Assembly: GCA_027317865.1 (NCBI GenBank)
Contig: DAHVQG010000009.1
Location: 73,443 to 137,442, forward strand
Length of the DNA stretch: 64,000 nt
Direction of reading: 5' to 3'
DNA from: Bdellovibrionales bacterium
GTDB taxonomy: Bacteria > Bdellovibrionota > Bdellovibrionia > Bdellovibrionales > UBA1609
In this document: piece after piece, positions 1-64,000 of the stretch
Layout of the letters: every line of letters begins with the position of its first letter
Position numbering within the stretch: the stretch's first letter is position 1
Program-made: the position numbers and the translations under genes
Notes under the pieces: generated by a model
What the model was told of the DNA's origin: nothing
Seen by the model: only the letters and a program-made list of their open reading frames with translations
The model's database searches: none

Positions 1-209
1 TTGCGAAGCCAGTGTTGGTGTTTTTTATCGAAATCGGACGGACGTTCGCCGCGCTTATTAATTAGGCCCTCTTTGTACCATTCAAAGTGTTCATCACAAA
101 AATGCATGCGTGTAATTTTCTTTTTGCAGCCTTCGGCCATACAGCTTTCTGAAGTTTGAACGACGCGCGGTTGAGAGTTGGATTGGGGGGCATTGTTATC
201 TTTTGCCAT
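1..209 (-). CDS. Small Cys/His-motif protein, partial (runs off the window start)
   Basis: Not in the ORF track. Hand translation from ATG at 209 gives MAKDNNAPQSNSQPRVVQTSESCMAEGCKKKITRMHFCDEHFEWYKEGLINKRGERPSDFDKKHQHWLR..., with a GAGG RBS upstream and a C-x4-C-x8-C-x2-H pattern. Confidence 0.75.
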   Translation of the reverse strand, partial: MAKDNNAPQSNSQPRVVQTSESCMAEGCKKKITRMHFCDEHFEWYKEGLINKRGERPSDFDKKHQHWLR

Positions 210-231
210 AGGGTTACCTCGCTTTTATAGA

Positions 232-258
232 CTATCGGCGGTTTACCCTGCGAGTTTA
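232..258 (-). promoter_or_regulatory. Sigma-28 (FliA)-type promoter
   Basis: Minus strand reads TAAA-CTCGCAGGGTAAACC(15 nt)-GCCGATAG, matching consensus TAAA-N15-GCCGATAA, 22 nt upstream of the ATG at 209. Confidence 0.75.
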
Positions 259-272
259 AGTGCTTCTGGACC

Positions 273-1385
273 TTAAGGTTGGGTATGGGGTCCAGGCGAA
301 ACCGTTTGTTGATAAAGTGTCAGCCAATTTGGCGCAATTGCGTCGCTGTCGACATAAAGTTGATATTGAAATAACGGTAGCGCCCGAATGTAACTCGCTT
401 TTTGCATATTCGATAGCGAGCTGTTATTGAGCGAGCTAAGCACTGTTGCCGAATGATTCAGATCAATTAGTTTTTGATTGATGTTTGAATGCAAAAACGC
501 ATCGATTAATTTATTAGCAAGCGTGCGGTCTTTGACTCCTCGACTGATGGCCAAGAAGCGGATCCATAAGGCGCCTTTTTCTTTTGGCATTACAAAGCGA
601 TAGTTTGGATGCTGCTTTAAAAAAGCCGCCGCTTCGCCGTTCGTCATTTCGGCAATTTGAACTTGGCCGCTTGTGAGTTGACTCTCTGGCGTGGAGGTAA
701 ATGACACCACGTCGCTTGTGATTTGCTGAATAAATTTTGTGAGCTTCGCTGTTTGGCCGGTGTCAGCCCATGATTTTACCATGGGCTTAAGCTTTTCGAG
801 TAAGTTAAAAAATAGAATAGGGGAATCAATTAAAGAAATTTTGGCCAACCGAGAGTGAAAGTGCGGCGGTCTGTGTTTCACTGCCATCCCGAAAAGCGCG
901 GTCAGGCTTTTATCAGACCATTGCGTTTGTTTGGGATTAAATACAAAACCGCTTACGCCCCATGATATGGGCACAAGATAGTGACCGTCAGGGTCAAACC
1001 CTAAGTGCTGAAAATCAATTGATACATTTCGCAGTCGCGGTATTTCGTCGGTGTTAAACGGCGATAAGTTACGGTTGAGCATAAAGGATGACAAGACAAA
1101 GCTCGGTAATTCCACGACATCGTATTTCTGCTTATTTGACAGCAGTTCACCTACAAGGCTGATATCGGTGGGTTCTTCGGTAATTTGTAAATGAACGTGC
1201 AACTGATTTTGCACCATTTTGATTACTGCCGGAGGTAAAAAATTCTTTTCTGCGAGCACCCGGATTTCGGGGCCGTGATGTTCGATGTGATGGGCGCGCT
1301 CATAATGATAGATGCCCCACCAAGCGCCCCAAGAAAATGAGAATACGGCAACCAAAATTACCAACTTTAAAAATCGCGATCGCAT
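273..1385 (-). CDS. PotD/PotF-like extracellular solute-binding protein (divergent, orphan)
   Basis: N-terminal TM; motifs YDVVELPS, FDPDGHYLVPISWG, PKEKGALW, ANKLIDAFL resemble polyamine-binding proteins. Confidence 0.7.
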   Translation of the reverse strand: MRSRFLKLVILVAVFSFSWGAWWGIYHYERAHHIEHHGPEIRVLAEKNFLPPAVIKMVQNQLHVHLQITEEPTDISLVGELLSNKQKYDVVELPSFVLSSFMLNRNLSPFNTDEIPRLRNVSIDFQHLGFDPDGHYLVPISWGVSGFVFNPKQTQWSDKSLTALFGMAVKHRPPHFHSRLAKISLIDSPILFFNLLEKLKPMVKSWADTGQTAKLTKFIQQITSDVVSFTSTPESQLTSGQVQIAEMTNGEAAAFLKQHPNYRFVMPKEKGALWIRFLAISRGVKDRTLANKLIDAFLHSNINQKLIDLNHSATVLSSLNNSSLSNMQKASYIRALPLFQYQLYVDSDAIAPNWLTLYQQTVSPGPHTQP

Positions 1386-1447
1386 AAGTTAAAAGTTTAG
1401 CAGGCCATCTGCGAAATCGTCAAAGAGAGCAAATGGACGCGTACAAA

Positions 1448-2602
1448 TTATTGCCCGTAAGCCGCAGGAGCGAAGGCCACGTTGATCGAGGCGCCTGCCG
1501 GTGGAATCCACGCGCTGCCGACGAAAACGATGCTGTTTGTTGTTGAGTCGTATGTAAATCCGCCGTTGTTGGCCGGATTGGTGGCCTCGTTGGGTACATT
1601 ATTACCGTTTACTGTTACAACAATAGTTGACGGATCGGGGATGCGGTCGAGTTTAAAAGCAGTGGCTAGTGATAAGATACCGTCCGCGATTGAGGCCAGC
1701 TGTGTACCGTAATTTCCGCAGATGTCACCCTTTAGACCCTGCGCGAACGTGGGCAGGCCTTGGTTCACATCATCAACCATTTGATCGTAGCGCTGCCCGA
1801 TGATCGAGTTCACCGAACCCGCAGCTAACCGCTGGTCTTGGCAAGTCGTATTTTGAACCGCAATAGCTGAAACGTTATAGTTGCGGTCAGTTGAAGTTGA
1901 ACCGGTAATTTGATCTAAATAGCTCACATAAGACGAAACTGAATCCAACGTTGATGCCGTATAGTCGTGATCGGGAATTCCGCTTGGGTACATCCAACTA
2001 TACTCGGGGCGGTTCGCTCCGCTGAAATCATCCTCGTCAGACAAAATAATGATGGAGGTAAAAGCACCCGAACGTAAAAATCCGGAGTTTAGCGGACTGT
2101 TCAAAGCGTCACGCATACTAGAGAATGCGCGTTCATCGCCGCTACCTTCTTCGCCCTCGGTGGCGTTATCGACATATACCGTATCGAGATTGGTCGTTGA
2201 AGGTAGAATCATATAAACGCCCGACTGCGCACATTGCGGACAAATCGCATCGGCGGTCATACCATCGCGGAATTTTGCGAGATTTGAATTATTTTGAAAA
2301 TTCGCCTCTGACAAGTACGCGTCGGTTGTCGTCACGGCCATTTGAAAATCATATTGATTGGATTGTGACGAGAAAGCTTGAATGAAACTCTGATAATTAG
2401 CGGTCATTTGACTTTGTTCGGGCAACATTGATCCCGAATTGTCGATTACCCACAAGATGTCCATTTTCGGGTTGATTATTCCAGTAGACTGTTTGAACGA
2501 TTGAGAGGATGGCAAAATATCGAAGGTGCTACCCTTATTGCCACAGCCGGCGAGAAGACATCCAATGGCCATTATTGCCATTATATAACGATAACGTTCC
2601 AT
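1448..2602 (-). CDS. vWA (MIDAS) domain lipoprotein
   Basis: Lipobox LLAGC; DILWVIDNSGSM (DxSxS MIDAS); IIILSDEDD; C-terminal beta-rich domain. Confidence 0.75.
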   Translation of the reverse strand: MERYRYIMAIMAIGCLLAGCGNKGSTFDILPSSQSFKQSTGIINPKMDILWVIDNSGSMLPEQSQMTANYQSFIQAFSSQSNQYDFQMAVTTTDAYLSEANFQNNSNLAKFRDGMTADAICPQCAQSGVYMILPSTTNLDTVYVDNATEGEEGSGDERAFSSMRDALNSPLNSGFLRSGAFTSIIILSDEDDFSGANRPEYSWMYPSGIPDHDYTASTLDSVSSYVSYLDQITGSTSTDRNYNVSAIAVQNTTCQDQRLAAGSVNSIIGQRYDQMVDDVNQGLPTFAQGLKGDICGNYGTQLASIADGILSLATAFKLDRIPDPSTIVVTVNGNNVPNEATNPANNGGFTYDSTTNSIVFVGSAWIPPAGASINVAFAPAAYGQ

Positions 2603-2688
2603 AACGCCCCCTTACCTTTGGCCGTCGTGGCCGTACCTTGTGTCGCCTCTTTATTTAAATAAAGAACACCGACCAAGGTCTATCTTCG

Positions 2689-2715
2689 CTATCGGGATTT
2701 ATAATATAAGCTTAA
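2689..2715 (-). promoter_or_regulatory. Sigma-28-like promoter upstream of the vWA lipoprotein
   Basis: Minus strand reads TTAA-GCTTATATTATAAAT(15 nt)-CCCGATAG. Confidence 0.55.
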
Positions 2716-2924
2716 ATTCGAAGTTCTTCTCGCAACCCAATGAGTTCATTTAAAGAATTCAGCTTTCTCAGCCTAATACAAATTAATTGCTTGATTCGAT
2801 TGAGAAAAAAAATAGCGAAATTTTCGAATTTTAATGATCTGTCAAAAAGTTCGACTCTTTTCAAAACCTTTTTAAAAGGTCTAGCATCTTTTTATGTTCT
2901 AAAATGATATTCTGAAGATGCCCT

Positions 2925-3139
2925 TCTCAGGGCCAGAAAGGAGGTGGTGTGATGGTACATAGTTATTCAACCATTTCCACGGAGGTGCGTGTCTCTTAAC
3001 GAGACAGGCTTTTCGTGTTGCGCGATGCGGGGCGCTTAGCCGCCTGATTTTTTGCAGTCGCACAACTGAGGCTGGGAGGGCATGAGATGGCTGTCGTAAC
3101 TGACGGCCAACAGCTCGAGCACCCGGCCTTTTTTCTGAG
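2925..3139 (+). other. Structured intergenic segment with micro-ORFs (possible ncRNA or small-peptide mRNA)
   Basis: Perfect SD AGAAAGGAGGTG before a 15-codon ORF, several hairpins, and possible 5'-3' end pairing. Strand assignment is inferred. Confidence 0.35.
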
Positions 3140-3156
3140 TACGAGCGGGGCCGACG

Positions 3157-5490
3157 TCAGGCAATTTTTTTGGTTTGCTCTTGTAAAGCGTATAATTCAT
3201 TTTTAAGATTTCTGATTTCGCCACGCAGTTTCTTTTCAATTTTCTTTGCTTGTTTGAGTTTATCCTCAAGATCCGAACGAATTTGCGAATTGGCTTCAAC
3301 TTTACGGTTTAAGCTGGAAGCTTCAGTCGTCATTGTTTCGTATTTAAGCATCGCTTCATTGGTCTTAAGAATATAAGTTTGCCTATCTTTTCGGAGTTGG
3401 TCGGCAATTTCAGTCAGTTTACTAACGGTTTTACGCATTTGCTGCAAGCTGTTTGCGCTGAGCTCGGATTTTGTCTGAGCGGCGCGACTTGTTTTCTTTA
3501 ATGCTTCGATTTCGCCAGCAGCACGATCCATTTTATGGGAGAGGTGTTTGTACTTTTGCTGAGCTTCGTTGAGTTTGCCGGTCAAACTATTTACCTCTGT
3601 TTTCAAGCCTCGGATTTCTTCTTGTTTTATTGCAAGCGAGTTTTGAATTTTCTTAAATTCGTCGTCCTTCGCCTTTACTATTTCATCGAGGCCCGTGTTG
3701 TCTTTCAAAAGTTGCAATTCTTTCGCCGTGAGATTCGCCTGCTGCTGTAGATTTGCAACGGTTTCTTTATAGTTTTCAATTTCGTTCTGGCTCGCTTTTA
3801 ATTGGTTGTTTAAGTTATCCAGCGTATCGTTGTAGGTGTCTTCCGCCGTTTGAAACATCTCAACTTTTTCTTCTAGCCCCGTGTTGAGTTTGAAATATTC
3901 CGCGTTCTGCTCCTCAAGTTGATTTGATAATTGGCTGTTTTTCTCATTGAGGGCGACCAATTCTTCGATTTTAAGATTGCTCGCGTCGATGAGTTTCTGA
4001 GAATTTTCAAGTTGCGCTTTTAAAACTTCATTCTCCGTTTGGAGCGGCCCGGACTCAACAGTAAGGACGGTATCATCGCTTAAGGCGGCACCGTCTTCGC
4101 TTGTTACATTGCGAATATCCCCAAGATTTGTAGGTGCATTCTCGCCCGGCGCGGTCTCAACGGAGCGGGCGACATCATTACTAATAGCTCCGATGTCAGC
4201 AAGAAGTTGCGAGTCGACCGCAATATGGTCACCGCCCATATCATCGGTAAGTTTGTTCGAAACGTTGTGCAATGTATCTGAATTTGCTTTTAAATCGTTA
4301 AATTCGACTTCGAATTTCTGAAATTCTTTGTCAATTTCTTTGGCCATCAGCATATCGCCGCCAGAGAGATTTTTCTTCGCCTGAATTTGAAACACGTACC
4401 ATTTATCACGAAGCGCTTTAAGTTCTTGGCAATTCGTCTGGTATTTTTTATTGAGGTCTTGAATTAACAGTTGTTGTTTGATGATTTGGTGCTGAAATAT
4501 TTTGACGTCATCGCTGGCTGCGGTCATCACGTCATCCAAGTTTAACCGCGCGCTCATATATTCTGGAATTTCATCGTACATGCCAACTTGCGGATCTAAC
4601 GAAATGCGCTGACCGAGGGTTTTTTCAACTTGCCGGATCATCTGGCTGACCGTTTTTGAAACCATTGCGTGCGGATTTTCTTTTGCAACCTGGGCAAAGG
4701 AGGCGATCTGGCCCTTTAGTGAGCGAAGCTTTTTTCGCAATTTTCGAGGGTTAAAATTTTTGCTCTCCGAATGCGTGTTGAGCTCCAGCATTTCCGTTTC
4801 GATAGTTTCGGCCATTTGCTTAAGAAGTTTATTTTCAGGCTGATCGAGGGAGCCTTTGATGATAGCGATTTGTTCGCGAAAATGACGACTGAGTCCGCTG
4901 ATTGTTTCGGGGTCTATGACGTTGTTTTTTGTGAGTTTATCCTCAACGCGAATAAGTTCGTCATTAATATGAAGCGTACAATCTTCGATAACTTTGCGGT
5001 CAGAAAGTTCTTTTATGAGTCCGCGCACGGCCGTTTTTTCTAAGTCCGACACTTCAGATTTAATCGCGCGAATGACGTCGCCAATCGGCCCGTCGATTTC
5101 GTCTTCGACGGTGATTTTGCCGAAATCTTGCGCGGGCGATGAAAGGGATTTTAATTTATATTCAGATTGATCCGGCAGGCCTTCGATTTTGCCATAGTCT
5201 TTATTTTCTAGAATTTCTTTACGATAAACCTCTCCTTCTTCTGAAGTTAAGAAATTATCGAGATAGCCAAAATAGGTTTGTTTGTCTTCGACGCGCACGT
5301 AAATCTTATCCATCGAGTGGCCCTGAAGCTTTTCAAATTTATTTTGCGATAAAGTTTCATTTTTGCGCACCCAGAGGATGATCCGATTGCTTTGCCGAAG
5401 TAAAATATAACAGTCAAAAGATAACGGATGCTCCGGGCGAAGACATTTGACGTAAACCGGAAAGAATTCTTCGCTTCTGAATTCGGACAT
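3157..5490 (-). CDS. Large coiled-coil protein with N-terminal globular domain
   Basis: 777-aa ORF; C-terminal half is heptad-rich in E/K/Q/L; N-terminal ~80 aa resemble the segment that precedes HD-GYP domains, but no HD-GYP motif is present. Confidence 0.7.
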   Translation of the reverse strand: MSEFRSEEFFPVYVKCLRPEHPLSFDCYILLRQSNRIILWVRKNETLSQNKFEKLQGHSMDKIYVRVEDKQTYFGYLDNFLTSEEGEVYRKEILENKDYGKIEGLPDQSEYKLKSLSSPAQDFGKITVEDEIDGPIGDVIRAIKSEVSDLEKTAVRGLIKELSDRKVIEDCTLHINDELIRVEDKLTKNNVIDPETISGLSRHFREQIAIIKGSLDQPENKLLKQMAETIETEMLELNTHSESKNFNPRKLRKKLRSLKGQIASFAQVAKENPHAMVSKTVSQMIRQVEKTLGQRISLDPQVGMYDEIPEYMSARLNLDDVMTAASDDVKIFQHQIIKQQLLIQDLNKKYQTNCQELKALRDKWYVFQIQAKKNLSGGDMLMAKEIDKEFQKFEVEFNDLKANSDTLHNVSNKLTDDMGGDHIAVDSQLLADIGAISNDVARSVETAPGENAPTNLGDIRNVTSEDGAALSDDTVLTVESGPLQTENEVLKAQLENSQKLIDASNLKIEELVALNEKNSQLSNQLEEQNAEYFKLNTGLEEKVEMFQTAEDTYNDTLDNLNNQLKASQNEIENYKETVANLQQQANLTAKELQLLKDNTGLDEIVKAKDDEFKKIQNSLAIKQEEIRGLKTEVNSLTGKLNEAQQKYKHLSHKMDRAAGEIEALKKTSRAAQTKSELSANSLQQMRKTVSKLTEIADQLRKDRQTYILKTNEAMLKYETMTTEASSLNRKVEANSQIRSDLEDKLKQAKKIEKKLRGEIRNLKNELYALQEQTKKIA

Positions 5491-5739
5491 TTCACCACCG
5501 TCAGATTATTCTTTCGGTATTTGTAGCGTGCCGCGATAGGGGATTGTTGCATTTATTGTACTGCAATAGACGTAAGACCAGCGGTCTGACGGCGGTTTTA
5601 TCTGCGCTGTTTTGCTTTACCAGGGTTTCAAAATGCACATACGCGGCTGTGAACGTGGGCAACAATTTCAAAAAATGCCATTCTTCTAGACAAAACGGCT
5701 GGCGTTATGGCTCATTAAGGTCATCTCCGGGGGGGGGAT

Positions 5740-6426
5740 ATGGGTAAGATTATTGCGATATTCGTGGTGGTATTTTCAGCAATCTCTGCGCCGGGTTTAA
5801 ACTCCAGTGCACGTGAACCGGGATCATTTCGTTTAACAAAGGAGCTGAAGACTGAACCGATTGTCGGTCCGGATTGGACTCGCGCTTTTATTCAAAAGCA
5901 TTACCATATACAGTTTCTAGCGTTCGGATTGACAGACGCAATGCAAATTCTTGTCAATGAGACGCCGTTCGGTGGGGTTTCAAATTTATTATACGATATC
6001 TACGACAAATCGAGCCCGACAGAAATTCGCTTAGCAGCTAACGTGTGCCTGACTTTGCATAATACCTGGGAGCAAATTGTTTGCGCCCATAAAGCGGCTG
6101 AGAAAATCGGTTATGCGAACCCGAATTTTGACGTAAAAGGGCTTTGTCGCGTACTGGCTTTAGCGTTTCGATCGGTGATGAACGAAATCAATAACCCGAA
6201 TGTATTTGTCGGGCAAATAGGCATTATAGCACGTGACCAAAGCGGCAATATTTGGGGGCACAACCTTGATCGCATTACAGTGCGGTCTGTAACCGGCATG
6301 ACTTATGCGTACGCGGTCGATGATGAGTCGGGTAACGGGCCGATCGTCATCTATCCGCTTTCTTTATCGGCGAAACAGTTCAAAAAAAGGTATGGGTCTC
6401 TGCTCCCGCACCTTTCGAACTTTTGA
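5740..6426 (+). CDS. Secreted protein, possible transglutaminase-like Cys-His-Asp fold
   Basis: Signal peptide; GLCRVLALAF ... WGHN ... YAVDD are in an order compatible with a papain/transglutaminase triad. Confidence 0.5.
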   Translation: MGKIIAIFVVVFSAISAPGLNSSAREPGSFRLTKELKTEPIVGPDWTRAFIQKHYHIQFLAFGLTDAMQILVNETPFGGVSNLLYDIYDKSSPTEIRLAANVCLTLHNTWEQIVCAHKAAEKIGYANPNFDVKGLCRVLALAFRSVMNEINNPNVFVGQIGIIARDQSGNIWGHNLDRITVRSVTGMTYAYAVDDESGNGPIVIYPLSLSAKQFKKRYGSLLPHLSNF

Positions 6427-6546
6427 TGTCACATAAATTGTGGGTGAGTTAACTCATCAAGATTGTCAAAATTATATTTAAAGTGAAGAATTATAATTGT
6501 CGGCGCTTGTTTTGGTTCATGAAATAAAATTGTAAGGGAGGGCAAA

Positions 6547-7098
6547 TTGAAAATATGGTTGAGTAGCCTTTTATTATTCACCTTGACGGCGACAACGGCC
6601 ATGGCATGGCCAAGAGTTGGCGACGATGCACACTACCTCATGAGCACGACCGGGGGGCCTGTGCCGATGAGCGGTACGGCCGAATTGACTGTAACGGGAA
6701 TCGACGCCAGTCAAAATCTTATTCGTATTCGCATGACAGCGTATATTGCCGGTTACACCGAGTCGAAAGAAGCCATCGATAAACTCAGCGATGCTAAAAA
6801 TCTGGCTAAATTGGTACCGGAACTCGTCGCTCATTGCGACGCTCACAACGGTACTTCCGTTCAACTTGCCACTCCTGCCGGAGTTTTTTCGACCTGTAAA
6901 ATTTCATCAGATCAGGGAGATAAAGTGGTCACAACTTGGTATGCCAATGTTGTTTTTGGATATGCCAAACAAACAGTATTGACTCGCACGGCGGGGATTA
7001 CGCAAGCGATGATTTTGCAGTCATTTACTAACGGCACAAATTCCGGATTGCCGCACAAATCGAGTTGTGACCGTGACGGCGGGCTGAAGCTTAAATAA
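6547..7098 (+). CDS. Secreted hypothetical protein
   Basis: TTG start after GGGAGGG RBS; signal peptide ending AMA. Confidence 0.65.
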   Translation: MKIWLSSLLLFTLTATTAMAWPRVGDDAHYLMSTTGGPVPMSGTAELTVTGIDASQNLIRIRMTAYIAGYTESKEAIDKLSDAKNLAKLVPELVAHCDAHNGTSVQLATPAGVFSTCKISSDQGDKVVTTWYANVVFGYAKQTVLTRTAGITQAMILQSFTNGTNSGLPHKSSCDRDGGLKLK

Positions 7099-7105
7099 AC
7101 GGGTA

Positions 7106-7306
7106 TTATTTGTTATTGGATTTAACGAGTCGATTGTTGGGCTGCGGTGGATTGTGACTCACAACGTTCGGCTTAGACGGTACAGTAGCTGAAGCCTTTG
7201 GGTGGATGGACAAAATAGCCATTACGACGATCCCGACGAAAACTGCGACCATAATCCAAAAAAAAATGTAATCGCGAGAATTATTATTCACGTTTTTCAT
7301 CTCCAT
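7106..7306 (-). CDS. Small single-pass membrane protein
   Basis: 66 aa with one hydrophobic helix; AAGGA RBS. Confidence 0.5.
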   Translation of the reverse strand: MEMKNVNNNSRDYIFFWIMVAVFVGIVVMAILSIHPKASATVPSKPNVVSHNPPQPNNRLVKSNNK

Positions 7307-7379
7307 ACTAGAATCCTTTTAAACTCCGGCGGCGCTTAAGTCGACTGAATTGTTAATTTCGTCAATTCCTTCAAATCAG

Positions 7380-7826
7380 TCATCGTCGAATCCATTTGAT
7401 ATTCACGTCGTCGGCCCAATGTAGAAAAATTTTAGAGAAATGACGGAATTCGCCGAGATTTGAAGTAACAAGTGTTGAGATCACAGTCAGGGTAGCGGCT
7501 TCGTCTTGACTACCATAAAAAAGCTCCGCAGCCCCGAAGTCTTGGTTTACCTCTGTTAAGTCAAACCATACCGGCTCAGATACGCTTTTTATGTCATCCT
7601 CCAAATATCCAAAATCATTTTGGGCCACAACTTTTTTTATAGTTGATTCGAAGTCATTGAACGTAGTGAACGCGTGAAATACCAAATATAGCGACGGCGA
7701 TTTGCCATTGGCCGTTGAGGTGTCGAACCAAAACTCAAGAATGTCTTGCCCTTGCGAAACTGGCAAAAATTGTTTTATTGCCGCTTCTAGTCGGCCCCAT
7801 TCGTTCTTCATATTTAGACTTTGCAA
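7380..7826 (-). CDS. Hypothetical protein (start may be ATG at 7811)
   Basis: 148-aa ORF with no competing long ORF. Confidence 0.55.
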   Translation of the reverse strand: MQSLNMKNEWGRLEAAIKQFLPVSQGQDILEFWFDTSTANGKSPSLYLVFHAFTTFNDFESTIKKVVAQNDFGYLEDDIKSVSEPVWFDLTEVNQDFGAAELFYGSQDEAATLTVISTLVTSNLGEFRHFSKIFLHWADDVNIKWIRR

Positions 7827-8136
7827 TGTAACAGACTTATGTGCTGTACGCCAACCTGCCTGTTCAACGAATTAATCTATGCTGTAATTTTCAAGGTGTC
7901 CAGAGGACGCATTTCGAGCCGCCGCAATCAGATAGTTGGACGCACGAAAGGTCCGCTGCTTTGATTTGTTCAGCTAGAGTCTCGTCGACGCATAAGTGCG
8001 CCATAAGTAAGCTATGAATGGTGCGAAAATGCGCCACTTGGCATGTCCAAATTAAGAATACCTATAATTGTACGGTGAATTTTGTCTCCACGATTGATTT
8101 CATGTATATTTTGTCTATGGCAGAAATTTAAAGTGA

Positions 8137-9045
8137 GTGAAAGACATGAAACGAGCTGCAACTCTAATCATAATGATGACCGCAATGAGTTTTTGGATGC
8201 CCGGGACCGCATTTGCAACACCGGCGTCAGACACGGGCAATCACGCTGCTTTACAATTGACTGAAGAACTTCAGAATTGTAACCGCATTTTAAACTCGGG
8301 GAGTGACAAACCTCTTCTCGCATTTATTAGAATGTTTACTGATTACGTTCCGGTCGTATTGGAGCATCCAGATGATAGCGCGGCTAAACGGTTTGCAAAA
8401 TTTAGCGGCCGCTACGGGATGCTCGCATTTCTGACGCGTCAACCAAACGGCGAGTATGAAGTTGTTGTTGGTAACCCAAATGAGAAAATGGAAGCCGGTA
8501 AGCGGGTCGTGATTACTCAAGTCGACGGTCATGTCATTCGAATTCCTTTGGAAAGCATTTTTGCATTTACCGCTAAAGACACGCAAAATCGCACTATATT
8601 TTTTAATCATACGTTTCCGGTTGCGCATACGGGCCACCAAAATTCGTGGAAGTCCAATCGTTATGTGCAAACATTATTTGCCGAGGCGGTCTCCGCTCCA
8701 AAGGGGGATGTGAATTTACAAAAGCGAATCAATAAATATTTTCGCTGGTTGAACAGTTTAGCGAAGCGAAATAAACAACTTGCCGTACTCGTTCGAGAAG
8801 CGCCATCGCGCGGAGAAGTCTTATTGATCGGTGTTGTTGTGCCTGTGCTAAGCCAAGTAAACGGTTACAGTGCCATTGAGGCTCTCGATATAAAATCGCC
8901 CAGCGGATTAGTGACCCGGTATTCGATCGCACACAGTCAGTACGCAACTGGGGTTATAATGATGACCAATGATCCGATAAGCAAGTTGACAGCCAAGACC
9001 GAGTCTCAACTGCAATACGATTTTAATAAACTTCAATTGAGATGA
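8137..9045 (+). CDS. Secreted hypothetical protein
   Basis: Signal peptide ending AFA; CNRIL motif near the mature N-terminus. Confidence 0.65.
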   Translation: MKDMKRAATLIIMMTAMSFWMPGTAFATPASDTGNHAALQLTEELQNCNRILNSGSDKPLLAFIRMFTDYVPVVLEHPDDSAAKRFAKFSGRYGMLAFLTRQPNGEYEVVVGNPNEKMEAGKRVVITQVDGHVIRIPLESIFAFTAKDTQNRTIFFNHTFPVAHTGHQNSWKSNRYVQTLFAEAVSAPKGDVNLQKRINKYFRWLNSLAKRNKQLAVLVREAPSRGEVLLIGVVVPVLSQVNGYSAIEALDIKSPSGLVTRYSIAHSQYATGVIMMTNDPISKLTAKTESQLQYDFNKLQLR

Positions 9046-9153
9046 CCTAGGCGTGCCTTAGACTCTCGTCTAAATTATTACGGTTAAAATAAAAACGTCA
9101 TTGCGACACAAGACATACGTCTGTCGCAGATATGCCGCGGCACTGTTATAAAA

Positions 9154-10524
9154 ATGGCCAACGGTAAATGGCGTGATATCCTAAAGATGATGAAACGATT
9201 CAATTGGGCAAGCCGCCCCGTTTTACTAGCCTTCTTAATACTAAATATTTTCACTTTATGTGGATTTAAGCCGCTTAAAGTACTAACGCTCAATTTTAAT
9301 TCCGAAATTGTGCCAAGCGATTCGCACAGCCACCTGCGGGATTTACGTTTTCACGCGCTCAGCGACTGGATTCGAAAAAATAATCCCGACATTATTTTAC
9401 TCCAAGAAGCGTGGAATTATCATGATGATCCGTCGGTAGCGGTCACTCTTGCCCGCGAACTGGGTTACACAGTCGCTTATCGCCTCGGCATGGGCGTGAC
9501 GGGGTATCTCGTCGACAGCGACGCGATACTTGCGAAAAAAAGTTTGAAGATGACGAACGAAAAAGACCTCAAATTGCCTCATAGCGCGTTTGAGCTTGGC
9601 GACGGCAAATCATGGGTCATTTGCTTTGGCTCCGTCAGTTGGGCGGTCGGAGTGACCATGACCGGCCCGGACGGTAAGCCGCTTTTTGTTTATAGTACCC
9701 ATCTCATCGGCTCGACACTTCGCGATCGCGCCGATCAAGCTCGCGCAATATATAATGACGTTCGAAAACGAGCTGCGAAAGCTGGCGTAAATTGGCAGAA
9801 CGCACACGTTATTATTGGCGGCGATTTCAATTCTCAGCCATGGGACCCGGCGCCGGGGGTTTTTAAGCACGCCGGTTTTTTAGATAGTTTTGCCTTTGAC
9901 CATCCTGATAATCAGAGCTGCAGCAATTGCGCTAATTACACGCAACCCTATTTTAATCCTACGACACTTGGCGGGGATATGGTTCCGTCGCAAAATAGTT
10001 TAACGAGTGATCCGCGGTTTGATTATATTTTTAGTCGTGGCCAGGATCTTAAACCCCTGGCGAGCACTCTCGTGTTTACTGGTCCTATCGACGGAGCCTG
10101 GATGAGCGATCACTACGGAATTTTTTCGGCATTCGGCCCGGCGAATTCGCCTGCTATCCCTGATCCTGTACACGATACAGTTTTACCTGAACCGGATCCG
10201 CAAGTAATAAATGTAACTGATCGAGATCTCTATTGTAATGATTCTTCTAGTTTTGCCTGTCGCGTACATCTTGCGCCGATCCATCCCGTCATTGGCGCAA
10301 CGGGCGTGGTCATTCACAACAGTTCAGATTTCGTCATTTCGGTTCACTTTTTTGGCAGGGGTGAAATCTTCACATCTCCACATGCTTCTCTAAACCCAAA
10401 CCAATCCGCTGCCTTTACTTTTAAATCACCAGGTAGTTACCGTTACACGGTCGGAGCGGTCACTGTCGACAATAATTACGATGCTCGTGCAATGGGCAAC
10501 CTAACCGTGTCGTCTGGTTATTAA
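9154..10524 (+). CDS. Secreted endonuclease/exonuclease/phosphatase (EEP) family protein with C-terminal beta domain (start probably ~9187)
   Basis: Motifs LKVLTLN, PDIILLQE, STHL, IIGGDFN, RFDYIF, MSDH. Confidence 0.85.
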   Translation: MANGKWRDILKMMKRFNWASRPVLLAFLILNIFTLCGFKPLKVLTLNFNSEIVPSDSHSHLRDLRFHALSDWIRKNNPDIILLQEAWNYHDDPSVAVTLARELGYTVAYRLGMGVTGYLVDSDAILAKKSLKMTNEKDLKLPHSAFELGDGKSWVICFGSVSWAVGVTMTGPDGKPLFVYSTHLIGSTLRDRADQARAIYNDVRKRAAKAGVNWQNAHVIIGGDFNSQPWDPAPGVFKHAGFLDSFAFDHPDNQSCSNCANYTQPYFNPTTLGGDMVPSQNSLTSDPRFDYIFSRGQDLKPLASTLVFTGPIDGAWMSDHYGIFSAFGPANSPAIPDPVHDTVLPEPDPQVINVTDRDLYCNDSSSFACRVHLAPIHPVIGATGVVIHNSSDFVISVHFFGRGEIFTSPHASLNPNQSAAFTFKSPGSYRYTVGAVTVDNNYDARAMGNLTVSSGY

Positions 10525-10611
10525 GTAATATAGAACTATAATTCAGCCGTCCCTTCCTGGCATTTGACATTTAAAAATATTGTATCAATTTAGCAGTTAG
10601 GAGGCGTCACC

Positions 10612-11865
10612 ATGCCAAAAAAAGAAATAGCGCGGATTATGAGCGGGTTTCAAGAATTTCGCGAGAAATATTACACGACGAATGATTCGCTATATCGAAA
10701 GTTCGCAACCGGCTGGCAAGGACCAAAATCGCTGATCATCGGGTGTTGTGACTCACGTGTTGATCCCGCAATTATCGCTTCAGCCGGACCAGGCGACCTA
10801 TTTGTTGTACGAAATGTCGCCAATCTTGTGCCTCCATATGAGCGCGACAGCGGGCATCACGGCGTGAGTGCTGCAATCGAGTATGCTGTTTTAAATTTGA
10901 AAGTGGAACATGTGATTGTACTCGGGCACAGGCAATGCGGGGGCATTCGCGCGTTGGTATTCCCAGAAGAAACTGCGCCGAACGGGTTTGTTCAACAGTG
11001 GGTGAAAATGGCGGAGCCAGCCAAACTGCGCGCACTTAATGCGCAAGGTTCGGGGGACCGCGATCAATTATGCAGGCGGTGTGAACTTGAAAGCATAAAA
11101 ATATCAATTGAAAATTTGCGAACATTTCCGTTTGTTGCCGATGCTGTAAAGGCAGGGAGGCTGTCATTGCTCGGGCTTTATTTTGATATCGAAAAAGGAG
11201 AACTGCTGGAACTCAACGAACCGAGCGGCGAGTTTTCGATCATGAAGCCCGACTCGTCGAGAACAAACGCCGACTGGGATGAGCGTTACAGTCAGAGCGG
11301 TTTCTTTTTTGGTACGGAACCCAATGACTTTCTCGTGGAGAACGCCGGCCTGTTTAAAAAAAATATGCGTGTTCTCTGTTTGGCCGATGGTGAGGGTCGC
11401 AATTCAGTTTTCATTGCAAAGCAGGGTTGCCAGGTCACGGCCGTCGATTTTTCTTCGGTTGCGATTGAAAAGATGAAAGCTTTTGCCAAGAAGAACGGTG
11501 TTCAAGTTGAGGGTATTTGCGCCGATTTGAATGATTTTGATCTCGGCACGAAAAAATGGGACGCCGTCGTTTCAATTTGGTGCCATTTGCCGAGCGTAAT
11601 TCGTAAAAAACTCCATCAAAGAGTCGTTCAATCGCTCAAACCTTCGGGAATTTATTTGCTAGAATCGTACACCCCCAATCAAATCGGAAAGGCAACAGGC
11701 GGGCCAAAAGATCCGGACATGCTGCTGGATGAAGCAAAGGTTAAAGAAGAACTTGCGCCGTTAAAAACGGTAAAGCTTATCGAAACCGAGCGAGAAGTAC
11801 ATGAGGGCGCACGGCACAATGGGCTTAGCTCTGTGATTCAGCTCGTGGCGCAAAAGCTTATCTAA
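10612..11865 (+). CDS. Beta-carbonic anhydrase fused to a class I SAM-dependent methyltransferase
   Basis: N-half has GCCDSRV, RNVAN, LGHRQCGG. C-half has WDERY, FGTEPNDFL, LCLADGEGRN, VTAVDFS, LKPSG, TGGP. One continuous frame. Confidence 0.85.
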   Translation: MPKKEIARIMSGFQEFREKYYTTNDSLYRKFATGWQGPKSLIIGCCDSRVDPAIIASAGPGDLFVVRNVANLVPPYERDSGHHGVSAAIEYAVLNLKVEHVIVLGHRQCGGIRALVFPEETAPNGFVQQWVKMAEPAKLRALNAQGSGDRDQLCRRCELESIKISIENLRTFPFVADAVKAGRLSLLGLYFDIEKGELLELNEPSGEFSIMKPDSSRTNADWDERYSQSGFFFGTEPNDFLVENAGLFKKNMRVLCLADGEGRNSVFIAKQGCQVTAVDFSSVAIEKMKAFAKKNGVQVEGICADLNDFDLGTKKWDAVVSIWCHLPSVIRKKLHQRVVQSLKPSGIYLLESYTPNQIGKATGGPKDPDMLLDEAKVKEELAPLKTVKLIETEREVHEGARHNGLSSVIQLVAQKLI

Positions 11866-12358
11866 GCACTTTCATTAGCATGGCAACCCGAATGGTGCCA
11901 CCTTTGGTATCTTGTTGGCCCACTTCGTGAAATCCAATTTTTTGATGAAAATGATACGATTGCGGATTCGGTGGAGAGACGTTGACCTCACACATTAAAT
12001 TTCGAACTCGTTCGATGAAATTCCTTTCGACATTTTCGTAAAGCGATTTGCCAATTCCGCGACCGTGAGACTTTTCGGCTATTGCAATTCTGTCAATGTA
12101 AAGAAAATCAGTATAGCGTTTTTTAAACCATAAGAAATTTTCGCTCCCGTAGTCGCAGTCGGGGAGCATCCCTACTATAAATCCGAGCACTTCGTTGCCG
12201 TCGACAAAAACATCAAAGACGTCGGCTACATCGCAATATTTTTCAAGCCATTTTATATCAACCCGACTCACCTTCGGGACGAAGGTTTCGTTGAGCAAAA
12301 GGATCTTATCTAGGTCATTTTTTTGCGCGGGCCGAATCATGACTCTGTTATTGTACAT
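11858..12358 (-). CDS. GNAT family acetyltransferase
   Basis: LYIDRIAI, HGRGIGKSLY, CEVN...FH.K.GF.EVG. Confidence 0.85.
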   Translation of the reverse strand: MYNNRVMIRPAQKNDLDKILLLNETFVPKVSRVDIKWLEKYCDVADVFDVFVDGNEVLGFIVGMLPDCDYGSENFLWFKKRYTDFLYIDRIAIAEKSHGRGIGKSLYENVERNFIERVRNLMCEVNVSPPNPQSYHFHQKIGFHEVGQQDTKGGTIRVAMLMKVLR

Positions 12359-12665
12359 TAGACATCATTGATTTCAAGTTGTGTTCGGGTCGCGGTAGTC
12401 GTTACAAGCGAGACCGTCAAACATCGATTTTGCTGTGTCGAATCCTAAGAAACTTAAGCTCGCAAATCGCGTGTACTTGTAACAATTCGCCAGTTTTATG
12501 ACCTTACAAAACGCCGCAATTACAATTCCTTTTAGATTCTATAACCGCAATCGGCGAAAGCGTTCAACAATACAGCATTTTGAATATTATTCGTATTTGC
12601 AAAACAACCTAAATGTGAGACCACTAAGCTCAAGCCACAAAAATGGATAAGGTGGGGGATACCAA

Positions 12666-13442
12666 ATGAATAAAGAAAATTTGAGTTGCATCACTATTTT
12701 GACCGTTTGGTTGACCGTTGTAGGTTTTTTCGTTTGCGGATCAACGCTATTTGCTCAAGACGCCACATGGACAGAAATTCAAGGGCCGGACACAACCTTG
12801 GCGACTGACGTAGAGGCCGGCTTCCCAAATGGTTGCGGGATCGTATCAATGCTCTATGCCATGAAGTTTGGCCCGCCTTCATGGCGCGCAGATTACAATT
12901 CGATTGCCGGCAAAACTGACCTTGCAAAAATTCAAACTCTCGCCAAGCAATTTGGTAGTGAACCTTCGAAATACGAACGGGCTGTGTACAATAGAAATAT
13001 GCCGGCGTTTACAGCGTCAAAAGGCACGAACGTCGGTGATTTACCGTGGATGTTTCAGTCTTTGGTTCATGGTCCCCTTCCGCTCAATCAGGTTTTTCTA
13101 GCAAAACTCGATCCGAACGGTAACACCGGTCGACTTCTCGCTGAAAAATTCCATAGTGAAGTAGTTGCAAGTCTTAAGCGCGGCGAACCTGTCATTATGA
13201 CTGCGTTTATCCAGTTTACCGTCCACGAGATTGTAATCATTGGCATTCAAAATGCTGTTGATCAACAGGGGACTTTCAAAGTGGAGGTTCTTGATCCTGC
13301 TACAGGAGAAGAATCAACGGGAACAGTCAGTAGCGGTTTTTCGTTTATTACTGGCCACCCCGGAACAGGATTGAATTTCAGCTATGATTCGGTATGGGTT
13401 CCATCGGGCCAAATATTTGGCATCACGGTCGAACCGAAATAG
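12666..13442 (+). CDS. Secreted papain-like (C39-like) cysteine peptidase
   Basis: Signal peptide; NGCGIVS (Cys), RGEPVI, HEIVIIG (His), VLDP (Asp). Confidence 0.6.
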   Translation: MNKENLSCITILTVWLTVVGFFVCGSTLFAQDATWTEIQGPDTTLATDVEAGFPNGCGIVSMLYAMKFGPPSWRADYNSIAGKTDLAKIQTLAKQFGSEPSKYERAVYNRNMPAFTASKGTNVGDLPWMFQSLVHGPLPLNQVFLAKLDPNGNTGRLLAEKFHSEVVASLKRGEPVIMTAFIQFTVHEIVIIGIQNAVDQQGTFKVEVLDPATGEESTGTVSSGFSFITGHPGTGLNFSYDSVWVPSGQIFGITVEPK

Positions 13443-13465
13443 CTTAAAACCGTAGGGGTTGAGGA

Positions 13466-14623
13466 ATGGGTAGGCGACAATATACTATTACAAATTTAAT
13501 TTTATTTATCGGTAGCCTATTCGCGCTCTCTTTCACGGTTCAAGCTAAAGCGCAAAACATGAACCAAATCCCGGTTTACATGGATAAAGTCAAAACAAAC
13601 TCGCCGATGGTTTCAATCACGATATGTGAACCCGGTACGAATCACTGCCAAACAATTAATCGGATATCACTCGACACTGGCAGCATTGGTCTTCGGCTGA
13701 ACGCATCTGTGCTAAAATTGAAATTGCCTTACGTCACGAACCAGCAAGGTGGTCACGTTGACGAGTGCGTGGATTTCGGGGGCGGAAGTACCTATGCCGG
13801 GCCAATTCAGTATGCCGACGTTCGCGTTGGTGGCCTTGTCGCCAAGAAATTAAGAATTCAGTTTTACAATGACAAAGTCGACCTTGGAGGTCAGGGCGGT
13901 TATGGGGGTTGCGAATCAACCGCCACAAGTAATGGTATTTTAGGTATTGGCCCGCTTGATAAGTATGAATGTCCATCATCTGTTGGTAGTTGTCCGACTT
14001 ATTTCTTGTGTAAAGAGGGATCTCTGGAGTGCTCGCCGCTTTCACAATTGCCCCCGCATGTCGCGCTAGATAATCCGATTTATAACCTTGAATCGAATAA
14101 CAACGGATTTATGTTGAGTTTTCCCAAGCTGAATCAGCCCATCAATGGACCGATTACCGGTAAATTAACATTTGGTGTTGGGTTTCAACAGGACAACTCG
14201 ATTCCAAAGAAAGATCAAATTTTCGGCTTGAATAAGGGCGGCTTTTTACCCGTCGTATTTCCCAACCAATTACATTCAACGTTGTTGTTTGATACGGGTG
14301 TAATGGACTATTTCTTCCCCGCCAATCCGGGCAATGTTACACCTTGTGACAATAATTCGCCGCTTTTGTATCTGTTGTGTCCAACTAAACCAGTGAACGT
14401 TTCACTGCAAATCGGCGCCACCTCGCCATACCGTTCTATAAGTATGGTCCTCGGTAACCCGCATCCAAGGTTAACTCTCAATCCTTATTTAGCTGTTGTG
14501 GTCAGGAGATATAACGCCACTCTTCTCGGCATGCCTTATTTCTACGGTCACCAAATTTACTTTGGCTTGCCTGACGTGAGCGGCAAAAAATATCCCAACG
14601 GATTTGTCGCCATCCATATGTGA
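13466..14623 (+). CDS. DUF3443-like secreted protein (pepsin-like twin DTG motifs)
   Basis: VSITICEPGTNHCQTI..ISLDTGSIGLR, NGILGIG, LLFDTG, LGMPYFYG. Confidence 0.7.
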   Translation: MGRRQYTITNLILFIGSLFALSFTVQAKAQNMNQIPVYMDKVKTNSPMVSITICEPGTNHCQTINRISLDTGSIGLRLNASVLKLKLPYVTNQQGGHVDECVDFGGGSTYAGPIQYADVRVGGLVAKKLRIQFYNDKVDLGGQGGYGGCESTATSNGILGIGPLDKYECPSSVGSCPTYFLCKEGSLECSPLSQLPPHVALDNPIYNLESNNNGFMLSFPKLNQPINGPITGKLTFGVGFQQDNSIPKKDQIFGLNKGGFLPVVFPNQLHSTLLFDTGVMDYFFPANPGNVTPCDNNSPLLYLLCPTKPVNVSLQIGATSPYRSISMVLGNPHPRLTLNPYLAVVVRRYNATLLGMPYFYGHQIYFGLPDVSGKKYPNGFVAIHM

Positions 14624-14644
14624 CATTGGATACCAACGCGAGTC

Positions 14645-15640
14645 TTACAAGCTCTGCAAATAGTTGGCGACGTCTTTCACTTGCGATCCGGTTAGGTTTT
14701 TACTGAACGTCGGCATAACCGTTGCTTCAGCTCTTTGACCGTTGTCAAATGCGGCAAACTGATTCGCGATGTAACCCGCATTTTGGCCCGCTAGTCGTGG
14801 AGCGAATGAGTTGCCCATTGCATTATTGCCGTGGCACGATTCGCACGCCGGTACACCCGCGCTAGGCAAACCATTTTGAAATATAGATTTGCCACGCTTT
14901 ATACTTGCGGCGTCGGTCGGTGTAACATTTGCTATAGCCGGTTGCTGACTGAAATATTGAGCGAGCAACTGAATTTGTTGATCGCTGAGCGGTTTGGCGA
15001 TGCTCCACATAAAGGTTTGTGCATTAGGGTCTGAACGTTGGTGATCGCGAAAAGCACCCAGCTCCTTAATCAAATAGCTTTTATGTTGGCCGGCAAGACG
15101 CGGAAAAATCGGCGAAGTAGGATTGCCGTTATTGCTGTGACAACTGAAACATTCGGTATTCAACAAAGTGCCGATCGAACTATATTCTGGCGGCAACGGC
15201 TTTTGCCCTGGCGCAGGAGCAGGCGTTGGAGTCGGAGTTGGCGTTGGCGAAGGATTTGGCATTGGTGACGGCGCCGCTGACGGGTTACCTTCCGGTGCGC
15301 CGTTTTGAATCCAATCTCCGATTAATGCGCGTTCAGCGGGTGTTATCGCGATCGACTCCGGGCTCCCTTGAAGCGGCATAGTATGATTCACAACGACCTT
15401 TCGATAAATTAACGCTCGCAATGAAAAGGCGGTCTGGTAGTCTTGCCAATTCGGTATAGCCGCGCCCGGATGGTGACAGGCTCCGCAGCGACGAATGAAT
15501 ATGCTTTTAATATTCCCGTAATATGTCAGGTGCGCGGCAGACATACCACCGGCTCCTTTAGCAAGAACCAAATGTGGACCTTTGCCACAACCAACGAAAA
15601 ATAGTGACAATAGCAGCACGAAACCTTCTATTTTTTTCAT
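14645..15640 (-). CDS. Lipoprotein c-type cytochrome with three heme motifs (monoheme + Pro/Thr linker + c4-like diheme)
   Basis: Lipobox FVGC; CGACH, CFSCH, CESCH; two PRLAGQ motifs typical of cytochrome c4. Confidence 0.85.
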   Translation of the reverse strand: MKKIEGFVLLLSLFFVGCGKGPHLVLAKGAGGMSAAHLTYYGNIKSIFIRRCGACHHPGAAIPNWQDYQTAFSLRALIYRKVVVNHTMPLQGSPESIAITPAERALIGDWIQNGAPEGNPSAAPSPMPNPSPTPTPTPTPAPAPGQKPLPPEYSSIGTLLNTECFSCHSNNGNPTSPIFPRLAGQHKSYLIKELGAFRDHQRSDPNAQTFMWSIAKPLSDQQIQLLAQYFSQQPAIANVTPTDAASIKRGKSIFQNGLPSAGVPACESCHGNNAMGNSFAPRLAGQNAGYIANQFAAFDNGQRAEATVMPTFSKNLTGSQVKDVANYLQSL

Positions 15641-15847
15641 ATCACCCTCGACCCGGTAAAACGCGTTTTTAAGCCTCGATCTAGCAATGGGTATGCCAGG
15701 AGTTACCGTGCCTCATCGCGTACTAAAACGGCTCGCGGATCGATGTCCTCAGAAGATTGGGACAATTTGCCGGGCACCCAAGCCAATACGTCATTCCATT
15801 AACCTTACCGCAATCCGCATGGGTCAAAATCGGCGGGGGTTCGAGGG

Positions 15848-16612
15848 GTGTCGCGTTTTATCTACGTATTTTCACTATTCAGTCTTTTCTTACTCGGTTG
15901 CGGGCGCAAATTTAATTCAGGTGTTCAAAGCCCAACAGCGAGTCAAAGCCAAGCGCCGGCTTTCCCAACTTATCCGGCACGCCCGTCGAGTGCACCAAAT
16001 ATTACGGTGTGTCCGCAAAACGGCGTCACAAGCGGCGTCGATGTATCGGAATATGATCCTGGCACACAGTGGACCGTATTTCGTAATAGCGGTTCGCGTT
16101 TTGCTTTTATTAAAGCCACTGAAGGTACAGATATAAAAAATCAGATTTTTAATTCTGAATGGACGGCGGCACTCAGCGCAGGCGTAATTCGCGGCGCCTA
16201 TCATTTTTTTCACCCTGGCGAGGACCCTGTCGCGCAAGCGCAGTTTTTCCTAGCGACTGTCGGCACTTTAACAGCGTCAGATCTGCCACCCGTTCTTGAT
16301 TGGGAAGTCACGGATGGGGTAAGTACCGCTGAGCAAATAAAAAACGCGCTGACTTGGTTACAGCTCGTACAGGCGCAAACGGGCCGTACGCCGGCTGTAT
16401 ATGTGAATCCGTCATTTTGGAATCAGCTCGGTAATCCACAACAATTTGCGAAGTATCCGCTCTACATCGCCAACTATAACACCACATGCCCGACAGTTCC
16501 GCCGCCGTGGAGCACGTGGACGTTTTGGCAAAGCGGAATCGGCGCGGTACCTGGGTTGCAATCGCCTTATGCCGATATTGACGTATTTAACGGACCCGCA
16601 AGCGCACTTTAA
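15848..16612 (+). CDS. GH25 muramidase (lysozyme) lipoprotein
   Basis: Lipobox LLGC; GVDVS, FIKATEG, RGAYHFF, PPVLDWE, WTFWQ. Confidence 0.9.
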   Translation: MSRFIYVFSLFSLFLLGCGRKFNSGVQSPTASQSQAPAFPTYPARPSSAPNITVCPQNGVTSGVDVSEYDPGTQWTVFRNSGSRFAFIKATEGTDIKNQIFNSEWTAALSAGVIRGAYHFFHPGEDPVAQAQFFLATVGTLTASDLPPVLDWEVTDGVSTAEQIKNALTWLQLVQAQTGRTPAVYVNPSFWNQLGNPQQFAKYPLYIANYNTTCPTVPPPWSTWTFWQSGIGAVPGLQSPYADIDVFNGPASAL

Positions 16613-16636
16613 AGCACTCGGTGACCAATTCAAAGT

Positions 16637-17485
16637 TTAAATTCGCTCCGGATTGGACCAATGAAAAAGTAAAACCAATAGGGTTGCCACGTAGGGGATG
16701 GCCTGAAAAAACTGAATTGGAAACGGGCTATTAAACCCTTGCAGAAAAATTTGGGCCGCATCGAAAAAGCCGAATAGAACGGCAATAAGGAGCGTCTCCG
16801 TCCAGCGCCAACGGGCAAAAATAAGCGCCGCAAGCGCGATGAATCCACGACCGGCACTCATCATTGGCGAATAATTCGATGCCAAATACGTACTTAAAAA
16901 ACATCCGCCGCTTGCAGCAATCGCGCCGCAAAGCGCGAGACAGACGAGCCGAACTCGCGAAAGTGAATAACCTGAAGATGCGATCGCCGCCGGTTTTTCA
17001 CCCGCAAATCGAACAAGCACGCCAAAACCGGTTTTGTTGAACACGAATAGGCCGCCAAAAAAAATAATTCCCAACCATAAAAACGGAAATATATGCCACT
17101 GTAACTGAGGCGGTAAAAACGGCGTCGGCCCGGTTGACCCGAATAAAAGCTTAGTCACATAGGGCGCCACGCCGGCGACGAGAAGATTAAAAACGAGCCC
17201 CACAAGAATCGCGTTCAGCTCGAGAGTTTCAGAAAGCAAGAAAAAAAACATGCCCGAAAAAGCTCCGACGACTAGTGTTAAAATAAATGCAGGAGCTAAC
17301 GCGTGGAATAAGTCGGCAAATGTCGCGCCGGTTAAAGCACCCAACAATAAAAAACCTTCAAGACCAACCTGTGGAACACCGCTTTTTTCGCTCCAAAAAC
17401 CCGCCAATGCCGCAAGCGCAAGCGGCAACGAAATTCTCGCGACACTCATAATAAAATCGACAAGCAAATGCGAATTGCCGAACAT
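16637..17485 (-). CDS. Nucleoside/simple-sugar ABC transporter permease
   Basis: SEKSGV..VGLEG, GE.P.A, GRGFIALAALIF, PYVATL. Confidence 0.88.
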   Translation of the reverse strand: MFGNSHLLVDFIMSVARISLPLALAALAGFWSEKSGVPQVGLEGFLLLGALTGATFADLFHALAPAFILTLVVGAFSGMFFFLLSETLELNAILVGLVFNLLVAGVAPYVTKLLFGSTGPTPFLPPQLQWHIFPFLWLGIIFFGGLFVFNKTGFGVLVRFAGEKPAAIASSGYSLSRVRLVCLALCGAIAASGGCFLSTYLASNYSPMMSAGRGFIALAALIFARWRWTETLLIAVLFGFFDAAQIFLQGFNSPFPIQFFQAIPYVATLLVLLFHWSNPERI

Positions 17486-18522
17486 TACTGACCCCTCGCG
17501 TTTGCCGCAGCTCGAATTTTTTCTCGCTGCTTCTGTAAAACTAAAAACGTCAGAATCAAAACCGCTTGAATAATTTTAACGAAATCGCGGGTAATAAAAT
17601 TTGTTTCAATATCAAGGCCTGGCGCACCATTGAGCAAAATGGCAAAAAACAAAGAATTCGGAATCACGGCAAGTGGATTGTTGCGTGCCATGAGTGCAAC
17701 GGCGATAGCAAGAAAACCGTAATCGGCAGAAAATCCTATTTGATATTTGTGGGCGTAGCCCAAAATTTGATTCCACGCTCCAAACCCGGCCAAAAGCGCC
17801 GAGAGCCCGAGAACAAGAAAATATATTTTGTTAATTGAAATTCCGGAATTTCGCGCAACGCCGACGCTTTTACCGACGGTCCGAATTTCAAAACCGGGAC
17901 GCGTCTTCATCATGAAATACCATGTGCCGATGCAAACCAATACCGCGATAAAAAATGTCGTATTGGCAGGGGAGCTGCCAGAGTGGAAAATCGGGCCAAA
18001 CAACCAATATTTTGCTGCTATTTTCGCTGTCTCAGGATTTTGCGAAACTTGGCTTTGAAAATGGTGCGAGATCATGTAGTCGGCAAACGCCGCGACAATG
18101 AAATTGAGCATCATGCTCGTAATCACTTCGTGGGCATTTTTTCGGCATTTGAAATAGCCGACGATAAGACCCAACAAAAGACTCGAACCAAGGCCGACGA
18201 AAAGCACAATCACAACACTGAAAAAAGACGGCGGCAGCATCAATGCAACGATTGTAGTCATCAGACACGCAAGCGACAATTGCCCTTCTGCGCCGATCGG
18301 GAATAACCCGGCTTCAAACGCCAAACAAAGACCCGCGGCGCAAAACATCAAGTGAGTCGCGTAAAATAAAGTCACCGAAAGGTCGTAACGATCGCCGAGT
18401 GATGTATTCAGTAAAATCTCAATAACACGTAAAGGCGTTTCGTGCCCCACAAGACATAGTATGGCGATCACGCCAAGGCCGACCGCAATTGATAAACCAT
18501 ATCGTATGATTGCGGATTTCAT
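17485..18522 (-). CDS. Nucleoside/simple-sugar ABC transporter permease
   Basis: GLFPIGAEGQ, HEVITSMMLNFI, GFLAIAVALMARNNP; start at ATG 18522 overlaps the ATPase stop. Confidence 0.88.
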   Translation of the reverse strand: MKSAIIRYGLSIAVGLGVIAILCLVGHETPLRVIEILLNTSLGDRYDLSVTLFYATHLMFCAAGLCLAFEAGLFPIGAEGQLSLACLMTTIVALMLPPSFFSVVIVLFVGLGSSLLLGLIVGYFKCRKNAHEVITSMMLNFIVAAFADYMISHHFQSQVSQNPETAKIAAKYWLFGPIFHSGSSPANTTFFIAVLVCIGTWYFMMKTRPGFEIRTVGKSVGVARNSGISINKIYFLVLGLSALLAGFGAWNQILGYAHKYQIGFSADYGFLAIAVALMARNNPLAVIPNSLFFAILLNGAPGLDIETNFITRDFVKIIQAVLILTFLVLQKQREKIRAAANARGQ

Positions 18523-20126
18523 GTCGAACCTTTCATGCCATTCGTGGTTTGCAGCGCGCGACCGGCCATTTCTTCGCCGATCACTTCGCGTCGAAATGGA
18601 CGGCAAAATTCACGCGTCATTTGGCCCTTAAAAAAGATGAAAATCCGGTCGGCAAGATCGCACACTTCGTCCAGATCGGACGAAAGAAAAATCACGCTTT
18701 TGTGATCTGCACACAATTCACGAAATATTTCGTGAATGCGCTTAGCTGCGGCAAAATCCACTCCGCGAGTAGGATGAGCGGCAATAAGCAGTTTGGGGGC
18801 GTGACTTGTCTCGCGTGCAACCACCCATTTCTGTTGATTGCCACCGGAATAGCCGGAGATGCTAAGATTAAGACGTGGCGGCCGGATGTCGAACCTTTTT
18901 TGCGCAAGCTTAAGCATATCAGTAGATACGGGCGTCAGACTAAATTTCGGCCGATGATGCGGTAACAATCGAAAATGTTCCGACAAATTATAGTCGGCGA
19001 TTGCGGACTGGTTAAGCCGGTCTTCGCCGATCCATCCGATGGACATTTGGCGTATATCGACGTGATTTACGTTGGCTCGGCCGTCATCCACAATCGCTCG
19101 CCCCAGCAGATCAAGCCGGCCACGAGATACAAATGAATCTCTTTTTTGATTGCTTTTGCGGCACAATTCCGGAAATAAAATGCCATTTAAAAGTTCCGTT
19201 TGGCCGTTACCTTCGACACCGGCAAAAGCCACGATTTCACCCTCATTCACGGTTAAATTAATATCTCGAAGCGGCATTCGCAAGGCCGGGTGTACAAGCG
19301 AAAAATTGTGAACATGAAGAACGGGCTTTGCTTTCTTAACTGCAGTTTTAGATAGGCCTTCCGACTGATCTGTAATTGTGTCTTTGATATTCAAAAGGTT
19401 TGCGTCACCAACCATATAGCGGGCAAGCTCGTTGGCCGTTTGCTCCCGAACTGGTCCGTGAAATTTGATTTCTCCATGCCGTAAAACAGTGACCTCATCA
19501 GCGTAACTCATAACTTCTTGGAGCTTATGCGTAACAATCACAACACTGGTCGGTTTGTTTTTTAATTTCTCGACGAGGTTGTAAAACTCGCGAACTTCAC
19601 TTGGCGGCAGAACAGCAGTCGGCTCGTCAAAAAATAAAATTTGCGGGTCAAAAAGTAGCGTTTTTAAAATTTCTAATTTCTGCTTTTGAATAACAGATAA
19701 GCCTCGCACCAATGTGTTGAGCGGAATCTTCAATTGCAAAAGATTTTGAAGCTCCCGAATTTTTTCGGAATATTGACTATAGGGGCCAACCCACCAATTT
19801 TTTTTGCGTGAGTTAATTTCAAGTTGAATATGGTCTTTTACAGTAAGGTTTTCGGCCAGCATAAAATGTTGGTGAACCATAGCGATCTGAAGCGATTTCG
19901 CGATTTGTGGAGATTTGATTTGAATAAGCTCTCCACGATATAAAATTTCGCCAGAGTGGGGCTTTTCTAACCCAAATAGCATTTTCATGAGCGTCGACTT
20001 GCCGGCTCCGTTTTCGCCAATTACGGCGTGAACTCGCCCCAGGTAAAAATCAATATTCACGTCCCGATTGGCGTATTCGACCCCATAAATCTTGCTTAAA
20101 TTACGTGTCGATAAAATCGGTGTCAT
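18519..20126 (-). CDS. Nucleoside ABC transporter ATP-binding protein (two ATPase domains)
   Basis: GENGAGKST, MVHQHFML, FDEPTAVL, SGGNQQK, HPTRGVD. Confidence 0.92.
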   Translation of the reverse strand: MTPILSTRNLSKIYGVEYANRDVNIDFYLGRVHAVIGENGAGKSTLMKMLFGLEKPHSGEILYRGELIQIKSPQIAKSLQIAMVHQHFMLAENLTVKDHIQLEINSRKKNWWVGPYSQYSEKIRELQNLLQLKIPLNTLVRGLSVIQKQKLEILKTLLFDPQILFFDEPTAVLPPSEVREFYNLVEKLKNKPTSVVIVTHKLQEVMSYADEVTVLRHGEIKFHGPVREQTANELARYMVGDANLLNIKDTITDQSEGLSKTAVKKAKPVLHVHNFSLVHPALRMPLRDINLTVNEGEIVAFAGVEGNGQTELLNGILFPELCRKSNQKRDSFVSRGRLDLLGRAIVDDGRANVNHVDIRQMSIGWIGEDRLNQSAIADYNLSEHFRLLPHHRPKFSLTPVSTDMLKLAQKRFDIRPPRLNLSISGYSGGNQQKWVVARETSHAPKLLIAAHPTRGVDFAAAKRIHEIFRELCADHKSVIFLSSDLDEVCDLADRIFIFFKGQMTREFCRPFRREVIGEEMAGRALQTTNGMKGST

Positions 20127-21166
20127 CTATGGCTCATTTTGTAATAGTCTGGAACAACGATTTTGCCAGAGATGATTTCGCGTTTGAGACGATTCAAGTA
20201 GGCGATGGACTTTTGATCGATCAAATTTTTGTTGTATTGATCGAGCGCAAAATCGATACCTCCGTTTTTGAGCCCCCAATGTTCAATTCCGCCCTTAAAT
20301 TTTCCGTTCTTTTGCTGTTTGATCGCAGCATATACCGCCGTATCGACGTGTTTCACAAGACTTGTCAAAATATATCCCGGCTTCATCCAATCTTGGTCTG
20401 AATCACAGCCGATCGCCAAACGGTGCGCTTCAACAGCGGCATCAAAAACACCTGTACTCGATTCGCCGGCCGCTACAAAAATAATATCTGCACCTTTACT
20501 GTAAAGAGACAGGGCGATTTCTTTTGCCCGTGAAGGGTTCGTCCATGCATCGGAAGTCATGCCGATATATTCGGAAAGCACTTTGGTTTTTTTCGAATAC
20601 TTGTGCGCCCCGGCGACGTAACCCATTTGAAACCGGCGAATAAGTGGAATATCCATGCCACCGATAAACCCAATAATATGTGTTTTCGACATTCGCGAAG
20701 CGAGGGCCCCAACCAAGTATGAGCCTTCTTGTTCTTCAAATAAAATCGATTTAACGTTGGGGAGGTTCACTTCGCCGTCGACGATGGCGAAGTGTTGCTT
20801 CGGAAATTCTTTTGCCACGTGTTCGAGACCGCCGGCCTGGCCAAAGCCGATGGCGATGATCAAACCGAAGTGCCTTTGCGCTAGCGCCCGCTGCATTGAT
20901 TCGTATGCCAAAATATTTGGCGCTTCGACATATTTTAAATAAATGCCAAGATCATGCTTGGCCTTGATGGCGCCACGATATGCGGACTCATTAAACGAAT
21001 TGTCGTTTTTGCCGCCACGATCGAGAATCAGCGCAATGCGTACCCTTTTTTTACCTGATTTTGAAATGCGGTTGTGCGGTTTGGTTTTAAAACAACCGGC
21101 TGTTGTCAAAATAGTAGTTAAACCAACCGCGACACAAAAAAATCGAAATGACACGCCCGCCCTCAT
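20123..21166 (-). CDS. BMP-family ABC substrate-binding lipoprotein
   Basis: GGKNDNSFNESAY, FEEQEGSYLVG, GFIGGMDIP, AIGCDSDQ. Confidence 0.92.
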   Translation of the reverse strand: MRAGVSFRFFCVAVGLTTILTTAGCFKTKPHNRISKSGKKRVRIALILDRGGKNDNSFNESAYRGAIKAKHDLGIYLKYVEAPNILAYESMQRALAQRHFGLIIAIGFGQAGGLEHVAKEFPKQHFAIVDGEVNLPNVKSILFEEQEGSYLVGALASRMSKTHIIGFIGGMDIPLIRRFQMGYVAGAHKYSKKTKVLSEYIGMTSDAWTNPSRAKEIALSLYSKGADIIFVAAGESSTGVFDAAVEAHRLAIGCDSDQDWMKPGYILTSLVKHVDTAVYAAIKQQKNGKFKGGIEHWGLKNGGIDFALDQYNKNLIDQKSIAYLNRLKREIISGKIVVPDYYKMSHR

Positions 21167-21198
21167 GTGCGCAGTCTACTCGCAAAGAGCTGCGAGAT

Positions 21199-22575
21199 CT
21201 AGTTTTGCGGTGAATTTGCGCCATCGCTCTGTGTGATTTGATTAATTTGGGGGACATTTAAAATTTCGGCACACGGCACTGTGGAGGCCCCGCCTTTAGC
21301 CGAAAACTTACTCCAAGCTATTCGCAATTGATTCGCTAATCCTTGCGTGGCACGGCCTAAATGAATCCGGACCGCATTATGCGTTCCAATATAAATCGTC
21401 AATCCTGTTAATATCGTTCCTAAAATGAACCGGTTCGACGTCGGGTCATTGTGACCGGCGATAATGAATGGTCCCAAAATTGACATAAAAAATGATCGAA
21501 TCCAAGCGAAGCGGAACATAACCTTCACGAGTCTTGGCGGTGGATTTTCAAAACGAATCCAGCGATACAGTGCCCGGCTGTAAAAAAACGAAGTGGCAAA
21601 ACCGGCTACTGCCGTCCAGAAGATTTGCGGTGAAACACCCATTTGCCAATAAAGTGTTGTTGTCAAAAAACTGTAGCTCAACCAGGTCACGGCGCTCGTG
21701 AATTCGTAGTATGAACTCACACTGGCCACGACTTTCTTAAGCCCCAATCTTGCTAAAAATTGCTTAAACCAAGTTTGGTTTAACCCCAGGTAACCGGCAT
21801 CAGACGCGACGTGATAAATATTGGTCGCGTTAAACAAAATGCTCAAAGCGCCGCCGGTGAGCGCGGCCAACGCCAACGGTTGAAGTGGTACGTCTTTTAT
21901 AAAGAAATAGACCCCGGCTGAGATTCCGGTTCGAGCAACGGCCCATCCAGCACCTTCGATGCGGTCACTACGCGATAGTCCTGGATGTGACGGCAAACCG
22001 GCAGCCTTCACTCGAAGTCGCCATTTGTTTGCAATTCGCGCAAATGCACCACGTAGTCCCGTACCGTAATTCTGGCTTAACTGTTGATTCGACGGCGGAT
22101 CTTCAACGAGTACGGTCTGAGCGCGATGCTCTTTCAGCGCCTTTGCAAGAGCCGGATGCTCGCTTATAAATGTGTCAGTTTCAGCTTTAGGTAGGTCTGA
22201 CTCCACGACCACGGGACCGTCTGTAACCGCAATGTGCGCAGCCGCTTCGCCGACAACGGCGTCGATTACTTTATTGTTTATTTTGCCGTCTTCTGCCGAA
22301 GCGCTACCAGCTTCGGCGGTGATTTCAGCCTTTAGGCCGTCCGGCAAAACAAGATTTTCGTCGGCGCGTACAAGTTCCTGTAACGCGCCTTCGATAACGG
22401 GTAATGGCGGCGGTGAAGAGGTCGAAATATTCGAGTAACTGCCCACAGCTAAAGCGGTAGGCGTAGGCGACAGTTGAACAATGAAAAAAATCGTCACAAT
22501 CAGCCATATCCAGCCGTTACGCCGTGATTTGGCATCGTTATGAGAAAGTTTATAGTTAAAAGTCCGTTCAAACAT
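21199..22575 (-). CDS. Hypothetical multi-pass membrane protein
   Basis: Long ORF; ATG 22575 with GAGGGA RBS; several hydrophobic segments; C-terminal CAEIL. Confidence 0.6.
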   Translation of the reverse strand: MFERTFNYKLSHNDAKSRRNGWIWLIVTIFFIVQLSPTPTALAVGSYSNISTSSPPPLPVIEGALQELVRADENLVLPDGLKAEITAEAGSASAEDGKINNKVIDAVVGEAAAHIAVTDGPVVVESDLPKAETDTFISEHPALAKALKEHRAQTVLVEDPPSNQQLSQNYGTGLRGAFARIANKWRLRVKAAGLPSHPGLSRSDRIEGAGWAVARTGISAGVYFFIKDVPLQPLALAALTGGALSILFNATNIYHVASDAGYLGLNQTWFKQFLARLGLKKVVASVSSYYEFTSAVTWLSYSFLTTTLYWQMGVSPQIFWTAVAGFATSFFYSRALYRWIRFENPPPRLVKVMFRFAWIRSFFMSILGPFIIAGHNDPTSNRFILGTILTGLTIYIGTHNAVRIHLGRATQGLANQLRIAWSKFSAKGGASTVPCAEILNVPQINQITQSDGANSPQN

Positions 22576-22759
22576 AAATCCCTCGACTCGCGAGCAATCG
22601 GACCCATAGATGTTCAATCTCCGTGCCACTTCACCCACGACGAAAATCGTAAATTATTTTCTCACTTTGGCTTTGACCCTAAAGCGGATTGATCCATACA
22701 CTTATGTAGATTAGCGCGTTCAAAATATCAGACTAAATGAACATCAGAGGAGTGCTTCA

Positions 22760-24691
22760 ATGCGAAAGTTTTGGTTCGGTTTTTTACTGTTAGCGATGTC
22801 AACGGCGGGATGTACGAGTGCCGGGTTGTGGCATCACAAAGAAGCAAAAAGCGGATTGATTCCGATGCGCGATTTTTTTCGCAATCCCTTGCAGGCAGAA
22901 TTCGAATTGTCGCCTGACGGTAAACACCTCGCATATTTGGCGCCTTGGAAGAACCGGATGAATGTTTTTGTACGGCCAGTTAATGGAGGTACGCCAACAC
23001 GCCTTACAGACGTTACCGATCGCGACATTAATGACATGTTCTGGAAGGGCAATAAGACTATCCTTTACTTACGCGATTTTAACGGCGACGAAAATTATCA
23101 ACTTTTTTCAGTGAATATTAAAACCCGCAAAGTTTTGGCTTTGACCCCGTTTAAAGGCGTGCGAACCGAGATTGTTGATACGCTGAACGGCAAAGATCAC
23201 AATCATGTTTTAGTCGGGCTCAACAAGCTTAACCCGCAAGTTTTCGATGTTTATCGGCTCAATGTTCACAACGGCCACCTTAAAATGATTGCCAAAAATC
23301 CGGGCGACATCGGCGGATGGATGACCGATCACAAAGGGCGACTGCGACTGGCTGTAGAAACCGACGGCGTCAATAACACTATTCTCGTTCGCAACAACGA
23401 GCACGAACCATTTCATAAACTGCTTACGACCAATTTTACCACTCAGGTCGACCCGCTGTTTTTTACTTTCGACAACAAAAATGTATACGCGCTTTCAAAC
23501 CGGGGCCGTGATAAACTTGCGTTGGTTATATTGAACCTTAAAACCGGCAAAGAAAAATACATCTACGGCCGTCATGACGTCGACCTCGACAACGTCACGT
23601 ATTCAAAAAAACGTCACGTTCTTTGGGATGCGCTCTACACCACTTGGAAGATGAAACGGCACTTCTTTGATCCATGGCTCAAGAAACTATTCGTTCAATT
23701 GCGAAAGAAAATTCCGACCGCACAAATCGGCATTTCAAGCGTTGATCGTAACGAAGACAAAATTATAGTAAATGCCTGGAGTGACGTGAACCCCGGCGTC
23801 GAATATCTCTACGACTTAAAAACAAAAAAACTCACCAAACTTGCCGAAATGGCGCCGTGGCTCAACCCTAAAGAATTAAGTCCGGTCAAGCCGATTGAAT
23901 ATCGCGCTCGCGACGGCCTGTTGATACACGGCTATTTGACTATTCCGCGCGGATTGAAACCCAAAGATTTGCCTGTTGTCGTAAACCCGCACGGCGGGCC
24001 ATGGGCACGCGATTCGTGGGGTTATAACCCTGAAGTGCAGTTTTTGGCGAGTCGCGGTTACGCCGTTTTGCAAATGAACTATCGGGGCTCAACTGGGTAT
24101 GGCCGCCGTTTTTGGGAGGCCTCGTTCAAGCAATGGGGTCGCAAAATGCAAAACGACATTACCGACGGAGTTAATTGGCTTATCAAAAGAGGTATTGCCG
24201 ATCCAAAACGTGTTGCTATCTACGGCGGGTCGTACGGCGGTTACGCGGCCCTTGCCGGGTTAACGTTCACACCGAAACTCTATGCCTGCGGAGTCGACTA
24301 TGTCGGAGTTTCTGACCTTCTGAAATTTATGAATACCATCCCGCCGTATTGGAAGCCCTACTTGCAAGAAATGTACGCCGAAGTGGGCAATCCAAAAACC
24401 GACAGAAAATTGCTATGGGAGGAGTCACCAGTTTACCACGTCAACCGCATCATTGCGCCGCTCTTTGTTGCCGCCGGCGCAAAAGATCCTCGAGTGAATA
24501 TCCAAGAAAGTAATGAAATGGTTGATGCGCTTAGAAAACGCGGAGTTCACGTCGAGTACATGGTGAAACAAAACGAAGGGCACGGCTACATGGATCAAGG
24601 TAACCGATTTGATTTTTATCGGGCCATGGAGAAATTTTTAAACAAATGTTTAAAACCGAAGTTGCCGCCATTTGAGCGCAAAGCAGGTTAA
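22760..24691 (+). CDS. S9 family (acylaminoacyl/dipeptidyl) peptidase, lipoprotein
   Basis: PHGGPW, NYRGSTGYG, GGSYGG (Ser), DPRV (Asp), EGHG (His). Confidence 0.92.
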   Translation: MRKFWFGFLLLAMSTAGCTSAGLWHHKEAKSGLIPMRDFFRNPLQAEFELSPDGKHLAYLAPWKNRMNVFVRPVNGGTPTRLTDVTDRDINDMFWKGNKTILYLRDFNGDENYQLFSVNIKTRKVLALTPFKGVRTEIVDTLNGKDHNHVLVGLNKLNPQVFDVYRLNVHNGHLKMIAKNPGDIGGWMTDHKGRLRLAVETDGVNNTILVRNNEHEPFHKLLTTNFTTQVDPLFFTFDNKNVYALSNRGRDKLALVILNLKTGKEKYIYGRHDVDLDNVTYSKKRHVLWDALYTTWKMKRHFFDPWLKKLFVQLRKKIPTAQIGISSVDRNEDKIIVNAWSDVNPGVEYLYDLKTKKLTKLAEMAPWLNPKELSPVKPIEYRARDGLLIHGYLTIPRGLKPKDLPVVVNPHGGPWARDSWGYNPEVQFLASRGYAVLQMNYRGSTGYGRRFWEASFKQWGRKMQNDITDGVNWLIKRGIADPKRVAIYGGSYGGYAALAGLTFTPKLYACGVDYVGVSDLLKFMNTIPPYWKPYLQEMYAEVGNPKTDRKLLWEESPVYHVNRIIAPLFVAAGAKDPRVNIQESNEMVDALRKRGVHVEYMVKQNEGHGYMDQGNRFDFYRAMEKFLNKCLKPKLPPFERKAG

Positions 24692-24718
24692 CGACCCAAT
24701 TTTATAAAATACGGCCCA

Positions 24719-25189
24719 CTATAAGTGACGAGCTTCGTGGGCCAATAATTTTTGTTTAACAGAAAGACCACCACCGAACCCGGTGAGGTCGCCGTTGGCA
24801 CCGATCACTCGATGACAGGGGACAATAATCGCAATCGGATTTCGATTGTTGGCTCCACCGACAGCACGTGCCGCTTTTGAATTGCCGATCGCACGTGCCA
24901 CGTCGCCGTAGCTTTTCGTTTCGCCATAAGGTATTCGGCTCAAGGTCGCCCACACCTTTTTCTGAAATTTTGTACCGTCAGCCGCAAGTGGCAAATCAAA
25001 TTTCTTTCGCTTGCCGGCAAAATATTCGCATAGCTGTTTTTCGGCTAAATCTAGTACCGGGTGGCTCTTGGCTCGTGTTGCAGCGTTAATTGAAGGGGAT
25101 CCGAAATAAAGGTTTACCAGCGCTTTGTCGGTCGCAACAAGGCGAAGGGGGCCAACGGGTGAAGAAATATCTTTATAAATAAAATTCAT
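24719..25189 (-). CDS. ogt: Methylated-DNA--protein-cysteine methyltransferase
   Basis: IPYGET.SY, RAVGGAN, PCHRV active site. Confidence 0.93.
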   Translation of the reverse strand: MNFIYKDISSPVGPLRLVATDKALVNLYFGSPSINAATRAKSHPVLDLAEKQLCEYFAGKRKKFDLPLAADGTKFQKKVWATLSRIPYGETKSYGDVARAIGNSKAARAVGGANNRNPIAIIVPCHRVIGANGDLTGFGGGLSVKQKLLAHEARHL

Positions 25190-25460
25190 TTAAAATCTCC
25201 ATTATCGTGGCGGTGAAATGATTTTATAATTGCCGCATTTCAAATGTACTTGAAACTTATAGCAACCACGCCGCTTTGCAGTCAACGCAGTCGCTCACGT
25301 CATTCAGGGGACTTTTTGTCGCATGCCCCCAAATTCAAAACCCTCATTGCTAAAACAAAAGTCGGGAAACTATTCTAAGGATGTCAACAACCTCGGCTGG
25401 TGCTATTCTTTTGAGCGAGTTCTTTGGACGATACTTTTCGCGTAAAACAGAAATGAGGCG

Positions 25461-26672
25461 ATGATGCAAGACGCTTTGATTTATGATGCGGTTCGAACGG
25501 TTCGAGGCAAGGGTAAGTCGACAGGTGCGCTCCATACCGCACGACCGGTTTGGCTCACGAAGACAGTTCTTGAAAATATAGCGAAACGCAATCATCTCGA
25601 CACGGCAAATGTGGACGACGTGATTTTAGGGTGCGTGACTCAGGCATCCGAGCAAGGACAAGACATCGCCAAAATTTCAGCACTTTATGCGGGCTATAGC
25701 ACGAAGGTCAGCGGTGTAACGCTCAATCGATTTTGCGCATCCGGCCTTGAAGCGATTAATCAAGGCGCGACCAGCATCATGGGTGACTATTACGACGTTG
25801 TCATTGCCGGCGGAGTTGAATCAATGAGTCGGGTTTCAATGATGAGCGACGGCGGCGCATGGAGTGTTGACCCGGATGTTGCCAATAAAGCGGCATTCGT
25901 GCCGCAAGGGATTTCGGCTGATCTGATTGCGACGCTCAATGGATTTTCTCGACGTGACGTCGATTCGTTTGCAGTGGAGTCGCACAAGCGCGCAACTAAG
26001 GCATGGGAAGAAAAACGCTTCGGCAAGTCGATATTACCGGTTTACGACATAAACGGTGGTCTTCTTTGCGATCGTGATGAACTTGTACGCCCGGATACGA
26101 CACTTGAAGGCTTGTCGCAACTAAAGCCGTCATTTGAAGAGCTAGGGACCAAATTTGGTTTCGATGGCGTCGCGATTCAGCGCTATCCAACAGTTGAGCG
26201 CATCGAGCACGTCCACCACGCGGGTAATTCTTCGGGGATTGTCGACGGTGCAGCGGCTGTTCTACTGGCAAGTCGAACGGCTGGTGAACGCATGGGGCTA
26301 AAACCGCGTGCAAAAATTCGCGCCATGGCGCTGACCTGCGAAGAACCGACAATTATGCTGACCGGACCTGTCAGCGCAACCCGCAAGGCACTAGCAAAAG
26401 CAAAAATGAAAATGTCTGATCTTGATCTTATTGAGATCAATGAGGCCTTCGCGGCAGTTGTTCTTTATTTTATACAAGAGTGCGGCGCCGATTATTCCAA
26501 AATCAATGTTAATGGCGGAGCAATTGCGATGGGCCATCCGCTCGGAGCAACTGGTGCGATGCTTTTGGGTACGGCACTTGATGAACTGGAGCGACGAAAT
26601 TTATCGACGGCTTTGATCACGCTTTGTATCGGCGGTGGCATGGGCATTGCGACCATTATTGAGCGCGTTTGA
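25461..26672 (+). CDS. fadA: Acetyl-CoA C-acyltransferase (thiolase)
   Basis: [36 protein letters not shown]. Confidence 0.92.
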
Positions 26673-26697
26673 ACGAAATCATAGAAGGGGCATCGTT

Positions 26698-28767
26698 ATG
26701 ATTCAGTACGAAAAGTCTTCTGAACAAATCGGCATTTTAACGTTCGATCATCCGAAATTGCCGACTAACGTGATCAATGATCAATTTTTGAGCGAACTCG
26801 AAGGAGCTCTGAAAAAGGCATGGTCCGATTCTTCTGTTAAAGGTCTAATTCTGCGCTCAAATAAAAAAGATTTTATGGCGGGCGGCGATTTAGAAGCCAT
26901 GCTCAAGCTTACGCGTTTGCCCGATGCGCTTGCGATGCTACGAAAACTGCATTCCGCATTTTTGTTACTTGAAAGATCGGGCCGCCCTGTGGTTGCGACG
27001 ATTGCCGGCTCAGCTCTGGGCGGCGGTCTTGAACTTGCACTCGCGTGTCACCGTCGGGTTTGTTTAAAAAATGAAAAAATTCAAATTGGATTACCCGAAG
27101 TCACCTTGGGGCTTTTACCTGGCGGCGGTGGTACGCAACGTCTGCCTCGACTCATTGGAATTCAACCGGCCGTTGAGATGATGACGACCGGGCAAAAAAT
27201 TTCTCCTGAAAAAGCATTAAAAATGGGGCTTGTGCACGAACTATTTGACGACATCGACGCAATGACGGTCGCGGCAAAAAAATGGATTATTGAAACAAGC
27301 GCGACGTGGACAAAAGACGGCGTTAAACAAACACTCGGTGCTACGGCTTACGGGCAACCATGGTACGAAAAGAAATTTAAAATTCCGGGCGGGGGAGTGC
27401 AGTCGCCGTTTGCTTATCAGGTTTTTGCCGCATCAAACGCTATGGTGGCTGAAAAAACGTCGAACCATTATCCTGCTCCAAAAGCGATTTTGAGTTGCGT
27501 GTATGAAGGCCTTCAGGTCCCATTCGAATCGGCGCTTCAAATCGAAGCCAACTATTTCTCCGAACTTGTTGTTCACCCGGTTGCCAAAAACATGATTCGC
27601 ACGCTGTTTTTTGGCATAAATAGTGCGAATAAACTCGAATCGCGTCCGAAGAACGTTGCCAAATCGCCCGCTAAAAAAGTGGGGATACTCGGTGCTGGTA
27701 TGATGGGTTCCGGTATCGCCTACGCTGCGGCTAAAGCCGGAATTCCGGTAATTCTAAAAGACGTCTCAAACGATGCGGTCGAAAAAGGCAAGAGCTATTC
27801 GGCAAAGGTCTGCGATAAGCTGATTGAGAAAAAACGCATGAGTGCTGAACAAAAGGATAAACTGCTTGCGTTGATTTCCACCTCAACGGACCCAAAAGCT
27901 GTAGCGGGTTGCGATCTGGTTATCGAAACGGTCATTGAAAATCGAAAAATTAAAGCGCAAGTCACAAAAGAAACCGAATCCGTTTGCGGTGCGGATACAA
28001 TTGTGGCGTCAAATACTTCAACATTGCCCATCACCGGTCTTGCCGAGGCTTCGGTACGACCTGAGAACTTTGTCGGACTTCACTTCTTTTCGCCAGTCGA
28101 CAAAATGCCCCTAGTTGAAATTATTGTCGGCAAAAGGACAGGTGAAGTTGCCATCGCTAAAGCGCTCGATTTTGTTCAACAAATTAAAAAGACACCAATT
28201 GTGGTAAACGACGGCCGTGGGTTTTATACCTCTCGCGTATTTACGAAATATGTTGAAGAAGGGATGGCGCTCTTAAAAGAAGGCGTCTCACCGGCTCTCA
28301 TCGAAAATGCCGGCCGCATGGTGGGAATGCCTGTCGGTCCGCTTGCGGTCGCCGATGAAGTGAGTTTGGATCTTGTTTATCATATTTTGAAGCAAACTGT
28401 TGACGATGTCGGGACTGACGGAGTCGATCAAAACACGATGCAAGTAACGAAACTTTTTGTCGAAGAGTTGAAGCGACTTGGACGTAAATCAGGCGGTGGT
28501 TTTTACGAGTATCCGCCGAACGGTAAGAAGTTTTTATGGCCAAAGCTCAAGGAGTTTTTCACCTTGTCGAAAGCACAACCGACTGCAGAAGCGGTAGGGC
28601 TACGCCTTCTTGCGGTGCAAGCGCGTGAGGCACAACGCTGTCTTGACGAAGGGATATTGCGTTCGAAAGTTGACGGTGACATCGGTTCGATTTTGGGCTG
28701 GGGCTTTCCGGCTTATACGGGTGGCGCGATATCGTATTTCGAGTCACATTTGGGTAAAAATTCTTAA
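26698..28767 (+). CDS. fadB: Multifunctional enoyl-CoA hydratase / 3-hydroxyacyl-CoA dehydrogenase (FadB/FadJ type)
   Basis: GGGLELALAC, LPEVTLGLLPGGGGTQRL, GAGMMG, SNTS, HFFSP; start ATG 26698. Confidence 0.9.
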   Translation: MIQYEKSSEQIGILTFDHPKLPTNVINDQFLSELEGALKKAWSDSSVKGLILRSNKKDFMAGGDLEAMLKLTRLPDALAMLRKLHSAFLLLERSGRPVVATIAGSALGGGLELALACHRRVCLKNEKIQIGLPEVTLGLLPGGGGTQRLPRLIGIQPAVEMMTTGQKISPEKALKMGLVHELFDDIDAMTVAAKKWIIETSATWTKDGVKQTLGATAYGQPWYEKKFKIPGGGVQSPFAYQVFAASNAMVAEKTSNHYPAPKAILSCVYEGLQVPFESALQIEANYFSELVVHPVAKNMIRTLFFGINSANKLESRPKNVAKSPAKKVGILGAGMMGSGIAYAAAKAGIPVILKDVSNDAVEKGKSYSAKVCDKLIEKKRMSAEQKDKLLALISTSTDPKAVAGCDLVIETVIENRKIKAQVTKETESVCGADTIVASNTSTLPITGLAEASVRPENFVGLHFFSPVDKMPLVEIIVGKRTGEVAIAKALDFVQQIKKTPIVVNDGRGFYTSRVFTKYVEEGMALLKEGVSPALIENAGRMVGMPVGPLAVADEVSLDLVYHILKQTVDDVGTDGVDQNTMQVTKLFVEELKRLGRKSGGGFYEYPPNGKKFLWPKLKEFFTLSKAQPTAEAVGLRLLAVQAREAQRCLDEGILRSKVDGDIGSILGWGFPAYTGGAISYFESHLGKNS

Positions 28768-29532
28768 GCCACGAGCCCATTTTAAAAGCAATATTAAAGC
28801 CACCGTAAAAAGAAGCATGAGTGTGGCAAGCGCCGATAGTTTGGGAGTGAGCCCGGCCTTCATTGCCGCGTAAAGGCGAATCGGCAGTGTGTCGCTCCCC
28901 ACGCCGCAAGTAAAAAACGTGATAAGAAAGTCGTCGAACGAAAGCAAAAAGGCGAGCAAGAAACCGGACAAAAGTGAAGTCAATATCAGCGGCAAAGTGA
29001 CCTTGGCGAGAATTCTCCATTCGCCGGCACCGAGGTCACGCGCAGCATCCTCGATCGTCGCATCTAACGCCACCAGACGGCCGTTAACAGTCATAAGTAC
29101 AAAGCACAGGCAAAACGTGACATGAGCAAGAATCACAGTGAATAGCGAAAGTGTTATGTGCAAGACGAAAAACCAAGAAAGTAAGGACAACCCGAAAACG
29201 AGTTCCGGTACAACAAGAGATAAATACGAAAGGGCATTTACAGTCTGACCAAAACGAAATTTCGATTTGATCAGTGCAATCGCCGCAAAACCGCCGATGA
29301 TCGTTGAAATGGAGCTCGCGGCGAGACCCACCTCAAGACTGCGAAACAGTGCCGCAATGAGGCTCTTGTCCCGCCAAACGGCGCGATACCAGGTGAGCGA
29401 CAACATCCAGTGACCGGTACGCACCAAAAAAGAGCTTACGATCATAACGGCGATGGGTAGGTAGAGGATGAACAGTACGCCGAATAAAATGCCAAACGCC
29501 CATACAGGAGCTTTCGGCCGGCTTGAGTTCAT
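28744..29532 (-). CDS. potC: Polyamine ABC transporter permease
   Basis: EDAARDLGA loop, SFDDF, TLPIRLY; start ATG 29532. Confidence 0.85.
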   Translation of the reverse strand: MNSSRPKAPVWAFGILFGVLFILYLPIAVMIVSSFLVRTGHWMLSLTWYRAVWRDKSLIAALFRSLEVGLAASSISTIIGGFAAIALIKSKFRFGQTVNALSYLSLVVPELVFGLSLLSWFFVLHITLSLFTVILAHVTFCLCFVLMTVNGRLVALDATIEDAARDLGAGEWRILAKVTLPLILTSLLSGFLLAFLLSFDDFLITFFTCGVGSDTLPIRLYAAMKAGLTPKLSALATLMLLFTVALILLLKWARGLRIFTQM

Positions 29533-30395
29533 GCATTCACTCCGCGAAATGAGCCCAGAAAAATTCGCCGTAAAAGCAGGGGCACACCGAGTAGCATGAC
29601 AATTAATGCCACCGACAGGGCAGCCCCAAACGGCCAATCTCGAACATTCAAAAATTGTTCAGTGATTAAATTGCCCGCGAGCATCGACTTCGCGCCACCG
29701 AGAAGATCCGGTATTACAAACTCACCGAGGCAGGGGATGAAGACGAGCGTGAAACTATTGAGCGCCGCAACCCGCGTATTCGGAATAATTACGCGAAAAA
29801 GTATTTTTAAATTAGAAGCTCCTAAATCTTGCGCGGCTTCGACGAGTGCAAAATCAAACTTTTCTAACGCCGCATAAAGCGGAAAGACCATAAACGGCAA
29901 ATAGCTTGTCACCATTCCATAAAAAACGAGCGACGTGTTTTGCGTGAGCGCGTAGGGGTCGAACGGCACGTGGAGCAAATTTAGAGCCCATTGTAAAGGC
30001 CCGTCCATACCAAAAAAAATCTTAATCGCGTACACACGAATGATAAGGTTCGTAATAAAAGGTACGGCCAGTACCAACATATAAACCGCTCTTGCTTTGG
30101 GCGCTGCTGAAGCCATTGCCCAGGCCATTGGGTAGCCGATGAATAGACATAAAACGGCGGTGATCGTCGATAGTTCAAGGGAACGTAAAAATATGTTGAG
30201 ATAAATGGGTTGAAACATCCGGCGATAATTTTCGAGTGTAAAACGCCATTCGATACTGCCGTAATTACCGCGCGACAAAAAACTTAGAATCAGCACGAGC
30301 ACGAGCGGTGCCGCAACGAAAAAACCGAGCCACATAAACATTGGATAACCTAAAATTGACAACTCGGCTTTCGGCTTCAAGTCGGCGGGCCCCAA
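29529..30395 (-). CDS. potB: Polyamine ABC transporter permease
   Basis: YLPFMVFPLY, EAAQDLGA, PDLLGG, RDWPFGAA. Confidence 0.88.
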   Translation of the reverse strand: MGPADLKPKAELSILGYPMFMWLGFFVAAPLVLVLILSFLSRGNYGSIEWRFTLENYRRMFQPIYLNIFLRSLELSTITAVLCLFIGYPMAWAMASAAPKARAVYMLVLAVPFITNLIIRVYAIKIFFGMDGPLQWALNLLHVPFDPYALTQNTSLVFYGMVTSYLPFMVFPLYAALEKFDFALVEAAQDLGASNLKILFRVIIPNTRVAALNSFTLVFIPCLGEFVIPDLLGGAKSMLAGNLITEQFLNVRDWPFGAALSVALIVMLLGVPLLLRRIFLGSFRGVNA

Positions 30396-31516
30396 GCGAC
30401 CGCTGACCCCATCGAGGGGCAGCTAAAAATAAAAGTGTCGGCGGGCGAAAAGTGGGCTGTTACCGATGCCCCGACGTGAACTTCAGAATTCATTTTTTCT
30501 GGCGGGACAAACGCGCGCAACCGTTGTTCGGGGCCAATACCTAGATGCAACTCATAATGCAGTCCTTTAAATGCCATATTTAAAACGGTCGCACGAAGAG
30601 CATTGTGTTCCGGAGACGAACCTAACTGCACCTTTTCAGGCCGTACAAAAGCTTCTGCTTGAACTCCTGGCTGCACAATCCCCATATTTTTTATGTTTCC
30701 GCGAATAAGCTGACCATTTGGCATTTGAAGCGAATGCTGGTCGACGGCTGAACCACGAATCGAACCCATGCTCCCCACAAACTGGGCTACAAAATGCGTG
30801 CTCGGGCGCTCGTACAGTTCTTCAGGAGTCGCAACCTGCTCAAGATTGCCGTTGTTCATCACTCCGATGCGATCCGATAAAGCAAACGCTTCTTGCTGAT
30901 CGTGCGTAACAAAAATGAATGTGATCCCTAGGCGTCGCTGAAGCTCGCGAAGTTCCGTTTGCATGTATTCGCGCATCTTTTGATCAAGTGCCGAAAGCGG
31001 TTCATCGAGCAGTAAAATCTTCGGTTCATTGACGATGGCCCGCGCCACTGCAATCCGCTGTGCTTGCCCGCCAGAAAGCGTGTCGGGCAGGCGATCACGA
31101 TAATTCCACAATCCAACAAGGCTTAGAGCATTTTCTACGCGCTTTCGTAATGTGAAATCGTCCACATGCTTCACGCGCAGGCCGAACGCCACATTTTCAA
31201 AAACCGTCAGGTGCGGAAAAAGCGCGTATCGTTGAAAGACCATATTAAAAGGCCGGTCTTGCGGCCGTAGATTATCGATTCTGTGTTCGTTCCAAAACAA
31301 CTCGCCACTTGTGGCGGTTTCAAACCCGGCAATAATTCTGAGGAGTGTTGTTTTACCGCAACCGCTTGGGCCAAGAAGCGAAAAAAACTCGCCCGTTTTT
31401 ATTTCGAGTGAAACGCCGTTAAGCGCATTCACGCCACTTTCACGTTGACGGTCTTCTGGAGTCGCATTTCTCGCTGGACTACCAAAATTTTTGAACATAT
31501 TGAGAACACGAAGCAC
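30377..31516 (-). CDS. potA: Polyamine ABC transporter ATPase
   Basis: GPSGCGKTT, VFQRYALFPH, LSGGQ, LLDEP, C-terminal TOBE-like region. Confidence 0.88.
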   Translation of the reverse strand: MLRVLNMFKNFGSPARNATPEDRQRESGVNALNGVSLEIKTGEFFSLLGPSGCGKTTLLRIIAGFETATSGELFWNEHRIDNLRPQDRPFNMVFQRYALFPHLTVFENVAFGLRVKHVDDFTLRKRVENALSLVGLWNYRDRLPDTLSGGQAQRIAVARAIVNEPKILLLDEPLSALDQKMREYMQTELRELQRRLGITFIFVTHDQQEAFALSDRIGVMNNGNLEQVATPEELYERPSTHFVAQFVGSMGSIRGSAVDQHSLQMPNGQLIRGNIKNMGIVQPGVQAEAFVRPEKVQLGSSPEHNALRATVLNMAFKGLHYELHLGIGPEQRLRAFVPPEKMNSEVHVGASVTAHFSPADTFIFSCPSMGSAVAWGPPT

Positions 31517-31575
31517 TTACACCCACCCGTTTGATGAAGTTATATGGTCGCCTAAAATATGAAAGGTCGGAACGA

Positions 31576-32625
31576 ATGTCGATAAATAATTTTAAAATCT
31601 GCACATATGCGATCATTTTTTTGTCGCTGTTAACGGGTTGTACCCACCAGTCGGCCAAAGCAAAAACTGTCAATCTTGCCATTTGGGGCAATTACTTGGC
31701 ACCCAATGAGGCCAAAAAATTCGAAAAAGAAACGGGAATACAGCTCAACATTTCAAATTACTCCTCAAACGAAGAGCTTTTAGCGAAGGTTCAGGCGGGA
31801 GCCGGGGGGATCGACGTTGCTGTTCCATCGGATTACATGGTGGCGATCATGATCAAGCTTGGGCTTCTTCACAAGATCGGCAAGAAGCTCATTCCCAATT
31901 CTAAACACCTTGATCCGGCGGTTTTGCACCAACCCTATGATCCGACAAACGAATATTCGCTCCCTTACGCCTGGTCGACGGCCGGTATTGCGGTCAATCG
32001 CGAATTGTACAAAGGCAAAATCCGGGGTTGGCATGACGTATTCAACAACCCAAAGCTTGCCGGTAAATTTTCGCTTCTCGATGACGTGCGCGAGGTTATG
32101 GCGGTCGCGCTCAAATATAACGGTTACTCCGTGAATTCGACAAATCCAGCACACCTTAAAAAAGCCGAAGCGACTCTCGAACATATCATGCCGCAGGTGA
32201 AGATGTTCCGGTCGGATGCTGTTGACGTCCTTCTCAGCAAAGAAGTGGCGGTGGCTCATGCATTCTCAACAGACGCTCTGATTGCGGCGTCTCACAATCC
32301 CCATATTCAGTTTATATTGCCATCTGAAGGGGGCACTCAATCTATTGATAATTTGGTGATTTTAAAAAATGCGCGACACGTTTGGGCGGCTCGCAAACTC
32401 ATCAATTTTATGCTTTCAAAATCGGTTAACCTCAGTTTCGTTGAACACGAATGGGGGCGACCTGTGGTTTTAGGGGTTCGCAAACTTCTGCCAAAAAATA
32501 TGCAAGACAACCCGGCTTTGTTCCCAAAACCAGCCGCGCTTAAGAAATTTCAGTCCATTCGGGATTTAGGGCCCAAAGCAACGCAAATGTACGATGATAT
32601 CTGGACGCGCATAAAAAGCGACTGA
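31576..32625 (+). CDS. potD: Spermidine/putrescine-binding lipoprotein
   Basis: Lipobox LTGC; WGNY, SNEEL, PSDY, YSLPYAW, PSEGG...DN; divergent from potABC. Confidence 0.88.
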   Translation: MSINNFKICTYAIIFLSLLTGCTHQSAKAKTVNLAIWGNYLAPNEAKKFEKETGIQLNISNYSSNEELLAKVQAGAGGIDVAVPSDYMVAIMIKLGLLHKIGKKLIPNSKHLDPAVLHQPYDPTNEYSLPYAWSTAGIAVNRELYKGKIRGWHDVFNNPKLAGKFSLLDDVREVMAVALKYNGYSVNSTNPAHLKKAEATLEHIMPQVKMFRSDAVDVLLSKEVAVAHAFSTDALIAASHNPHIQFILPSEGGTQSIDNLVILKNARHVWAARKLINFMLSKSVNLSFVEHEWGRPVVLGVRKLLPKNMQDNPALFPKPAALKKFQSIRDLGPKATQMYDDIWTRIKSD

Positions 32626-32981
32626 GCGACTTTTTGTAGGTTAATTTTGCGTCGAACTATTTACCCGTTGTATTCGTAACCAACTGCCTAGCCCACACAC
32701 TGTTGGATATACGCGCGCAGTTTTGAAACGCCAAAATGATCCCCCCAGACGCGAGGATAATAATCCACATTTTTAAACTCGTCCGCTTCTTAGACATTGT
32801 GATCCGTCTTTCGCTCGTTAACCTTTGATATATAATAACGTACGGATGCCCAGTTGACGAAAAGATGATGCGTGGTCATCGACTAAAGGCTCGTTTTTTG
32901 GAAGGGTTAGATATCGCCGTTAAATTCCCGACAATTGCTAATATTAAAATTAAGCAAAACGCGAGCATCTCTTAACCCTTG

Positions 32982-34226
32982 CTATTTAAAGCGTGCCATG
33001 ACCCGCTTCATGACAGATTTAATATTGGATCTGTTTATTTTCTTTGTTGAGGCCGGAATTTCTTCGATAATTTGACGTAAATGGGCGTCCATTTTTTCGC
33101 GTAATATCTCTGCTTTTAAATCTGCCGCACTGATTCGGCCAACGGATAATATCGCCTCACGAATTCTCATTATATATAGTGCGCGTCGTGTTTTGTCCTC
33201 ATCTAATAACCCAACGATATCGTGGCCATCGGGTAACCCGACTTCCATATTGTTGTAACCCTCTGTACGGGTCATGTAATCATGTACGATTGCGAGTAAT
33301 TCAGTATCGGGATAAGGCTGAGACTCTATAGCTCTGGTGACACTATCGAGAAATATCAACCGTTCGCGCAAAATTTGAACGGCTTCGATTCCAGCAATCC
33401 AGGCGAGAGTGTGAACATCGAGATCGTGCCAATGGGTATTGTAGTCACTTTTGCTCGAACGTCCGATTTGCGAATCCCGAGCGATCATGCGAACCCAATC
33501 GAGCATTTCGATTTTGCCGTTGGCTTCTTTAGAACTCAAACTGTCCTGAACGCGCCACTCTGCGAATAAGCGCTTAAGTCTGATATTAAAGCTTTTTTCG
33601 TCTGGATAAAAAATAATTCGATTTTTTTCATCGAGGGCAAACCCGAGTTGCCGGGCAATTTTGAAATGTTTTGCAAATTTATAAATGACAAAGCCGCTCG
33701 AGTAATCCGCTTGTTCATGCTCGGCAACTCTTTTTGCATACCGGGCCCGATTGATAAATCCAGATGTTTCGGGGTCTGGAATTTCATCGAGCCAAATATA
33801 ATCAGTGTCAGAATATTTCGGGAGGGGAATATGTTTTAAATCTTCATCATATGTTTTTTGAACCTCAGGAGATTCAATAATCTCCCGGACATCAAAAGTA
33901 TCAATCAGTGCATTTTCAAACATAAGCGTAATTTTGCCGCGTTCATGATCAATCGCGATCACTCGCGCTGTTTTACCCTGCATATTTTCATAACGATTCG
34001 ATTGCAAATTACGGACTTGGCGCTTTCCTGTATAACTCAGCAATTCGCCCTTTTTAATCGTGTGCCCTTGAAACACTAATTTATCAAAATCATGAAGGTG
34101 TCTAGGATAAGGAGCACTGGCCAATATCGACGGGCAATCGCCGCTATCCGCCGCACTTGTTGCAATTGCGTACGTCGGTAAAGCAAAAGTTAAAATAGCA
34201 AAAATCGCCGTGAATAAATTCAGCAT
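32982..34226 (-). CDS. Secreted hypothetical protein
   Basis: 414-aa ORF; signal peptide; CPSIL near the mature N-terminus; HWHDLDVH His cluster. Confidence 0.65.
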   Translation of the reverse strand: MLNLFTAIFAILTFALPTYAIATSAADSGDCPSILASAPYPRHLHDFDKLVFQGHTIKKGELLSYTGKRQVRNLQSNRYENMQGKTARVIAIDHERGKITLMFENALIDTFDVREIIESPEVQKTYDEDLKHIPLPKYSDTDYIWLDEIPDPETSGFINRARYAKRVAEHEQADYSSGFVIYKFAKHFKIARQLGFALDEKNRIIFYPDEKSFNIRLKRLFAEWRVQDSLSSKEANGKIEMLDWVRMIARDSQIGRSSKSDYNTHWHDLDVHTLAWIAGIEAVQILRERLIFLDSVTRAIESQPYPDTELLAIVHDYMTRTEGYNNMEVGLPDGHDIVGLLDEDKTRRALYIMRIREAILSVGRISAADLKAEILREKMDAHLRQIIEEIPASTKKINRSNIKSVMKRVMARFK

Positions 34227-34658
34227 AATTGTGACAACGTCTTATCACAAAACGTGTCGTCAGCGACAAAATATCGAAATGAGGCGGCATAAATCGCATT
34301 GGTTTTGTAATTGATTTATGTGTGAGTTACGTGTTGTTTCTGATAAGTTATATTATGTTACGTATGCGATTTATCTCATTTTGTAACTTTTTGGGCGCTT
34401 TTACGTATTGCAGATTGCGCTTGTTGTATCGAACCAACTGTTTTCAGAATTACCGCTTTAGAAGCTCCTTTGCATTAACCTTATCTAGTAAATTTAAAGT
34501 GTTATCTAATGATAATTATAGACATTTTTTGCTTAATGCTAAACCCGGATCGATTTTACAAAATAACAATCCGGGTATTGTGTCACGGCTCGGACTTCAT
34601 AGTGTGCGCGCTAGCCATGTCGATTTGGGGGTATTCCCAGACCAGTATCAAGTCTGGA

Positions 34659-34907
34659 CTAATGTCGGTCCGCTTGCCACGCTTGTCGAAGCTCACCTTG
34701 TGCTTGTTCAATATCATGAATGGCTGCCACACGATGCCCTTTGAAATCATGAGCTGCATGTTGAAGAACGCGCTTCGCTCGATTTAATATCATCATCGCC
34801 CGATGAATTTTGCGATGATTTTCACGATGTTTGGGCGCAGCAACGCTGCTCAATCCGAACAATAAAATACCGGCAACCAATGTCGTCTTTATTTTTGTTG
34901 ATATCAT
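34659..34907 (-). CDS. Small secreted helical protein
   Basis: ATG 34907 with GGAG RBS; signal peptide; A.HDFKGHRVAAI..I..A pattern. Confidence 0.65.
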   Translation of the reverse strand: MISTKIKTTLVAGILLFGLSSVAAPKHRENHRKIHRAMMILNRAKRVLQHAAHDFKGHRVAAIHDIEQAQGELRQAWQADRH

Positions 34908-35014
34908 ATTTTGATCTCCCATTTTATTTGAGTTGCTCCAATCGAGTGTAATGAAAATTAAGTGATTGTAAATGTTAACAGTACCTCGACATAAGGCTGA
35001 GATAACCGTTAAAA

Positions 35015-35608
35015 TCAATTTCCCTCTCCATTTACGGTTTTAACAAACTTGCATAAAGGTATTCGCGCAGAAATTCCGCCTGATTGCACTGAAGTGAGTA
35101 TTTTGCAAGTATTGTAACCTTCACTGCGAAACTTGGCTTCGGCATATACGTAGATCGATTTCGAGACTTTGGGGGTTCGGCTCAGGAGCCAGGCATAACT
35201 GGTGGTTGGATCCCCTATGAGAGCGTACGAATAGTCTGGAGCTACGTCGAGTATCCAATAATCCCCGCCAAAAGCAAAAACCCAATAGCCGAAGATCTTC
35301 ACAAACGTCACTTTGAGTTTCGAATTGGTTGTCGAATCCACAATTTCAGCACGCCCCAAGGCTACTGACCGACGACCTTTTGCTGTTTCGCATGAATTGA
35401 CAACTTTGATGCGCCCACTTTTAGACAAAGAGTACTCGGCCATCGTGTTACCCACGCACTGACGCTGAAAATATTGGGGGATGCTCGCCACCTCATACCA
35501 TTTGCCTAAATATTTATTTAGGTTCACGTGTGCGGCAGTTGTCACGCTGGCATTTGCCATAATTCCAATTAAACCCGATAGCAATATTGTCATCTTTATT
35601 GTTTTCAT
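35015..35608 (-). CDS. Lipocalin (Blc-like)
   Basis: KYLGKWYEVA, IKVVNSC, KLKVTF, GDYWIL, WLLSRTP. Confidence 0.88.
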   Translation of the reverse strand: MKTIKMTILLSGLIGIMANASVTTAAHVNLNKYLGKWYEVASIPQYFQRQCVGNTMAEYSLSKSGRIKVVNSCETAKGRRSVALGRAEIVDSTTNSKLKVTFVKIFGYWVFAFGGDYWILDVAPDYSYALIGDPTTSYAWLLSRTPKVSKSIYVYAEAKFRSEGYNTCKILTSVQSGGISARIPLCKFVKTVNGEGN

Positions 35609-36024
35609 TTTGTCCCCTCAATTTGTTTTTTAAATCTGTAGCCTAGGGCCCATGTTGTCGTACCGCAAAGAACGCATCCCCATAAAATGTCTGCAACCGC
35701 AAAAAGCATTGGGTAGCCTTTCAAAATAGATAAATTCGTTAAATCAAAAATCCCATAGATAACCAGGCCAAGAGCTGCCCCTTGAAAAAACGCAACAATA
35801 CCCGATTTAGCTATAATGGCTTTTGGGATCGAAAAATGAGCGACAGCAAAGGCCAGTAAGAAGTACGCCAATATTGTAGGCAGCACGAGCACTTGAAAAT
35901 GACCGTTTTCAACGCGGCCGATGGATGACAACTGGTTTAGGTTGAATTTTTTCATAATGAGATCCAACCAAATGAAATCGAGAAAAAGTATCATCACGAG
36001 CGAAGCAAAAAAAGACTTTATCAT
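35605..36024 (-). CDS. DUF2177-like membrane protein
   Basis: LDFIWL, GAALGLVIYGIFDLTN, DILWG. Confidence 0.8.
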   Translation of the reverse strand: MIKSFFASLVMILFLDFIWLDLIMKKFNLNQLSSIGRVENGHFQVLVLPTILAYFLLAFAVAHFSIPKAIIAKSGIVAFFQGAALGLVIYGIFDLTNLSILKGYPMLFAVADILWGCVLCGTTTWALGYRFKKQIEGTK

Positions 36025-36452
36025 TTCAGCTCACCTTTTTAATAATTCTAATAAAATTAGTTTTTGTATAGTTTTTTTGGTGCGATTTAAAGAGCGTTCA
36101 TAGCGAACGTATAACTTACCAAAAGTCTTGTGTTAATGTATCAAGTTTGACGAGCTTTTCCAGGCAAGGAATCACCGATGGCGATTCCTCAAATAACCAG
36201 TTGGTATGCTTCGGGTAACATAGCCACCATATTATGGTTAGCGGCAGTACCTCAGCGGCGAAATTAAATTTGAACTTGAAAACGATGTTCGGTGCCCGCG
36301 TGAGTTTCTTCGCGATTCCATGACTTCCCCTTACTACAGAAAAACTGTCCTGTCGAATTGGGGGCCATTCCAATTTCTTATTAGAGCCAGATGTTTAATA
36401 GATGATTTTTAGAAACAATTGTAGTATCAAGTGCCTCTAAAAAAGGGAATAT

Positions 36453-36902
36453 ATGATAAAGTCACTCATTGTTTTATTTATGGTCACAGTTTTCGCTGGA
36501 GCCGTGCATGCCGCCCAAGTCACTCCTGTCTTGAGGTGTTTGCCACCAGCAACTTCCACACTATTTGGGTTTCAAATCTCCAGTCTAAAACAATGTGTGA
36601 ATTCACCAGAAGGGCCGATTTGTAATAACAACGTTGCATTTACGGCACTTCGGTTTGACCCGCAAACACAAACGTGGCAAGCCACGCAGTTCGTCGATAT
36701 GGCTGCGTTTTTTCAAGTCAATAAGCAAAAACAGACCTTTGAATTTCATCAAGTTGGGAGCAAAAACTTTGCCGGAGAACACTGCGATGTGTCTGTTCAT
36801 GGTCGCCATACCGTGATCAACTTAGATCTTGGTACTGGAGACCAATATGGAATGCTCAACACCCATGGAACAGTAACCAACTACTCTTGCGATTTTCTGT
36901 GA
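36453..36902 (+). CDS. Secreted Cys-containing hypothetical protein
   Basis: Signal peptide ending VHA; AAGGGA RBS. Confidence 0.6.
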   Translation: MIKSLIVLFMVTVFAGAVHAAQVTPVLRCLPPATSTLFGFQISSLKQCVNSPEGPICNNNVAFTALRFDPQTQTWQATQFVDMAAFFQVNKQKQTFEFHQVGSKNFAGEHCDVSVHGRHTVINLDLGTGDQYGMLNTHGTVTNYSCDFL

Positions 36903-37192
36903 GAGCTATAATCCCGTATTGTTACGAATAGTCGCGGCTCAGGAATGGCTTCGGCTGATCATTGAGTCTCGCTGCTCGCCAAGCTCGCGGTACCTTTCAG
37001 TCACGCAAAATGCGCGCCGTTAACTCGCGCTCACTTGCGCCAACAGTCCAAATCTTGCCATTGGGTCCGTTTCAGAACGAGACGGTATATGCAATGAACG
37101 AGCACTCCAGATTAAACACGACGGCCAGAAGTCTGGAGCGAAATGCCACGGCATTTGAGATGAGCGCAACGCTATAAGTAGCTACGATGGAG

Positions 37193-37855
37193 TTAGATTT
37201 TTGTGAAGTTGCCCTGAATCTTATCGAAAAATGTTCGAAACGCCGAACCTGGGGGCAAATATTTGTCGACCGTGCTTTGGGCGTCAGATGATGTGAGTCG
37301 GTCGGCTTCTTTCCAGAGATCCTCAAAAATGTGTGCCGTCGAGCCGACGGCCAGAGATGGAAAGGCACCGTCGTCCACTTCGCCGAAGGCGATGACGAGC
37401 ATCCGCAAGAACAGATCTTTGAGCGCCCGTTGGTAGGTCGGTTCATGAAACCTGCCGCGCAAGTCAGTTCTCTTTTTCAGTTCGCGGGTTGAAAGAGGCG
37501 AATCCATTTCAAGCTCGTCGAGAAGAAGCCGGGCTGTTGCGCTTAAACCTATTTTTAAATTGTGCGTCTGCTTCAGCCTTGCCAACATCGCCGTGAAGAC
37601 GTCTCGCGAAAAGAAAGTGGCCCGGCCCTGATACCATTTTGAATAAACAACGTCGCGACAATCGGAGAGCTCTTTCATGAGCGTCCACATTTTAAAGACG
37701 CGGTTGTCGCCGCCTTCGTCCCATTCCCATTTCATCTTCGTGCGGGGATGAAATTCACTCCAGAGCGAGAGCGGCACCTTCTGATTGGCGCGCGGAAAGA
37801 CCAGGAGAATGCCACGCTTGTTTATTATCTCAATCGCTTTTGCTTTATCGCCCAT
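37193..37855 (-). CDS. AlkZ/YcaQ-related winged-helix protein
   Basis: GILLVFP..PLSLW, VVYSKWYQGRATF, PLSTRELK, RALKDL pattern; GAGG RBS. Confidence 0.6.
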   Translation of the reverse strand: MGDKAKAIEIINKRGILLVFPRANQKVPLSLWSEFHPRTKMKWEWDEGGDNRVFKMWTLMKELSDCRDVVYSKWYQGRATFFSRDVFTAMLARLKQTHNLKIGLSATARLLLDELEMDSPLSTRELKKRTDLRGRFHEPTYQRALKDLFLRMLVIAFGEVDDGAFPSLAVGSTAHIFEDLWKEADRLTSSDAQSTVDKYLPPGSAFRTFFDKIQGNFTKI

Positions 37856-37980
37856 AAGACCTCGTCGCGTAGTGAATGATCCTAAGCCGACGAAACGCCG
37901 AAATCAAATCGAGGTCGACTCGTTGAGTGAAAACTTTTAATTTTGCAAATAGCCTTCTATAAAGAAAGTAGGAGATTATT

Positions 37981-38511
37981 TTGGAACAAGTTGAAGACCG
38001 AAAAGACATTTTGTTCAGCACTCCACGTTTAGTCTGCCGTCGCATCGACACTTTTGACTTAGAAGCGTTGGAGCACGTCTATGGAGATGCAGAAGCCATG
38101 AAGTGGGTCGGAGATGGTCAGCCACTCACCCATGAGTTGTGCTTAAAATGGATCGACGTCACTAAAAAGAATTACATTAAACGAGGGTACGGAATGTCAG
38201 CTCTGGAACTGAAAAGCTCGAAAGAAGTGATCGGATTTTGTGGAATTGTTCATCCTGACCAGCAAAAAAATCCTGAGATCAAATATGCATTCCTCAAAAA
38301 ATATTGGGGCGTTGGTTTTGCAACGGAAGCCGTCTCAGGACTTTTAGAATATGGGTTTAATGAACTTCAACTTTCTGAAATCTTTTCGACAACATTTGAG
38401 GCGAATACACTTTCGAACAACGTACTTCGTAAAAATGGCTTTGAACAGATTGATCGTCGATCAGAAGCAGGCCTGCCAGACGTTATAATTTGGAAAATTT
38501 CACGGATTTGA
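37981..38511 (+). CDS. GNAT (RimJ/RimL-like) acetyltransferase
   Basis: TPRL, IGFCG, PEIKYAF..YWGVGFATEA, N..S..VL.K.GF. Confidence 0.85.
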   Translation: MEQVEDRKDILFSTPRLVCRRIDTFDLEALEHVYGDAEAMKWVGDGQPLTHELCLKWIDVTKKNYIKRGYGMSALELKSSKEVIGFCGIVHPDQQKNPEIKYAFLKKYWGVGFATEAVSGLLEYGFNELQLSEIFSTTFEANTLSNNVLRKNGFEQIDRRSEAGLPDVIIWKISRI

Positions 38512-38568
38512 ACCTCTGATTCTCCGCCCGCTGGCATCAAGAGCCTATGGTTCGTGCAAAGTATCGAC

Positions 38569-38576
38569 TGGTGCCC
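38569..38576 (+). repeat. Left att core TGGTGCCC (copy of tRNA 3' end GGGCACCA)
   Basis: Identical to 46693-46700; both copies have GGTTC starting exactly 20 nt upstream (38549, 46673). Confidence 0.65.
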
Positions 38577-38721
38577 GTTGCCCTACTCTAGACGAGTATT
38601 TGGTTTGGGTCGAAAGTTACCCAATCCAATGGTGGGAACCTCGCTTTAATCTGGCGGAGCTGGCAAAACGCCGCAGGATTAGCCGAGACACTCCACTTAA
38701 CTCAAATACAGGAGGGTAAAC

Positions 38722-38910
38722 TTGTATCGAATTTTATTTATTTTGATGGTCCTTGCATCCATTAAGCAATTTGGGCTCAGGCCAACCGATTTGCTTGGGT
38801 GCCATTCGCCCGCATGCGTGCAACGGGTAGAAGCGGCTACCCGTCGCGTGCTAAAGATTGATTGGAAGCCAATTGTGGTGTTTCCTTACGCGGCGAAACG
38901 CTTCCATTAA
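38722..38910 (+). CDS. Small hypothetical protein (element-encoded)
   Basis: TTG start after GGAGGG RBS; hydrophobic N-terminus, CxxxxC, IDWKPI.VFP. Confidence 0.6.
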   Translation: MYRILFILMVLASIKQFGLRPTDLLGCHSPACVQRVEAATRRVLKIDWKPIVVFPYAAKRFH

Positions 38911-39011
38911 TTAATGCAACCACTGCCTAACGGTTGGCGCCATGAGCCTTTCCTTTTAGTGATCGAACCTTTATAAGTAGATTCCCTGTAATTGATTCTA
39001 GGAGCCGACAA

Positions 39012-39377
39012 GTGAATTTTTGGGAATCTTTCGGAACCGGTGTTTTAGGCAGCGTGGTCGCCTCGGTTATTATCTCAGTATTTGCGGTCCGTTTTTTAAA
39101 GCGCAGCCTGCACGATAGAATAAATGAGTTAATCAATGCTGATCAAAGCGCAAGGCGAATTAAAGAGTCCATCGCAGGAGCCCTATCGTTTTTAGATCGC
39201 GCTCAAATTAATATACACACCCAGTTGGTAGACCCCAACATTAATAAAGCTGTCCCAAACTGGTTCAATAGCGAAATTAATGAGATCCGCATGTCAATCA
39301 ACACAGCGGCGAGCGAAGTTGATTCATTGAGAGGCAGCCTCGATACTATCGCAAGAGCCGGGAGAAAATTACAATGA
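39012..39377 (+). CDS. Hypothetical protein, N-terminal TM plus helical region
   Basis: GTG start after AGGAG; overlaps the next gene by ATGA. Confidence 0.6.
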   Translation: MNFWESFGTGVLGSVVASVIISVFAVRFLKRSLHDRINELINADQSARRIKESIAGALSFLDRAQINIHTQLVDPNINKAVPNWFNSEINEIRMSINTAASEVDSLRGSLDTIARAGRKLQ

Positions 39378-39853
39378 CAAACAATTTGAAAGACATGCTA
39401 ATTCAGGGGCTAACCAAAGTTAGTCAAGAGAAACAAGCTGCCCAACAAAATGCGAGAAAATTTGCTGATGCATATCAGTCTTTAGTGGCAGAGCTTCGGG
39501 AATTTACTTCCGGGGCGCCCGTTCAAATTGCGGCGAGCAATATGACTTGGGATGTATATGGCTCATCGATTCCGATGACACCTTTAAATTTTTTCGCTGA
39601 TAATGCGGCCCAATTTGCTCTGCAACCGCAGATCCAAACGGGCGGTGCTGCACCTTCAGCCACAAGCTTTAAGCTAATGGTGACTGCAACCAGGATAGCT
39701 GAAAGTTTTCCGAGGGTAATTTATTTTAACCCGACGAATTCAACCTGGACATCAAAGGATCCAGGAACTTTATCGGGTCTAATTGGTCAGTTTAACATTG
39801 ACCCTGAGCAATTCAAAAGAGCACTGGTTTACGCGCTTACGGGCCAACAATAA
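39374..39853 (+). CDS. Hypothetical protein
   Basis: 159-aa ORF; GGAG RBS; translationally coupled to the upstream ORF. Confidence 0.65.
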   Translation: MTNNLKDMLIQGLTKVSQEKQAAQQNARKFADAYQSLVAELREFTSGAPVQIAASNMTWDVYGSSIPMTPLNFFADNAAQFALQPQIQTGGAAPSATSFKLMVTATRIAESFPRVIYFNPTNSTWTSKDPGTLSGLIGQFNIDPEQFKRALVYALTGQQ

Positions 39854-39865
39854 AATTTGCGGCAA

Positions 39866-41284
39866 TCATGCAGATAGGCGCTCGTCTATAATTGCACTTA
39901 TTCGTTCGACTGCACCCTTAATTGTAAGTGCCTTTTTTGGATTGAGTACAACCAGCACCGTCTCAGACTCCGCTTTATCTCTTAACGACGAGATAATTTC
40001 GGAGTGGTTTGTAACTTCTTGTAATCGACCATCGGTACCAACCACAAAAACATTATCATCACTTGATTTGTACATTGTGCTTTTAAGCTCAACGATCGCA
40101 TAGTCGACGTCGACTTTCATCCCTTTTGCCTCAAGTTTTTCCTTAATTACTGACTCTTTTCCTTTTTCTACGCGATAATTGTGCGACACTTTTCTGCTCA
40201 AAATCGAGCTGGCAATCTCACTTGCGTACTTTAGTTTCTTATTTTGGGACTTAACCCGCGCCAAAACTGAAACGAGCGACCAAATAGAATCCTCAGTCAT
40301 TTGAACGTACGCATCTAAATTGCTTTCAATGAATCTAGTTCTTGCATGTTTGTTCGGCAGTCCCTTGGCTCTTGTGAGAAGTGTCCCCATTGCAATTAGA
40401 TATTCTGGAATAAATGGCTTAATTTCGCCATTCTGCCGAAGATGCTTCATTTCTTCGACTATAAATCTGATTAGACGTTCAATCATATACTCTAAAACTT
40501 TCACTTTTCGGTGGAAGTAAATGGTTCTATTCATAAGCTGCCTTGCGATCACGTAACTTTCATAGGTTTTAACACCTTTGTAGTTCAGCCCCAGGGTCAG
40601 CGGATTTTTTGGATCATGCTTGATAACCGTGAGGGAATTGATTAGATATTGGAGGTCTATTTTCCCAATAGCGGTGCCACTGAAGTGGGAGTCTCTCACC
40701 AAATAATCCATTCGATCGACATCGAGTTGCGACGAGACAATTTGTTTTAAAAATCTGGGCATGTCCGATGATGATTCTTTGCTAATTATATGGGAAACGG
40801 TATTAACATCTATATTTTCTGCTAGCAGCGAAGCAGAAATACTCGACTTTTTCGCCGATATTATGGCGGCGCTCCATTCCTCATGTAGAGGGGCGTTTTT
40901 AAAACCTGTAAGATCCTTTAATACATTTTCAAAAGAATGAGAAAATGGCCCGTGACCAACATCATGTAGAAGCGCAGCAGCAATAACCTCTTTACGATAT
41001 TTTCTGATTTTGTTTTTTAGAGATCTATCGCACTCCTGCTCGATTAAATGCTCGACCACCTGGCGCGCAAGGTAAGCAGCACCTAAACTGTGGCAAAACC
41101 GAGAATGGGTTGCCCCCGGAAAAACATAAGACGCCAATCCGAGCTGTGAAATTCGACGCAATCGCTGAAACTCGCGTGAATCGATGACCGCCTTCATCCA
41201 GGAGCGAGTCTTGTTATCGCTTCCAAAATTCATGACCTCATGCACGGGGTCATTCACAATTATGTTAAACGCCACTTTGCCCAA
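39866..41284 (-). CDS. HD-domain phosphohydrolase, SAMHD1/YdhJ-like dNTP triphosphohydrolase family
   Basis: DPVH, FQRLRRISQLG, PGATHSRFCHSLG, LLHDVGHGPFSH, LDVDRMDYLVRD, IYFH; GGAGG RBS before TTG. Confidence 0.88.
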   Translation of the reverse strand: MGKVAFNIIVNDPVHEVMNFGSDNKTRSWMKAVIDSREFQRLRRISQLGLASYVFPGATHSRFCHSLGAAYLARQVVEHLIEQECDRSLKNKIRKYRKEVIAAALLHDVGHGPFSHSFENVLKDLTGFKNAPLHEEWSAAIISAKKSSISASLLAENIDVNTVSHIISKESSSDMPRFLKQIVSSQLDVDRMDYLVRDSHFSGTAIGKIDLQYLINSLTVIKHDPKNPLTLGLNYKGVKTYESYVIARQLMNRTIYFHRKVKVLEYMIERLIRFIVEEMKHLRQNGEIKPFIPEYLIAMGTLLTRAKGLPNKHARTRFIESNLDAYVQMTEDSIWSLVSVLARVKSQNKKLKYASEIASSILSRKVSHNYRVEKGKESVIKEKLEAKGMKVDVDYAIVELKSTMYKSSDDNVFVVGTDGRLQEVTNHSEIISSLRDKAESETVLVVLNPKKALTIKGAVERISAIIDERLSA

Positions 41285-41529
41285 GTATCCTCCGATGCTG
41301 CCGTTTGATCGGCTGATTTAGAGCTTATATGTATGGACTTGGGTCTATCCTGATGATTGATACTAACCGAAAACTGTATATGCGGCCGGGTCCTTGACAT
41401 GTGGTCCGAGCGTGAAGTACAGCTGTTCAATCAGCTTTGATTGGCTGAAATACCGAGACCCTTGACTGGGCCTTTAATGCTTGAGTGCAACGACAAATGT
41501 GCGAGGACGCACATCGGAAAGGATGACAT

Positions 41530-42081
41530 ATGTCTAACGACAACATTAACAATATTGATTCTCTATTAGTAAATCTTGAAAACGATTCCCAGAAACTAAC
41601 CGACAAGTTGACGGTGATTTCCGAGAAAATCAAAAGGGTCGAAAACGCCCTTCAGACCCTTAACATCGGCATAGACGTTTCAATGGAATTCCAAGCCCAG
41701 CCATTATCTTCAGACGAAAGAACTGCGGTAACGGAGCGTATTGTTCCCGATTGGCAGTTCATCAATGCCTACGCGAAAGACGGGATCCGATGGGCAAGAA
41801 ACGAGCAATCCGGCAAGTTTCGCTTGTTGTACACGCGGACAATTTACGAAGACCGGATATCACTCGGATACGGTGACGCCCCAAAAGGGACCTATTCAAC
41901 CTCAGCGTATGGCTGCGCTCAGTACCCCGACGGAGTCACAGTTACTAAGCCTTTGATAGAATGTTCAATTGACGTTCGACTACGCCTGTGGCCGGAACTC
42001 CCGGCTTTTCTAGCTAAGCTTCATGGCGCTATCGAAAAGATCATTTCCGTCGAAAAAATCTCCATTAACGGAGGTTTTTAA
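41530..42081 (+). CDS. Hypothetical protein with N-terminal coiled coil
   Basis: AAGGA RBS; stop directly abuts the next ATG. Confidence 0.65.
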   Translation: MSNDNINNIDSLLVNLENDSQKLTDKLTVISEKIKRVENALQTLNIGIDVSMEFQAQPLSSDERTAVTERIVPDWQFINAYAKDGIRWARNEQSGKFRLLYTRTIYEDRISLGYGDAPKGTYSTSAYGCAQYPDGVTVTKPLIECSIDVRLRLWPELPAFLAKLHGAIEKIISVEKISINGGF

Positions 42082-42987
42082 ATGGTTGACTCAGAATTTT
42101 TGGATCTGATCTATGACTCTGCCCTCAAATCATTCTGGCGAATTAAGGCTCTAAAACGTTTTTTATCGTCAATTGGGATATCTGACGCATTCCTAACTGG
42201 TAACGGCGAGAAAGAACGGAAGCGCGATGTTTTGGACCGTGTTTTTGAAAAACTGCGCAAACACCCTAAAGGGCCAGCAGTATTTGAAGCGATGGCAACT
42301 AGTTTATCAGAGCGCACTGAATTTCCTGACTTGCAAAATTGGGAAGATTCCGATGACAAAATAAGGGAGGCTACATTAGCCAAGCTTAAACTGCGGAAGT
42401 ACCTGAAAAGGCGAGAAGATAAAAGAAAGGATGAAAAGGAACAAGCAGCTGCACGGGAGCGAGATGCAAAACGTCGTGAAGAAATCGCGGCCCGGAATAA
42501 CTCGCTTAGTAAATTGGAACATCGATTTAATGAACTAGCCAACAAAATTGGTACTGCTGCCGGAGGATACGAATTTCAAGAATGGTTTTATGACCTGCTC
42601 GATTTTTACGAGATTCAGTGCCGCCGTCCATATACGGTAGACGGGCGTCAAATTGACGGCTCCGTAACTGTAAGTGGCACTACCTATCTTGTTGAATTAA
42701 AATTTACTCAAGCGCAAATCGGCGCGACGGACGTGGACAGTTTGTTTAGAAAAGTTGAAACAAAAGCAGACAATACTATGGGGATTTTGGTTTCAGTTGC
42801 AGGGTACAGCTCAGTTGCAGTTAAAGAAGCGTCAAGAGCAAAAACTGTTTTGTTACTATTAGATCATGGACACCTCATCGCGGCCCTACGCGGAACAGTT
42901 GATCTAGTGGACGTAATCGAGCGTGTTCGTCGACATGCCTCACAAACGGGCGAAGCATTTTTACCAATACAAGAATTTGGAGGGTGA
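42082..42987 (+). CDS. Restriction endonuclease-like protein (C-terminal Mrr-type PD-(D/E)xK domain)
   Basis: GYEFQ ... QIDG ... YLVELKF ... GILVS..GYS..A; GGAGG RBS. Confidence 0.8.
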   Translation: MVDSEFLDLIYDSALKSFWRIKALKRFLSSIGISDAFLTGNGEKERKRDVLDRVFEKLRKHPKGPAVFEAMATSLSERTEFPDLQNWEDSDDKIREATLAKLKLRKYLKRREDKRKDEKEQAAARERDAKRREEIAARNNSLSKLEHRFNELANKIGTAAGGYEFQEWFYDLLDFYEIQCRRPYTVDGRQIDGSVTVSGTTYLVELKFTQAQIGATDVDSLFRKVETKADNTMGILVSVAGYSSVAVKEASRAKTVLLLLDHGHLIAALRGTVDLVDVIERVRRHASQTGEAFLPIQEFGG

Positions 42988-43314
42988 TATAATGGCGGTA
43001 CCTCGCCGGTTTGTGAAAATCCAATATCTTTTCTGTTGATGGTTTCCTCTTAGCAGTAATGAAATAAATCTTAACTTCTGTTAAGACGCAAAAGCTGCTA
43101 TAATTCGAATAAATAGTTATTGTTTTTCTGCTTGCATCGAGTCAGCGATTAATTTGACGATAGCTTGGTTTCTTGCTACTAATATATTGTCTCCTACTAC
43201 TTTTTTACTGCTAGTTTTCGACTAATTAATTGAGCAATTGTTTCTCTGCCCGGCTTTGGCCTTAGTGCCTCCGCTTATCCGCTATTCCTAAAAACAAAAA
43301 TAAAGGAGGTTCTT

Positions 43315-43821
43315 TTGGATAAAGAATCAACGGATAGGTTTACCCTCACGTTATGGGGGTCGTTTGTCGGCTCGTGGCTACTCGTCTTTCTCATGATCAT
43401 TAACGGTGCCGCAAGCTCTAGCAATCCCGCTTATGTGATCATCTCGGTAATACGCTGGATGTTCACCGCTGGCGTCGGCGTTTGGTGCCTCGTTTGGGTG
43501 CTTTGCAAGTGGTTCCCCGAACACTTGGAGGCGTCAGCTAAAGAGGTGGAACGCAACAAGCAAGAGTACGAAAGCTTGATCAACCGGGAGGTCGAGCGAC
43601 GGCTACAAGCAATCCGCGCAAGCGAGTGGAAAGCAAAAGAAGCCGAAAGGAGGCAAAAAGAACGCAGAGAAGCGCAAGAACGCTATCGGAGGGAACTCGA
43701 AGAAAAATGGCGAAAAGAGTTTGAGAAAAAACTCGAAGCTGAAATTCACGCGGTTCGTACCGCAAGCGACGCCACCCAAGAAGCCGTGAGCGACTTCGTC
43801 GATGACGGAGGTGTTGCATGA
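43315..43821 (+). CDS. Two-TM plus charged coiled-coil protein
   Basis: AAGGAGG RBS before TTG; two hydrophobic helices then an E/R/K-rich helix; overlaps the next gene by ATGA. Confidence 0.7.
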   Translation: MDKESTDRFTLTLWGSFVGSWLLVFLMIINGAASSSNPAYVIISVIRWMFTAGVGVWCLVWVLCKWFPEHLEASAKEVERNKQEYESLINREVERRLQAIRASEWKAKEAERRQKERREAQERYRRELEEKWRKEFEKKLEAEIHAVRTASDATQEAVSDFVDDGGVA

Positions 43822-44567
43822 TTGTAACTCAAAGAGACAAAGCGCTGTTTGAAAAACTCCATAGCTATGCGGTTATGACGACTCGTCAGGTGGCAAATAC
43901 GGTCTTCCCAGGGATTGAACTCACAACGACTCTTCGTCGCCTACGCAAACTCGAAAGAGATAACTTTATAAAACGAAATACCGGGCTATCGACTTATGAG
44001 CACTCATGGACGCTCACCGAAAAGGGCGCAAAGCTTGTTTCAGATCGTCCACCAAGATGGCAACAATCGCGCTATTTACTCGAACACGATACTAAGCTCA
44101 CGGCTTTACGACTCGCACTCGAAAGCGCCGGCGTTGCTCAATCGTGGATTCCGGAGCATGAAATCCGCTTCAAGGTTGCCTCAAGGCACGGACTCGAAGT
44201 TGCAAAAGATAAATTGATTCCTGATGGGATCATGGGCGTTGATTGGCAAGGATCGAAAGAGTCGATTGCGATTGAAGTGGAGCTTCACGGCAAAAACTCG
44301 CGTCGGTATTTCCGCAACTTTCACCAGTACAAATACAAGCAAAACATACTTGGCGTGTGGTATCTGACCCCAACTCCTACTCTTGCGCGGACAATCGAAA
44401 AGCTATGGATCAGAGAAGTCGGCATGAATCGAAAACCGTTTTTCTACTGGTCTTTGATCGATGAAGTGATTGAAAAACCGCTCGAAGCAATCGTTCGCTC
44501 AGGAAAAGATCGCAATGCCTTACCGCTTATTTGGCGACCTGGAGGTGCGCTTGCAAAACTAAACTAG
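43818..44567 (+). CDS. Replication-relaxation (Replic_Relax)-like protein: wHTH plus PD-(D/E)xK-like domain
   Basis: TQRD..L, RRLRKL, LTEKG, LEHD, W..E, IPDG, IAIEVE...K...Y. Confidence 0.7.
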   Translation: MIVTQRDKALFEKLHSYAVMTTRQVANTVFPGIELTTTLRRLRKLERDNFIKRNTGLSTYEHSWTLTEKGAKLVSDRPPRWQQSRYLLEHDTKLTALRLALESAGVAQSWIPEHEIRFKVASRHGLEVAKDKLIPDGIMGVDWQGSKESIAIEVELHGKNSRRYFRNFHQYKYKQNILGVWYLTPTPTLARTIEKLWIREVGMNRKPFFYWSLIDEVIEKPLEAIVRSGKDRNALPLIWRPGGALAKLN

Positions 44568-44662
44568 GTTGCTCATACCCCTGCTCACCCACTGAGCAAC
44601 TTTGTCGCTTGTTTTTTGCTTTGAAGTTTACAATTAACTGCTGAATTTCGTTAATCAACTTG

Positions 44663-44767
44663 CGCACCCGCATTGTGAGATAAAAACCGCCTGCACCCGT
44701 GACCACCCTCCCCCTACAACGGTGAAGGGTGGTCACGGCTTACGGCGGTAAAAACAATGCGGGTGCG
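44663..44767. repeat. 105-nt nested inverted repeat (candidate oriT/origin)
   Basis: CGCACCCGCATTGT/ACAATGCGGGTGCG (14 bp), ACCGCC/GGCGGT (6 bp), CCGTGACCACCCT/AGGGTGGTCACGG (13 bp). Confidence 0.85.
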
Positions 44768-44824
44768 AAACAGAAAACAATTAAAGAAGAGGTTTAAGTA
44801 ACAGAATTAACAAAGAGGTAAAGC

Positions 44825-45010
44825 ATGAGAAAGAAATGGGAATGTACCCAAATCAATATCTGCTCTACTGCTATATCTGCTGAAGAATATAATCTACTAG
44901 TTGATGAATGGGCCCAGGCGGTCTATCGTCATTTTTGCCAGCTTTCGTCAGCTAAAATCGAGGCTCCTGAAACTCAAATGCCATCCGTGGCAGAAAGTGC
45001 AGGTGCCTAA
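44825..45010 (+). CDS. Small protein immediately upstream of the recombinase
   Basis: GAGG RBS; stop TAA abuts the recombinase ATG. Confidence 0.6.
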   Translation: MRKKWECTQINICSTAISAEEYNLLVDEWAQAVYRHFCQLSSAKIEAPETQMPSVAESAGA

Positions 45011-46714
45011 ATGAACACAAATAAAAATAAGCAATTTAAGATTGGGCTTTATATTCGGGTCAGTACCGAAGAACAGGCCGAAAATCCTGAAGGCTCAATT
45101 CGCAATCAAGAAGATCGTCTTCGAAGTGCTGTCGAATATAAAAATCGCTATGGTAGTTTCGGTAAGATCCAAGGCGTTTATGTCGATGCCGGCATCTCAG
45201 CAAAAGACATGAAGCGACCCCAGCTTCAAGAACTACTTAAAGCCGTTCGAGCCCAAGAGATTGATCTCGTCATGGTGACAGAACTTTCGCGTCTTTCGCG
45301 TAACACCCGCGACTTTATCGACATGTGGGACATGATGCGCGATAATGGCTGTCAGTTTACAAGTCTTCGCGAAGACTTTGACACGACAAATGCGGCCGGC
45401 GAACTTGTGCTTTTTCAGCTCATGAACTTGGCACAATTTGAAAGACGCCAAACATCTGAGCGCGTTCAAGCCAACATGCTCGCCCGCGCAGCCCGCGGTC
45501 TTTATAACGGCGGCATCGTGCCGGTCGGCTACAAACTGATACCTGACAAGCCTGGTTACCTTGAGATCGATGAGCTAATGGCGGCAATGGTGCGCGAAGC
45601 TTATGCGGCTTACTTACGCGAAGGGTGCCTGTCGAAGGCAGCGCTTTGGCTCAATGAGCAAGGTTATCAACTAAAAAAGCAAACCCAAGGCGGTGGCAAT
45701 TATAAACGCTGCGGTCATTTTACGACTGACAACCTTCAAGGAATGCTTCGCCTCAAAGCTTACGTCGGCATTAAAACCTACACGCAAAAAGGTGAAACCA
45801 AAGAAGTGAAAGCGGTTTGGCCGCCGATCATTGACGTTCACACCTTTAAACGAGTCAATAAACAACTCGATTTAAATAAGGCGAATTACAAGCCTTATAA
45901 AGAAGGTCGCTTCCCTTATCTTTTATCAGGCATGGTCCACTGCAAAACTTGTAAAAGCATGATGCCTGGCAAATCTGCGACCGGTTCGAGAGGCAAAATC
46001 GGTTACCATGAGCACAGTTGGAACACCAAACGAGACTCAACTCTAAAAACAAAGCAATTTCAATGTAACCCGATTCGCATCCCTTCAAGAAAACTCGATC
46101 CGCTCGTCTGGGAGAAAACCGTGGCTTTCGTTACCGATCCGATATTTATGGGCCAGGTTCTTGAAAAAGTACGAAAGCATCACGGCAATAATCCGCGGCA
46201 AAAAGATCGCGAGCGCATCAACGCTAAAATTCGAAGTATTCAAACCCAGGTCGATGCACTGGCCGAACGACTCTCGGAGTTACCTAAGAACGTGTCGGCT
46301 GGACCGATCTATAAACAAATGGCAAAGCTTCAAGAAGTTATGGCCGAGTATGAGAATCAGCTTAAACAATTACAAAACGGTGGCAGAACGACTTACGACC
46401 GAATCGTGGGGCTTGATACCCTCGAATCGTTTGCTCGCTACTACAAAAACTTCGTGATGAATAACACAACGTTTATTCACCGAAAGGAACTCGTTAAAAA
46501 GTTTATTAGCCGGGTTGAGGTAAGTGAGAATTCCGTCGACATCCATTTCATCGCTGATAAAGATTACTACAGGCATGAGCTCGGCCTCCTTGCATCGCGC
46601 AAGGGGGCTCGAGGCCCTTATGGGCGGCCTCAGTTTGTGCCGTTAGAGCTTTCTGAAAATTCTGTGCGTGACGGTTCTTCTACCTTGACTCTTGGTGCCC
46701 CGGGCCGGACTTGA
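45011..46714 (+). CDS. Large serine recombinase (integrase)
   Basis: YIRVST catalytic Ser, SRLSR, AQFER, recombinase domain, LLSG.VHCKTC zinc ribbon, coiled coil; stop codon lies inside the antisense tRNA. Confidence 0.93.
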   Translation: MNTNKNKQFKIGLYIRVSTEEQAENPEGSIRNQEDRLRSAVEYKNRYGSFGKIQGVYVDAGISAKDMKRPQLQELLKAVRAQEIDLVMVTELSRLSRNTRDFIDMWDMMRDNGCQFTSLREDFDTTNAAGELVLFQLMNLAQFERRQTSERVQANMLARAARGLYNGGIVPVGYKLIPDKPGYLEIDELMAAMVREAYAAYLREGCLSKAALWLNEQGYQLKKQTQGGGNYKRCGHFTTDNLQGMLRLKAYVGIKTYTQKGETKEVKAVWPPIIDVHTFKRVNKQLDLNKANYKPYKEGRFPYLLSGMVHCKTCKSMMPGKSATGSRGKIGYHEHSWNTKRDSTLKTKQFQCNPIRIPSRKLDPLVWEKTVAFVTDPIFMGQVLEKVRKHHGNNPRQKDRERINAKIRSIQTQVDALAERLSELPKNVSAGPIYKQMAKLQEVMAEYENQLKQLQNGGRTTYDRIVGLDTLESFARYYKNFVMNNTTFIHRKELVKKFISRVEVSENSVDIHFIADKDYYRHELGLLASRKGARGPYGRPQFVPLELSENSVRDGSSTLTLGAPGRT

Positions 46715-46785
46715 ACCGGCACGCCCGTTATACACGAAGCCCAGGATTTTAAGTCCTGTGCGTCTACCAATTTCGCCACCGGGGC
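46693..46785 (-). tRNA. tRNA-Leu (anticodon TAA)
   Basis: GCCCCGG/CCGGGGC acceptor stem plus ACCA; D-loop TTGGTA; CAGGA-CTTAAAA-TCCTG anticodon arm; long variable arm; GGTTCAAGTCC T-arm. Confidence 0.95.
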
Positions 46786-46994
46786 CAAAGCGCGCGCGGC
46801 TCGTGCGTATTAAAGCAACTTGCGTCAGGCGCGAAAAAAATCGATATAATCCCAAACAATCGCGGCTTGATTGGCATAAGACAACCCTCGACTCATCGTT
46901 TAATCTACAGTTTATTCAGTTGAACGAACCGCCTCCCCGACCCGATCATCAAAACGAGGAGGCCGATAGCGGAATTAGTCCTATCGCGTGCTTC

Positions 46995-47699
46995 ATGAGC
47001 GATTTCTTTTGGGCCTTTAAAAAAACCAACAAATACTTCTGGCCAGTTCTGAAACGAAGCTGGGTTTGGTTATTAGGCGTAACAATTTGCAGTGAAGCCA
47101 TGTACCAGTATTTCACTTACATTGCACAAAATTATCGTCCGCCTTCCGGAGTGAATATTCCCGCGACCTTGGGCGATTTGGTTGCTTCACTCCTTGAGTT
47201 TATAGTCTTGACGATGCTCATCCCACAGCGAGTGATGGAGCTCGATCGTAATGACCCACCTCAAAGTTTTATTGGGTTTGCGAAGAAATACATCAAACCA
47301 CTTACAGCTGAGAGTCTGCGCGCGCTAGCCATGACGATATTGTGGACGCTCGTGTTTATTGTGCCCGGTATTTTTAAATATGTTCGCTATTTTTTGGTGG
47401 GATATGTCGTCGTGGCTGATCCGGAATACGAAGCCGGTAACGTCGATGCGCTGAAGGAGTCTAACCGGTTAGTCAAAGGTATCACGATCGAACTGTTCAT
47501 ATTCGTTGTCATTTTGATATTTCTTGACAGTTGGCAATCAACTCTGCGAGAACACGACCCCTTCACCACGGCTCCTGTGGTCGCTGCGCTGGCTACTGTT
47601 GTATTTTTCTTTTTGAATTATTATGCCAACGTCTTTCTTTTCATGCTATATCAGTCGCGCAAGTTGCGCTTGGGTCATTCGGTGACCGCCGAATCTTGA
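46995..47699 (+). CDS. Integral membrane protein
   Basis: Likely start ATG 46995; several TM helices; FIVPGI..Y.RY, ALKES..LVKG pattern. Confidence 0.7.
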   Translation: MSDFFWAFKKTNKYFWPVLKRSWVWLLGVTICSEAMYQYFTYIAQNYRPPSGVNIPATLGDLVASLLEFIVLTMLIPQRVMELDRNDPPQSFIGFAKKYIKPLTAESLRALAMTILWTLVFIVPGIFKYVRYFLVGYVVVADPEYEAGNVDALKESNRLVKGITIELFIFVVILIFLDSWQSTLREHDPFTTAPVVAALATVVFFFLNYYANVFLFMLYQSRKLRLGHSVTAES

Positions 47700-47714
47700 A
47701 GCAAGGGAGCCAAA

Positions 47715-48758
47715 ATGGGTTTAATGTTTAAATGGAAAGATATTAAAAATCGCGATCGCGGCCTAACATTTGACGATGTCCTCATCATACCTCAGAAATC
47801 GGATGTACGATCGCGGCAGCAGCCGGAACTGTCGACACGATTGACCAAGAAACTTCGCATACAAAAGCCGTTTATATCGGCAAATATGGATACTGTAACA
47901 GAAGCCAACATGGCCATTGCCATGAACAAAGAAGGCGCAGTTGGAATTCTTCATCGCTTTATGTCGATCTCTGATCAAGTGCACGAAGTGCAAGCGCTCA
48001 AAGCATCGGGTGCAACCATCGTTGCGGCTAGTGTCGGGGTAAATGGCGATACCCGAGACCGTGCGAAAGCACTTGTCGATTCGGGAGTAAATCTTTTAAC
48101 AATCGACATTGCACATGGACATTCCGTAGCGATGCTTGAGACACTCAAATGGCTTAAAGATACATACCCTTCAATCGAAGTAATAGCCGGTAATATCGCA
48201 AGCCCGCAAGCGGCACGCGATTTATGCGAGGCCGGTGCCGACGCTATTAAGGTTGGCATTGGCCCTGGTTCGATGTGTACAACACGAATTATTACGGGTT
48301 GCGGTGTTCCGCAATTAACGGCGATTGCGTTGTGCGCCGAAGTTGCGATCGACATGGGCGTACCCCTAATAGCGGACGGCGGAATTAAAACATCCGGCGA
48401 CATTGTAAAGGCACTTGCGTGCGGGGCGGACAGCGTTATGCTTGGCTCATTGCTTTCAGGCACGCTTGAAACTCCCGGCGCAATTCGGCACGGCAAAAAG
48501 CAATATCGCGGGATGGCCTCAAAAGCCGCGCAAGTATCATGGCGTGGTGAAGTCCCGGAAGGGATGGCTCCCGAAGGCGAGTCGACCTATGTCGCAATCA
48601 AAGGTCACGTGAGTGATATTGTTCGTGAACTCGCTGGCGGCGTGCGATCGGGGATGAGTTATATAAACGCACTACGTGTCGAAGAAATCCGCGAACACAC
48701 CCAATTTATTGAGATGTCGCCGCTCGGTTTACGTGAATCTCATGCCCACGGACTCTAA
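47715..48758 (+). CDS. guaC: IMPDH/GMP reductase family, CBS-less; probably GMP reductase
   Basis: [40 protein letters not shown]; no Arg-Tyr dyad in the flap. The symbol is tentative. Confidence 0.65.
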
Positions 48759-49545
48759 TTTACCCATTGGTGTATTTGATTCGGGGCTCGGAGGTCTGAC
48801 TGTTCTTCGCCACTTGAGCAAGCGGTTTGCAAACGAAGACTTTATTTATCTTGGCGACACAGCTCGCATTCCATACGGCTCAAAATCGCCGCGCACAATT
48901 CAAAAATATTTGGCCCAAAACCTCGCGTTTTTTACACGCATGCCGGTTAAGGCTGTCGTCGTTGCGTGCAATTCCGCGTCGACTCAAGTTTCGTTTGTGA
49001 ACAGTACTGTTCCGATTTACGACGTAATTACCCCCGGAGCACTTCGCGCTTCAATAACCAGTAAGAATTCTCGCATTGGAGTCGTTGCCACCCGCGCGAC
49101 AGTCATGAGCGAATGTTACCCCAAAGAAATTCATAAATTGAAGCCAGGAGTTCAGGTTTTTCAACAAGCATGCCCGCTGCTTGTTCCGCTTGTAGAAGAA
49201 GGCTGGGATGACGACCCGATCACGAATCTCATCGTGTACCGCTATGTTTCACCGCTTCTGACAGCCAATATCGACACTTTGATATTAGGCTGCACGCATT
49301 ACCCGATTTTGAAAAATGCTTTTGCTAAAGTCTTAGGCGAGCGCGTGCAAACGGTGGATTCGGCCGAATCGATAGGCGATTTAATTGAACGCGATTTTCA
49401 ATTGCATAAGTTACCGGTTAAAGAAGCCGGAACTGGCGGCATAATTCGTCTATTTGCAACAGACATCTCAGACACATTTGAAACACTTGCCAAGCGCATC
49501 TTAGGGCCGGCAACAATCGTACAACTTGAACTCGCCGAAATTTAA
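48742..49545 (+). CDS. murI: Glutamate racemase
   Basis: DSGLGGLTV, PYG, ACNSAS, LGCTHYP; start ATG 48742. Confidence 0.95.
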   Translation: MPTDSNLPIGVFDSGLGGLTVLRHLSKRFANEDFIYLGDTARIPYGSKSPRTIQKYLAQNLAFFTRMPVKAVVVACNSASTQVSFVNSTVPIYDVITPGALRASITSKNSRIGVVATRATVMSECYPKEIHKLKPGVQVFQQACPLLVPLVEEGWDDDPITNLIVYRYVSPLLTANIDTLILGCTHYPILKNAFAKVLGERVQTVDSAESIGDLIERDFQLHKLPVKEAGTGGIIRLFATDISDTFETLAKRILGPATIVQLELAEI

Positions 49546-49681
49546 ATATGGTTTCGAATTAATCAGCAACCGGCCCGGTCAATTTTACCTGCCTGTCAAA
49601 AATCGTAACAGTCGCGGCGCGAGTGCCAATTTGATATATTAGCGGCGCTTCGTTAATGACCGATTTTTAAAGGAGTCTTAT

Positions 49682-51403
49682 ATGACGACCTTTTCGCTTC
49701 GCAAACTTTTAACTCTGACGCTGTCCACTTCGATTTTGTTTTCGATTCCCATCACGCCTCGCGCTGGGGCCGAAGGAACTCAAAACGCTCCGGCTATTAC
49801 CGAGTGCCCAAAAATACTTTTAGGGGGCCCGTTTCCGACCCTCGTTAGGCAGATTGTCGAGGCCGATCCATCCGAATCAGGCATTTTGTCAGTTTTGGTC
49901 TCGGGCGGATTAATCTCTTCCCGTTTGTTTCGCGAAGCGGTTGCGTCGGTTCTGGCTGACCACGGCGTGGTGACTCCGATTTCAAATAGTTTCAAATCTC
50001 ATAGGCTATATGTGAAAAATCTGATGCGATTTGTGACCAACCTCAACAGCGGCGACTCGAAGGCAAAACTGTTTGATTTTATGGTGAACGTTTTGAATAA
50101 AGAGCGATTTATCGCCAATCAAAATATGTTCAAGGCAAGCCCCGCTTCAGTTGTACGCGGTCATCAAGTCGCGCTGCTTGTAAACACGCTCATACAAAAA
50201 GGCGACCAACCGGCATTTAGACAGACATACATAGATGTTGCTGAAAATGCGGTGGCATCTTTTGCGCTGTCTGCGGCCACAGACTTGACTCGTGTTTTAG
50301 ATAAAACAAAAAATACCACTTCTCGCGCCATACTAAAAATCGCCAGCACACTCGCCGGCGGAAGTTTATTGGGCGCCATTTGGGGTCATTTTCACGGTGG
50401 CGGTACAAATGCCGCAAGAGACGCGTCAACCGGTTTGATGCTTGGGGCTTACGGTTTTATGGCCTACGCTGCACGACGAACCTTTAATCGATATTATTCC
50501 GTTTCAGGTTATAACGTTAATGCGGTCATGCTTCGACACAAAGCTCAAGCCCGCGTACGCGAAATTGCGCAATTATCAAATGACGATTTCGAGCATTTAG
50601 AAAAGGCACTTGATGATTTAGGTGAAGTTACGATGACAATGCTCGGGTCAAATGCCTGTAAAACCGCTAAGACTTGTGAGCTGCCGCCGATTCAACTCGC
50701 GTATTTAGGCGAAGTTGAGTCCGTCGAAATTAACGGTTGGATAAATCGATTAAAGCAAATCAGTTCGTACGAAAGAATTCGAAGCAACAATAACACCGTA
50801 GGCGTATTTAAGAACGGTAGTTTTACTTTTAGTGAATCATTTATTAATAATTTACGAGCCGTCGAGTATGACACGGAAAACAGTACCGCCCAGAGTAATT
50901 TGGTCACTTCGATTCGTAGTACGCATAAGGTTGCCATCCAATCTGAAAAAACGATGACTGCCCTTTTAGGGTTACTATCAAGACGCATAAAAACAATTCG
51001 GACAGCAGTCAAAATATTTCGCCGGCAAGTTGCGGCAGCGGGTCCAGACCGGTTGACACAAAACCTAAAATATCAAATTTTACAATCGCGACTCGACCAG
51101 GTTCTTACGGAAATAAGCAAAATAAAATTAGAACGGCCAATATATCGAACGGCGATAGACCGGCGCGAACAAATTGCCAAATTGACTGCAAATTGGCTTC
51201 GCGACATTCCATCAGATTCACCTGCTGGAGTTATATCTGAGGCTGAAACCACTTGGCAATGGCGCGCTTTTGCCAAAAAAGTTCGAAAGGACATCGAACA
51301 TATAAACAAGTTTGATATGGAGTTTAATCCGTCGACGGCGAATGCGTCTGGGCTGAATGTAGTTCACCGCCCTCTTGGTCGCGTATCGGCATCCATGCGG
51401 TGA
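49682..51403 (+). CDS. Secreted/membrane hypothetical helical protein
   Basis: AAGGAG RBS; signal peptide; CPKIL motif; central Gly-rich hydrophobic hairpin. Confidence 0.65.
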   Translation: MTTFSLRKLLTLTLSTSILFSIPITPRAGAEGTQNAPAITECPKILLGGPFPTLVRQIVEADPSESGILSVLVSGGLISSRLFREAVASVLADHGVVTPISNSFKSHRLYVKNLMRFVTNLNSGDSKAKLFDFMVNVLNKERFIANQNMFKASPASVVRGHQVALLVNTLIQKGDQPAFRQTYIDVAENAVASFALSAATDLTRVLDKTKNTTSRAILKIASTLAGGSLLGAIWGHFHGGGTNAARDASTGLMLGAYGFMAYAARRTFNRYYSVSGYNVNAVMLRHKAQARVREIAQLSNDDFEHLEKALDDLGEVTMTMLGSNACKTAKTCELPPIQLAYLGEVESVEINGWINRLKQISSYERIRSNNNTVGVFKNGSFTFSESFINNLRAVEYDTENSTAQSNLVTSIRSTHKVAIQSEKTMTALLGLLSRRIKTIRTAVKIFRRQVAAAGPDRLTQNLKYQILQSRLDQVLTEISKIKLERPIYRTAIDRREQIAKLTANWLRDIPSDSPAGVISEAETTWQWRAFAKKVRKDIEHINKFDMEFNPSTANASGLNVVHRPLGRVSASMR

Positions 51404-51947
51404 GTGACGAGCGCATTGCGACGTCAACTTTCATATCGATCGTTGTGGTCCAAGAGCGCGGAATAAAAATGGTGAGCCCGCCGATTTGATACGCGAGTGG
51501 CACAAAAACTGCCACTCGATCTTCTTTTGTCACCTGTTTGGGTAAATCGTTTAAATTTTGGCGCGTTACAAAACCCACAAACTCGGCGGCAAAGCCAGGG
51601 ATTCGAACAACCACAACTTGGCGCTCAACTTTGTGTTCCGGTGAAAAATAATCCGAAAGACTTTTGAACGCCGAATAAATGCTCTTAACAATTGGTACGT
51701 TTTTAAATGGCAACTCGAAAGCCGTCATAATTTTGCGCGCAAACGGCACGGCCGTAAATAATCCCATTGCGTAAATGATGACAATGCCGAGAATCAGACC
51801 GAGGCCCGGAAAATAAATATGGCTGGGCAAGACTTCACGTGCCGCGTCTTCGGTCCAATGCAAAAACGAAAACAAAATAACGACAGTTAAACCTGCAGGC
51901 AGGAGAGTGAAAACGCCGCGCAAGAAATGTTTCGAAAACTGTTTCAT
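51324..51947 (-). CDS. DUF502 membrane protein
   Basis: FLRG...LLP...T, PGLG, VPIVKSIY, GFVT, VFVP. Confidence 0.85.
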   Translation of the reverse strand: MKQFSKHFLRGVFTLLPAGLTVVILFSFLHWTEDAAREVLPSHIYFPGLGLILGIVIIYAMGLFTAVPFARKIMTAFELPFKNVPIVKSIYSAFKSLSDYFSPEHKVERQVVVVRIPGFAAEFVGFVTRQNLNDLPKQVTKEDRVAVFVPLAYQIGGLTIFIPRSWTTTIDMKVDVAMRSSLTAWMPIRDQEGGELHSAQTHSPSTD

Positions 51948-53131
51948 AATGTAACCCCGTTAAGAATGTACTCTTTCAACGGCTCTCGCAAGTTATATTG
52001 GCTGGACATCACGTACCCATAGGCACCGACATCCAAAATCGCCAACCGGTCCCCGGCTTTTATATCAGACGGCATCACGCGTTTGTAACCTAAAACATCG
52101 GCGCTTTCACAAATCGGTCCGACAATATCAAAAACCTGAGTGCGCCCGTCGGATGATTTAGCTGCTGTTCGGCCACCAATCCGAAGAATGCGATGATGGG
52201 CCTCATAAAGTGCGGGGCGCATAAGCGCGTTCATCCCCGCATCAACAATGACAAAATTTTTATACGGCGTACGTTTCACATACTGAACTTCGGTAATCAA
52301 GGCGCCAAACCGCGCGATCAAAATACGCCCTGGTTCAAAATCAATTCGGTTTACAATCGAAGGCACTTCAGTTTCTATCATTTTGCCATAGGCCGCGATT
52401 AATTCTTCGTCTTTCGCCAAATCGGCACTTAAATAGTCAATACCAACGCCACCACCTACATCAAATGACGTCAGCGTAAACCCTTGCGTATTTAATTGTT
52501 GCCAGAGCTTGAAGGTCTTTCGAATGGCTTGGCGAAATGCCACAAGGTCGCGAATCTGCGAACCGATATGCAGGGTCAGGCCTTGCAGGGTAAGCACGTT
52601 CGCATGAGTTTTTAATATTTCAACCGCATTTGGAATTTCAGAAAAATCAAAACCAAATTTATTTTCGTGAAATCCGGTACGGATATACGGATGAGTATCA
52701 ACTTCGATATCAGGATTCATCCGGAGCGCGACTCGGGCCTGCTTTTTTGCCTGTGCCGCCAGATCAGCGATTCGTTCAAGTTCAGGCAAACTCTCAACAT
52801 TGAGTTGATGAATATTCATTTCAAGCGCCGCCGAGATTTCATCCGCCGTCTTGCCCACGCCTGAGAAAATCATCTCTTCGGGGGTAAATCCAGCTTCGTG
52901 CGCGCGCCTCATTTCGCCCGCAGAGACCAAGTCGACCCCTAAGCCACATTCATGTAAAGCTTTGAGGATCTCAAGGTTATTGTTCGATTTCATTGCAAAA
53001 TGAATATGTGCATTCGCAGGTAGAGAGCTTTTAAATTTGGCAACTCGACCACGAAGGCCGGCCAGATCATAAACATAAAACGGCGTTGGCAATTGGCTTA
53101 GTTTAGGATGGGCATAAAAGGGATTTGCCAT
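51944..53131 (-). CDS. lysA: Diaminopimelate decarboxylase
   Basis: TPFYVYD, FAMKSN, HIGSQ, DVGGG, EPGR, GPICES, GAYG. Confidence 0.93.
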   Translation of the reverse strand: MANPFYAHPKLSQLPTPFYVYDLAGLRGRVAKFKSSLPANAHIHFAMKSNNNLEILKALHECGLGVDLVSAGEMRRAHEAGFTPEEMIFSGVGKTADEISAALEMNIHQLNVESLPELERIADLAAQAKKQARVALRMNPDIEVDTHPYIRTGFHENKFGFDFSEIPNAVEILKTHANVLTLQGLTLHIGSQIRDLVAFRQAIRKTFKLWQQLNTQGFTLTSFDVGGGVGIDYLSADLAKDEELIAAYGKMIETEVPSIVNRIDFEPGRILIARFGALITEVQYVKRTPYKNFVIVDAGMNALMRPALYEAHHRILRIGGRTAAKSSDGRTQVFDIVGPICESADVLGYKRVMPSDIKAGDRLAILDVGAYGYVMSSQYNLREPLKEYILNGVTL

Positions 53132-53133
53132 AG

Positions 53134-54177
53134 TTAGTTGCTCGAGCTCTTTTTTAAAATAAACTGTAGTCCAACTAAAAATTCATACTTTTGAAAAGTG
53201 AAGCCAGAACTGAAGCTGGGACCGCCCTGTGCAAAAAGCAAAAAACGTCGCCATGCCGGCGTTGTTGCTCCTATGTTCAAGGATAACGGTGGATCGTCTT
53301 GAAATAGAGATTCGTCGCGACCTTCAATATAACCGGTTAGGCGATGATATCGAGCCTGCAGGCCAGTTCCCAAAACCGTTGAAACCGCGGGTCCAAACCG
53401 CGTGTCATAGCGGGGTCGAACGGCTTCCGCCACTATACCAAAAAAATGTCCTGAACGGCTTTGCATACCAATTTCTGCATCAGCGTCGTTACCGCTCCCG
53501 GTATAAATATTGAACGCATTGTTGGTTGCGATATTTAAAATACCAATTTGGCCAAACTTGTTTGATTTTGCAATATTGACAAGACCGTATTGCATGCCCG
53601 TGACGTTCTTTGCCAAATTCACAATGCCGATTTGGGCGCCGATCACGTCTGCGGAGGTATTGACAATGCCCGTGTCGGCTCCTTTTAGATTTCCACTTAC
53701 GTTTACGACACCATCTTGATAACCGTTAACTTTGCCGGAAGTATTTAATATACCAATTTCTGCTCCAAGATGCACATCGGCGGCTCTATTTAAAACGCTG
53801 ATTTGCGCGCCGTAAAGGTCCTTGGCGTAATTGTATATGTCGGAGATCTGCGCACCAACCATTTTACCTTCAGTAACGTTCCCAGCGATAGATACCACGG
53901 CACCCGTTACGTTACCTTTCCATAATCCGACGCCTACACTAATGGCTGCGCCCTTCAAGGAATACCATTTGCCGTATAGCAAATTGAAATCGAAATTGTG
54001 AACTGTAGGAACGTTCTCAAAATTACTGTCGATCGGTGAAAAAATAGCGAAGCCAACAGGGACGTAAGCCGGTTTAATCACCTTTAGTGGTTTTATTGAG
54101 GATGACGCATAAGCAATGTGGAATAAAATTGTGGGTAAAAAAACGACCGCAAAAAAGATGAAACGTTTTCTACACAT
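53134..54177 (-). CDS. Surface-repeat (LA_2272-like G-x-Q-x-G-x-x-N) outer-membrane protein
   Basis: Signal peptide; ~15-aa repeats GAQIGIVN / GMQYGLVN; beta-strand-rich C-terminus. Confidence 0.65.
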   Translation of the reverse strand: MCRKRFIFFAVVFLPTILFHIAYASSSIKPLKVIKPAYVPVGFAIFSPIDSNFENVPTVHNFDFNLLYGKWYSLKGAAISVGVGLWKGNVTGAVVSIAGNVTEGKMVGAQISDIYNYAKDLYGAQISVLNRAADVHLGAEIGILNTSGKVNGYQDGVVNVSGNLKGADTGIVNTSADVIGAQIGIVNLAKNVTGMQYGLVNIAKSNKFGQIGILNIATNNAFNIYTGSGNDADAEIGMQSRSGHFFGIVAEAVRPRYDTRFGPAVSTVLGTGLQARYHRLTGYIEGRDESLFQDDPPLSLNIGATTPAWRRFLLFAQGGPSFSSGFTFQKYEFLVGLQFILKKSSSN

Positions 54178-55396
54178 CTAAATCAAACTCGGTGTGCAGG
54201 GCCTCAGCGACTTCTTTGAGCTGGTTTTTTGCCACGACGGCGCTGATTTTAATATCTGACGTTGTCACCAAATGAACATCCACATCGTGTTCTTTAAAAA
54301 CTTTAAAAAATCGCGCCGCCACCCCGGGATGATTTTTCATGCCCACGCCAATAACCGAAATTTTTGCCATATCCCGCATCACCGTCACCTCGGTTTCGCT
54401 ATCCAAAACCGTGTGCAAAACTTTTTCGGTTTGCACCAAATCCTCTTCTGGGATCGAAAAATGAAGCCGCTGGCGGTCGGGGCGATCGCTCCCGCTTTGG
54501 GTAATAATATCAACCACAATATTTTTCTCAGCCAAGCGCCCGAAAAGGTCGGCTAAAAATTCCGCACCGGCGGGAACTGGGTTTAGTTTAATCACAACCG
54601 TCGCCGGGTCGTGCGTCACTGACGAAACAACAGGATTTTCAAGCATATTCTCCTCCGCCATCACCCATGTTCCTTCGCGTTCTTCAAAGGACGATCGCGA
54701 GTGAATTTTAATATTGTATTTCGCCGCAATTTCGACCGAACGAAAGTGTAAAACTTTGGAGCCGACTGAAGCCATCTCCATCATTTCTTCAAATGTAATT
54801 CGATTGAGTTCGCGCGCCTTCGTCACAAGCCTCGGATCCGCCGAAAATACCGCCGGCACATCGGTGTAAATTTCGCATTCGGATCCGCCCAGTGCCGCAG
54901 CGAGCGCCACCGCCGTCGTATCCGAACCGCCACGGCCGAGCGTAGTGATTTGCGCATCGTCCGTTATGCCCTGAAATCCAGCGACCACGGGAACGACTCC
55001 CTGTTCAACGAGTTGAATGATTTTATCAGCGTTAATGGAGCGAATCCGGGCTTTTGAAAAAATCGCATCGGTCTGAATGCCGACTTGATAGGCAAGAAGC
55101 GGCGCCGCTTTGACTCCCCGTTTTTCGAGCGCAATGGCCAGCAGCGCCACCGCCACTTGTTCACCGCTTGCAAGAAGCATATCATAAGCTGGCCCGCGAT
55201 AGCCGGGGTCAAGGTCATTTGCAAGTCGAATAAGGCGATTGGTTTCACCGGACATGGCCGAAACCACAATGACCGGAAGTTGGCCCAATTTTTCACGGTC
55301 ACGCACTACCCGGGTTGCGACATTTTCGATCCGCTCGAGTGTGCCAACCGACGTTCCGCCAAACTTTTTGACGATTAGTTTTTTCTGATCCAACAT
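54170..55396 (-). CDS. lysC: Aspartate kinase
   Basis: KFGGTSV, VVSAM, LGRGGSD, YTDV, two ACT domains. Confidence 0.95.
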   Translation of the reverse strand: MLDQKKLIVKKFGGTSVGTLERIENVATRVVRDREKLGQLPVIVVSAMSGETNRLIRLANDLDPGYRGPAYDMLLASGEQVAVALLAIALEKRGVKAAPLLAYQVGIQTDAIFSKARIRSINADKIIQLVEQGVVPVVAGFQGITDDAQITTLGRGGSDTTAVALAAALGGSECEIYTDVPAVFSADPRLVTKARELNRITFEEMMEMASVGSKVLHFRSVEIAAKYNIKIHSRSSFEEREGTWVMAEENMLENPVVSSVTHDPATVVIKLNPVPAGAEFLADLFGRLAEKNIVVDIITQSGSDRPDRQRLHFSIPEEDLVQTEKVLHTVLDSETEVTVMRDMAKISVIGVGMKNHPGVAARFFKVFKEHDVDVHLVTTSDIKISAVVAKNQLKEVAEALHTEFDLDV

Positions 55397-55431
55397 ATTT
55401 AGTGAGCGACACTAACACAGGAAGTTGCGAC

Positions 55432-56088
55432 ATGGAAACATTTGAATTTGGTAAAACCTCTACGGGGCTTGCAATTCTCGGGCACCGGTTTGGTCGCGTT
55501 GGTCCTGAGGTATTGATTTTAGGGGGCGTTCACGGCAACGAACCCGAAGGCGTAGTGGCAAGCCTCGGTCTATTGCAAACGTTTCAGCCTTCGTACACAC
55601 TCAAACTTCGTTTAACTCTCGTACCGCAATTTAATGTAGACGGCATATTAGCGAGTCAGCGAAAGAATGCCCGAGGCGTGGATTTAAACCGTAATCTTCC
55701 GACGAAAGATTGGACCGCAACAGTCGCTGAAGAAAAATATGCACCGGGACTGGAACCCAACTCAGAACCTGAAAATCAGGCGCTTGTTAAATGGATCGAA
55801 ACTTCAAAGCCACAATTTATTATTAGTTTACACTCGTGGCATCCGTGCCTTAACATTAATGGCAATTGTCGACCCGAAGCGGAAATCATTCACAGCTGCA
55901 CAAGCTACGAAATCAAGGATGACATCGGTTACCCAACTCCCGGCTGTTTAGGGACATACTGCGGACTCGAACGAAGCATCCCCACTATCACTTACGAAAT
56001 TGAGCGTGGACTAGAAACTACAAAAATTTTAAAAACTCATGTCCCCGCGATTCACGAAGCGTTGAAATCGGTCGAGAAAAGATTTTAA
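55432..56088 (+). CDS. mpaA: Murein peptide amidase A-like M14 zinc carboxypeptidase
   Basis: HGNE, NARGVDLNRN, SEPE, ISLH, GYPTPG, ITYE. Confidence 0.75.
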   Translation: METFEFGKTSTGLAILGHRFGRVGPEVLILGGVHGNEPEGVVASLGLLQTFQPSYTLKLRLTLVPQFNVDGILASQRKNARGVDLNRNLPTKDWTATVAEEKYAPGLEPNSEPENQALVKWIETSKPQFIISLHSWHPCLNINGNCRPEAEIIHSCTSYEIKDDIGYPTPGCLGTYCGLERSIPTITYEIERGLETTKILKTHVPAIHEALKSVEKRF

Positions 56089-56101
56089 TTATGAGGTTTT
56101 A

Positions 56102-56935
56102 ATGAGTAAAACCGACCTCCCCGGCGTTATCGATCACCTGTACGAAAGCGGCAAATTCACACCCGCCGATGTTCGAACCGTAGAACGGGCAATTAAGTTG
56201 CTCGATAAAGGCGAAATACGTGTGGCTGCAAAAATGGCAGGCGGTACAAATGCGCCGTCGCACTGGCAGGTCAATGAATGGGTTAAAAAAGCAATTTTAC
56301 TTTATTTTAGAATTCGAAAAGTTAAACCGATGCAGGCCGGGGCGCTCACTTTTGCTGACAAAATTCCCGTAAAAAAATGGAGCGGCCGCGAAGGCGTTCG
56401 CGTCGTGCCACACGCGATCGCGCGGTTTGGTTCGTACATCGAGCCAGGGGCGATATTAATGCCTTCGTACATAAATATCGGTGCGCGTGTCGGTGCGGGT
56501 ACGCTCATTGACACGTGGGCAACCGTTGGGTCGTGCGCGCAAGTGGGGGCCAATTGCCATATTTCGGGCGGAGTTGGTCTTGGTGGAGTTCTCGAACCGG
56601 TACAAGCCACTCCTGTGGTTATTGAAGATAACGTCTTTCTTGGTAGCCGAGCGGTCATCGTTGAAGGCGTGACGGTTCGAAGCGGGGCCGTCATCGGCGC
56701 GGGAGTCACGCTTACGGCATCAACTAAAATTATCGATGTGTCGAAAGGTTCGCCTGTTGAGCATCGCGGTTTTGTGCCCGAAAATTCAGTGGTGATCCCC
56801 GGTAGTATTGCAAAATCATTTGCGGCAGGAACATATAACGTCAACTGCGCGCTCATCATCGGCAAGCGCAAAGAATCGACCGATAAAAAAACTTCGCTCA
56901 ACCAAGCACTACGTGAATTTGATGTGCAAGTTTAA
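56102..56935 (+). CDS. dapD: Tetrahydrodipicolinate N-succinyltransferase
   Basis: VNEWVKKAILLYF, DKIP, MPSYINIGA, DTWATVGSCAQ, GGVLEP. Confidence 0.95.
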   Translation: MSKTDLPGVIDHLYESGKFTPADVRTVERAIKLLDKGEIRVAAKMAGGTNAPSHWQVNEWVKKAILLYFRIRKVKPMQAGALTFADKIPVKKWSGREGVRVVPHAIARFGSYIEPGAILMPSYINIGARVGAGTLIDTWATVGSCAQVGANCHISGGVGLGGVLEPVQATPVVIEDNVFLGSRAVIVEGVTVRSGAVIGAGVTLTASTKIIDVSKGSPVEHRGFVPENSVVIPGSIAKSFAAGTYNVNCALIIGKRKESTDKKTSLNQALREFDVQV

Positions 56936-58263
56936 GGTAGAGGCGATACGCGGTAGCCAACAGTATCGAAAAGAATGCCGATGGCAACTTCTAGGTTGTA
57001 TCGATAAGTGACCGATTGTGATAATGCCCCGATATAATTTTGAATGCTCCCCGACCAGTTTTCGAATAGCGCCAGTAACTGGGTGATATCGTCAGCGGTA
57101 AATTTTTGATTATGATCAAGATGATTTTGAATAAAAGTTTGAATTAACGCAAAATCGGCTTGAGTCGTGGCGTCGTATTCAGCGGTCTCGGCATCGAAAT
57201 AGTCTAGTTTGCGAAAGGTCGATTCAATCGTATAGGTAAAATCGGCTTCTTGCTGTTTCAATTGTTTTTCTGCCGCAAGAACGCGAAAACGACTCGCTTC
57301 GAGATGATCTCTTAAACCGAAGCTTATGGGCATTGTGACTTCCATCCCAACATAAGGGCCAGCCGAGGCTGTTAAAGGGATACCCATTGCGATTGTTTGC
57401 GATTCATTCCAGCCGTCACCAACCGAAATAGTTACTACCGGCCGGGTGAGCGTCGCGCGAGTGGCATCGTCTTGGTAAATTGTCTGTTTAAGTTGGTAGA
57501 GCCTAGATAAATAATCATAGTTTCGTTTTTTTGCCGTACTGATCGCGTATTGGACATTTTTATAGGGCGCCAGCACTTCTTTCATCTGCGCGTTGGTCTC
57601 TTCAAAAGTATCGATATCGGGCGGGAGCTTGGTAAACGAATAATAGCAAAGATCGTCAAACGTAAACTTCATGTTTTTTTGGCCGGCGCTCACTTGATCT
57701 TCGAGCGACTGCAACGCGGAATTTAAAAGCGCGAGGGCTCTTGCGCTTTTGGTGAGGGGCAAAGCTTTCGCTAATTCATTATAGGCTTTTTGTGAGAGAT
57801 CGCGAGTTGCTCGATACGACGCCCAACCGACATACAAATTAAAAACCTGTTGTGCTACGCTGCCCGCTGTGTACGGCACATAAGGATCAGTCGAATCGTA
57901 CAGCGCCTTTTGCGCTTTCGCCTCCCAAGCTAGGGATTTCGCATTATCAAGCGCCGCGCCACCATCGTATACCGTCTCGGTTGCCGAAACGCCGGCATTC
58001 ATTACGTTAGTTCCTGGCAATGTTTGGTTGTACTGTGTTCGCGTTTCACCTGCGCTGATGTTCAATTGCGGGTAAACAGCATCTTTGCGCGTACCTTCGG
58101 CATCGAGCTTATACGACTCAACGGTCATATCGTTAGCTTGTTGATCGGGATTATGTATGACCGCATCGCCGATAATTTGATTGAGTGAAATTGCACGGAG
58201 AGTTTGCGGTGTCAGCATTAATGTTACAGCCGTCGCTACAATTACCCTGTTCAAACGCCCCAT
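56932..58263 (-). CDS. TolC-family outer-membrane protein (divergent)
   Basis: Signal peptide; ISL..I...A...NPD, YPQLNISAG, YDGG; duplicated helical/beta architecture. Confidence 0.65.
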   Translation of the reverse strand: MGRLNRVIVATAVTLMLTPQTLRAISLNQIIGDAVIHNPDQQANDMTVESYKLDAEGTRKDAVYPQLNISAGETRTQYNQTLPGTNVMNAGVSATETVYDGGAALDNAKSLAWEAKAQKALYDSTDPYVPYTAGSVAQQVFNLYVGWASYRATRDLSQKAYNELAKALPLTKSARALALLNSALQSLEDQVSAGQKNMKFTFDDLCYYSFTKLPPDIDTFEETNAQMKEVLAPYKNVQYAISTAKKRNYDYLSRLYQLKQTIYQDDATRATLTRPVVTISVGDGWNESQTIAMGIPLTASAGPYVGMEVTMPISFGLRDHLEASRFRVLAAEKQLKQQEADFTYTIESTFRKLDYFDAETAEYDATTQADFALIQTFIQNHLDHNQKFTADDITQLLALFENWSGSIQNYIGALSQSVTYRYNLEVAIGILFDTVGYRVSPLP

Positions 58264-58365
58264 GACACCCTCAATTTGGCCGCGCCATCACAATGGCTCT
58301 ACAATTGACGCAACATTAACGTAGGGCGCAATAACCCACAATACGGAAAGATTACAATGACCGCA

Positions 58366-59631
58366 CTAATCGACGGTAAATTGCCGTAGATTTTCCGCCG
58401 GTGATCGGCTCAAGTAATATCGGACTGGCCAATACGAAGATATAAATGCGAGAATCATACACCCGACGGCCACTGCTACGACGAAACCGAAATGGACTTG
58501 CGACGGGAGCGACGAATCGTAGTAAACATCAGGTAAAATTTGTAGCGGATGCCAATACAAAAACAAACTCAGGGCAACACCTAAAAGCAAACCAAAAAAC
58601 ATTCCGACGCCGGAGAGAATTAATCCCATTTTCAAAAAAAGTTTCTGAGTCGACTTCTGCGATAAACCCAGGGCCATTAACAGCCCAATCTCTTTTCGTT
58701 TTTGCGAAAGAAGCATGATGAGCACGGTGATAAGTGAAAACGACGTGATTAGGACGCTGAGGCCTAAAAACGTCATCATGGCGACCTTTTCAAGTTTGAG
58801 CGCTAAAAATAAGGCGTGGTTGCGATCTCCCCAAGTTTCAACACGAGCGTGTTTCACCCCAATTTTCTTGAGCGATTGGCGGATCTTCGATGCGACGTTT
58901 TCGGCATTGTCGGGGTTTTTCAGACGAATGTCATATCCTTGCTCTTCTTGCGTGGGGGACCGAAAGCGAAGTGGAGCCCGTAGCCCAGTTGCCAGATTGC
59001 CCAAACTGTAGAGCACCAACCTTGAGTCGATACTTTCAAAGTCCGTATTGATAATGTCGCGCACGCGCATGATCTCGTATCGTGGCGGCGTACCAGGCGG
59101 TGCCAATAACGAAATGGGCGGTATAATCATCACCCGATCGCCCTCAAATACATTAAGGCTTGCGGCAAGATCGCTGCCTAAAATCACATCCTTCGGCCCG
59201 AGTTTGGTAAAATCCACGTCATCAACAACCGGTGGCGTGTCACGATCGTTTTGCCGCATCAAACGTTCAAGAAAATCGTGAACGCCTTTGTCGGTCGTCC
59301 CTTTAATCACTCCGCCAGAAAATCGGCCGTCGAGACTTCGAACAATGACGTCTTGTTGAACAAACGGTTCAGTTCGAACATGAAAATTGGCTAAAACGCT
59401 GCCGACCTTTTTGAAATTGGCAGAATTGGTGGTGACAATGATATGCGGTTGAACAGCCAATAGGCGTCTCGTAATACTGCGATTAAATCCGTTCATGATA
59501 CTGGCCACAACAATTAACGAAAAAACTCCGACCATTGTTGCGATCCAGCTAATGCGCGCCATACTGCGCACAATAGAGCCCGAACGCTTCGAAAAAAAAT
59601 AACGGTAAAAAAATTTAATTTCGAGATCCAA
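58366..59631 (-). CDS. LolC/E-family lipoprotein-release ABC permease
   Basis: SIMNGF, PHI, LF.ALKLEK, K.KEIGLL.ALG, LPDVYY. Confidence 0.85.
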   Translation of the reverse strand: MDLEIKFFYRYFFSKRSGSIVRSMARISWIATMVGVFSLIVVASIMNGFNRSITRRLLAVQPHIIVTTNSANFKKVGSVLANFHVRTEPFVQQDVIVRSLDGRFSGGVIKGTTDKGVHDFLERLMRQNDRDTPPVVDDVDFTKLGPKDVILGSDLAASLNVFEGDRVMIIPPISLLAPPGTPPRYEIMRVRDIINTDFESIDSRLVLYSLGNLATGLRAPLRFRSPTQEEQGYDIRLKNPDNAENVASKIRQSLKKIGVKHARVETWGDRNHALFLALKLEKVAMMTFLGLSVLITSFSLITVLIMLLSQKRKEIGLLMALGLSQKSTQKLFLKMGLILSGVGMFFGLLLGVALSLFLYWHPLQILPDVYYDSSLPSQVHFGFVVAVAVGCMILAFISSYWPVRYYLSRSPAENLRQFTVD

Positions 59632-59644
59632 CCGCGGTCACTCC

Positions 59645-60220
59645 TCAATACGCCCAAAGATCATAGAACATAGTTTTCACCGTTTCGACAATCAACCCCC
59701 ATGTGGGATGCATTTCTTCATCCGAAACCGATCTTGGAATGATTTTAATATCTTTCGGAAATACGGCGCGAAACGTGCGAAGACTGCGATACATGTGCAT
59801 GCGTGAAGTGACAAGAAAGAAATCACGGCAATGGAGCGACTGAACGACGTGCAGGCTTTGCTCGGCATTCCCGTACGTTGTGAGAGACCGTTTTTCTAAA
59901 AATACATCGCGTTCGTCGACGGACCCATAAAACGGCCACTGCGGAAAGATCGATCGCAAATCCGCGCGCCGGTACACACCCGAAATAATCAATTTGCGAA
60001 TACGGTGTTGCGCAAGCAGACTAAAACCTTCCGGTATGCGGCCAGGACCCCCAGTTAAAACAACGGCACAATCGGCATGTCCGGTGCCCGTCCATGACGT
60101 TATTTTTTGATGCGCTATAAGATCACAGTCGCGCCAAAACCAAACCCCAATGACGACAAAACCAAGGATGGCGATCCGCAGTAATTTTTTAAACTCGGCG
60201 GGCCACCACTTCAATTTCAA
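59645..60220 (-). CDS. YdcF/DUF218 family protein (start uncertain)
   Basis: VVLTGG..R, LIISG, S.TTYGNA, LVTS..HM.RS. Confidence 0.85.
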   Translation of the reverse strand: MKLKWWPAEFKKLLRIAILGFVVIGVWFWRDCDLIAHQKITSWTGTGHADCAVVLTGGPGRIPEGFSLLAQHRIRKLIISGVYRRADLRSIFPQWPFYGSVDERDVFLEKRSLTTYGNAEQSLHVVQSLHCRDFFLVTSRMHMYRSLRTFRAVFPKDIKIIPRSVSDEEMHPTWGLIVETVKTMFYDLWAY

Positions 60221-60572
60221 CTTTTACGCCTTTCGGTAGACCTGCGACGGCTACGGTGGAACGGGCGGGCGGATTTTTCGTGAAATGGCGTCCGTACACT
60301 TCGTTGACGACAGCAAAATCAGCCATATTAGTGATAAAGATCGTTGTTTTAACCACGTTGTCGAATTTCATATCTGCTGCCGCTAGGACAGCTTCAATAT
60401 TAAACATCACCTGCTCGGTTTGGGCTTTGACGTCCCCGCCTACAATTTCACCCGTCTTAGCGTTGAGTGCGATTTGTCCGGAACAAAATAAGAAACCGTC
60501 AACTTCAATAGCTTGTGAATACGGCCCGATCGGCTCTGGAGCATTCGGCGACTTCACGATTCTCTTTGCCAT
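60189..60572 (-). CDS. ridA: RidA reactive-imine deaminase
   Basis: PIGPYSQA, SGQI, VVKTT, PARSTV, LPKG..VEIE; start ATG 60572. Confidence 0.9.
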   Translation of the reverse strand: MAKRIVKSPNAPEPIGPYSQAIEVDGFLFCSGQIALNAKTGEIVGGDVKAQTEQVMFNIEAVLAAADMKFDNVVKTTIFITNMADFAVVNEVYGRHFTKNPPARSTVAVAGLPKGVKVEIEVVARRV

Positions 60573-60661
60573 GATTAAAAATCCTCCTGTGGGGTTCAAT
60601 TATTGTTGGGAATCGAGCGGATTTCAAGCTAATCTCGCCGGCAAACCGGGGGCGAAGTTTC

Positions 60662-61831
60662 ATGAAAATCAAAAAAATATTTACGCGGATTCTGATATTT
60701 GCAATTGCGACCTTTGCAATCGGATTAACATATGCGTGGGCACAACATAAATGGCAGTATCCAGCCAACGGGATAGTTGCTGAAGACGCATTTGCAAACC
60801 CTAGCCCAAATGGCCATCAGAGGGTCATCGATGCCATTAATGACCCAAAAACTCACTCCATAGAAATGTGGATGTACTCGATGTCCGATCCGGCCGTCAT
60901 CAACGCGCTTCGCGCGGCAGATGCCCGCGGCGTGAAAATTGCGATTATTTTTAACGACCGAATGTTTCAAGGGCACGACGAGCGTATCGTTAATGAGCTG
61001 ACTTCAGGCACGCACATTCAGATCATTCGAGCTTCGCCAAAATTTTCGATCACTCACGCCAAGACCTTTATTGTTAACGCCGGGCAACCGGATGATTACG
61101 CGTGGATCATGAGCCTCAACATGACGCAAAATTACCCCAATCAAGCCGATTTTGCCGTCAAAACAGATGACCCGAAGGTTCTTACGGATTTAACAAACCT
61201 TTTTCAATTAGACGAAGAAAACGCAAAAAATTCGACAGCGCTTGAGTTGGATGGTCAAGATGGCCGCGCGCGATTAACGAGCCCAAATTTGATTGTCAGT
61301 CCGCAAAACTCGCTTGAGCGGATTCTCGCGTTGATCAATTCCGCTCATTCCTCAATTGATATGACGGTTGAAAATTTATCGTATTTTGTGCCAACGCCAA
61401 AGTACCCAAAACCTTTTACGCAGATTGTGGATGCATTAATTGCTAAAATAAAAGAAGGCGTTCAAGTGCGAGTGATTACGCCTTCGTGTGATATGAATTG
61501 GAACCCAGGATTCAACATGCGAGCTTTGAATGCATTGAATCAGGCCGCAAGCCCAAAAATTGTCGCTAAAATGATGCCCTACCCGGCAAGTCCGACTTCG
61601 CCTTATATGCACCAAAAATTGATTATTGTAGATCATAAAATATTTTTTATCGGCTCAGAAAATTTCTCGGTCAATTCGCTTGAGAAAGCGCGTGAAATTG
61701 GCGTCATTGTGAAACTCTCCGGCCCAGCCGCCATTGTTCAACAAGATTTTGATCAAGAGTTTAATGAAGCTGTCGCTCCTGCGGGATCGGACCGAGCTAT
61801 CCCGCGCAATTGCCAGGCGTTTCAGAAATAA
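60662..61831 (+). CDS. Phospholipase D superfamily protein (two HKD-type motifs)
   Basis: HAKTFIVN...SLN and HQKLIIVD...GSEN; N-terminal signal/anchor. Confidence 0.85.
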   Translation: MKIKKIFTRILIFAIATFAIGLTYAWAQHKWQYPANGIVAEDAFANPSPNGHQRVIDAINDPKTHSIEMWMYSMSDPAVINALRAADARGVKIAIIFNDRMFQGHDERIVNELTSGTHIQIIRASPKFSITHAKTFIVNAGQPDDYAWIMSLNMTQNYPNQADFAVKTDDPKVLTDLTNLFQLDEENAKNSTALELDGQDGRARLTSPNLIVSPQNSLERILALINSAHSSIDMTVENLSYFVPTPKYPKPFTQIVDALIAKIKEGVQVRVITPSCDMNWNPGFNMRALNALNQAASPKIVAKMMPYPASPTSPYMHQKLIIVDHKIFFIGSENFSVNSLEKAREIGVIVKLSGPAAIVQQDFDQEFNEAVAPAGSDRAIPRNCQAFQK

Positions 61832-62373
61832 AAAATCATCCCGGCTTGAAGGGGTGAATCGGCAATAGTGCGTACACGAACTTGGCTCGAGATTGAAGTT
61901 ACGCCCACACCCGCCTCCATGCTGAACCCTAAATTCGGCAGGCCGGCAAGAAAAAACTCCGTGCCGACAAAAGCCGAAAGCTCAAAACCCGATTGCGTCG
62001 TCGACGCGTTCGCTTGGGTGCTAATGAGACCAACTGATGAGCCCATATAAAAATTAAGATTGGGTTCGGTAAATACGATCCGGTGGACATTTACTTGAAA
62101 ACCAAACTGCGAATTGCCCTGTTCGGTATCGACACCAAGTTCAGCCCCTAACGCTAAATGTTTCTCTGGATAATAGCGAACAGCTAAGCTTGGTACATTC
62201 GTTGAAAATTGATTGGCATATCCGACACCGAGCCGGTTTGTCAGATCTTTCGCTTGCGCGGACGACGTTACTGTAAGCGCCAAAGCCACCGCTACCATAG
62301 CGGCAAAGGCCAACCTATAAGCAATACGGCTCAGCTCTGTTTTACATTGGATTCGATCAACGTTGAATAACAT
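61822..62373 (-). CDS. Small outer-membrane beta-barrel protein
   Basis: Signal peptide ending AQA; alternating beta strands; C-terminal FYF. Confidence 0.75.
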   Translation of the reverse strand: MLFNVDRIQCKTELSRIAYRLAFAAMVAVALALTVTSSAQAKDLTNRLGVGYANQFSTNVPSLAVRYYPEKHLALGAELGVDTEQGNSQFGFQVNVHRIVFTEPNLNFYMGSSVGLISTQANASTTQSGFELSAFVGTEFFLAGLPNLGFSMEAGVGVTSISSQVRVRTIADSPLQAGMIFYF

Positions 62374-62540
62374 GAGACTCCCCCACGATCGCTTTTATAT
62401 TAGGCTCTGTTCTGCAAATTGCAAGGAAACGGCACATTCTCACATGAAGTTGTAGCGGCGTTTATTTTCTTGCGTGGGGCGCATTTGCAGGTTAAAAATT
62501 CTGTTCTTTGCATCTGTTCTCGTCACAAATTTGGGAATGT

Positions 62541-62616
62541 GGGCCTGTAGCTCAGCTGGGAGAGCGCTAGCATGGCATGTTAGAGGTCACCGGTTCGATC
62601 CCGGTCAGGTCCACCA
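62541..62616 (+). tRNA. tRNA-Ala (anticodon GGC)
   Basis: GGGCCTG/CAGGTCC acceptor with G3:U70; CTAGC-ATGGCAT-GTTAG anticodon arm; GGTTCGATCCC T-arm; CCA end. Confidence 0.95.
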
Positions 62617-62622
62617 GTTTTG

Positions 62623-63537
62623 TCATTTCAACCGGCCGGCTCTGGCCGTAGACACGTAATTGCACGCAAATTCATAGAACAGGTTGGCCGATCCAAGTCC
62701 GCCGCCGGGCAATGCCCAATGAAACGAGCGGGCAATATTTAGCGGTGGAATCGAAAAGACCATCAGTTGACCGAGCGATACTTCGTTTTGAATTGACCAC
62801 CGCGATAAAAATGCGATGCCCATTCCAAGACAAGCCGCTGATTTAATCGAATTCGTGCTGGCCATTTCGTATTGATACGACAACTGTTTCTTACTTATGC
62901 CCGCTTTTTTAAGGGCACGTTCGATGACCGCCCTTGTACCCGAACCCGATTCGCGCCACAAAATCGGTACCTTTGTAAGGTCCGTTATCGACTTTAACTG
63001 CGACTTAAATTTTATCGCACCTACAACAACAAGTTCATCGCTAACGAACGGTTCGAGCCGAATGCCCGGAGCCTTTGATAAACCTTCGACAAGCCCGACC
63101 GAAACGGCGCCTGAGCGAAGATCCTCAAGAATTTTTTCTGTGTTGCCCACTTCTAGCTTAATCGCTATTTTTTCAAAGCGTAGAGCGAAAGCCGACAATA
63201 TTTCAGGCAGCACATCGGACGCAATGGTTGTACTGGCACCTAACGTCAATTCACCAGAAGGAACTTGTTCGGAAAGTTTCTGAATTGCCCCATCAAGATC
63301 ATGCCACAGCAACCTAATTTGATCGTAAAATTGTTGACCCTTTGCAGTAAGTTCTACGCCATGGGCCGAGCGTTTAAAAAGAATGACTCCCAGTTGAGCT
63401 TCAAGTTTACGAACTTTTGCCGTGACTGCGGGCTGCGATAAATTCATTTGAACTGCTGCCTGGGCCACTTTGCCAACGTTTGCGACAGTCATAAATGTCT
63501 CAAACAGATTCGGATCGACAGAAAGTTTTGTGTGCAC
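62623..63537 (-). CDS. LysR-family regulator (CysL/YeiE-like)
   Basis: AA..MNLSQPAVT..VRKLE HTH, GASTTI, VGLVEG, RESGSGTR; likely GTG start at 63537. Confidence 0.9.
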   Translation of the reverse strand: MHTKLSVDPNLFETFMTVANVGKVAQAAVQMNLSQPAVTAKVRKLEAQLGVILFKRSAHGVELTAKGQQFYDQIRLLWHDLDGAIQKLSEQVPSGELTLGASTTIASDVLPEILSAFALRFEKIAIKLEVGNTEKILEDLRSGAVSVGLVEGLSKAPGIRLEPFVSDELVVVGAIKFKSQLKSITDLTKVPILWRESGSGTRAVIERALKKAGISKKQLSYQYEMASTNSIKSAACLGMGIAFLSRWSIQNEVSLGQLMVFSIPPLNIARSFHWALPGGGLGSANLFYEFACNYVSTARAGRLK

Positions 63538-63584
63538 TATCGCCTCGCCAGCCAAAAGCAAAGAAGCATTCGAGCTTCGTCGAC

Positions 63585-63603
63585 ATATCAGAAAATCTGA
63601 TAT
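63585..63603. promoter_or_regulatory. Palindromic LysR-type (T-N11-A) operator
   Basis: ATATCAG-AAAAT-CTGATAT between the divergent lysR and DsrE-like genes. Confidence 0.6.
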
Positions 63604-63685
63604 CGTATCCAATAATACGATTACTTTTTCTGATATGCAAAAGGCATTGTAGAAGAATCAACAACCAATCAAGGAGTCATATCGA

Positions 63686-64000
63686 ATGAAATCACTCATT
63701 TCGTCTGGTTTTTCTGCGGTCTGCGTTTTAAGTTTAACCTTGTTTTCGATGAGTGCCCGCGCAAAATCCCCGATGTGGGTCACACCAGCCATTTCGTACG
63801 GGCACGTGCACCCTTTGCCGCACGCGGCGGTTCAACCCAGTAAAGCTAAAATCTATAAGGCCTTGTTTGACGTGACTTCAAAAATCAAAAACTCGTCGCA
63901 CCCCGATGCCGGCTTGGTTCACGTGGCTCGCGCCGTAAACGTGTTTGCCTCAGCAGGAGTGCCATTGAACCATTTGCGTTTTGTGGCGATGGTTCAAGAT
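63686..64000 (+). CDS. Secreted DsrE-family protein, partial (runs off the window end)
   Basis: Not in the ORF track. AAGGAG RBS; MKSLISS... signal peptide; YKALFDVT ... GLVHVARAVNVFASAGVP ... FVAMV. Confidence 0.7.
   Translation, partial: MKSLISSGFSAVCVLSLTLFSMSARAKSPMWVTPAISYGHVHPLPHAAVQPSKAKIYKALFDVTSKIKNSSHPDAGLVHVARAVNVFASAGVPLNHLRFVAMVQD

Follow-up and report, generated by a model that had tools for sequence, protein, structure and literature searches.

For inserting DNA in one direction, serine integrases are the principal tools, and a separate factor is generally assumed to be required for their directionality. The 64-kb stretch of DNA analysed here (the window) carries a large serine recombinase (LSR) gene that runs into a tRNA gene, together with a possible continuation of its reading frame 8.1 kb away. 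The locus therefore raises the question of whether the insertion of an element can remove the C-terminus of its own integrase. Related islands point to a natural clade in which integration itself would edit the enzyme, removing a tethered putative DNA-binding domain; a mobile element would thereby have a new means of sensing whether it is free or inserted.

The integrated recombinase and the limits of its element

The LSR gene (45011-46714, plus strand) encodes a 567-aa protein with Pfam matches to Resolvase (PF00239, 2.9e-34, 118.7 bits), Recombinase (PF07508, 1.1e-12) and Zn_ribbon_recom (PF13408, 2e-4). The zinc ribbon scores 22.1 bits, under the cut-off of 25.3, and reaches 29.6 bits in P0002, a relative whose gene is unsplit; as for the coiled coil inserted in the zinc ribbon, the P0002 model shows long helices at residues 354-420 and 428-459. 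Over its whole length, the window protein can be aligned with 19 relatives. The catalytic RVSTEEQ block is invariant in 20 aligned relatives, window included, and, by reading of the alignment, several invariant cysteines are kept in the window. Judged from these profiles and alignments, the integrated enzyme keeps all canonical LSR domains, that is, the Resolvase, Recombinase and zinc-ribbon/coiled-coil set common to A118/LI, phiC31, Bxb1 and SPbeta.

The gene ends within an intact tRNA-Leu(UAA) gene on the minus strand (46693-46785), which supplies the B' half of attB through its acceptor end and T arm. As an earlier note on this DNA had described, the LSR frame runs through the att core into the antisense T loop and ends ...LTLGAPGRT, with its TGA stop (46712-46714) in the T arm; the final four residues and the stop come from the antisense tRNA.

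The core, TGGTGCCC, is the complement of the tRNA 3' acceptor end including the CCA and occurs exactly twice in the window, on the plus strand at 38569-38576 (attL) and 46693-46700 (attR). The repeat is within chance (1.2 matches expected per window, and at least two in 31 of 100 shuffles), so that its significance comes only via comparison with other genomes. The expected number of copies, and the finding that no direct repeat longer than this 8-mer joins the two ends of the island in the window, would fit a fortuitous match, with the left end of the island lying elsewhere and the tail being unrelated debris. This reading is extremely improbable, however. In G006, a genome of the same genus, window positions 38549-38576 directly abut tRNA-Leu(taa), with 27 of 28 nt identical, which sets the boundary exactly at the left core, and at least 18 related islands carry a homologue of the tail, in the same phase, at their distal end. 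The G006 junction and the distal tails of relatives uphold the left boundary that the earlier note had placed at 38569, and every coordinate given in that note was verified in the sequence.

Because the left flank adjoins the tRNA gene in G006, the window equals the G006 junction plus an insertion of exactly 8,124 bp, and bases 38577-46700 are, by this comparison, an 8.1-kb integrative element. Another genome of the genus, G005, has the same tRNA gene without an LSR within 1.3 kb. The empty-site sequence that had been predicted is present in G006 with one mismatch, but the site is not a virgin attB, as it is flanked by the 3' scrap of a decayed older LSR gene. The relic is a P-type arm at 38549-38568 (plus strand), the last 20 nt of the older gene and now the left flank of attL. 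It matches the sequence abutting tRNA-Leu(taa) in G006 at 19 of 20 nt, and in that genome it forms the end of a ~77-aa C-terminal LSR remnant. The arm has GGTTC at -20 from TGG, as P arms do, a feature found among 19 left flanks only in the window and in locus L025. Since its left flank is the scrap of an older LSR, the window element is part of a relic tandem array.

The split-off tail and its relatives

An open stretch of 47 codons and a TAA (38576-38719, plus strand; stop at 38717-38719) begins at the left core, and relative to the core its phase matches that of the LSR frame. The earlier note had predicted an in-phase extension to 610 aa upon joining of the cores, and both phase and count are confirmed (563 + 47 = 610 aa, versus 567 aa). 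This C-terminal tail is homologous to the tails of related islands. Its frame stays open for 29 codons upstream of 38576, back to a TAA at 38486, and these codons include no ATG, GTG or TTG, in keeping with the claim that the tail lacks a start of its own. Its stop lies 2 nt before the next gene, as had been noted: orf62 (38722-38910, plus strand) starts with a TTG at 38722, and an AGGAGG lies ahead of it within the last codons of the tail. orf62 is conserved beside the tail in genome G040 and is 40% identical over 62 aa in L025; profile searches including Pfam and PADLOC gave no family match.

An intact homologous island in genome G024 encodes an LSR with 61% identity, a Replic_Relax protein and an orf61 homologue, and its tail lies 11.2 kb off at tRNA-Leu(tag). 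More widely, the LSR frame is open across a tRNA-derived core of 6-11 nt into a homologous far-end tail in 18 of 19 distinct loci, the joined reading continuing for 40-100 codons past a point 10 codons before the core. The exception, L113, has lost the phase through a 22-nt insertion in its P arm. The loci are relatives, and the 18 in-phase cases are thus not independent trials. Targets across the family are tRNA-Leu (taa, tag and gag), tRNA-Arg (tct) and tRNA-Val (gac). Three unsplit LSR-tail genes were found, encoding 630-636 aa: P0002 (631 aa; Resolvase, Recombinase, Zn ribbon and tail), L100 (630 aa, with a complete attP) and L059 (636 aa, within a tandem array). Metagenomes yielded 58 loci with a tail; among the 56 that could be followed, two have a long upstream frame, of 615 codons in the unsplit L100 and 384 codons in L111.

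Long tails have a median dN/dS of 0.22 (316 pairs), and the window tail has values of 0.10-0.27 against seven short-tail relatives, indicating that it is under purifying selection. The expectation that homologues conserve the tail at the protein level, in frame and at the distal end of the island, is borne out by the 18 in-phase loci, dN/dS below 1 and the unsplit genes. Phase, unsplit genes and selection on the tail likewise favour the central claim of the earlier note, namely that an attP inside the recombinase gene yields different C-termini in the integrated and circular states.

The tail could instead be a small gene in its own right, for example an HTH regulator or an excision factor, whose in-frame state is incidental. 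Almost all of the best 150 matches in the representative library are short proteins (54-203 aa), 38 of 79 tails have some in-frame upstream start codon, and G024 has an ATG 17 codons upstream of the tail (ORF 1590-1907). Yet homology always starts at the core and never at a start codon, left flanks are unrelated between loci, and the other 41 tails, like that of the window, have no upstream ATG, GTG or TTG, the median upstream open frame being 15 codons. The short database proteins carry the tail C-terminally, behind unrelated N-termini, as expected of gene calls across attL. Together with the phase kept in 18 of 19 loci and the three unsplit genes, these features make an independent gene highly unlikely.

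Self-splitting is, as far as these sequences tell, the normal design of a large LSR clade in the phylum, directed at tRNA-Leu, -Arg and -Val genes. Of 401 genomes sampled across the phylum, 110 have tail matches; with the clade so common, annotation in this phylum routinely miscalls truncated integrases and orphan tail ORFs.

Attachment sites, tail fold and the proposed switch

The P arm of attP, GGTTCttctaccTTGACtct (46673-46692, plus strand), lies inside the LSR ORF and encodes the conserved peptide GS..LT.GA. It carries GGTTC at -20 from TGG in 16 of 19 loci (consensus GGTTCG.atA.cTTGACAa). The P' arm, formed by the first ~25 nt of the tail, has GAACC at +22 in 14 of 19 loci, and the tRNA arm (B') has GAAC at +17 from TGG in all 19 loci, 18 of them scored by script and one by eye. 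The tRNA-side motif is thus 5 bp nearer the centre than the P' motif, which fits LSR attP/attB geometry: according to Rutherford 2013 (PMC3783163), canonical LSRs use short pseudo-palindromic sites, ~50 bp long for attP and ~40 bp for attB, and in attB the outer (ZD) motif is shifted 5 bp inward. The layout resembles that of canonical LSRs (n=19), although the window's own P' outer motif deviates, reading GAGTA instead of GAACC, and is the most divergent of the 19. A symmetry centre between positions 4 and 5 of TGGTGC falls within every shared core (n=19), where a 2-bp staggered crossover would be placed.

The usual tail has 85 aa and comprises a disordered linker with a YPIQW..EPR motif, followed by a three-helix HTH. 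The tail model (pLDDT 77.9) has helices at residues 26-36, 40-47, 51-63 and 73-87. In the full-length P0002 model, residues 518-583 have pLDDT < 50 and the three-helix domain after the linker (helices 588-625) has pLDDT ~88-94 over most of its length. Long tails match HTH_3 and HTH_11 only at E 0.01-0.03, under the cut-offs, and Foldseek returned weak HTH matches only (E >= 0.29). An hhalign comparison of the tail profile with the repeat unit of P0005, a protein that matches Pfam HTH_7 at 1.3e-67, gave a probability of 95% (E 3.3e-8). The window tail is a short variant without the HTH: the HTH-like segment NLAELAKRRRISR of the earlier note does correspond to the first helix of the family HTH, but the two other helices are missing.

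Very probably, the element's own LSR inserted the 8.1-kb island at the 3' end of tRNA-Leu(UAA), with attP inside the LSR gene and with loss of the tail upon integration. The P arm encodes GS..LT.GA, the crossover would take place in the complement of the tRNA acceptor/CCA end, and the P' arm encodes the first residues of the tail; because attP lies inside the recombinase gene, integration would cut that gene. It would leave a 567-aa enzyme, with the tail stranded 8.1 kb away without a start codon, and the 610-aa form would be encoded only by an excised circle or a tandem array. We infer that the tail-bearing enzyme is made in the episomal state only. The clade would thereby supply ready-made isoform pairs, of 567 aa and 610 aa for the window element and of 590 aa and roughly 660 aa for the G024 element.

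By analogy with IntP/IntX of phage Mx8, loss of the tail may alter activity or regulation, most likely giving a quieter inserted element, a possibility whose chances are somewhat below even. Considerably less likely, the tail may be a built-in state sensor that sets directionality: in the circle form it would dock either on the recombinase/zinc-ribbon/coiled-coil body or on DNA next to attP, so committing the enzyme to integration. A complex prediction of the tail with LSR residues 180-575 scored 0.56 (best control 0.00); runs shared >=87% of contacts, and partner pLDDT was >= 71. Of 80 solved complexes, 58 reached this mark, as did 2 of 110 mismatched pairs; the pass is weak because the range at or below 0.60 holds 7 of the 80 solved complexes but both passing mismatches. 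Were the sensor reading true, the enzyme that remains once integration has removed the tail would follow different synapsis rules, and directionality would be set in part by gene topology, not by a separate factor alone.

In canonical LSRs, directionality comes from a separate RDF. We know of no attP inside the int ORF, no C-terminal HTH and no tRNA gene target for A118/LI, phiC31, Bxb1 or SPbeta. SSV1-type integration targets a tRNA gene and splits the integrase gene into two large parts, whereas the serine recombinase of the window, unlike those tyrosine recombinases, would lose an accessory tail only. In the mycobacteriophages BPs, Brujita and Charlie, attP lies inside the repressor gene and integration alters the C-terminus of its product. 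These phages with integration-dependent immunity share the logic, but the split gene is that of the repressor, and their integrase is a tyrosine recombinase.

The SSV1-type integrases of fuselloviruses and archaeal plasmids are described in a passage of PMC4383910 as extending across attP. In Mx8, attP lies within the integrase gene, and integration swaps 112 residues for 13 and gives a less active form (Magrini 1999, as cited in PMC4701971; a further reference, Tojo 1996, is listed in PMC4383910). The window system resembles Mx8 in the position of attP and in the replacement of the C-terminus upon integration. It differs in that the enzyme is a large serine recombinase, not a member of the Mx8/SSV1 family of tyrosine recombinases, and in that its clade swaps a tethered HTH tail, the integrated form retaining every canonical domain. 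The closest, and the sole, printed precedent found for a self-splitting serine integrase is a remark on streptococcal ICEs in rumA, for which in silico analysis placed attR inside the serine integrase gene, so that the integrase of the excised ICE differs in length and C-terminus (Ambroset et al. 2016, PMC4701971). Those ICEs belong to another clade and phylum and have a protein-coding target, in contrast to the tRNA genes here, and the passage itself describes no conserved tail domain, att geometry or family-wide survey. Targeting of tRNA 3' ends was given as unknown for serine integrases in a 2014 database paper; the present clade shows serine integrases directed at tRNA gene 3' ends, with the T arm as one half-site.

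Gene content and mobility of the window copy

The gene content of an IME, an integrase and a Replic_Relax protein, is present, and the window island is probably an integrative, mobilisable element by its sequence. The backbone comprises a 168-aa ORF and the 249-aa Replic_Relax (replication-relaxation) protein (43315-44567, plus strand; PF13814, 1.6e-8, 35.3 bits versus a cut-off of 25.3), which is 44% identical in the G024 island. It also includes orf61 (44825-45010, plus strand), a small ORF abutting the LSR start, which has a 46% identical counterpart in the corresponding place of the G024 island. Profile searches including Pfam and PADLOC gave no family match for orf61, a candidate regulator or directionality factor, and recognised no further transfer gene among the scanned ORFs of the island.

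The split could be real in the family and the window copy nonetheless a decaying, immobile relic, with no C-terminus swap in its own genome now. This is a serious possibility, though rather less probable than its opposite. The tail is reduced to 47 aa from the modal 85 aa and lacks the HTH, the P' arm has GAGTA, the left flank derives from an earlier element, and the assembled contigs of four runs contain the integrated form alone, with neither a circle junction nor an empty site for the window's own element. Close short-tail relatives at L025 and L130 have a decayed island LSR, and the window copy may therefore be nearing immobility. Against this, the window LSR is full length, aligned end to end with its relatives and, by reading, retains the invariant residues; purifying selection acts on the short tail, as its dN/dS values against seven relatives indicate; and the backbone genes for Replic_Relax and orf61 are intact. 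Moreover, short tails, 37-51 aa long, form a recurrent clade (window, L054, L134, L025, two copies at L130, L132 and L122), within which L132 has an intact LSR and an ordinary flank besides its short tail. The window copy is a short-tail variant whose outer P' motif is mutated, and the chances that it is mobile today are about equal to the chances that it is not.

The remaining genes lie between orf62 and the backbone. Two overlapping ORFs of 121 and 159 aa on the tail strand (39012-39853, plus strand) have no family match and no assigned function. A 472-aa HD-domain protein encoded on the minus strand (39866-41284) is dGTPase-like cargo, with matches to Pfam HD (7.7e-13) and HD_assoc_2 (9.2e-11) and to PADLOC dGTPase (1.1e-11). 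Further cargo consists of a 183-aa ORF followed by a 301-aa restriction-endonuclease-like protein (41530-42987, plus strand), which matches Pfam Mrr_cat (1.2e-6) and also PADLOC PDC-S02 (4.1e-6).

The split recombinase gene and its insertion site

The large serine recombinase (LSR) is encoded at 45011-46714 (plus strand) as a 567-aa protein with matches to Resolvase (2.9e-34) and Recombinase (1.1e-12) and a sub-threshold zinc ribbon; it is full length, aligning end to end with its relatives. Its ORF enters the antisense 3' end of tRNA-Leu(taa) (46693-46785, minus strand) and terminates at a T-arm TGA. The att core of the window, TGGTGCCC, is the complement of the acceptor end of this tRNA plus CCA, and its only copies in the whole window lie at 46693 and 38569. 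At the far copy, a further C-terminal coding piece of 47 codons (the tail) runs from 38576 to a TAA at 38717-38719 and shares the phase of the LSR frame with respect to the core. The earlier note had described an LSR split in this way, with 563 + 47 = 610 aa once joined, and rechecking of the ORF, core and frame coordinates found this description accurate. Two copies of the 8-mer in 64 kb are at chance level (1.2 expected; at least two in 31 of 100 shuffles), and a repeat search of the window found neither a longer direct repeat joining the island ends nor a second copy of the 3' part of the tRNA.

The next gene, orf62 (38722-38910, plus strand), starts 2 nt past the tail stop, with AGGAGG located within the last tail codons. 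Because genes at both island ends share one orientation, a circle would restore a single co-directional unit running from orf168 through the LSR to orf62-orf159. A promoter and terminator scan of 37900-47000 gave no signal (10 promoter-like sites versus 12.2 expected; 13 terminator-like sites versus 10.4 expected). The island also carries an HD/dGTPase-like protein (39866-41284, minus strand; PADLOC dGTPase, 1.1e-11) and an Mrr_cat nuclease-like protein (42082-42987, plus strand; PDC-S02, 4.1e-6), a cargo that resembles anti-phage defence.

In a genome of the same genus (G006), window positions 38549-38576 are joined straight to tRNA-Leu(taa) with 27 of 28 nt identical, and relative to it the window contains an exact 8,124-bp insertion flanked by the 8-mer. 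G006 was rejected as an empty site, its flank being an LSR C-terminal remnant, though its junction still defines the insertion boundary. Immediately left of its core, 20 nt form the end of a ~77-aa C-terminal remnant of another LSR; in the window this relic is reduced to 20 nt (38549-38568) bearing the GGTTC typical of attP left (P) arms. By this comparison, the window's element is an insertion beside the relic of an earlier element. An origin of the tail in the relic, not in the present element, was considered and rejected: relic and tRNA are directly adjacent in G006, no tail intervening, so the tail came with the 8.1-kb insertion.

Another genome of the genus (G005) has the same tRNA-Leu(taa) with no LSR within 1.3 kb. 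Beside this unoccupied tRNA (L002, G005:C160, 3187-3637) lies what by eye resembles a toxin-antitoxin pair, two small ORFs (76-87 and 117 aa) that overlap. One P-type arm of 20-26 nt (GGTTCGTGCAAAGTATCGAC...) recurs in two genomes of the genus beside tRNA-Leu genes of two kinds, taa and gag, at L027 (G006:C3, 1553-1874), L023 (G005:C13, 1327-1527) and L024 (G006:C2, 1501-1526); at two of these three places the arm forms the end of a C-terminal LSR remnant (~77-89 aa). The tRNA-Leu genes of this genus seem to be littered with decayed elements of a second LSR subtype.

Four sequencing runs contain the window as assembled contigs, which show the integrated form only and neither a circle junction nor an empty site, and the left junction is bridged in that form by contigs of runs X1 (37114-41172) and X2 (36720-38739, 20 differences). 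An X1 contig of depth 4.3 connects window positions 41071 and 46202 through 18 other letters, and may derive from a related element with other cargo in the same sample.

Frame and att sites in related islands

A genome of another genus in the same family (G024) contains an intact homologous island at tRNA-Leu(tag). Its LSR is 61% identical, it encodes a Replic_Relax protein and a homologue of orf61 (the small ORF abutting the LSR start), and its 88-codon tail, at a distance of 11.2 kb, is in phase across a TTGGTGC core. Of 401 genomes sampled in the phylum, 110 match a profile of the tail, as do 58 metagenome loci; among viral contigs, 107 pattern matches included no tail relatives. Frame was assessed at every locus where the DNA examined included the tail, the tRNA junction and an LSR, or at least its C-terminal remnant. 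The LSR frame is open across a 6-11-nt core in 18 of the 19 distinct loci, and the joined reading runs 40-100 codons past a point 10 codons before the core. Because the loci are relatives, this count measures maintained coding, not independent events. The targets are tRNA-Leu (taa, tag, gag), tRNA-Arg (tct) and tRNA-Val (gac); in each case it is the tRNA's own acceptor sequence that the core matches. The automatic core finder's pairing for L087 was wrong; inspection by eye identified TTGGTGC as its true core, in phase. The sole exception, L113, has 22 nt inserted in the P arm. This insert (~4500-4700) is a copy of the left chromosomal flank lying between P arm and core on the tRNA side, and creates a 30-nt direct repeat.

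The att arms of 19 loci were compared, anchored on TGG. The P arm has the consensus GGTTCG.atA.cTTGACAa, with GGTTC at -20 in 16 of 19 loci, and encodes GS..LT.GA; the P' arm, encoding ..EEP, has GAACC at +22 in 14 of 19, the window's outer motif, GAGTA, being the most divergent. The tRNA arm has the T-arm GAAC at +17 in every locus: a script located it in 18, and inspection by eye in the remaining one. No consensus emerged across the 19 loci for the other chromosomal arm. The symmetry centre falls between positions 4 and 5 of TGGTGC, within every shared core, and the outer motif is 5 bp closer to it in attB than in attP. This geometry agrees with the zinc-ribbon motif arrangement of LSRs in Rutherford et al. 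(PMC3783163), which gives the same attB shift and a 25-bp attP half-site.

The closest LSR relative found (L112, 812-1051 and 3650-4207) is 82% identical over the first 190 aa. Its tail is long (80 aa), of a different subtype, and only ~2.6 kb from the LSR start. Tails and LSR bodies appear to have been reshuffled between elements.

Coding and predicted fold of the tail

Median dN/dS is 0.22 among long tails (316 pairs), and 0.10-0.27 between the window's tail and seven short-tail relatives. ATG, GTG and TTG are absent from the 29 open codons upstream of the window's tail; 41 of 79 distinct tails lack an upstream start codon, the open frame before the tail has a median of 15 codons, and left flanks are unrelated from locus to locus. 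The tail reads as translated sequence without a start of its own. A search of a library of 1.84 billion representatives with the tail profile gave 527 protein matches at E <=0.001. Among the best 150, almost all have a length of 54-203 aa and carry the tail at the C-terminus behind unrelated N-termini, as would result from gene callers reading attL.

Tail length has its mode at 85 aa (84 distinct tails). AlphaFold on 69 tails (pLDDT 77.9) predicts helices at residues 26-36, 40-47, 51-63 and 73-87; residues 1-25 have no secondary structure in the model, yet carry a conserved EPL..W...YPIQW.EPR motif. In the full-length model of P0002, an unsplit relative, pLDDT is <50 at residues 518-583, followed by a three-helix domain (helices 588-625) at ~88-94 over most of its length; on this model the tail is read as a DNA-binding-type domain on a ~65-residue tether. 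Foldseek of the tail model against PDB returned nothing at E <=0.001, and its weak matches (E >=0.29) are all HTH DNA-binding domains, for example DeoR, LuxR/NarL and sigma region 4. Scans of the tail and small ORFs against Pfam, PHROGs and PADLOC found no curated family for the tail; Pfam HTH_3 and HTH_11 were both sub-threshold. The tail profile aligns to the repeat unit of the 834-aa multi-HTH protein P0005 (hhalign probability 95%), which scores 1.3e-67 over seven stretches with HTH_7, the resolvase HTH. Long proteins of 4-11 tandem HTH units are also matched (P0005, P0104 of 740 aa, P0106, P0140, P0133, P0151 and P0124), as is P0040, a eukaryote-type multi-homeodomain protein that is probably a fold-level match only.

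The window belongs to a short-tail clade (37-51 aa) with L054, L134, L025, L130 (twice), L132 and L122, in which the tail extends no further than the first helix plus a basic patch. The segment NLAELAKRRRISR, called HTH-like in the earlier note, is the first helix of the tail HTH and that helix only. The LSR is decayed in L025 and L130; in L132, by contrast, the short tail goes with an LSR that is intact and a flank that is ordinary. The chances that the window's element is presently mobile are therefore put at about even.

Unsplit genes, tandem arrays and a proposed switch

Two of 79 distinct tails belong to unsplit genes: a 630-aa LSR with a complete internal attP (L100), and a 636-aa ORF in which the LSR of one element of a tandem array runs on into the tail of its neighbour (L059). 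P0002 (631 aa) likewise has all three LSR domains followed by the tail. Among 56 followable metagenome loci, a long upstream frame occurs in two, L100 (615 codons) and L111 (384 codons). Such rarity is what mostly integrated elements would lead one to expect.

The comparisons show attP to lie inside the LSR gene, so that integration cuts the product off after GS..LT.GA and a full-length product requires a circle or a tandem array. The truncated enzyme retains all canonical domains and is thus probably still a recombinase; the tethered HTH would be present in the episomal state only. Its likeliest effect, proposed tentatively by analogy with what is reported for Mx8, would be to change integration efficiency or expression, leaving the inserted element quieter. 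Complex prediction of the tail with LSR residues 180-575 scored 0.56 (best control 0.00), with runs agreeing in at least 87% of contacts and partner pLDDT of at least 71. The mark set for such predictions passes 58 of 80 solved complexes and also 2 of 110 mismatched pairs; passes at scores <=0.60 comprise just 7 of the 80 and both of those mismatches, and the prediction is therefore a hint only that the tail docks on the LSR body.

A remark in Ambroset et al. (2016, PMC4701971) describes rumA-inserted streptococcal ICEs with attR within the serine integrase gene, so that the C-terminus differs in the excised form. That remark apart, searches of article full texts turned up no account of LSRs that target tRNA genes and carry attP internally, nor of this tail.

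Six loci (L059, L063, L067, L074, L077 and L130) carry two tails each, 1-6 kb apart, which points to family elements accreted in tandem at one tRNA. The frequency of such arrays may be explained by the tail-less left arm.
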